Part shown: piece after piece, positions 1 through 31,196 of the stretch
Layout of the letters: every line of letters begins with the position of its first letter
Numbering within the stretch: the stretch's first letter is position 1
Source of the DNA: a virus
Taxonomy: Duplodnaviria; Caudoviricetes
Strand: one strand, 5' to 3'
Length of the DNA stretch: 31,196 nt
Virus record (IMG/VR): IMGVR_UViG_3300005100_000005
Span: 1-31,196 of that record
Made by a program: the position numbers and the translations under genes
Notes under the pieces: generated by a model
Told to the model about the DNA's origin: nothing
Database searches by the model: none
What the model saw: the letters and a program-made list of their open reading frames with translations, nothing else

Positions 1-1022
1 TCATATTTGCAAACGTTATCATCAACCATGGCCTTATATAATTTTGCCTGCGTGCCCGTCATTTTATGCTCCACCGTCTTGAACTTTAATTCTGCAAGCT
101 CTAATTCACCCTCACGTCTGATCACATATGGTCTCAGTATTTTCTCCAAGGCATTACTTTCACTTGCCTTCACGCCAGTAATCTTAAGGCCAAAACCATC
201 ATCTGAGACGTTACAGAACCTGAAAGTGAATCCCCAGAATGACCCGAACCTATCTGGATCAATCAGCGAGATCAATGCCCAGATGTCCTCTACCGAATTC
301 ACTGTAGGGCTTGCCGTGAGCAAAAATACATTCACTCTGCGCGCAATCTTTCTAGCTGCCTTATACATTCCAGTCTTCCGGTTTCTGAGCTTATGCGCTT
401 CATCTACAATGAGCAAATCATCCTCATGAAATTCTTTCAGCAGATCGTCAATATGCATCTGCATCACATTAAAATTCATTATCAGGTAACCGCCTTCATC
501 ATGCCATAATGCCAAGGCAGCCCTCCGGTCCCCGGCATCCCCGGTCAATCTAATCGTGTTTGCCTTGATCCACTGCTTAATATGAGTATCCCAATCTGCA
601 ATTTTAGATTCAGGAACAACTACGATCGCTTTCTCTGGTCGAAGCTGCCCAGCGGCAACAACAGCCGTAACTGTTTTGCCAAGCCCTTGAGAGTCTGCAA
701 GGATTCCACGCTTGATTACAGTTAACCATTTAACTGCCACTCTCTGATATGCCATAAGGCCATCTACCCCAGGCAAATCTTTAGTTGATTTAATAACGTC
801 TAATCCTTTCTGCCAGGCCAAAACATCATTGAATCTATCGCCCAACTCCTCATCTATGATTACATTCTCATCTGAAGTCACGATCCTTCTAGCAATATCT
901 CCACACACTGGAAAATTCCAGAGGTTCTTCTGCTTGCGGAACTGCATCAATTCTCTGGGGACGTCTTTGCCTTCGGATCTAAAAATCATGCGCCCGCGAT
1001 TATTCAAAGTAAGCGTGCTCAT
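1..1022 (-). CDS. SNF2/SF2 DEAH-box helicase, C-terminus runs off the window
   Basis: Not in the ORF track because it has no stop in the window. Hand translation from ATG 1022 gives LMAYQ, GILADSQGLGKT (Walker A), IVVVP, LIVDEAH (Walker B) and LLTASP (motif III). ATGA overlap with the upstream stop. Confidence 0.92.
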   Translation of the reverse strand, partial: MSTLTLNNRGRMIFRSEGKDVPRELMQFRKQKNLWNFPVCGDIARRIVTSDENVIIDEELGDRFNDVLAWQKGLDVIKSTKDLPGVDGLMAYQRVAVKWLTVIKRGILADSQGLGKTVTAVVAAGQLRPEKAIVVVPESKIADWDTHIKQWIKANTIRLTGDAGDRRAALALWHDEGGYLIMNFNVMQMHIDDLLKEFHEDDLLIVDEAHKLRNRKTGMYKAARKIARRVNVFLLTASPTVNSVEDIWALISLIDPDRFGSFWGFTFRFCNVSDDGFGLKITGVKASESNALEKILRPYVIRREGELELAELKFKTVEHKMTGTQAKLYKAMVDDNVCKY

Positions 1023-1426
1023 AATTCATCAACCTTCAATCCGCAGTGCCATCCAGACTCAACGATACCATTTTTTAGCAGATAGTACAGAAGATGTGCC
1101 GTAGCGCTCCGAATATGTGATATCTTGATATCATCCGGGACATGCCGCATCATAGTCTTCAAGACCGTTGGTGACTGGAGCACGCAGGGGATCGCATTTT
1201 CTTCGCAGATATATTCAATGACCCCGATCTGCTTGATCGCTGAATGATAATCTGATGGTTTACCGCGCCTAATAAAAAAATTCTCCACGACAACAGTGTC
1301 TGGGTGAAAAAATGTAATTAATTTATTAAGCTCAACATATTTTTTCACAGTCTGCCCTTTTACTCTACCGTTTGAGTAAAGAGCTACACCGATCGTATCG
1401 CCAGGATCTATCGCTAGAATGATCAT
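1019..1426 (-). CDS. RuvC-like Holliday junction resolvase
   Basis: MIILAIDPG..IGVA, VVVEN and a C-terminal HIRSATAH. Start placed at ATG 1426 because it overlaps the HNH stop (ATGA). Confidence 0.8.
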   Translation of the reverse strand: MIILAIDPGDTIGVALYSNGRVKGQTVKKYVELNKLITFFHPDTVVVENFFIRRGKPSDYHSAIKQIGVIEYICEENAIPCVLQSPTVLKTMMRHVPDDIKISHIRSATAHLLYYLLKNGIVESGWHCGLKVDEL

Positions 1427-1914
1427 ATGTCCACCGCGATCCGCTTGATGGCGTAACATTCAAGACGTCTTTCACCTGCTACTTTGCGCATTGCTTTGCC
1501 TTTCTCAGAAGCAGCATATTTTGCAGCGGCCACTTTACCTTTTTCAGATGCAGCGTATCGTGCTTTAGTAAGCTTACCCCTTGCAGACTGCCTGTAGATT
1601 TTAGCCAAAGCTCTAACTGCTTCTGTCGCATCTGCTTTTCTTTGTGCAGCCCTACCTTTCTCAGATTGCTTATAGGTTCTGGCTGAAATTTTACCCGCTT
1701 CGGATGCAGCATGAATTTTATTAGAAATTTTTTTAGCTGGAGATCTATTCTTTGCTGCATTAGAAATCCATTTAGGTATAGGTTTAAAACCATTAGCTCG
1801 ATCCTCACGGTGCACTTTTTTATGTTCTACACGAGAAAGTATAATGATTTCGTCTTCACCATGGATTTCTTTATACCGTATGTGATGTTGTTCAAGTTTA
1901 GTCATTTTAATCAC
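1423..1914 (-). CDS. HNH-type (homing-like) endonuclease with basic C-terminal repeats
   Basis: N-terminal QHHIRY...IILSRVEHKKVH, followed by four YxxS(E/A)(K/R)G repeats. Confidence 0.65.
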   Translation of the reverse strand: MIKMTKLEQHHIRYKEIHGEDEIIILSRVEHKKVHREDRANGFKPIPKWISNAAKNRSPAKKISNKIHAASEAGKISARTYKQSEKGRAAQRKADATEAVRALAKIYRQSARGKLTKARYAASEKGKVAAAKYAASEKGKAMRKVAGERRLECYAIKRIAVDI

Positions 1915-2195
1915 TCAATTCGTGTTATAGAATAACTCTCGAGTCGTGCGCCCATATCATCCATATCATCTGCCGTAGTGTCCTGACTATTTATCTTGAA
2001 TTCCGCTGTGGGGTATGGAATAGCGATCGTATAATATCTAAAAGCAAGCGCAGCCATGTAAATGGGCAACCTGCCATATACCTCTTTTCCCATTATATCA
2101 ACATCTACTACTCTTGATTTCACCTCACCAATGATTCCACGTCGATTGAGCCATTCGATGATGCCTTCATGCCTAGTGACTATGACAATATCCAC
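1911..2195 (-). CDS. csx16: Csx16 (Cas_VVA1548)-like protein, putative cyclic oligoadenylate ring nuclease
   Basis: 94 aa with IVTRHEG..EWL, VYGRLP..MAA and a C-terminal D.M...GARLESY, matching the recalled Csx16 pattern (SRHxGAxEW, GxLP, GARLxxY). Confidence 0.8.
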   Translation of the reverse strand: MDIVIVTRHEGIIEWLNRRGIIGEVKSRVVDVDIMGKEVYGRLPIYMAALAFRYYTIAIPYPTAEFKINSQDTTADDMDDMGARLESYSITRIE

Positions 2196-2196
2196 G

Positions 2197-2343
2197 CTAA
2201 AACGTCCTTAGGTCAATTTGCTGAATACCAAATCTATACCTGCACAGACTGCATATGTATTTAGTCCCGGTACTGCGGTCTGATGTCAATAAAAATGCCG
2301 TCCCGCCGCACTTAGGGCACGCTTTGTTTTCAATGCTCGCCAT
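2197..2343 (-). CDS. 48-aa zinc-ribbon protein
   Basis: Hand-translated MASIENKACPKCGGTAFLLTSDRSTGTKYICSLCRYRFGIQQIDLRTF. CxxC...CxxC, with an AGGAGA RBS upstream. Confidence 0.8.
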   Translation of the reverse strand: MASIENKACPKCGGTAFLLTSDRSTGTKYICSLCRYRFGIQQIDLRTF

Positions 2344-2390
2344 ATTTTATTTTCTCCTGATATCATTTAACTACTCTTGATATTTTATCC

Positions 2391-2411
2391 CCATTTATAT
2401 ATATACTTACC
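2391..2411 (-). promoter_or_regulatory. Putative TATA-box promoter of the left early-type operon
   Basis: Minus strand GGTAAGTATATATATAAATGG about 50 nt upstream of ATG 2343. Resembles the GTAA(A/G)GTATAT elements at about 29930 and 30915. Confidence 0.6.
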
Positions 2412-2430
2412 GAATGCTCTCGCCCCCACA

Positions 2431-2528
2431 CAAAAGGAGAAATGCCCTGACACTTCTTTTGTTGCCTAAACTAGGCAATATACACAAAATCTAACAACAA
2501 AAGAAGTGTCGGATCATTTCTCTTTTTG
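2431..2528. repeat. 34-bp imperfect inverted repeat with a 30-nt loop and a nested alternative hairpin
   Basis: Arms 2431-2464 and 2495-2528 pair at 30 of 34 positions by Watson-Crick pairing. Inner hairpin TTGCCTA-aac-TAGGCAA at 2462-2478. Confidence 0.9.
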
Positions 2529-2688
2529 GTAAAATCGGACACTTTTTGAGGATTATGCACAACCGTGTACAGACGGCTTCGTAAAATATGTGTGCGGTAT
2601 GATCGAGAACCTAAAGTAATCCGTAAAATAAGGACGCTGTATAAAGTACTTTAAAAACTATTCAGTAGTAACAAGACAGTGTGGCACA

Positions 2689-3063
2689 TCACTGCACATT
2701 ATTAGAGTTCTCTACTCGGGACTTCACTAAAAATCCTACAAGTAATTCAAATGGAGACAAATCAAGATCGCCAAGATCTACATAGGTAGACCAGCCATTG
2801 ACGTCAATGTGATGGTTCACCCTATTGCATCTGTAATTTCCGTCTATCGTCACCCCACTCAATTCTATGGATGGAATTTTACAATATATAAGGTCTCCAA
2901 CTTTTATATTTGGATCTCCCAAAATTTTCGCATTGCCATGAATAATTGGTGAACCATATCGTTCTCGTATGGCTCCAGCCATTGACGCGCATAAGGTATT
3001 CGTGGCGATCGACAGGTTAGTCTCTACATGATATCGTGTGCCGTAATCTGGACTGAAAAAAAA
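2689..3063 (-). CDS. Baseplate hub/Tal-like protein, C-terminal part (+1 frame)
   Basis: GDPNIKVGDLIY...YRCNRVNHHID..GWST.VDLG is a typical hub C-terminus. It has no convincing start of its own and continues the upstream ORF across the T8 run. Confidence 0.7.
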   Translation of the reverse strand, partial: FFFSPDYGTRYHVETNLSIATNTLCASMAGAIRERYGSPIIHGNAKILGDPNIKVGDLIYCKIPSIELSGVTIDGNYRCNRVNHHIDVNGWSTYVDLGDLDLSPFELLVGFLVKSRVENSNNVQ

Positions 3064-3841
3064 TAGATATCCCGGTCTTTTGCGGAGTACCTGTCTCACC
3101 ATACACACTAACGTGCTCCACTAATTGCTCAATTGAATCACTAAAAGATGCCGTGAGCAAACGTGAAGTGCCTTCAATTATTTGAACAGTTGATGATGCC
3201 ACCAAAGGAACCGACTGCCAAGATGCAAAAACATCCGACAGATTATCACTTGAATCATATTCCGGGATGACAGAAAAAATATACTCATAAGCCTCTAAAG
3301 CTTCAAATTCACGCACAACGTCAACCATAAATTTTGTATCATCTTTAATATTGTAAGATGCTATCGAAGATGAGCCGGATGAATCGATCAAAGATGGGCT
3401 ATCATTGGTCAATCTTGATAGATATGTCAATAACGCTGATAGCATGGCACCTGTAGTAGTTGAGGATGCAGAGTAATCTGCCGTGACCATTCGATATAGC
3501 AATTCTTCTGCGTGCCCACGGCATTGCAATGTTGTGGGATTATCTTTGCCAAGACTGACTTCCATTTTCATGATACGCCCTTCAAATATGTCCTGATATA
3601 CAGGCTTTTCATCCGAAGAATACATTACATTTACTTGCACACGAATTATGTCATCTACTTGAATTGGTGGCACATATCCGGCAGATCCGGTAGAAATATT
3701 TGTGTTTATCACTACAGTTGCTGTTGGGCAGGTCCACGGAAATGTTGATGAAATATAGACTGAAGTAATTTTTGGGTGATATTTATCTTTTGACGTATTA
3801 TTTCGCTGGACTATGCAACGTAGATCAATTTTTCTGCTCAT
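3017..3841 (-). CDS. Baseplate hub/Tal-like protein, N-terminal part
   Basis: IFEGRI...LQCRG...L motif and position after Dit. ATG 3841 overlaps the upstream stop. Confidence 0.7.
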   Translation of the reverse strand: MSRKIDLRCIVQRNNTSKDKYHPKITSVYISSTFPWTCPTATVVINTNISTGSAGYVPPIQVDDIIRVQVNVMYSSDEKPVYQDIFEGRIMKMEVSLGKDNPTTLQCRGHAEELLYRMVTADYSASSTTTGAMLSALLTYLSRLTNDSPSLIDSSGSSSIASYNIKDDTKFMVDVVREFEALEAYEYIFSVIPEYDSSDNLSDVFASWQSVPLVASSTVQIIEGTSRLLTASFSDSIEQLVEHVSVYGETGTPQKTGISIFFQSRLRHTISCRD

Positions 3842-4077
3842 TTTTGCCACGCCTGAGATGAGACAATCAAGCCTTTTTGCTCAAATGTCGTGATGATAGA
3901 ATTCTTGATAGATGACTCTTGAATACCTGTAAGCTCTACATCGTCTTGAATTTTGATGAGGTATCTTGATTTATCTTGGCATGTGACTTGCACAGAAATT
4001 TCTCCAAGTTCATCCTGGACTGCTTTCATGATTGTCGCTTCAAGGCTTCTGTCAATTATTATCTCAAATATACTCAT
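3838..4077 (-). CDS. Small hypothetical tail-tip region protein
   Basis: 79-aa ORF tightly packed between Dit and hub. Confidence 0.65.
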   Translation of the reverse strand: MSIFEIIIDRSLEATIMKAVQDELGEISVQVTCQDKSRYLIKIQDDVELTGIQESSIKNSIITTFEQKGLIVSSQAWQK

Positions 4078-4080
4078 AAT

Positions 4081-6540
4081 TTAACCTACCCAACTTCGTT
4101 CTCTGAATTCTAATGTTACTTCGCAATTCTCAGAACTACCAGATCCAAAATCACATTTAAATTTTGAAGATGCCCCACCAATAATTTTTGGATGTTCTGC
4201 GTCAAGTGTAACTTTATTAATGCACAGATCAAAATTTTTGATAATTGCTACGTCATCACTGTCGCAGATGAATTTGAAATAGAAACTGGTGAGACCCTTT
4301 AAGCTCAATCCACTTGAGTCAAGTTCATAATCCGTCTCAACGTTGTCAACTGTATCTGTGTATATATTGTGCCATGTGACCGCATCATCAGAAATAGAGA
4401 TGTGCATCATGCTTGCAACACGGTCTATCAATGCAGTCAACACTGGTATGCCAGTAATTGGCCACTTAGTCTCAATTTTATATGCAAGATAGTCATTGTT
4501 CCCCAGATCTAGCTCATCATTAGTAGTGTCTTGGGATACACCATTCATATCATAGTACGCATCCTGCCACTTCTCAGATGTGAAGTCATCTTCATATCTC
4601 AAGGTCCCAGTGCCGTCAGCATTGATCCTGACAAGCATATCTTCTAACACTTGATTAGCCACGAGTGACTTGATAGTATCATCCGTGACATTATATATCT
4701 CAGGGCTTTCAAGAATATCATGTCTGTATTCTTGTGTACGTGTTATAGTGTCTTTTGAATATGCGTCATAACCAACAGCACTGGTCTTTATATAGTATTT
4801 TACAGTTAAAGTTTCGTCTATCGCAGCCTGTATATTTGGGACATTTGTTTTCTCAACATATGAGCTAGATGAGGTTGTAAATACCACTGCGTCGGTTTCC
4901 ACACCACTATTAAGGCTTGCTGCTTGATATGTAATTTTACAATAGGCGGTCTTCGCTGTCTCAGAGTGAATCCACGCTTCCAAATATGTGAGTTTGTGGG
5001 CACACCCGACTTTAGCGCTATATATAACTGTATCTATTAATTGATATGACTCCAATCCAGTTGAGTATATTGTCGCATTCGTATCTTCGTTCAATATTCC
5101 ACACGTCCTTGCATAAGTTGCGCTTGGGACTCCTCCTTTGATCTGTATGTCTGGTATTGAATCAACATTTCCAGTACTCCTTATATCTGCATCATACCTA
5201 TCTGAAGGCATTTCATCTGCCTCTATCAGAATAGCTTGATCAAACTGTGCACTTGTGTCACCGTTGCTAATCTTTAAATATATACTCATATGTGTTGCGG
5301 CAACATTCAGCGTCTTTGTAACAGTCAACCACTCCCATTCACCACTGCCAGTGTGATATGATGAATTAGTAGTCGAGAATCCATCATAGATAGTGATAAA
5401 TGCTCTACCCGCAACACTGCATTTAACCCATTCACTAGCAGTCAATGTTTTGCCTTGATGATACACGTTATAATTATGTTGATACATCTGGCAATCTGTT
5501 CCATTCCGTGTAAGTTGACTTGCATATTGCCCATGAGTGCCTGCTACTCGAAGTATAGTCGCACCAGAGCCATAAAGAGTCCAATCGTCCGGCGCACTCG
5601 TTACTCCACTTGACCACTCCTCAAATGAACTATCAGACAGGATGTTCTGAATTGGTGCCTTGATGCTACTGCCTTCAACCAACACCGCTCCATCACAGTA
5701 TATACTGATAACTGCTCCAGTACCTACATAGTTATGTACTCTTAATGAAGCAGTTATCAACCCAGTCCTGAACGTTCTTGTAACTGTCATCCACTCATAA
5801 TTACCGGATCCTATATGATAATCACTCGCACTCGCTATATCTCCAGAGCCATCATTATCATATATAATCAACCTTACCCTTGATGCTGTACCACACTTAA
5901 CCCACATACCGAAAGTATATGTTCCTCCATCTACTATTGTTTCATCAATCATTTGACTTATATAAGCTGCGGTACTAGCTACATTTGTTAACTTGGCACT
6001 GTAATCACCGATCAATGAGGGAGCTTGAAGAATGGTACCACCTTTACTCCATCCATCCGGGGCTGAAGATATACCATCACTCCATTCATCAAACCTCCAG
6101 TTGTCAAGCAGATTGTCTGAAGGCATGTCCTCGGCTATCCACTCTTCACCATCAGATGTGATTTCTTTTGACCTACTTAGCAGGGCCGTAGATTCACGAT
6201 ATGGTGTCAGAGTATAGAGCAATAGATCATATGGAAAATGTGTGTCTGGATTACCATCCAACATTGAGGGCGCTAATTGCACTGAATACACTTGATATTG
6301 CCAGCCTTCACGCACTATCAATGTCTGTGCCCCACTCTTCATAAATTCTGCAATTACTGCATCATAATTTTCAATGGTAGTCTCGAATCCTTCTAAGCGA
6401 AGAATCAAGCCATCATATCCCATATCAGTGATGCAATTTTCAGATGATCCTGGGACATCTATCATTTCATTTCTGTGCGTAGATACCATTCTGAGATTGA
6501 ATCCTTCAAGCTCTACGCCATTGATTGTTGCCATTTTCAT
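4081..6540 (-). CDS. Evolved distal tail (Dit-like) protein with two tandem CBM4/9-like domains
   Basis: Directly follows the tape measure gene. Dit-like N-terminus (IDVPG) and STGNVDSIPDIQIKG motif. Two homologous domains begin NLLDNWRFDEWSDGISSAPDGW and NILSDSSFEEWSSGVTSAPDDW. Confidence 0.75.
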   Translation of the reverse strand: MKMATINGVELEGFNLRMVSTHRNEMIDVPGSSENCITDMGYDGLILRLEGFETTIENYDAVIAEFMKSGAQTLIVREGWQYQVYSVQLAPSMLDGNPDTHFPYDLLLYTLTPYRESTALLSRSKEITSDGEEWIAEDMPSDNLLDNWRFDEWSDGISSAPDGWSKGGTILQAPSLIGDYSAKLTNVASTAAYISQMIDETIVDGGTYTFGMWVKCGTASRVRLIIYDNDGSGDIASASDYHIGSGNYEWMTVTRTFRTGLITASLRVHNYVGTGAVISIYCDGAVLVEGSSIKAPIQNILSDSSFEEWSSGVTSAPDDWTLYGSGATILRVAGTHGQYASQLTRNGTDCQMYQHNYNVYHQGKTLTASEWVKCSVAGRAFITIYDGFSTTNSSYHTGSGEWEWLTVTKTLNVAATHMSIYLKISNGDTSAQFDQAILIEADEMPSDRYDADIRSTGNVDSIPDIQIKGGVPSATYARTCGILNEDTNATIYSTGLESYQLIDTVIYSAKVGCAHKLTYLEAWIHSETAKTAYCKITYQAASLNSGVETDAVVFTTSSSSYVEKTNVPNIQAAIDETLTVKYYIKTSAVGYDAYSKDTITRTQEYRHDILESPEIYNVTDDTIKSLVANQVLEDMLVRINADGTGTLRYEDDFTSEKWQDAYYDMNGVSQDTTNDELDLGNNDYLAYKIETKWPITGIPVLTALIDRVASMMHISISDDAVTWHNIYTDTVDNVETDYELDSSGLSLKGLTSFYFKFICDSDDVAIIKNFDLCINKVTLDAEHPKIIGGASSKFKCDFGSGSSENCEVTLEFRERSWVG

Positions 6541-7853
6541 ACTCCGCTTTTCGTAGCTGAAATTGCAGATGCAGCCGGACTAATTGTCCAATCACCAGAT
6601 TGTCTTGTCTCACCAAATGTTCCCATAGAACTTAGATCAATCCCTGAACCACTGGCTCGCATGCCTTCGGTCGCACCGTGTTTTGCTAAGTAAGCTAATT
6701 TCTTTTCTTCAAGTGATACCTGTTCTTTGAGTTCACCTGTGATCTCTTTTTCAAGATTCACAAGATTTAACTTTGATCGTTCTTGCATTGAGAGTCCATA
6801 TGCTCGTGCATTTTCGAGTTCTAGGGCACGTTCTGAGTACCCCATTCCTTCTAAAATGTAAGTCTTGCGATTAAATTCTTTCTCATCAATGCTTATGAGT
6901 AGATTACTCTGCAACCCAAGCCAATCAACTACCTCTTGCTCAGATTCAGCTCCATCTTCTCTTATCTGGCTGATATCTTTGATTCTCCTAATCTGCTGAC
7001 CCATTAACAAAGCCGTATCAGGCACTGCCGCTACAATTTCACCTAATTTACTCGCAGCATTATATTTTTGAGTAGCTTCAGTTATTTTATTAATTCCGCC
7101 AAAAACACTTTCAAGTGCCGGAAGAAATTCTGCACCAAAACTAACTGCTACGCCAGAAGAAGTTGCTTTTAATTTTTGCATCTCGGTTGTCGCATCTGTT
7201 GTGAATCCGCCTAGCATATCAGTGCGTTCAGTTAGTCCATTCATCGCCGCATTTAAAAATGCCGTCTTTCGTTCAGCATCTGTTAACGCATTAACCGTTT
7301 TACCAAGTGACTCAGCGTAATCTTCATTTGCTTTTTCCGCCCTCACAATGATGCCTAGATTATCTAGTAGCATCCGGGATTGTCGACCGACACCTAACGC
7401 TAGAGACTCAAACATATACCCTACATCTTGCCCTGTAGCTTGAGCTATGATTGCCGCGCCTTCCATCATTCGAGCTATTGTATCTGTGTCAAGCCCTAAT
7501 AGCATGGCCTGATTGGCCTTTTGCATGATCTCAGATTCAGACACGGTCCCATGGCTCATTTCTTTTAATGTCCGCATATATTCTTCAGCGTCTCTGCCTT
7601 GAGATTCAACCAAAGAATGAAAACCACGTTCAAGCTGCGCATGTTTTGCGGCCATTGTGGCTGACATTACAATTACTCCAGAAGCTACGGCTGAGAATAC
7701 TGCTCCAATCATTGGCCCATATGACTTCATTTTAGAAGCAAATGATTTAGTTGCTGCATCAGATTTTTTTAAAGTATTTTGATAATCTTTGTCATCACCC
7801 TTAATTTTGATCATGACTTGATTAGCTGATCCACTAAGTCTTCCGCTACTCAT
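6537..7853 (-). CDS. Tape measure protein (short, 438 aa)
   Basis: Helical and Ala-rich, N-terminal IKIKGDD, core GRQSRMLLDNLGI motif, located after the chaperone. Confidence 0.88.
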   Translation of the reverse strand: MSSGRLSGSANQVMIKIKGDDKDYQNTLKKSDAATKSFASKMKSYGPMIGAVFSAVASGVIVMSATMAAKHAQLERGFHSLVESQGRDAEEYMRTLKEMSHGTVSESEIMQKANQAMLLGLDTDTIARMMEGAAIIAQATGQDVGYMFESLALGVGRQSRMLLDNLGIIVRAEKANEDYAESLGKTVNALTDAERKTAFLNAAMNGLTERTDMLGGFTTDATTEMQKLKATSSGVAVSFGAEFLPALESVFGGINKITEATQKYNAASKLGEIVAAVPDTALLMGQQIRRIKDISQIREDGAESEQEVVDWLGLQSNLLISIDEKEFNRKTYILEGMGYSERALELENARAYGLSMQERSKLNLVNLEKEITGELKEQVSLEEKKLAYLAKHGATEGMRASGSGIDLSSMGTFGETRQSGDWTISPAASAISATKSGV

Positions 7854-8008
7854 TGCTCTACCGCCTCATTATGCCTTTTTACAGATTCTATCCATGAATC
7901 TTCGATGTATGCACGTTCAAGATCTTCTAATTGACCAAATGAACTAGGAGTGAGACTCCACGCCTGCAACATCTGTGCTAGACCTTGACCTAAGTCGCTC
8001 GCCGAGAA
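7850..8008 (-). CDS. Tail assembly chaperone frameshift extension (gpGT-like)
   Basis: The +1 frame reads FSASDLGQGLAQMLQAWSLTPSSFGQLEDLERAYIEDSWIESVKRHNEAVEQ*. Its TGA overlaps the tape measure ATG. Confidence 0.7.
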   Translation of the reverse strand, partial: FSASDLGQGLAQMLQAWSLTPSSFGQLEDLERAYIEDSWIESVKRHNEAVEQ

Positions 8009-8474
8009 ACCTACTGATATCTGCTAACCTCTGAGCAGGCTCTAAGACAAAATATGCCGTAAGGATATTATCCACCAATTCTGGAGCTAAATCCTCCGAT
8101 AACCAGAATTTAGCCGTCAGTGTCGCATCAATTGTGATATACTCCAGAAATCTAGCAAGATCAGTTTCTTCTTCTTCAGTCTCTATGAACTGACTCTCAC
8201 TCTCCTGCGCAATTTTCCAACGCGCAAGTGTGCCTTGGTACTCCCTTATCTCAGATTTTGACAATCGTGCACGGATCTCAACGTCCTTAGAACCTCCAAG
8301 GCCACAAATTGGCACCATGATCGTTTCTTTAGTTCTTCTGATAAGGAAGTCACGCGTACTCATACCATTGACTACTTTCTGCAACTCTTCAGTTTTCTTT
8401 TGTTGCTCAATTTGACCTGGGGTTACTTCACCAGATCTGAGTGCCATATGTTCTTTTGGGGTTATCTTAGACAT
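7944..8474 (-). CDS. Tail assembly chaperone (gpG-like)
   Basis: Lies between tail tube and tape measure, has a GAGGA RBS, and has an overlapping downstream frame. Confidence 0.75.
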   Translation of the reverse strand: MSKITPKEHMALRSGEVTPGQIEQQKKTEELQKVVNGMSTRDFLIRRTKETIMVPICGLGGSKDVEIRARLSKSEIREYQGTLARWKIAQESESQFIETEEEETDLARFLEYITIDATLTAKFWLSEDLAPELVDNILTAYFVLEPAQRLADISRFLGERLRSRSSTDVAGVESHS

Positions 8475-8483
8475 TCAATTTCC

Positions 8484-9488
8484 TCAGATTGAAGTCTCTG
8501 TGTTCGTGAGATCTACCTGAACCTCAGACGCGATCCCACTGTCATATTGTGCCCACCAATTTATAGTCTGCTTAATCCGTGTGCCACCAAGATTCACAAC
8601 GGTTGACTCATATATTGCGTCTGGGACTGAGATTTCCAGAATATAATTATAGCCTGTATCAGCTTCAACTCCAGAATCCCAGGTAAATATCAAGGGAACT
8701 GGTGTCGCTAAATCTGCTGGCTCACTTGCTGCCGCATTGCCCCAGAATCTCTGATATTCAGAGTCATCATCAAACCACATATCAAATGACCCCGTAACGT
8801 CGACTGCTCCAGCAATTAATGCCTTATAAAATCTAGATCCATGAGACATACCATCTTCAGGATTTATCGCTTGAGCAAATTTTATTGTAGGGTTATGCAC
8901 CTGTACGGCTTGTCCAGTCGCTGCGCCTGCAATTGAGACCTCTAACATCTGATTGGTGAAGACTTCTAACGTACCATATGATGCGGACCCAAAATCTGTC
9001 GCTATCACATCTTTTTGCCCTATAAAATTGACCGTAGATCTGAGAGCACCATCCACACTCTGGTTGAGCTCGAGTGATCTGACCGAGCAATATGGGTGCT
9101 TGACCTGCTGGACGTCACCACGCTTCAACCACATTGTAAATGCCTTAACGGTATCAGCCGTCTTGAAAGTGTGTTTATAAGCTGCTGTCCCGCCTTGCTG
9201 CGCAGATACTACTCCGCCCAGGACCCATTTTAGCCAATTTGAAAGCATACCTTCTGGCTCAACATATTGCTGCATGCCACTGCCTTCGACATAGTACATG
9301 CCTGGCGCATTCTTTCTAACGGATCTGGTTTGGTTCGGTCGCAATTTCAATGACGACTGATTGGGGTTAATGGTCGGATCGTCAATGAAGTAGTCATATT
9401 TGTCCGGACTCGTCTCTGCTGTTCCTTTTGTCGTTTCTTCTGCAATCGCTATCTCAGATAAAAACGACGCACTATCATCTGTTGCCAT
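8484..9488 (-). CDS. Major tail tube protein
   Basis: 334 aa, acidic and beta-rich. IAIAEETTKGT, AYKHTF and VDLTNT motifs typical of tail tube proteins. GAGGT RBS. Confidence 0.85.
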   Translation of the reverse strand: MATDDSASFLSEIAIAEETTKGTAETSPDKYDYFIDDPTINPNQSSLKLRPNQTRSVRKNAPGMYYVEGSGMQQYVEPEGMLSNWLKWVLGGVVSAQQGGTAAYKHTFKTADTVKAFTMWLKRGDVQQVKHPYCSVRSLELNQSVDGALRSTVNFIGQKDVIATDFGSASYGTLEVFTNQMLEVSIAGAATGQAVQVHNPTIKFAQAINPEDGMSHGSRFYKALIAGAVDVTGSFDMWFDDDSEYQRFWGNAAASEPADLATPVPLIFTWDSGVEADTGYNYILEISVPDAIYESTVVNLGGTRIKQTINWWAQYDSGIASEVQVDLTNTETSI

Positions 9489-9501
9489 AATCTCTTACCT
9501 C

Positions 9502-9954
9502 TTAAAATATTTCAATTATTTGTATCACTAATTCAATTACTCCGCCAGTCACTGATATTTCTTCTGGTCTATCAATCGCGACGTGTCCATAGTCTACTGA
9601 AATGCAGCCAATATCAAAACAGTTTCCTCCTAAACGTTCATTCGCAGAATGTTGAGCTTGAAGTAAATTGTAAATTGAATCAACATAATTTCTAGCATTG
9701 ATAAATTTTTGCCTGCCCTCAATTCCAGAATATAAGCAATAGACAGAATAATTTAGGTCCCAAGCCATTCTCTTATCATCTTGAGCTACCTGGGCGTCGC
9801 TCCGTTCTCTTGAATTCAGGATGAAATAAACCGTTGGAGTTTGCAGAGTCACTCCTTCAATTTCACCAAACCAGACATTTTTTGCTCCAATATGACCATC
9901 AGTAATTAATTTTGAGAGTTCTGCTTCTATTGAGTCTATATATTCATTTATCAT
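9502..9954 (-). CDS. Tail terminator/completion protein
   Basis: 150 aa immediately before the tube gene, with a PTVYF-type motif. Confidence 0.6.
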   Translation of the reverse strand: MINEYIDSIEAELSKLITDGHIGAKNVWFGEIEGVTLQTPTVYFILNSRERSDAQVAQDDKRMAWDLNYSVYCLYSGIEGRQKFINARNYVDSIYNLLQAQHSANERLGGNCFDIGCISVDYGHVAIDRPEEISVTGGVIELVIQIIEIF

Positions 9955-10322
9955 CTATCCATCCCCTTTAGAGCTGTTTTCAATGTCCTATCAGCTTCTC
10001 CTGGAAATATCCTGATGATGTGCCCGTATGTCCGCTCAATGAATCTTGTACGTTTTGATCTCACATTCGCAGCGAAGGCATAATTTACACCAGCAGCTAT
10101 TCTTACCGGATGAATGGTCGGGGCTGCATGAATTGATCGGATCAATGTTCCTGTCCTCACCGGGACGACACTGCGATCTTTCATATAACTTTCCCCCTTA
10201 AACATAAGCCGAGATATTAACGTCCGTGTAGCATGGTGCACATTAATCCCAGCTTTGTAAAATGTTTTCTCTGCACTAGAAATATCAATTTCAATGGTCG
10301 GTTTAATCACTACTATCACCAT
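9951..10322 (-). CDS. HK97 gp10-like neck/tail completion protein
   Basis: VPVRTGTLIRSI...VNYAFAAN motif. Start is uncertain (ATG 10322, or GTG 10310 after a GGTGA RBS). Confidence 0.75.
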   Translation of the reverse strand: MVIVVIKPTIEIDISSAEKTFYKAGINVHHATRTLISRLMFKGESYMKDRSVVPVRTGTLIRSIHAAPTIHPVRIAAGVNYAFAANVRSKRTRFIERTYGHIIRIFPGEADRTLKTALKGMDR

Positions 10323-10899
10323 ATGCGTCCGTCGTTCCAGATTGATCAAACTGAAAATCAGGAACAGATTCTTTGTCTGAACGAACTACAACACCATCAG
10401 CCTCGAAGGCATCAACCGTCGTCTGCGCCTGATATGAGTCCATCCCGCTTAAGGCAATTTCCTTCATAGAATCTGCCCAGGCTAACATGTCCTCATTGCC
10501 GTGAGATTTTACTCTCAAAATTTTTGCAGCAGATAAGTACTTAGACCAGTCATCTTGATATTCAGATGTCGGTGACTCAAGGTTGAAAAATTTTGCGTCA
10601 ATGACTCGATCTGATTCTCCAATGAATGTATCAATTTCAGCATCTGAGAATGCAATGTGTACTGTTGCTATATAATTTTCTCCAGTTGCCGCAACGCCCA
10701 ATGTTATGGTCTGCGGCTGCACAAATGTGAAATCTGTGTTAAGGACTAAAGTTGTAGTGTCCTTAAGGATCGTGAGAACATTAAAAGCCGGATTCGTGAG
10801 CACAAGATGAGTGCCACTATGAGATTCGCCCAGGGAGTCTGTCTCGATGAGTAAGTCTGGTAGAAGATTCCGCACTTTGATTGCAGTAGTATAAGCCAT
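10303..10899 (-). CDS. Head-tail adaptor-like protein with an inserted beta domain
   Basis: MAYTT..KVR N-terminus and SDAEIDTFIGESDRVIDAK helix typical of gp6/gp15-like adaptors. First gene of the neck block. Confidence 0.65.
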   Translation of the reverse strand: MAYTTAIKVRNLLPDLLIETDSLGESHSGTHLVLTNPAFNVLTILKDTTTLVLNTDFTFVQPQTITLGVAATGENYIATVHIAFSDAEIDTFIGESDRVIDAKFFNLESPTSEYQDDWSKYLSAAKILRVKSHGNEDMLAWADSMKEIALSGMDSYQAQTTVDAFEADGVVVRSDKESVPDFQFDQSGTTDAYGDSSD

Positions 10900-10917
10900 A
10901 TTATTTCGCCTCTTTTA

Positions 10918-11205
10918 TCATGAGCTAAAGCTCTCCACCACATTGAACTTGAATGGGTGTATGCTGACCATTCCGCCACTCCCGGTACATTTAAAATGCC
11001 CCATATGAATGCCTACCTGGGCAGCTATCGTGTGATCATAATAGTACACGCCAGTACTACTCTTGATTGGAACTTGGGCGTCAACTGAAAGCGTGCCATC
11101 TGGTTTACGAATAGATATCACAATTACGCTAGGATCCGCTAAATTTCCATCAATATCTGTAACCGTATCTGTGAATCTTGGTGATTCGCCTACTTGAAAT
11201 GTCAT
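10918..11205 (-). CDS. Small Ig-like/BppU-like virion protein
   Basis: DIDGNLADPS...IRKPDGT...TGVYYYD pattern. ATG 11205 lies just after the upstream stop. Confidence 0.6.
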   Translation of the reverse strand: MTFQVGESPRFTDTVTDIDGNLADPSVIVISIRKPDGTLSVDAQVPIKSSTGVYYYDHTIAAQVGIHMGHFKCTGSGGMVSIHPFKFNVVESFSS

Positions 11206-11210
11206 GAAAA

Positions 11211-11807
11211 TTAATACCCCATATATGAAGCGCTGCCAAGAGTCTTCATCTTCCATCTGGTATCCCAATGGAACAATATAGATTCATTTGCTACTTCATC
11301 TTGAGTTGCTGCTATTCTTCTCACTCTAAGCTGAAGATTCTGGCCAGAAACAAGTGTTGAAGAAGTTAGCTCGAAGGCAATTAGGTGTGCATAATAAGCA
11401 ACATTCTCATCAGTAACAAGAGTGACCTCTGACGTTAGTGTTTCAGCAGTGGTATCAGGGAGCACTTCTCCTATATCAGCAGCTTGCCACTCTAACTGAA
11501 ATCGGTAACGGTCATTTATTGTCTCATCCACAGAAGGTGCCGTAATTGCTACGAACCAAGGTTTAGTCACACCATCCCAACTGAAAGGCACTCTCAACTT
11601 AAACAATAACTCTTCATATTGAGTCGAAGGCGTAGACCAAATAGGCATTGAAAATCCTCTAAACAACCCCCCACCAACCTGCGTAGGAACTCCATGCTCT
11701 GCTGCATAGATCTCATCAAGGACTGGTGGTTTGGACGTCCAATAATTACTCTTGATTATCTCTTCGATAGATATGTTGTCGCAAACAACCCTCGTTTTAC
11801 TCGTCAT
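11211..11807 (-). CDS. Hypothetical beta-sandwich virion protein
   Basis: 198 aa with a GAGGAG RBS and an ATGA overlap with the LamG gene. Confidence 0.65.
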   Translation of the reverse strand: MTSKTRVVCDNISIEEIIKSNYWTSKPPVLDEIYAAEHGVPTQVGGGLFRGFSMPIWSTPSTQYEELLFKLRVPFSWDGVTKPWFVAITAPSVDETINDRYRFQLEWQAADIGEVLPDTTAETLTSEVTLVTDENVAYYAHLIAFELTSSTLVSGQNLQLRVRRIAATQDEVANESILFHWDTRWKMKTLGSASYMGY

Positions 11808-13597
11808 GATACTCTCCTCATCATTATTGTTACATTCATTGAAGCACTATTCCATGAACTACCTACCTGGTCGTCATTGAGGTCTAATGTTTGCGCACTA
11901 GAAAACATCTTGTTAATCTCTATCACGGTAATGCTTGATGCCACGATCACTTCACCTGTAAAGATATCATTGCCACCGTCTGTTGTGCCCAGATCAAGTG
12001 TTGCCGCATTGCCCGCAGTTTCCTCAAATATCATTCGTTCTAGTGTGTAGCCTTCCGGAACTATCTCAGTCCAAAGTGCATCAGCAGTGACTGTTTTCTT
12101 GACGACTCTTTCCACATGATTCGGCGGTAAATTCGTCGAAATTGCTCCAGAAACTTCTCCGTTTAATTCATTACCTGAATTATCAAGCCATTGATTATGC
12201 CCTATTCCAGATTGTTCAAGCTGAAGTACGCAGCCAATCTGAGTAACTGAAATATTATCAAGCACAATTGAACCCGAAGACAATGTCGCTATCTCGAGAT
12301 AAAATAATGCACCAGTACCCCCAACATATCCATCAACTTCAAACGAATGACTTCCAACTGACAAATCCAAGGTTGTAGATACTTTAAACATCTTATTTGT
12401 GCTATCCCCGCCCAATATAATGTCAGAACCAACATGGTCATCAGATATTACATCATAATTTACACGGAATTTTTTACCTTGATCTGCGGCAGATGTTGAA
12501 TAAAATGCATACCCTGTCCCAGTAAAAGTTAACACCCCGCCAGCGATTGCACACCCGCCCAGACTCCAACCCGATGATGACGAAAAATCAAAATCTAATA
12601 TTGGAGTTTGACTCGCACCCACATATTTGTACGGAACAGGAATACCTGAAGACAGTGCTTTCACTTCATTTTCCGACAGAAGTTTGTTAAAAAGTTTAAT
12701 ATCATATAATGAGCCATTCAAACGTCTAGTTAACTCTGCACCATATCCAATACGCAAGGCAATAGCATTGCTCACATCCGCATCGAAATCCGTCCCAGTA
12801 GTCTGCGTCAATACCTGATCTTTACCATTGATATAGACATTAACAGAACCACCAGACTCGGAATTACGGACCGCACATATGGTATATTTCGCAGCATCAT
12901 TTAAAATACTATTATCTGGAGTCAAAGAACCATTTCTAGCTGAACCATTCAATATTTCAAAGTTTACTTTTTTATTGACGAGTCCAAGAAGAAACCCTTG
13001 TCCCGTGCTTCCTACCGTCCAGTAGATATGTTTATCTAAGAGACCCTGATTCCCCTGAGAGACATCATTTGAGTCTATTGAGATAACTATGCTAAAATCT
13101 TCTGAACCAAAATCAATAGCGTCATCATTAGACACTTCTATATAATCTTCATTGAACCCATAACATGCGCCATTTGATGCCAAGTCAGGAATATTTTGTA
13201 TATTCACTAAATAATTACCTTGCCCATCTAAATCTCCCCCTAGTTGAGGAGTGGCATCTTCAACAATATTCGCTATGGCATCTTCGGCCACAGTACCAAG
13301 CTTAGTATGATCTGCATTCAATTCGGCCCCGGTCACCGTAGTATCATGCGATACTATTGTATGCACTTCATTATGGTGCACGTCAGCATCAGCCGCATGT
13401 GTCGTGATGTCAGAGTCTATCTCGGAGGATACCGTAGCCACATCAGCCACCTCACTCACTCCATGCGTGCTTGTGTCAATCACATGCGCCGCTAGATCAC
13501 TGTGCGCTTCATCTATTCCTGTTTCTATGTGATTCAAGTTTACTGCATTAATTGCTTCACCTGAACCGTTAGTCCAGGTTGTTTTGCTATATGACAT
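11804..13597 (-). CDS. Fibre/adhesin protein with a LamG (concanavalin A-like) domain
   Basis: YSKTTWTNG..INAVNLNHIETGI N-terminus, His-rich stalk, EDATPQLGGDLD motif, and LamG signature (DFSI, VYING, LRIG, LNGSLYDIKLFNKLLSENEV). Confidence 0.8.
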   Translation of the reverse strand: MSYSKTTWTNGSGEAINAVNLNHIETGIDEAHSDLAAHVIDTSTHGVSEVADVATVSSEIDSDITTHAADADVHHNEVHTIVSHDTTVTGAELNADHTKLGTVAEDAIANIVEDATPQLGGDLDGQGNYLVNIQNIPDLASNGACYGFNEDYIEVSNDDAIDFGSEDFSIVISIDSNDVSQGNQGLLDKHIYWTVGSTGQGFLLGLVNKKVNFEILNGSARNGSLTPDNSILNDAAKYTICAVRNSESGGSVNVYINGKDQVLTQTTGTDFDADVSNAIALRIGYGAELTRRLNGSLYDIKLFNKLLSENEVKALSSGIPVPYKYVGASQTPILDFDFSSSSGWSLGGCAIAGGVLTFTGTGYAFYSTSAADQGKKFRVNYDVISDDHVGSDIILGGDSTNKMFKVSTTLDLSVGSHSFEVDGYVGGTGALFYLEIATLSSGSIVLDNISVTQIGCVLQLEQSGIGHNQWLDNSGNELNGEVSGAISTNLPPNHVERVVKKTVTADALWTEIVPEGYTLERMIFEETAGNAATLDLGTTDGGNDIFTGEVIVASSITVIEINKMFSSAQTLDLNDDQVGSSWNSASMNVTIMMRRVS

Positions 13598-13615
13598 TCA
13601 TGCCTCCATTAGACT

Positions 13616-13873
13616 CTACTGCTGCTGTACCTCTCCATTATACTCCAGAGTAATTGTGGTAGCGTGAAAAATTCCATTAAATGGATAAAGGTCACTCCCA
13701 GGATATAGTGTGTCCTCTGGAAATAACGAATTCTCAAGCGCCAGCATCTGCACAACGACTCCATGCAATGGACCCATTGTGACCACATAGGCATATTCTG
13801 GCCAATAATCATCAACCCAATATGCAGAAGGCCAATATCCCGAAGGCCAATATCCTGCCGTCAACAATCCCAT
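13616..13873 (-). CDS. Small protein with YW repeats and an LYP motif
   Basis: GYWPSGYWPSAYWVDDYWPEY and LFPEDTLYPGSDLYP. TAATG-coupled to the upstream gene. Confidence 0.65.
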   Translation of the reverse strand: MGLLTAGYWPSGYWPSAYWVDDYWPEYAYVVTMGPLHGVVVQMLALENSLFPEDTLYPGSDLYPFNGIFHATTITLEYNGEVQQQ

Positions 13874-15306
13874 TAGTTACCGTCCAGAGTAACTGCCGTC
13901 CTGTTACCACTCGCATCTACCGTAGCAGTGACTCGATTCTTGCTATCAGGACCATCCCTAAATATCAAGGTAGACGATCCTCCACCTGATACTTTAGCAC
14001 AACACGCAGAGAATATCAGACGGATCATTTCTTCCAGATCATATGTGCCGTCTGCAATTCCGGCCTTGATCTCTGCCACCGTGATATCGTCGAGTCCATT
14101 GATCAAAGCGTCTGTAGTCGTATGCAAGGCGGCTGCTGTACCTGCTACGTCAGGAACTACCGTTGAAATTGCATCAATCTTGGTTTCGTTAGCATTGACT
14201 TGCGTAATTATTGCATCTTTATCCGCGGTCGCTTCAGTTCGTGTGGGGCCATCATAATTAGTAAGTGCAGTTGCCACCTCAGTAGGTGTGGCCGCAACAC
14301 CAGCCACGTCTGGGACTACGGTATTAAATCCTGTAGCAGTTGCCCAATTACCTTGATTAGTCTGGAGCTCGTTGGTATCTGCAAGGATAGCATTCAAGTC
14401 AACTGAATTAGTATCCATTTCAATGCGTATTTCCTCCACAGTAGGACTAGAACCTCCTGCTCCAGTAAGCCAGCTACCTGCCCCATGTGCTGAATTAAGT
14501 TCAGCTGCTGTTGGTGGCACGACTGTATTCGCTCCATAGTCGCTCAAGGCAAGATCGCATTCAGCATTTATAAGGTCATAGACACCGGTCTGCATCTGAA
14601 ATACTCCAGAACATGCGTGACCTGTAATGACATACTTAGACGTATTGTCCGGATTGACAGACCAATTCATACATGCAGTTGCGACCTTCGTAGTACCATT
14701 ATAATCCTTGAATGTTCGCATTTGTCCTGCGCCGGTGCCCTCTATAATGGTCAGTGTCGACATATTGTAGAAATCGTCAAGGGCACTCGCACCGGCTGCA
14801 AGAGTGATTGTGTTGTTAGATCCGGCCTGAGCCGTCTCTTCCTCATATAGTCCGGCATCGAACATTTCACGTAGACGCTTTCCTGCGCTATCAGAGACAT
14901 TATGTGTTCCGCCTGTGAGCACTTCGTCCCATATCGCATCTGCATTCTCAGTTGCCGTGGGCGCAACTCCAGCTGCATCTGGGATCACTGCACTGATATC
15001 GTCAATATCCTGCGTGGTCATATCAATGACATGCACTGTGTCTGCTGCTCCTGCTGATGTCAGTTTTACCATGACAAAATCGTGATTAAGTTCAGCTGCC
15101 GTGAATTCAAGAGTATACATTCCGCTGGAGCCAATCTCGGTCACGGCATCTGTGATTGCTAGAGAAGTCCATGCGCCTGCGCCGTCCTTATAATAGGCGG
15201 TATCAGTTACCGTAAGGCCTGCCTTGAGGTTCGCCGGTGTGGCACTGTCCACCATAGCGATCATCAGTTCTTTCGCCGTGTTCTTTTTGTGTTTAATTTC
15301 TGTCAT
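13873..15306 (-). CDS. Ala/Thr/Asp-rich fibre-like virion protein with internal repeats
   Basis: V(I/V)PD(A/V)AG repeats, a GTGAGQMR..DYNGTTKVAT domain and C-terminal RVTATVDASGNRTAVTLD. TAATG coupling at both ends. Confidence 0.65.
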   Translation of the reverse strand: MTEIKHKKNTAKELMIAMVDSATPANLKAGLTVTDTAYYKDGAGAWTSLAITDAVTEIGSSGMYTLEFTAAELNHDFVMVKLTSAGAADTVHVIDMTTQDIDDISAVIPDAAGVAPTATENADAIWDEVLTGGTHNVSDSAGKRLREMFDAGLYEEETAQAGSNNTITLAAGASALDDFYNMSTLTIIEGTGAGQMRTFKDYNGTTKVATACMNWSVNPDNTSKYVITGHACSGVFQMQTGVYDLINAECDLALSDYGANTVVPPTAAELNSAHGAGSWLTGAGGSSPTVEEIRIEMDTNSVDLNAILADTNELQTNQGNWATATGFNTVVPDVAGVAATPTEVATALTNYDGPTRTEATADKDAIITQVNANETKIDAISTVVPDVAGTAAALHTTTDALINGLDDITVAEIKAGIADGTYDLEEMIRLIFSACCAKVSGGGSSTLIFRDGPDSKNRVTATVDASGNRTAVTLDGN

Positions 15307-15488
15307 TAGAAAATTCCCCTGTTCATGCCTCTGCCTATTGCTCTCTCGTAGTCTAATATTGTAAGGGCTGGAGGTGCTCCACCGGCTTGCTCATTATATA
15401 TCCCGAACCCAGGGATTATGATCTCTGAATTGGTTTCAGTATCATTGACAATTCCACTACCTGGAACAATATACTCAATGTCAGCCAT
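15306..15488 (-). CDS. 60-aa hypothetical protein
   Basis: TAATG-coupled on both sides. Internal repeat EYIVPG/EIIIPG. Confidence 0.65.
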   Translation of the reverse strand: MADIEYIVPGSGIVNDTETNSEIIIPGFGIYNEQAGGAPPALTILDYERAIGRGMNRGIF

Positions 15489-16813
15489 TAACTCACCTCA
15501 ATTTTTGGGCAGACATATACTGTCGCTTCCTTTGCGAGGCATGCCCACACTGTATGAACTCCAGCTTGTCCTCCGCTGATAGTTACTGCCTTGCTTCTTG
15601 CCTGAGGATCGGTGAATAATTCGGTCCATCCCCCTGGATCGCCTTCACTTGATCCTTGGTCTCCTGCTGTAGTAAGGATTGTAGCTGGTCTACTCGAGGT
15701 ATCTATCTTGCCTAAGGCACCTGTTGTGGAATCTGGATACTCTACCTCAAACCACAATTCATCATTCTGGATGACTGATGCGCTATCAAGATTAAAGTGC
15801 ATTTCTAGTGTTGGATTCGCACTGCAATATATTTCTGCGAGCTTAAATTTCAGTGGATTCGTCCATTCTGAGGTATTTCCATTTCCAATCATTTTTGTTG
15901 AGTATTTATTCGTTCCATTATATGTTGCAGAGCGCACTACTGCCGTCGTATCACTTTCAATCTGCCCTTCAAGATAATACTCTGTAAAAGAATGAATATT
16001 GTTTCCATCATCTGTAGAATGAAATTTGAGCGATGAACCAGTCAAAGTCGGTCCGGTATTCATAAGATTACACGCTGCCGGTATCTTGCACCGTTTAAAC
16101 AACACGTTTGCGATATAATCCCCAATGAAAGTAAATAGATAATCTCCGCTATCAAGATCATTAATCGTGACGTCCTGGACGACAACGTTGCAAGTGCGAT
16201 AACTCCCTAATAAATTGGTTGTGTTACCACCATTGAACCCATAAGACCCCCCTGACCAACAAAGACTTCCATACAGCATAATATTTCCAACGGTCAATTG
16301 CTCGAAATCCACGTCATTGAATATCACTACATTATTGCCAGTCCCATATAGCAGCCCAATTATCGTGTTATCCTCCACAGAAACTTTGCAATCTGTCAAT
16401 ATCGTCATGCCACCAGCAACATTAGAAATAGAGAGATCGTCACCAGATTTGAAATAGCACCCAACCCACACATCATCACCGGATATGGTCATATTCGCAT
16501 AAGATGTAGCTAAATATCCTCCTCCATTCACCATAGTCTTGTAGTCACTAGTGCCTGGCGGCTCATTTGTAGTAGTCTCAAGCACAGAAATTATTTTGAT
16601 AGGCGCACTCTTTGTCCCATTCGTGCTCGCCCAAGTGACGTTAGAATAGAGAGTGATAACGCAATCACATTTGATATAAATGACACCTCCTGCATTGCAA
16701 GACGCCAGAGCAGATGCCAAAGACGTACCAGGATCTCTCCAAGCGTTTACCCACGAGGTGCCATTATTCAATCCGGTTGCAATTGTTGTATCTACATACT
16801 CAATCGCTCCCAT
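15488..16813 (-). CDS. Putative beta-helix (pectin lyase-like) virion protein
   Basis: YVD....GLNNGTSWVNAW N-terminal motif typical of beta-helix proteins. Gly/Asn/Thr-rich. Confidence 0.6.
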   Translation of the reverse strand: MGAIEYVDTTIATGLNNGTSWVNAWRDPGTSLASALASCNAGGVIYIKCDCVITLYSNVTWASTNGTKSAPIKIISVLETTTNEPPGTSDYKTMVNGGGYLATSYANMTISGDDVWVGCYFKSGDDLSISNVAGGMTILTDCKVSVEDNTIIGLLYGTGNNVVIFNDVDFEQLTVGNIMLYGSLCWSGGSYGFNGGNTTNLLGSYRTCNVVVQDVTINDLDSGDYLFTFIGDYIANVLFKRCKIPAACNLMNTGPTLTGSSLKFHSTDDGNNIHSFTEYYLEGQIESDTTAVVRSATYNGTNKYSTKMIGNGNTSEWTNPLKFKLAEIYCSANPTLEMHFNLDSASVIQNDELWFEVEYPDSTTGALGKIDTSSRPATILTTAGDQGSSEGDPGGWTELFTDPQARSKAVTISGGQAGVHTVWACLAKEATVYVCPKIEVS

Positions 16814-17172
16814 TATTTTTCACCTACAGATATTTGTGTGTCGATTTTAGATTTTTCATTAGTTGCTCTATCTATTTCACTCTGTTTTTCCACAGCAACT
16901 TCTTGTAATTTTAACTTTAGTTCTGCCTCAGTAGCGTACTCAAGCTTATGAGCTTCACCAAACGTAATACGCGTAACCGCAGAATTGATGTCTTGATCTT
17001 TTAGGCCCTGCTCGACGTTGATACTTCTGATATCAATTTCTTTTGAAACATCAGATTTTGATGGAAAATCGTAGGAGCGTCTATGCTTCCGGTTTAGCAC
17101 ATCCGTAAAGTCTACTTGGACTCTCTGCGTGCCGTCATGTTGAGTTGTTTGCTCTACGATATTCCATTCCAT
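16813..17172 (-). CDS. Hypothetical protein with a C-terminal coiled coil
   Basis: 119 aa, GGAGAG RBS, coupled to the next gene. Confidence 0.65.
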   Translation of the reverse strand: MEWNIVEQTTQHDGTQRVQVDFTDVLNRKHRRSYDFPSKSDVSKEIDIRSINVEQGLKDQDINSAVTRITFGEAHKLEYATEAELKLKLQEVAVEKQSEIDRATNEKSKIDTQISVGEK

Positions 17173-17175
17173 TAT

Positions 17176-17724
17176 TTACACACTCTCCACATTTATTATG
17201 CAAGTGTAGTTTCCATATGCCATTCCAACCATACCTATGTCGATCTGCCCACATTTCGAGGACTCAGCTGGGAACTCATATATTTCACCAGGAATGAATA
17301 TTATGGTATTTTCATTCACGATCTCAAATTTATCCACGACATTTCCGTCATATTCTGTGAGAGTAGGTGCACGGTACACAAACGCATCAAAATCCCTAAC
17401 AGTACCATCTGGACTGATGAACAATCCTTGATCGCATTCTATCGTGAAAACAACATTGCCCACAACGGGAGCCGGATTACAGTTATCAAACCGCAGCTTA
17501 GTACCAAAATCATCATTCTCATCCAGCACAACGTCCCAGGTATTCGTCCAATATGTTTCGTTATCGAATGGGATCAATACTTGAATTGGGCTGACGTCCG
17601 GCCCTGGGCTATCCATACTCCACCACAATTTTGCATGCGGCGTAAAAGTTATATAGACTGCTCCTGCCGCTACTCCTATCAGAAGAATTACTGCTAAAAT
17701 ACTCAATATTTTTCTTGTTATCAT
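17176..17724 (-). CDS. Secreted or membrane-anchored protein
   Basis: MITRK followed by hydrophobic ILSILAVILLIGVAAGA (signal peptide) and a beta-rich acidic domain. GAGGT RBS. Confidence 0.75.
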   Translation of the reverse strand: MITRKILSILAVILLIGVAAGAVYITFTPHAKLWWSMDSPGPDVSPIQVLIPFDNETYWTNTWDVVLDENDDFGTKLRFDNCNPAPVVGNVVFTIECDQGLFISPDGTVRDFDAFVYRAPTLTEYDGNVVDKFEIVNENTIIFIPGEIYEFPAESSKCGQIDIGMVGMAYGNYTCIINVESV

Positions 17725-18425
17725 TAAATATACCTCACTTCTGGCCTTCCATCCTCAATCACTACATATGAACACGAATCTACAAAATCCCCACAATTCA
17801 TTACCCTACCGTATTTCGCCTTAGGGCCATGCGGAACTATCCCGGGGAAGTGCGTGTGACCCATAATTACATATTTATGTTTATTTTTGACGCCGAATCT
17901 ATGTGCTGCGTCATTGATCGCTCTTATCTGCGGAGTCATGAAGTCATTCTTGCCCATACCCATATACACCGGTTTCTTCATATATTTCTGATAAATATAA
18001 GGAAAACGCGTCACTAGCCAGCCATACGCCCAAGAGTACCGCCTTTGCTGAACATCGAACTGCCAGCCATGTGTAAAGAATATCCCCTCGTGTGCAAACT
18101 CATTCGAGACACTGATATCAGCCCCACGCTCTGATTTTGGCCACAACTTCGCGAGATTATAGTCATGGTTGCCTGGGACGATCGTAACTGGGACTTTTAT
18201 TGCCGTCAACCTTAACTCTTCAATGCAGTCTTTGAATCCAGGAAGCGTTGCCTTATAAATTTTGTCAATTGGATACCTCCACAGATCAAAGATATCTCCG
18301 CAGAGAATGAGTGTATCAGCATTTTTACGTACTAGCTCAAAAAATGCAGAGATTGCATCATAATCTGCACGTTCATATCCAAGATGTAAGTCAGATGCGC
18401 AATATATTTTCATTTTTCGCCTCAT
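17724..18425 (-). CDS. Calcineurin-like metallophosphoesterase (LpxH-like)
   Basis: Complete motif set: SDLHLG, GDIFD, GNHD, THG, GHTH and NCGDF. Start may be the MKIY Met. Confidence 0.92.
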   Translation of the reverse strand: MRRKMKIYCASDLHLGYERADYDAISAFFELVRKNADTLILCGDIFDLWRYPIDKIYKATLPGFKDCIEELRLTAIKVPVTIVPGNHDYNLAKLWPKSERGADISVSNEFAHEGIFFTHGWQFDVQQRRYSWAYGWLVTRFPYIYQKYMKKPVYMGMGKNDFMTPQIRAINDAAHRFGVKNKHKYVIMGHTHFPGIVPHGPKAKYGRVMNCGDFVDSCSYVVIEDGRPEVRYI

Positions 18426-19011
18426 TTAACTCTAATATCGCAGAAAGAACTTCATCGCAGAGAACAACATAATCCTCTATCTCGATACTATTTGGAGCTC
18501 TATATGCATTCATGAGATCTCTCGAGATCATCTGCGTGATATTTCGCCCAGAACCAACAGTCCCTATCAGATTACCATTCCGGACCCATGGTGATTTTGT
18601 GACGTCCAGCCACATTGGCCCCGTATCATATTCAGCATGCTCGATAAATCGCCTAGTTGTCATAGACTTCATGACGGCATCATCAGATCTTGCGCACACA
18701 TGCGCTAATATATCATTCTCAAAATCTTTATCTACCATATTTAAAGCAGCTTCTACAGTAGAATGTAAAATAATATCTGCGCACACTTTATTCAAGAACA
18801 CAAATCTTCCATGCTTATCTTTGCCCCACACAGCTATGTCAAGTGTGTCTACAACAAGATTTAATAGCTCGAAGTGATTAAAAGACGCCACCTCAAGCTC
18901 ATCAAGCCTACCAGTGAGCGCCTCAAGATGTTTAATCCCAGAATCCTGAGAAATATCAATTTCAGTAACTGGAAATTTATTATCCTTGAATAATTTTGAG
19001 AAGAGTTTCAT
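18391..19011 (-). CDS. Stand-alone PAS-domain protein
   Basis: VWGKDKHGRFVFLN...DDAVM...WLDVTKSPW..NGNLIGTVGSGRNIT is a PAS_4/PAC pattern. No output domain. Confidence 0.88.
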   Translation of the reverse strand: MKLFSKLFKDNKFPVTEIDISQDSGIKHLEALTGRLDELEVASFNHFELLNLVVDTLDIAVWGKDKHGRFVFLNKVCADIILHSTVEAALNMVDKDFENDILAHVCARSDDAVMKSMTTRRFIEHAEYDTGPMWLDVTKSPWVRNGNLIGTVGSGRNITQMISRDLMNAYRAPNSIEIEDYVVLCDEVLSAILELNEAKNENILRI

Positions 19012-19247
19012 CTAAGAAGCAACTCCACGCTGACTACTAACACTATACTGCCGATAAAACCTGCTGCTGCACCCCACGTCGCCGCATACATCTTTAAACG
19101 CGCTATCTCGACGGCAATCCAAACATCTTTTTCAGCATTATGCTGCTCCATCTTCTCAATGGTCTCATTGAGTCGTTTAAGTTCGGCTAACGTATAGTGC
19201 CGCCACTCACTCCAGCCGTCTGTATTTGATTCGCCTGAAGCCATCAC
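19008..19247 (-). CDS. Coiled-coil plus C-terminal TM protein (XhlA/holin-like)
   Basis: LAELKRLNETIEKME coiled coil followed by hydrophobic AATWGAAAGFIGSIVLVVSV. Confidence 0.65.
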   Translation of the reverse strand: MMASGESNTDGWSEWRHYTLAELKRLNETIEKMEQHNAEKDVWIAVEIARLKMYAATWGAAAGFIGSIVLVVSVELLLR

Positions 19248-19255
19248 ACTACCCC

Positions 19256-19408
19256 CTATTTACAGAGTCCTGCGATCGCCCCGATTGTGATTCCGAAGAC
19301 CGCGTCAATTTGCTCTGTGCCCACGCCAGTGTAAAGCATAACACTGGTTGCGAAGCCCGCAACCACTACCAGGCCCACAACCGCAAATTTAGTGTCAGAG
19401 AACTCCAT
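19256..19408 (-). CDS. 50-aa two-TM membrane protein (holin-like)
   Basis: Hand-translated MEFSDTKFAVVGLVVVAGFATSVMLYTGVGTEQIDAVFGITIGAIAGLCK. GGTGA RBS. Confidence 0.7.
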   Translation of the reverse strand: MEFSDTKFAVVGLVVVAGFATSVMLYTGVGTEQIDAVFGITIGAIAGLCK

Positions 19409-19410
19409 GA

Positions 19411-19548
19411 TCACGTCACCAACATAAACTTCTGCCTTCCATTCTCCATGAATGAAATAACGTGGATCGTTACCGTGTTAGCTATTGCATCAACAGCGGT
19501 TTTTAGATCCGCTGGGCTTGCATAGACTGTCGCTACAAAATCGACCAT
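19411..19548 (-). CDS. 45-aa hypothetical protein
   Basis: Hand-translated MVDFVATVYASPADLKTAVDAIANTVTIHVISFMENGRQKFMLVT. GAGTGA RBS, tightly packed. Confidence 0.7.
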   Translation of the reverse strand: MVDFVATVYASPADLKTAVDAIANTVTIHVISFMENGRQKFMLVT

Positions 19549-19560
19549 TTTAGATCACTC

Positions 19561-19701
19561 TCATGGATTCTCTAATGCATGAATCCTAGTTTCCAGGGAC
19601 TCAAGTTCTGCATCAATCAATCCAAATTCTACAGACAGTTTTTCTGCTAAGGTGCCCTTTCGGTGCCTAAATTCTTTTGCCGTGATAGCTGTATATGCCA
19701 T
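19561..19701 (-). CDS. 46-aa coiled-coil protein
   Basis: Hand-translated MAYTAITAKEFRHRKGTLAEKLSVEFGLIDAELESLETRIHALENP. AGGAGG RBS. Confidence 0.75.
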   Translation of the reverse strand: MAYTAITAKEFRHRKGTLAEKLSVEFGLIDAELESLETRIHALENP

Positions 19702-19750
19702 TTCCTTATTCCTCCTGATATAAATGTACTAGAGATTAGTCCATATAAAT

Positions 19751-19776
19751 AAAAAGTTGAGTGGATACGCCACTCA
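19751..19776 (-). terminator. Hairpin plus T-tract after the major capsid gene
   Basis: Perfect 7-bp stem TGAGTGG/CCACTCA (19758-19776), followed on the minus strand by TTTTTATTT. Confidence 0.7.
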
Positions 19777-19785
19777 TCGTTCCTC

Positions 19786-20763
19786 TTAAATCCCGCTATC
19801 GTAGGTAAGGGACTTGGATTGTATCACTACAGTCTTTGCCTCGTACCAGAACTGGAGAATCTGTTGCTTGGTATCCTTTTCCATGTATGTGTAGAAGTGA
19901 AGACCAAAGTTTGGCGCAGATTTAATGACCGTCTTGCCGTCCACTATCGTTGGGTACTTTATACGCTTCCCAGACAGTGAGAACATTGGGTCATTGAAGA
20001 CGTGCATTTCGCCGCCCAGATTATTCGAGTCCATCCCGAGGACATAACCATCAGACATCCCAACTGTCCGGTGCACGGTTACGTCAGCTTGCTTGACATA
20101 TATCGTGTCACGATTGATCATCTTACCGACTGGTCTCTGATCCTTGAATTGCTCGCCATCTAAGAAATTCAAGTACTCCTTCAATTCATAGAACCCGTCC
20201 TTATTCAGGAACACATCTGAAAGTGCATATGGATATCCATCGTCCTTCTGATCGAAGTCCTGCTGAAGATCCATGAGATCCTTTACAGGAGTTGCAGAAT
20301 CGCTGTCCCAGGTATTGGCTGGTGTCCAGTCCGGTGTGTCTGCTCCAGCTACTAGGGCCGCCAGAATCGCCGTATCCATCTGCTGTGCAAGAATATACCC
20401 TGCCTTCCTGAATGTCCGCTTAATCGCGCTTTCTCCAGCGATTCCTTCACGTACAATGTTCCTTGGTATCGCTACTTCGAAGCCCTTTGCAGAGGTTATC
20501 CCAGCCGCGCTTGAAGGCACGCCAAAATCAATCCTCGGTAGATCTGCTCCGACAATGTGCAGTGGTGCAGTCTGCTTAAGGGCATCTCCACTGGTGCCGT
20601 CGTCATCATACATATAGGTGAATGATGCCTTATCCTCGCGGATTGGCCCCTCAACCCAGTCTGCGAACAACAGATTCGGCTCGAGAACTGCATAAACTTT
20701 TCTGAGGGCAACACCCGGCTGCAAGAAATCTTCAAGATTCTTGCCTAAACTTTGTCCAGTCAT
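19786..20763 (-). CDS. Major capsid protein (HK97 fold inferred)
   Basis: 325 aa, located after the scaffold and decoration genes and followed by a terminator. W....ATPVKDL..L motif. ATG 20763 follows the upstream stop. Confidence 0.8.
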   Translation of the reverse strand: MTGQSLGKNLEDFLQPGVALRKVYAVLEPNLLFADWVEGPIREDKASFTYMYDDDGTSGDALKQTAPLHIVGADLPRIDFGVPSSAAGITSAKGFEVAIPRNIVREGIAGESAIKRTFRKAGYILAQQMDTAILAALVAGADTPDWTPANTWDSDSATPVKDLMDLQQDFDQKDDGYPYALSDVFLNKDGFYELKEYLNFLDGEQFKDQRPVGKMINRDTIYVKQADVTVHRTVGMSDGYVLGMDSNNLGGEMHVFNDPMFSLSGKRIKYPTIVDGKTVIKSAPNFGLHFYTYMEKDTKQQILQFWYEAKTVVIQSKSLTYDSGI

Positions 20764-20765
20764 TT

Positions 20766-21410
20766 TCAGGCCCCCGTCAGAGAGATCATTGGTGCATTGA
20801 TGCCCACAAGGCAATTGACTATGTCAGCAGCCGTGGCATCAGCCCCATAATGGAAGGCGAATATACCTACTCCACCATTCTGGCAAGTGACAAGCTGAAG
20901 TTCAGTCGTGTTGTCATCTGCGTAATCCCCGGTCAGATTGTGTTTCAATTTGGCAGTCTGCCCAACTTCAAAGCCATATGTACCGTCAAGGTACACTTCT
21001 GCTTTCATGATCGCTGTTATGCCGCCATAGATCTCTACCAAGGCTGTTCGGTAGAATCCGCCTGCAAGGCGTTTTGTGAGAGAGTCACCAGCAGCTGTGT
21101 CGTCCGGCATGTTGAATTCGCCAGGCGTAGATACTATCTTGCCGATAACGAATGTTTCGCCATTAACCGCTCGTTCCATTACGGGAGATCCACCGGTATT
21201 TAACCATGTGCATGCGACATCATTCGAGATCGCTACCATATTACCTCTCGCGAGCGGAGTTGCCCACGTGAGAGTCTTTCTGGTCACATTTGCAGAGTCA
21301 AGTACAGTACCAGATGCCACAACGGTAGGTGCGCCTTCGTCAAGGATACAAGGAATTATTGGTCCCTTTGTCGGATATGCGCCTGTGATCCTATCTGAGT
21401 TATCAGTCAT
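20766..21410 (-). CDS. Capsid decoration/cement-like protein
   Basis: 214 aa, Gly/Ala/Thr-rich, between scaffold and capsid genes. Positional inference. Confidence 0.55.
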   Translation of the reverse strand: MTDNSDRITGAYPTKGPIIPCILDEGAPTVVASGTVLDSANVTRKTLTWATPLARGNMVAISNDVACTWLNTGGSPVMERAVNGETFVIGKIVSTPGEFNMPDDTAAGDSLTKRLAGGFYRTALVEIYGGITAIMKAEVYLDGTYGFEVGQTAKLKHNLTGDYADDNTTELQLVTCQNGGVGIFAFHYGADATAADIVNCLVGINAPMISLTGA

Positions 21411-21415
21411 TCAGC

Positions 21416-22444
21416 TCACTCTCCCAGTATGGCCAGGAGCTTAAAATCTTCTGCCTCATTTGAGTCTCCGCCCTGAACGAAACTTGCACCAGACTCACCG
21501 CTTGCGCCGGATTTCTCCGCAAGGAATGATACGAGCTTCAGATTGAATCCCGCAGGATCTTCCATGAATTCTTTCTTCAAGGCATCATGGTCCTCTTTCT
21601 TGTGCACTTTCCCAGGCGGTATGCTCGATACCAGTTTTGTCCACTGATCTTCACTCAACTTCTCAGCCGCAATTTTAGCTTCTTTCTCAAAAACTTCAAG
21701 TTTTGCTGAGGTAGCCTTAAGCAAATCCTCCTGTGATTTCACAGTAGTCTCTGCCTCAGTCAATGAGGATCTCAGGGTCATTATCTCCTTTCTTGCATCC
21801 TCTTGACCACTTTTGGACTCGGCTAATGCCGAAGTCAACTTCATAATGTCATCTGCTTCCATATTCTTTGCCTCCAAGTTGGGGTCTTGAAATGAACCCG
21901 TTCCCGATTCCTCATCTATTGATGAACTTAATTTGAGTTTCAATGCCAAGGCACTAAAAACTTCACTTATGATATTCTTAGAATTTTTTGGAGTGTCATC
22001 CAATGAACTACACCCCATTTCAGCATTGCATGCCGGTTTATAGGGTGGGAAGAGTACAGATAGCCCAAGGCCATCATAGCTCATGACCTTATTATCCTCG
22101 ATCTTAGACATCTTAACCTCAATGCTTCGCCCTGAGGATGCAGGTTGCTTGATGAACTCAGCAGCCGCCTCGCTCACCTTATGATACAGCATTCCATCCT
22201 CAAATTTAGCATCTTCAATCTTGAAGTGCTTAATTTCAGCACTATCCGCATGATTAATGTTGACGTAACCGCCCTTCCATGAGTCAAGATTAGCCTTTAA
22301 TGCATCTTCAGATAAATTTAATGTGACCTTACCGGCTGGCGTCGTCATTATAGCCTTCTGATCGACAGCCGCTACGGGAATCCACTCTGTAACGTCATCG
22401 CCTAAAAACGACTTCAAGATCATTGATTTTGCTATATCAGCCAT
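21416..22444 (-). CDS. Prohead protease-scaffold fusion
   Basis: VNINH, GRSIE and GLSVL...PAC in the N-terminal half (His/Ser protease-like) and a charged coiled-coil C-terminal half. Confidence 0.7.
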   Translation of the reverse strand: MADIAKSMILKSFLGDDVTEWIPVAAVDQKAIMTTPAGKVTLNLSEDALKANLDSWKGGYVNINHADSAEIKHFKIEDAKFEDGMLYHKVSEAAAEFIKQPASSGRSIEVKMSKIEDNKVMSYDGLGLSVLFPPYKPACNAEMGCSSLDDTPKNSKNIISEVFSALALKLKLSSSIDEESGTGSFQDPNLEAKNMEADDIMKLTSALAESKSGQEDARKEIMTLRSSLTEAETTVKSQEDLLKATSAKLEVFEKEAKIAAEKLSEDQWTKLVSSIPPGKVHKKEDHDALKKEFMEDPAGFNLKLVSFLAEKSGASGESGASFVQGGDSNEAEDFKLLAILGE

Positions 22445-22480
22445 AAATTCTATACCTCTGTGTATATGATGTATCCCCTA

Positions 22481-22492
22481 GAATATATATCC
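22481..22492 (-). promoter_or_regulatory. Putative TATA box for the head operon
   Basis: Minus strand GGATATATATTC about 40 nt upstream of ATG 22444, with a GAGGT RBS between. Confidence 0.45.
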
Positions 22493-22506
22493 ACACTCTG
22501 CTTGCC

Positions 22507-22599
22507 TTAATGAGTCTTTTTCTTCTTCTTCTTTTTATCTTCATCTATGAATTTAAATTCTGAGCTATCGCCCACAAATTTTTTCTTTCGGTCTATCAT
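22507..22599 (-). CDS. 30-aa Lys-tailed peptide coupled to the MuF-ART gene
   Basis: Hand-translated MIDRKKKFVGDSSEFKFIDEDKKKKKKKTH. ATGA overlap with the MuF stop and GGAGG just upstream. Confidence 0.55.
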   Translation of the reverse strand: MIDRKKKFVGDSSEFKFIDEDKKKKKKKTH

Positions 22600-25500
22600 G
22601 TTAAGTCCTCCAATGTCATCTCATATTTCCCTTTATTGATCTTTAAAATATTTTTTATCTTGAATGCGGTATTTTTATTAAAGAGTATCTCAAGTTCCTC
22701 TTCAAGAACGGAGAGATCTCCAATAAATGTGCCTTTCTTTGACTCGATCTTCATCAGGACACTGAATTTCTCGCCAAAGATGAATTCATCAGTGATTTCT
22801 TGATTTGCAGATGATGACGTAAATGCCGGCATATGAACTTTATCATGTTCTCCAGCAACTTTTATAAAATCATCAAGATCTTTCTGAGTTCTAAAACGTA
22901 CGCCTCGATAGGACTTCCCATTAAATTTTGGCGCATCTTGCAAGAAATCACTCAGAGCATCAATATCATTTATCGCCTTATTATAAGTAGCCGGAGGTAA
23001 TTTCATTGCCTCAGGTGAATTTATACCGTGTTTCAAGATTTTATTAATATCTTTATAATCCTCTGAAGTATACCTTATTAACGTATTAGCGGATTTCAGT
23101 CTATCTTCTAGATCGAGACTCTTGACATATGCGTTCACCTTATCTTTTTCAGTCGACACATTAAATACTTCAAGACCCTTCACCTTTGTTTCTGATGAAG
23201 CAATACCAAAATTTACCTCTAGCCAATCTTCGTCACAAGTCCACACCTTTCCTTTCTTCACCAACCCAAAATCTTTATAGACAGCCGTAACAAGTTTATC
23301 ATCGACATCAACAAATTCAATCTTCTTCAAGCCTAATTTAACCATATCATCGACATTTGAGTTAACGATCGTATTGCCAAAAAATGGGTCCACTCCTGGA
23401 GTCAATTCAGCATTGACAACCTTTAACGTGTCCCCATCGATAACATGCCTAGACATCCCAAAAATTTTCTGATTCATATCAACGTAAAATTCATCATCTG
23501 GCAAGATATTACCCTTAGTGAATACTTTTGAGTCATGACTCCAACCATTTTTCTTCAAAATCTTAAAAATATCCTCAGGATCAGCAGAATCCGTCAATTC
23601 TGCAACCTTGAATATCTTACGCTGACCCTTGAGATCATTTACAGTCTTCATCTTCTTCATATCCGCAGGATCAATAGCGAATTTCTCAACTATGGGTGGT
23701 TTCTTGACTTCAGGAACTTTCTTGACTTTTTTAGCTGCGGCTACTTTCTTAGTCTTTGTCACCTTTTTAGCGACTACCGTTAAATCTTCTAGCTCAATAT
23801 CAAAATGCTTATCAGAGACCTTTATAATTTTTTTAACCTTGAATCTTGTACCTTTACCAAACAAGACCTCGGTTTCTTCCTTGAAGTCTGAGATGCCGCC
23901 GATATATGATCCGCTCTTAGATTTGATCTTCAATGTAGCAGAATAGGTTTCTCGACCAAAATATTCCGCATCAGTCCTGAGGATTGACGTTGAAGTGAAA
24001 GACGGATTGATCATTTCATCACTATCCACAATATTTTTCATATAACGATCAAATTGCACCTTATCATCGAAGCTAACACCACGATACACTTCACCTTTGA
24101 TTTTTGGAGCGCCTTTCAAATAATCATCTATATTGACAATTTCACGCTTCAAAGTAGTATGCTCCGCAATTGTCATTCGTGCCTTAACCACGTCTGAGTC
24201 AATACCATCACGCAGGGCCTGATTGATGATTTTATACCGGTCTGTCGTGTATGCATTGACCGCTGCCCTGTAATCCTTCACTTTATCTGGATCTGACTTC
24301 TCTAATTTCTTAAGATAACGTGTAATTCTTGAAGTTTCTTTTGCTCTGGAAGTCACAATAAGATCTGTCTTGCCTGAGAGCTCTTTCATCAATCCCAAGT
24401 CTGCCTTAAAAGAAGATTTAATTATCTCTGCCTGCTTCAGCCCAGCTGAATTAAAAAGTTCTATCGCAGAATCACTCCACGCCGTCACATTGATCTCCGT
24501 AGCCGCATTCGCAAGACCATCATCTGCTATGTCTCTTATTACTGCCTTACCATACTGAGGGCCGGTCAATTTTGGATTAATTTCAAGTTCTTTTATCCTT
24601 AACGTTTTACCCTTGATTTCATAACGTGATATTGCAAAAACGTTGCCGTCCTTATCTAGATGAATCACATCACTAGGTGAAATTCCACCCTTGTTGAAGG
24701 TCTTAGCATCTTTCGGCCACCCACGCTTCATTAGCTCGTCCCAATGTGCAGGATCATCATAATCTACGTTTGGAGCAAGTTTGCTAAAATTCGACGTCTT
24801 GATCTGCCGATCAGCCAATTCATCGACAATATCTATTTTTACGCCTGGAGTCTTTGCGACACTTAAACTTTTTTCAGTCAAGTCATCAAGTTCTTTAATG
24901 AGAGTTACTTTTATATCTTTTGCTACTTTCGCGTTTGTCACTATTTTCTCTACTTTTTTAACTTTCGCTATTTTTTTCACTACTGGCGCATATTCTTCCT
25001 CTCCTGGACTCACCCAATCATCTGGGATTATCGGAGCAAAGGTCCGCGTGCAGTTCGGATGTTCAAGTTCATGTGATTTTGCGTAATCCACAGACCATAT
25101 CTGGCCATTCGCTTCTCTGCAAGGCGCATCAAAATCAACACCATCCACAACTCTGACCTGAGCGATATCATTCTTATGGAATCTGTTCAGCGTGGCCTGA
25201 TTTTGGATCGTCGCCGTCTCTGTCCTTGCTATACGGACATACTCAAATTTCTTAGTCCTGATAGCAAGTTTTTCAAGATCATGCGCAACTGTCCCCGGAA
25301 CACTGTGTTTACCCCCGATGCTTGCCACCGGCTTACCTTCGGTGAGTCCTTGCTCAATTATATCATGGACTTCAGCGCGCGTTTCTTCCATTTGGTTAGC
25401 AAGCCAATCGATCCTCTGACCACGGATTACCGTTCCACCGGTCTCTTTGAGTAATTTTTTATATTTTCTGCCAAAAATTAGTGCTTCAGCTTGAACTTCA

Positions 25501-25649
25501 TTCTTGCCGATTGGTATGTGAAGCATTCGGTGCGCTAAAATATCGCCGTCTACATGCGCTTTAATAGCGTTTACTGTAGCCGAGCTTATCAGACTCTGTT
25601 TATAATTTTCAAGCGCCTTGTTAACTGCTTCTTCAGTTGCTTTCTTCAT
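22596..25649 (-). CDS. MuF (SPP1 gp7-like) minor head protein fused to two [GNAT-like + ADP-ribosyltransferase] units
   Basis: MuF motifs RIARTET...C..ANG...HPNC. ART1 has VYRG / FTSTS / EETEVL. ART2 has SYRG / FTSSS / EELEIL. Confidence 0.9.
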   Translation of the reverse strand: MKKATEEAVNKALENYKQSLISSATVNAIKAHVDGDILAHRMLHIPIGKNEVQAEALIFGRKYKKLLKETGGTVIRGQRIDWLANQMEETRAEVHDIIEQGLTEGKPVASIGGKHSVPGTVAHDLEKLAIRTKKFEYVRIARTETATIQNQATLNRFHKNDIAQVRVVDGVDFDAPCREANGQIWSVDYAKSHELEHPNCTRTFAPIIPDDWVSPGEEEYAPVVKKIAKVKKVEKIVTNAKVAKDIKVTLIKELDDLTEKSLSVAKTPGVKIDIVDELADRQIKTSNFSKLAPNVDYDDPAHWDELMKRGWPKDAKTFNKGGISPSDVIHLDKDGNVFAISRYEIKGKTLRIKELEINPKLTGPQYGKAVIRDIADDGLANAATEINVTAWSDSAIELFNSAGLKQAEIIKSSFKADLGLMKELSGKTDLIVTSRAKETSRITRYLKKLEKSDPDKVKDYRAAVNAYTTDRYKIINQALRDGIDSDVVKARMTIAEHTTLKREIVNIDDYLKGAPKIKGEVYRGVSFDDKVQFDRYMKNIVDSDEMINPSFTSTSILRTDAEYFGRETYSATLKIKSKSGSYIGGISDFKEETEVLFGKGTRFKVKKIIKVSDKHFDIELEDLTVVAKKVTKTKKVAAAKKVKKVPEVKKPPIVEKFAIDPADMKKMKTVNDLKGQRKIFKVAELTDSADPEDIFKILKKNGWSHDSKVFTKGNILPDDEFYVDMNQKIFGMSRHVIDGDTLKVVNAELTPGVDPFFGNTIVNSNVDDMVKLGLKKIEFVDVDDKLVTAVYKDFGLVKKGKVWTCDEDWLEVNFGIASSETKVKGLEVFNVSTEKDKVNAYVKSLDLEDRLKSANTLIRYTSEDYKDINKILKHGINSPEAMKLPPATYNKAINDIDALSDFLQDAPKFNGKSYRGVRFRTQKDLDDFIKVAGEHDKVHMPAFTSSSANQEITDEFIFGEKFSVLMKIESKKGTFIGDLSVLEEELEILFNKNTAFKIKNILKINKGKYEMTLEDLT

Positions 25650-27096
25650 CCTCTTTTTCCATAGCGTCTATCAGATCATCCGCAAGTTTTCTGCCGACAG
25701 AAATAATTTCTGCCGCGGCTATATTTATGCTTGTGTTTGTAGCAGAAGTTGCTTTTAAAGCGCTTTCCGCTTTATTTTTTTCTTCTTTTTCCTTTTTTCT
25801 CTTTGCGTCATCGTCATCTCCATCTACTCCTCCAGGCAGTTGTGCTCCGAACGGCATTGCCGGAACATGGCTAGCCCAAAAATCAGCTATCTCTTCTAAT
25901 TCCTCATCCGTTAACTCCTCTTGCCCAAGGAGTGCACGAAGTTCATTCGCTCCAAGTACTTTTCCGCTTCTGCCTTCGGCAGCTCTCTGAATATCTATCT
26001 CAGAGGTATCAATTTCTGGCGCTGGAATCTTTAGACGAACTATGTAATCATCATACCCATTTACGTCAAGAAATCTCTGAAGAATTGCGCTCGCCCAATC
26101 TTCAAGCCCTATATATACTGACTTGATGTTCCGCAGAATCATCAGCATACGCTGGACATCGGAGCCGCCTATTCTCGCCCCATCATTGCCCTGGGAGAGT
26201 AAATCGATCGAAGTCGTGTAATCAATAAGCATTTGATTCAGTGCCTCAACGACTTCAAGATTATTAGCATCATCCTTAATTTTGGGATCGATTAACTCCA
26301 TATTCCCGCGTAGAGGAAAACTGTTATTTTTGCCCCAATATTTCAGGATAAGTCGCCCAGCCTCCAAATCTGATACGCCCTCATTCAGTCCGGATGCTGG
26401 CATTGGATCAGTGATCTTGAGGAATAGTAATTTCGCTCCTACACGGTTCACCTGCTGCATCTGAGTTTTCCAGGTATAGCCTAACATATTGATAATCGGT
26501 ATGAGCGGCAATAAAATCGATGTACCTCCGATCTCATCTGACGTCGGATTCTTGTATATTGTAGCGCTCTTAATCTGGATTGGCTCCTCAAAATCTGCAG
26601 ATGTCTGCCAAAACTCAATCTCGCCATTCTTTCCTAGAATAATCCCAGGCAGCAACTGGCAATATACCGCCTCCTGAGCATTAAATGGCATAACCCCAAA
26701 GGAATGTGCTGGCAGATGGCGCAACTTTAGTAAAGTATATTCATTTTCGACCCAATCCCAGACTTCATTATTGATTGAGCAGCCAAACCTGAATTCGTCC
26801 ACCCACGCCATCTGGATTTTAGCCCATAAGGCAACGTCTGGGGCATCGCACATGCGCATCATAGATAATTCAAGCTTCTCATCTTGATTCCCGCTAGGAT
26901 CAGTGACTTCAAGCGCAAATTTATCGCTAAAAAGCATATTTCTCTGCTTCATCATCAGCCCGCGTGCATACACGTTGTCACTGAGATCAAGAATTTTTTG
27001 TGGAGTGACTTCTGGAGCGACATAATATTCTCCTGTGGATGACAGATATACATCACCTTCTACTCTAGTCTTCATAACTTTCGTATCTTTTGTCAT
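25633..27096 (-). CDS. Portal protein
   Basis: 487 aa between terL and MuF, with C-terminal LGANELRALLG..EL motif. Confidence 0.8.
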   Translation of the reverse strand: MTKDTKVMKTRVEGDVYLSSTGEYYVAPEVTPQKILDLSDNVYARGLMMKQRNMLFSDKFALEVTDPSGNQDEKLELSMMRMCDAPDVALWAKIQMAWVDEFRFGCSINNEVWDWVENEYTLLKLRHLPAHSFGVMPFNAQEAVYCQLLPGIILGKNGEIEFWQTSADFEEPIQIKSATIYKNPTSDEIGGTSILLPLIPIINMLGYTWKTQMQQVNRVGAKLLFLKITDPMPASGLNEGVSDLEAGRLILKYWGKNNSFPLRGNMELIDPKIKDDANNLEVVEALNQMLIDYTTSIDLLSQGNDGARIGGSDVQRMLMILRNIKSVYIGLEDWASAILQRFLDVNGYDDYIVRLKIPAPEIDTSEIDIQRAAEGRSGKVLGANELRALLGQEELTDEELEEIADFWASHVPAMPFGAQLPGGVDGDDDDAKRKKEKEEKNKAESALKATSATNTSINIAAAEIISVGRKLADDLIDAMEKEDEESN

Positions 27097-27100
27097 TTAA

Positions 27101-28513
27101 TCACAAATCCATAAAATTATCTTGTTCATTACCCAGCCCTGGGATATCATTTGCTATCATATCCCTTTCTAGATTCACACCTGCATAACTACTCCCAAAA
27201 CTTCCTGCAAGAGTATTATATGCTCCTGATACGGCATCCACCTGATCGTCATGCACGGCATTTGGGAACTGAACCATTTCATAGATCAAGGTTGGCGCCC
27301 ATACGCTATCCGCCGTGATCATGACATGTCCGTTATATACTGCCGCACTAAGTGGCTGAGCTCTTACAATTTTTGAGCCAGTTGATCGAACGCCAATAGC
27401 ACTATAGCCGCGCAGAACATTTTTTGTGAAGTTCTCAACTGTATATACTCCTGAACTTCCTGGCTCCTGCTCGATCACAATACTAGTCTCATAACCATCA
27501 TGAATTGCCGTCTGCTTCACTAATCTCTCAACGTCCCCTGGAGACGCCTGCACTCTGATGATATCCTTAATGTAGTATTTGCCGTCTCTCGTGCTCATTA
27601 GCGCACCGACAGTGTAATCCGGATCATTCTCTTGAGTCAATTCGGTCGCCGCTAAATCCCAGTACCTTACCTGGGGCCCGATCGGTATCTTTTTATCATG
27701 GTACTTGAACCACTCATGCTTAAACATGCCGCCTGACATTGAAACGTCCCAGTCTCCATGCCGTAGCTGATCATATGTAATAGGGTCCAGTTGATCTAGG
27801 GACTCCTCATACTCGTCCTTATCAAGGTGTGGATTATCCTCTAATTTAGCAGGAATGAAGTATCTTCCTTTCTTCAATAAATCCTTTTTATAAGGAGAGA
27901 TAAATCTTGCTTTCACCCAATCATGGCCTATTCCGCCTGGATTGGATGCTGAGCGGATCCGGATGGGGATCGTAGATCCCTTAAGTCGCCTCGTTCTGGA
28001 GAACAGATATCTATATTTAGTCTCAGTGAACTGAGTCAATTCATCAAACGCTACATACTGGAATTCTGCGCCCTGGTATCGGTATTTGTCCTTCTCATGC
28101 TCCAAATACCCAAATGTTAACGTTGCTCCGCTAGGGAACTCCCAGGTCTTGGATTTATCCTTCCATTTAGCGTCTGTATTCATGAGCCAATCAGAGGTCC
28201 TGTCTAGCAGAGCCCCTGGAAGACAAAGATCTGCATATGATATCCTGAGGATTAATGCTGCGTACCCTGGGTGGTCCACGTACTGGAGTGCAGCCATGAG
28301 CAAGGCCTCTGATTTGCCGCCTCCTGCCGCTCCTCCGTAAAATCCCTCCTGGGCATTAACTTCCAGCAAAAATTCAGCCTGTTTATTTGTCGGTGTGCTC
28401 TGGATATACGGATTATTAAGCACCGTCTTATGAAAAACCGCAAATTTACGTCTGTTCGCCGAGTTCTGTAAGTAATTTCTCGTACCGGTCGAGAGCTTCT
28501 TCAGCTGTGACAT
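27101..28513 (-). CDS. terL: Terminase large subunit
   Basis: GGAAGGGKS (Walker A), AFDELTQF (Walker B), SASNPGG, and nuclease motifs YWDLA, IEQEPGSSG and HDDQVDA. AGGTGA RBS 6 nt before ATG 28513. Confidence 0.95.
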   Translation of the reverse strand: MSQLKKLSTGTRNYLQNSANRRKFAVFHKTVLNNPYIQSTPTNKQAEFLLEVNAQEGFYGGAAGGGKSEALLMAALQYVDHPGYAALILRISYADLCLPGALLDRTSDWLMNTDAKWKDKSKTWEFPSGATLTFGYLEHEKDKYRYQGAEFQYVAFDELTQFTETKYRYLFSRTRRLKGSTIPIRIRSASNPGGIGHDWVKARFISPYKKDLLKKGRYFIPAKLEDNPHLDKDEYEESLDQLDPITYDQLRHGDWDVSMSGGMFKHEWFKYHDKKIPIGPQVRYWDLAATELTQENDPDYTVGALMSTRDGKYYIKDIIRVQASPGDVERLVKQTAIHDGYETSIVIEQEPGSSGVYTVENFTKNVLRGYSAIGVRSTGSKIVRAQPLSAAVYNGHVMITADSVWAPTLIYEMVQFPNAVHDDQVDAVSGAYNTLAGSFGSSYAGVNLERDMIANDIPGLGNEQDNFMDL

Positions 28514-28913
28514 CAATTATCACCTTCCCGGTAACGTCAACTTCACTCTTCTTTAGGCCTTGAATATCTGCCGCAGCTTTTACATAGTCAAGATGAGTCG
28601 TTTTATCCGAGAGGATCTCGTCACGCTTCTGTATAATACCATGATAGCACTCTCTCAGGAGTCCAGCCCGTGTGGCAAGTTCATACTCCAGGGTGAGCTT
28701 ATCGACATGGGCCATAAACTCCATGTTCTGCTTCCATGCCGTGACCGATTTGTGGCTAATTCCGCAAATCTCAGCAATTTCTCTCTGAAGATATTTACCT
28801 TCTGCAAGAAGTGCTGCAACTGTGTATCTTTTTTCTGTCCACCTGAAATCTTCAGTCTTTGCCCCAGTTAAAGCGCCATGCTCCTTATAATTTGGAGAGT
28901 CTTTACTTACCAT
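28446..28913 (-). CDS. terS: Terminase small subunit (HTH)
   Basis: HTH QREIAEICGISHKSVTAWKQ, C-terminal EVDVTGKV, immediately upstream of terL. Confidence 0.75.
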   Translation of the reverse strand: MVSKDSPNYKEHGALTGAKTEDFRWTEKRYTVAALLAEGKYLQREIAEICGISHKSVTAWKQNMEFMAHVDKLTLEYELATRAGLLRECYHGIIQKRDEILSDKTTHLDYVKAAADIQGLKKSEVDVTGKVIIDVTAEEALDRYEKLLTELGEQT

Positions 28914-28935
28914 ACTGCTAAAAAAGTAATCCGTT

Positions 28936-28946
28936 AGATATAAAGA
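28936..28946 (-). promoter_or_regulatory. Putative TATA box for terS (near-leaderless transcript)
   Basis: Minus strand CTTTATATCT about 24 nt upstream of ATG 28913. No RBS seen. Confidence 0.5.
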
Positions 28947-28969
28947 TTTGTGCGAGTGAAAGAATCCAC

Positions 28970-29116
28970 TCACACATAAATATCAAAGAAGTAAGGCTTA
29001 GCGCCATTCAGCGGGAAACGCATCATTGAAGGATTACAGTTAATCAAGATTAAGTTCCCACGTGACATCTGCCCTCGTTGCTCCACAAAAAAGTAAAGGG
29101 AGTTAATGTATCCCAT
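28970..29116 (-). CDS. 48-aa protein D' (paralogue of 29127-29279)
   Basis: MGYINSLYFFVEQRGQMSRGNLILINCNPSMMRFPLNGAKPYFFDIYV. GAGGTG RBS. Confidence 0.75.
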   Translation of the reverse strand: MGYINSLYFFVEQRGQMSRGNLILINCNPSMMRFPLNGAKPYFFDIYV

Positions 29117-29126
29117 GTTCACACCT

Positions 29127-29279
29127 CTATAGATAGATACTGACTGTGTAAGGATCTACTTTCATGCTCAATGAAAATCTCATCAGCTCCGGATTGCATC
29201 CAATGGAAATCACGTGTCCACGTGCATTTTGTGAGTTAGTGTGCTCATAGAATTGATGAGCACCTTGCGTATATCCCAT
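29127..29279 (-). CDS. 50-aa protein D
   Basis: MGYTQGAHQFYEHTNSQNARGHVISIGCNPELMRFSLSMKVDPYTVSIYL. GAGGTG RBS. Confidence 0.75.
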   Translation of the reverse strand: MGYTQGAHQFYEHTNSQNARGHVISIGCNPELMRFSLSMKVDPYTVSIYL

Positions 29280-29281
29280 GT

Positions 29282-29443
29282 TCACACCTCATTAAGTTTT
29301 TGCTGTGAGGTCTTCAGATAGACTTGACTTACTCCGCAGGAGCACGACCAGTTAAGGAGTGTGTCCTTCTCAAGTGGAGTGCTGAAGCAGAGAGTCATTG
29401 ACTTACCGCACTCTATACAAGAAGTTTTGTAGTTAAAGGTCAT
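29282..29443 (-). CDS. 53-aa zinc-ribbon-like protein
   Basis: MTFNYKTSCIECGKSMTLCFSTPLEKDTLLNWSCSCGVSQVYLKTSQQKLNEV. GAGGTG RBS and ATGA overlap. Confidence 0.75.
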   Translation of the reverse strand: MTFNYKTSCIECGKSMTLCFSTPLEKDTLLNWSCSCGVSQVYLKTSQQKLNEV

Positions 29444-29577
29444 CTGGAGTTCACCTCGGCAGTATGTACTAAGGAGATCATTTCCATTGTCGTCATGCTC
29501 CTGACTAACTTCATTAGTTCTTCCTTAGAAAGTTTCTGAAGTTCTACGTCTGCTCTATCTCCGAGAGTTGTGTTCAT
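29440..29577 (-). CDS. 45-aa helical protein A' (near-identical paralogue of 29718-29867)
   Basis: MNTTLGDRADVELQKLSKEELMKLVRSMTTMEMISLVHTAEVNSR. GAGGTGA RBS. Confidence 0.75.
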   Translation of the reverse strand: MNTTLGDRADVELQKLSKEELMKLVRSMTTMEMISLVHTAEVNSR

Positions 29578-29583
29578 CTTGAC

Positions 29584-29721
29584 TCACCTCACCGGGAACG
29601 CTGAGGTAATTGGGGTCTCAGCGCCCAGCCTAATCTTGAGTACTTCAAGCGCCTCCTCAGGAGTGTTCCCATGGACTATGTAAATTCCTTTGAATTTTGT
29701 ATCAATTTTGTAGGCGTTCAT
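29584..29721 (-). CDS. 45-aa hypothetical protein
   Basis: MNAYKIDTKFKGIYIVHGNTPEEALEVLKIRLGAETPITSAFPVR. GAGGTG RBS and ATGA overlap. Confidence 0.75.
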   Translation of the reverse strand: MNAYKIDTKFKGIYIVHGNTPEEALEVLKIRLGAETPITSAFPVR

Positions 29722-29867
29722 CTGGAGTTCACCTCAGCAGTATGCACTAAGGAGATCATCTCCATTGTCGTCATGCTCCTGACTAACTTCTGGACAAGTT
29801 CTTCCTTAGAAAGTTTCTGGAGTTCTGCGTCTACAAGGTCTTCGAGAGTTGTGTTGTCTTTATTCAT
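29718..29867 (-). CDS. 49-aa helical protein A
   Basis: MNKDNTTLEDLVDAELQKLSKEELVQKLVRSMTTMEMISLVHTAEVNSR. Confidence 0.75.
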   Translation of the reverse strand: MNKDNTTLEDLVDAELQKLSKEELVQKLVRSMTTMEMISLVHTAEVNSR

Positions 29868-29905
29868 TGTATTTTTCCTGGGGGCTTCTGCGCCTCCAAT
29901 TAATT

Positions 29906-29935
29906 AAATGTACTTTACTCGTGATATACTTTACT
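29906..29935 (-). promoter_or_regulatory. Putative early promoter, copy 1
   Basis: Minus strand AGTAAAGTATATCACGAGTAAAGTACATTT, closely similar to 30891-30919. Confidence 0.65.
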
Positions 29936-29943
29936 TTCACTTT

Positions 29944-30120
29944 TTAGCAGGTCAACACTGCGTATGCTATCGGTTCTTCCGAATCATACAGATCATTCAT
30001 CTCCACAACACCCATAACGTGCCCTGCAACCTCACCTTCGCCATTATCGTGCATTGCTACGCCAACCGGTAGATCCTGAGGTAATTTCTTTAATCTTGAT
30101 ATCAATTCTTTCACTTTCAT
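29944..30120 (-). CDS. 58-aa small phage protein (MKVKELI..L..LP.D type)
   Basis: MKVKELISRLKKLPQDLPVGVAMHDNGEGEVAGHVMGVVEMNDLYDSEEPIAYAVLTC. Confidence 0.75.
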   Translation of the reverse strand: MKVKELISRLKKLPQDLPVGVAMHDNGEGEVAGHVMGVVEMNDLYDSEEPIAYAVLTC

Positions 30121-30243
30121 CTATAAATTCCTTCTGCATTTATATAAAAAATCCATTTCATTATACAATCTCATTATGTTTGTCCTCTGGGTCCATTTCT
30201 TGCTCCAGATTAGCCCAGGTCAACCCCGAGCCCATTTTGTGAG

Positions 30244-30411
30244 CTATTTTGGCAGATTTGGCCCGTCCTTGGCCTGACAAACTCGGCATTCGCTATAGTC
30301 CTCTTCCCAGCCATCCTCGACGCGGAATACGTCTATGAAGTCACCCTTACCGAGGAAACGTCCACATTTGTAGCAATAAAACCGCCAATTACCAATGCAC
30401 TTTTGCAACAT
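30244..30411 (-). CDS. 55-aa zinc-finger protein
   Basis: MLQKCIGNWRFYCYKCGRFLGKGDFIDVFRVEDGWEEDYSECRVCQAKDGPNLPK. TAATG coupling. Confidence 0.75.
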   Translation of the reverse strand: MLQKCIGNWRFYCYKCGRFLGKGDFIDVFRVEDGWEEDYSECRVCQAKDGPNLPK

Positions 30412-30545
30412 TATTCTAAAACTCCTACAAGGTATACGAGAAGTACTGAGATCATAGCCATGAATACTACGCCATTCAGAAGCTGAAGGAACCCAGACAC
30501 AATCAAAAGAAGCTGAATTCCAGAAATGAGATATCTTGACGTCAT
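30411..30545 (-). CDS. 44-aa hydrophobic membrane peptide
   Basis: MTSRYLISGIQLLLIVSGFLQLLNGVVFMAMISVLLVYLVGVLE. ATG 30545 overlaps the upstream stop. Confidence 0.7.
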   Translation of the reverse strand: MTSRYLISGIQLLLIVSGFLQLLNGVVFMAMISVLLVYLVGVLE

Positions 30546-30688
30546 TTCCTTACGAACCCCCTGCATGGGTCCATCTGACTGCGAAACATTGAGCAAATTC
30601 CATCGGGAGTCATGAATCTATGCGCTCTACAGATAGCGTCATATCTGGACTTCCTCTTAAAATTTAAGCAGTTATTGCAGATTGACAT
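30542..30688 (-). CDS. 48-aa Cys-rich protein
   Basis: MSICNNCLNFKRKSRYDAICRAHRFMTPDGICSMFRSQMDPCRGFVRK. GGAGG RBS. Confidence 0.7.
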   Translation of the reverse strand: MSICNNCLNFKRKSRYDAICRAHRFMTPDGICSMFRSQMDPCRGFVRK

Positions 30689-30715
30689 TGATTTCTAGCC
30701 TCCGCTCATCTTGAC

Positions 30716-30856
30716 TCACTTCAGAGTATCGACTGGGTGGAATTCTCCGCCACAGTCTTTATGCATATCTCCCTCTTTCCAAAATCTTGTAGGGTGTTCC
30801 TTGCCGCATTTACTACACTTCACCAGCATTTTTTTGCTTGTGTTGTTTCCGCTCAT
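30716..30856 (-). CDS. 46-aa zinc-ribbon protein (CxxC...HxxC)
   Basis: MSGNNTSKKMLVKCSKCGKEHPTRFWKEGDMHKDCGGEF. AGGAGA RBS before ATG 30856. Confidence 0.75.
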   Translation of the reverse strand: MSGNNTSKKMLVKCSKCGKEHPTRFWKEGDMHKDCGGEFHPVDTLK

Positions 30857-30890
30857 TTTATTTCTCCTGAGACTTCTATCCCATTGATAT

Positions 30891-30919
30891 AAATGCAATT
30901 ACTTGTGATATACCTTACT
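30891..30919 (-). promoter_or_regulatory. Putative early promoter, copy 2
   Basis: Minus strand AGTAAGGTATATCACAAGTAATTGCATTT. Confidence 0.65.
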
Positions 30920-30960
30920 CCCATAAAACCATAAACAGTGGCCTGTTAGGGCCACCGGAT

Positions 30961-31188
30961 TCAATATCTGTGCTGAACTTTCTGCACTGAGATGCCTACC
31001 AGATTCCAGTCCGCATCATTACGCCTGATTATGCCGTCATTCAGTGTCCTGAAATACATGATTCCGTTCTTTCGGCTCATTGAGAACACGTCCCGAATGG
31101 CCCGTGTCCTCTTATGCTCGCCAGTTACTTGGTGAGTTGATTCAAGAGTATACCTTCTGAGGTCAGATTTTGTCACCATTTGACTCAC
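30961..31188 (-). CDS. Small basic hypothetical protein
   Basis: 75-aa ORF. GGAGTGA upstream suggests the start is at MVTKSD. Confidence 0.6.
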   Translation of the reverse strand: MSQMVTKSDLRRYTLESTHQVTGEHKRTRAIRDVFSMSRKNGIMYFRTLNDGIIRRNDADWNLVGISVQKVQHRY

Positions 31189-31196
31189 TCCTGACC

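Follow-up and report, generated by a model that had tools for sequence, protein, structure and literature searches.

A virus-borne Csx16-like protein as a candidate ring-nuclease anti-CRISPR

Introduction

The closest described systems to the gene analysed here are the viral anti-CRISPR AcrIII-1 (Crn2; DUF1874, PF08960), a ring nuclease that degrades cyclic tetra-adenylate (cA4), and Csx16, a protein linked to type III CRISPR loci. In AcrIII-1, His47 is catalytic, acting as general acid, and Arg66 and Arg85 contact cA4 (bioRxiv 10.1101/778746). One representative Csx16 fully degraded cA4 in vitro and acted on neither cA3 nor cA6, even at tenfold more protein; the same study, by Hoikkala et al. 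(2025), tallied two phage genomes with Csx16 out of 28,114 and reported a structural match of Csx16 to 2J6B with a Z score of 4.8 (PMC12409355). Partial similarity between Csx16 and DUF1874 is noted in a review (PMC8284326). Among further proteins acting on cyclic oligoadenylates (cOA), Csx20 shows a side activity on cA3 (PMC12409355), Crn4 has broad specificity, and some Csx15 proteins are non-enzymatic sponges (PMC13148439). A literature search covering mainly papers available without subscription returned no assayed viral Csx16 and no Csx16 mutagenesis, so the residues held to matter in this family are deduced ones.

Homologues of Csx16 are annotated on several mobile elements. In cultured phages they occur in Methanobacterium virus Drs3 (two records) and in PhiF3, both methanogen viruses, where they are labelled putative CRISPR-associated; the Drs3 gene 00003 corresponds to AXN53384 and is annotated as Cas_VVA1548. 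Genes annotated as Csx16 are also found on the Asgard plasmid P-10H_0 (BDI55091) and on a Paenibacillus plasmid. The novelty that an initial annotation of the present locus attached to a viral Csx16 is lost to the two phage genomes already counted (PMC12409355) and to the annotated Drs3 and PhiF3 copies, and with viral ring nucleases and viral Csx16 both in print the surprise is modest.

In this work we analyze one such gene in its genomic context. The window is a stretch of 31,196 nucleotides that constitutes the whole of a linear IMG/VR record (IMGVR_UViG_3300005100_000005), with an estimated completeness of 34%, and the gene under study lies near one of its ends:

1911..2195, minus strand: csx16-like gene (PF09652), 94 aa, GTG start; viral-type, from a sub-branch without the Arg-Gly motif

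The reading that we favour, with somewhat better than even confidence, is that a homodimer of this protein binds and cuts cA4, damping the type III CRISPR alarm of the host as an anti-CRISPR.

Methods

Relatives of the 94-aa protein were collected by a search yielding 367 sequences at 50% clustering. Residue counts were taken from 150 relatives, consisting of 149 of the best 150 plus P0002. Viral loci were obtained from three IMG/VR pattern scans returning 14, 33 and 8 loci; once repeats and the two false matches L017 and L018 are taken out, about 48 different records are left.

Two trees were inferred from 89 alignment columns with the trait columns removed: a quick tree of 218 rows and a careful tree of 58 rows. 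Partial sequences (L016, L036, L039) and duplicates (L011, L026) were left out, and four weak metagenome matches (L091-L094) were set aside.

Results

The virus and its probable host

Among the 49 open reading frames (ORFs) scanned in the record are terminase, capsid/head, tail-tube and tape-measure genes, which identify a head-tail virus. The best matches of the terminase among cultured phages are psiM100 and psiM2 (48%), the capsid protein matches only a Methanobacteriales virus (26%), and the putative portal (25633-27096) only one of Methanomicrobiales (38%); the tail tube matches Gordonia phages only, and weakly. The matches to methanogen viruses, together with a TATA-like run upstream of the gene, point to an archaeal host that is probably methanogen-related. 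When 101 genomes from a single methanogen order were searched with the capsid protein, no related provirus turned up, a result that, without a positive control, says nothing about the host; single-protein scans of IMG/VR with the csx16-like protein and with the capsid protein returned no close relative.

None of the 49 ORFs scanned in the window belongs to another cas family, and the window contains no RAMP gene, Rfam match or CRISPR-like array. The viral, cas-free setting described in the initial annotation is therefore confirmed, and, the record being about 34% complete, it holds for the window only.

Several other features of the window were recorded. A 1017-aa MuF-like head-morphogenesis protein fused to one or more ADP-ribosyltransferase domains (22596-25649, minus strand) shows two Pfam stretches, the best at 459-619, and is possibly a virion-delivered host-modifying enzyme. 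A calcineurin-like metallophosphoesterase and a PAS-fold protein (17724-19011, minus strand) are inserted among the virion genes after the capsid gene, and the former may be another enzyme of counter-defence. Series of tiny ORFs (45-79 aa) occupy 28970-31188 and 19008-19701 (minus strand), and a recent duplication links 29440-29574 and 29718-29855 (73 nt at 96%, 59 nt at 86%).

Assignment to PF09652

The PF09652 (Cas_VVA1548) profile matches the 94-aa protein at 47.9 bits (E 1.6e-12; cut-off 25), covering model positions 2-90 of 91, and three PADLOC Csx16 models match it with E values from 3.5e-13 to 2.2e-10. The NCBI model for strict Csx16, TIGR02620, scores 32 bits, below its curated cut-off of 46.35. 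For DUF1874 (STIV_B116), the PF08960 profile found no match in the whole record, its positive control being matched in Bacillus subtilis; PHROGs hold no family for the protein, and no significant match to the Csx20, Crn4b or AcrIII-2/Crn5 families was seen. The comparison of Cas_VVA1548 with DUF1874 thus upholds the Csx16-like family originally proposed, and the protein is a member of the broad PF09652, neither the strict CRISPR-associated Csx16 nor AcrIII-1.

The TRHxG, GxLP and GARL pattern first noted in this protein is present in full, as T7-R8-H9-E-G, G41-R42-L43-P44 and G82-A-R-L, along with W15-L16. In the 150 relatives (best of 367, plus P0002), conservation is high at R8 (140), H9 (144), W15 and L16 (149 each), G41 (148), P44 (150), G82 (138) and A83 (142). 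R84 occurs in only 32 of them, so that the last element is really GAxL in the family.

The protein departs from its relatives at three further polar sites, and the initial annotation did not mention the missing Arg-Gly motif or the Arg at position 28. An Arg-Gly motif preceding the last helix is found in 25 of 26 cellular and 37 of 39 viral copies, and among the 150 relatives (best of 367, plus P0002) its site holds Arg in 128 and Gly in 125; the csx16-like protein has Lys67-Ile-Asn-Ser70 there, including a two-residue insertion. At position 28 it has Arg, the commonest residue among the same 150 being His (80), which is present in 25 of 26 cellular copies. Arg42, the x of GxLP, is shared with 1 of the 150. 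A relative of 68% identity, P0002, also has Arg28, Arg42 and an insertion of the same length, with Arg instead of Lys67.

Predicted fold and dimer

The AlphaFold2 model of the protein has a mean pLDDT of 94.7 and a pTM of 0.83. Foldseek returned nothing at E<=0.001 against BFVD and PDB. A VIA search over 48,161 chains placed AFV3-109 on top (2j6c, residues 37-109; Z 5.2, rmsd 2.5, 72 aligned; below the caution mark of 8), in agreement with the Z of 4.8 reported between Csx16 and 2J6B; next, level with unrelated rows, came the C-terminal region of Csx1-Crn2 (Z 4.1, rmsd 2.7, 72 aligned). With DUF1874, represented by an alignment of 18 rows, HHalign gave no significant similarity (probability 1%, E 0.055). 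The separation from AcrIII-1 made in the initial annotation is accordingly sound by profile, for the family, and probably not for the fold, since the best solved match is of the AcrIII-1 family and the closest solved folds are AcrIII-1 and Crn2. Matches to DARPin/ankyrin in the PDB sequence search were rejected as spurious, arising from a short G-x-P-L-H-L-A-A-like stretch (7 of 7; 63-row profile, best 60 of 185), and no solved Csx16 was among the matches listed in the PDB sequence and profile search.

A homodimer is also predicted. The homodimer score is 0.73 against 0.00 for the best control, with runs agreeing on at least 96% of contacts and a pLDDT of at least 84; out of 30 solved homodimers 20 come up to this mark, as does 1 monomer out of 23, and the score, which may reflect likeness to solved dimers, bears on dimerisation and not on ligand binding. 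The predicted interface comprises residues 45-49, 53-58 and 85-94, with the two chains joined by their C-terminal strands (85-94) and the 45-49 helix at the axis. Two relatives, P0003 and P0052, are Csx16 proteins with two domains in tandem, in effect pseudo-dimers in a single chain, as would fit a working unit that is a dimer.

Viral and cellular relatives

TIGR02620 detects 39 of 43 IMG/VR ORFs at E<=0.01 and scores one of the 43 above its cut-off. Dozens of uncultivated viruses thus carry Csx16, nearly all below the NCBI cut-off, and the count of two phage genomes understates the family. No cas domain was found in the 111 ORFs neighbouring viral csx16 genes (chosen from 154 candidates, mostly same-strand), and a RAMP gene, beside a PAPS-reductase gene, is present in 1 of the 43 records. 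Of 26 loci from cellular genomes, by contrast, 20 carry a cas gene within their nearest large ORFs (up to four per locus); these loci were collected with a single motif pattern, come largely from proteobacteria and are thus a biased sample. The three clusters nearest to the protein in the ESM Atlas belong to Cas_VVA1548, and the members on record there come from viruses.

The proposal that the virus had captured a host-type enzyme finds no support in these relatives. Identity to the csx16-like protein has a median of 29% for the 26 cellular copies and of 33% (best 45%) for 39 viral ones. Both trees separate the cas-linked copies from the csx16-like protein, which sits among dozens of viral homologues. 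The careful tree unites 16 cas-linked rows in one clade (97/96) and leaves the csx16-like protein outside it, in a 12-row branch (96/91). That branch also includes the protein of a virus-like metagenome locus (L090) and a cluster of which one member is annotated as coming from a Caudoviricetes genome. A position outside the cas-linked clade is therefore what the best tree gives; the AU test does not reject joining the protein to that clade as sister (p 0.231), and the bootstrap is not fully settled. On these results, and with the tree unrooted, a recent acquisition from a host cas locus lacks support without being refuted, and descent of the gene within a virus lineage is the likelier history.

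What is distinctive here is a sub-branch of 12 proteins that mostly keeps Thr-Arg-His, lacks Arg-Gly and mostly has Arg or Lys at position 28: a contiguous Arg-Gly occurs in 0 of the 12, Arg or Lys at 28 in 9, and His is kept in 10. The two proteins that have lost the His are P0100 and P0149, the former also being fused to a helix-turn-helix (HTH), which indicates that the branch can drift to non-enzymatic roles.

Some individual loci merit description. The Csx16 profile was detected in 1 of 401 genomes sampled from the phylum of a Methanoregula genome, and that one was the Methanoregula genome itself. A Methanoregula copy (L053:7163-7474), whose four nearest ORFs include no cas gene, clusters with Drs3 and a viral copy, L015 (99/96), and is probably of viral origin. 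A viral mini CRISPR array of six 37-nt repeats (L036:599-996) lies about 4 kb from an internally deleted csx16 of 70 aa (L036:4965-5177). A complete phage genome combines csx16 with a RAMP gene beside a PAPS-reductase gene (L095:4343-6904; G008, same record as L012), which we take to resemble a type IV-B module. Pentapeptide-repeat genes adjoin viral csx16 in L010, L012, L024 and L028, and DUF6011 genes do so in L019 and L031. Repeats near viral csx16 in L010, L012 and L042, considered as CRISPR candidates, are coding repeats instead.

The surrounding putative transcription unit

Following the tail genes and a 345-bp gap, the gene order is Zn-ribbon, csx16-like, 163-aa ORF, RuvC-like and SNF2, with these elements around the csx16-like gene:

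2431..2528, no strand assigned: 34-bp inverted repeat, arms 2431-2464 and 2495-2528, 30-nt spacer; 88% complementary
2394..2405, minus strand: TATA-box-like run, candidate archaeal-type promoter about 50 nt upstream of the first ATG (sequence seen, function putative)
2354..2358, minus strand: AGGAG, a ribosome-binding-like site before the Zn-ribbon ATG (sequence seen, function putative)
2197..2343, minus strand: Zn-ribbon ORF, 48 aa, first gene of the unit; weak Zn-ribbon matches below cut-off
1423..1914, minus strand: 163-aa ORF overlapping the csx16 stop; basic, with a His-rich HNH-like N-terminus (by eye only)
1019..1459, minus strand: RuvC-like Holliday junction resolvase; PHROG 1770, E 2.3e-9; 45% identical to the L090 copy
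3..1022, minus strand: SNF2-type helicase, cut by the contig end; PF00176, E 3e-31; 53% identical to the L090 copy

Just upstream of the TATA-like run, the inverted repeat separates it from the last tail gene. Its arms match at 30 of 34 positions, against a best of 22 in 60 shuffles, and its DNA fold has a z of -7.5, with 0 of 200 shuffles as good; it may serve as a terminator for the tail genes, as an operator or as part of an origin. The leaders preceding 19701 and the Zn-ribbon gene are similar to each other (35 nt, 71%).

The L090 locus, one of five metagenome loci fetched, has the same gene order without the 163-aa ORF, and its run continues with a PD-(D/E)XK nuclease and then an AAA ATPase. 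Its identities to the window are 33% for the Zn-ribbon, 43% for csx16, 45% for RuvC and 53% for SNF2, the Zn-ribbon ORF, also 5' of csx16 there, aligning with L090:106-276 over 45 aa (E 6e-7 pairwise). As csx16 and its neighbours have diverged equally, the comparison would suggest inheritance within the virus lineage. The 163-aa ORF contains 39-nt internal repeats and has no Pfam, PHROG, NCBIfam or PADLOC match and no tblastn match in L090; because it is missing at the same place in L090, it is probably an inserted mobile gene, endonuclease-like by eye. The initial annotation had made csx16 the second gene of an early-type operon. It is indeed the second ORF, behind the Zn-ribbon gene after the 345-bp gap; the "early" part is deduced solely from the downstream RuvC-like and SNF2 genes.

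Discussion

We propose that the csx16-like gene is expressed early or in the middle of infection with the recombination genes, and that its product, as a dimer, binds cA4 across the two-fold axis or cleft. His9 would act as general acid, like His47 of AcrIII-1, and Arg28 together with the unusual Arg42 would provide phosphate contacts that normally come from the arginine of the lost Arg-Gly motif. The spacing of 19 between His9 and Arg28 equals that between His47 and Arg66 in AcrIII-1, a correspondence resting on spacing and on the aligned range. With cA4 cleaved, effectors that depend on it would be activated less during infection. An anti-defence role is in keeping with viruses carrying an off-switch enzyme as a stand-alone gene, and by analogy the protein probably works like both Csx16 and AcrIII-1. 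The cA4 ring-nuclease anti-CRISPR put forward in the initial annotation is thus kept as the most likely role, with activity less certain than was implied, since the highly conserved Arg-Gly motif is missing.

That loss is also the starting point for the alternative that survives best, which we nevertheless regard as fairly unlikely: the protein may bind cA4 or another cyclic oligoadenylate and cut it slowly or not at all, serving as a viral sponge or as a stand-alone sensor domain that relatives fuse to an excisionase-type HTH so that infection genes respond to type III signalling. Arg-Gly is intact in 0 of 12 members of the supported sub-branch, and some Csx15 proteins are non-enzymatic sponges (PMC13148439). 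Six of the 150 relatives (best of 367, plus P0002), namely P0016, P0058, P0074, P0093, P0100 and P0132, carry an N-terminal excisionase-type HTH_17 domain; all six have Arg28, five lack Arg-Gly, and the quick tree groups them with the csx16-like protein in a 28-row branch (SH-aLRT 86). Such fusions are candidate cOA-responsive regulators or self-regulating anti-CRISPRs, and the promoter-like run in the window is preceded by a strong inverted repeat. The careful tree, however, places only P0100 inside the 12-row sub-branch and leaves the other five at an unresolved base (55/87), and the csx16-like protein itself has no HTH. Its putative catalytic Thr-Arg-His is intact, with the His present in 10 of the 12, and PMC13148439 argues that a sponge may be of no avail against type III systems, given how much cOA they produce. 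A scan of IMG/VR with the HTH fusion P0058 returned no close relative.

A change of specificity is less probable again. The protein would be an active phosphodiesterase whose altered pocket (Arg28, Arg42, Lys67 and the two-residue loop insertion) prefers cA3, cA6 or a CBASS-type cyclic oligonucleotide. The substitutions hit conserved polar positions and co-occur, with Arg or Lys at position 28 in 21 of 32 rows without Arg-Gly against 8 of 158 rows with it, and related ring nucleases have a cA3 side activity (Csx20; PMC12409355) or broad specificity (Crn4). The co-occurrence (Fisher p 7e-14) comes mostly from one lineage and is not phylogenetically independent, with only 3 independent pairs and a sign test p of about 0.5, so we do not claim Arg28 as compensation for the loss of Arg-Gly. 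Moreover, a two-fold symmetric predicted dimer would suit cA4 best, and the assayed Csx16 is cA4-specific even at tenfold more protein (PMC12409355).

Slightly more doubtful still is an unrelated viral housekeeping role, such as nucleotide or RNA handling, in a recombination and replication operon with no CRISPR link. It would account for the fixed position of the gene heading a RuvC-SNF2(-PD-(D/E)XK nuclease-AAA ATPase) run in two contigs, and for a csx16 that diverges at about the same rate as its neighbours, unlike a hot-swapped anti-CRISPR. Against this, some 40 other viral loci have variable neighbours, mostly small unknown genes and not the RuvC-SNF2 module; the SIRV1 AcrIII-1 gene likewise lies two genes from a Holliday junction resolvase; and the characterised members of the fold group described in PMC12409355, PMC8284326 and bioRxiv 10.1101/778746 all act on cOA. 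That the gene is a decaying, non-functional remnant is very improbable: a conserved motif is lost and the score lies below the TIGR02620 cut-off, but the frame is intact and tightly coupled to both neighbours, the 68%-identical P0002 shares Arg28, Arg42 and the length of the insertion, the model and dimer prediction are confident, and the same gene is present in L090.

If the favoured cA4-cutting activity is present, Csx16 becomes a further tested family of viral ring-nuclease anti-CRISPRs. The natural variant with Arg28 and without Arg-Gly also offers a probe of the Csx16 mechanism, asking whether the Arg-Gly arginine or His28 is needed, and the wide viral spread of Csx16 reopens the question of whether cellular Csx16 was domesticated from viruses. 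A bolder reading, which we advance only tentatively, sees here an undescribed viral Csx16 sub-branch with a rewired pocket (Arg28 in, Arg-Gly out), either with changed specificity or as a cOA sensor, fused to HTH in relatives, that would let viruses read the type III alarm and adjust recombination or replication genes; more broadly, Csx16 would be mainly viral and the cas-linked clade domesticated from it, as proposed for AcrIII-1 and Crn2.

Set beside known systems, the protein resembles Csx16 (PF09652, TIGR02620) in its whole-length Pfam and PADLOC match, in the S/T-R-H, W-L, GxLP and GAxL motifs, in its predicted dimer and in having a best structural neighbour of the AcrIII-1 type. Unlike cas-linked Csx16, it is encoded by a virus apart from cas genes, scores below the TIGR02620 cut-off and branches outside the cas-linked clade, and it has Arg28 for His28, Lys-Ile-Asn-Ser for Arg-Gly and Arg at the x of GxLP. 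Like the copies of Drs3, PhiF3 and P-10H_0, its gene is a Csx16-family member that stands alone, with no cas genes nearby, in the genome of an archaeal virus or other mobile element. Its identity to the Drs3 protein is 34% over 59 aa only, and the Drs3 and P-10H_0 copies keep His28 and Arg-Gly and branch elsewhere.

The likeness to AcrIII-1 and Crn2 lies in the proposed role, in the best solved structural match and in a His followed by an Arg 19 residues on, with a weakly similar C-terminal G-x-x-L-T-x-E-E stretch in AcrIII-1. Residues invariant in 18 of 18 aligned AcrIII-1 sequences (SIRV1 gp29 numbering) are N8-A9-F10-S11, G46-H47, N65-R66 and R85-L86-x-E88-G89, and of these the csx16-like protein shares the His-to-Arg spacing only: it differs from AcrIII-1 in having neither the N-terminal Asn-Ala-Phe-Ser segment nor the Arg-Leu-x-Glu-Gly lid, and in matching no PF08960 profile. 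The counter-defence logic proposed here, in which cOA would be destroyed from a mobile element, is that of Csx20 (four phage genomes), Crn4b and AcrIII-2/Crn5; unlike Crn4, which has a novel fold, and AcrIII-2, a SAVED protein, the csx16-like protein would bring a different family to it.
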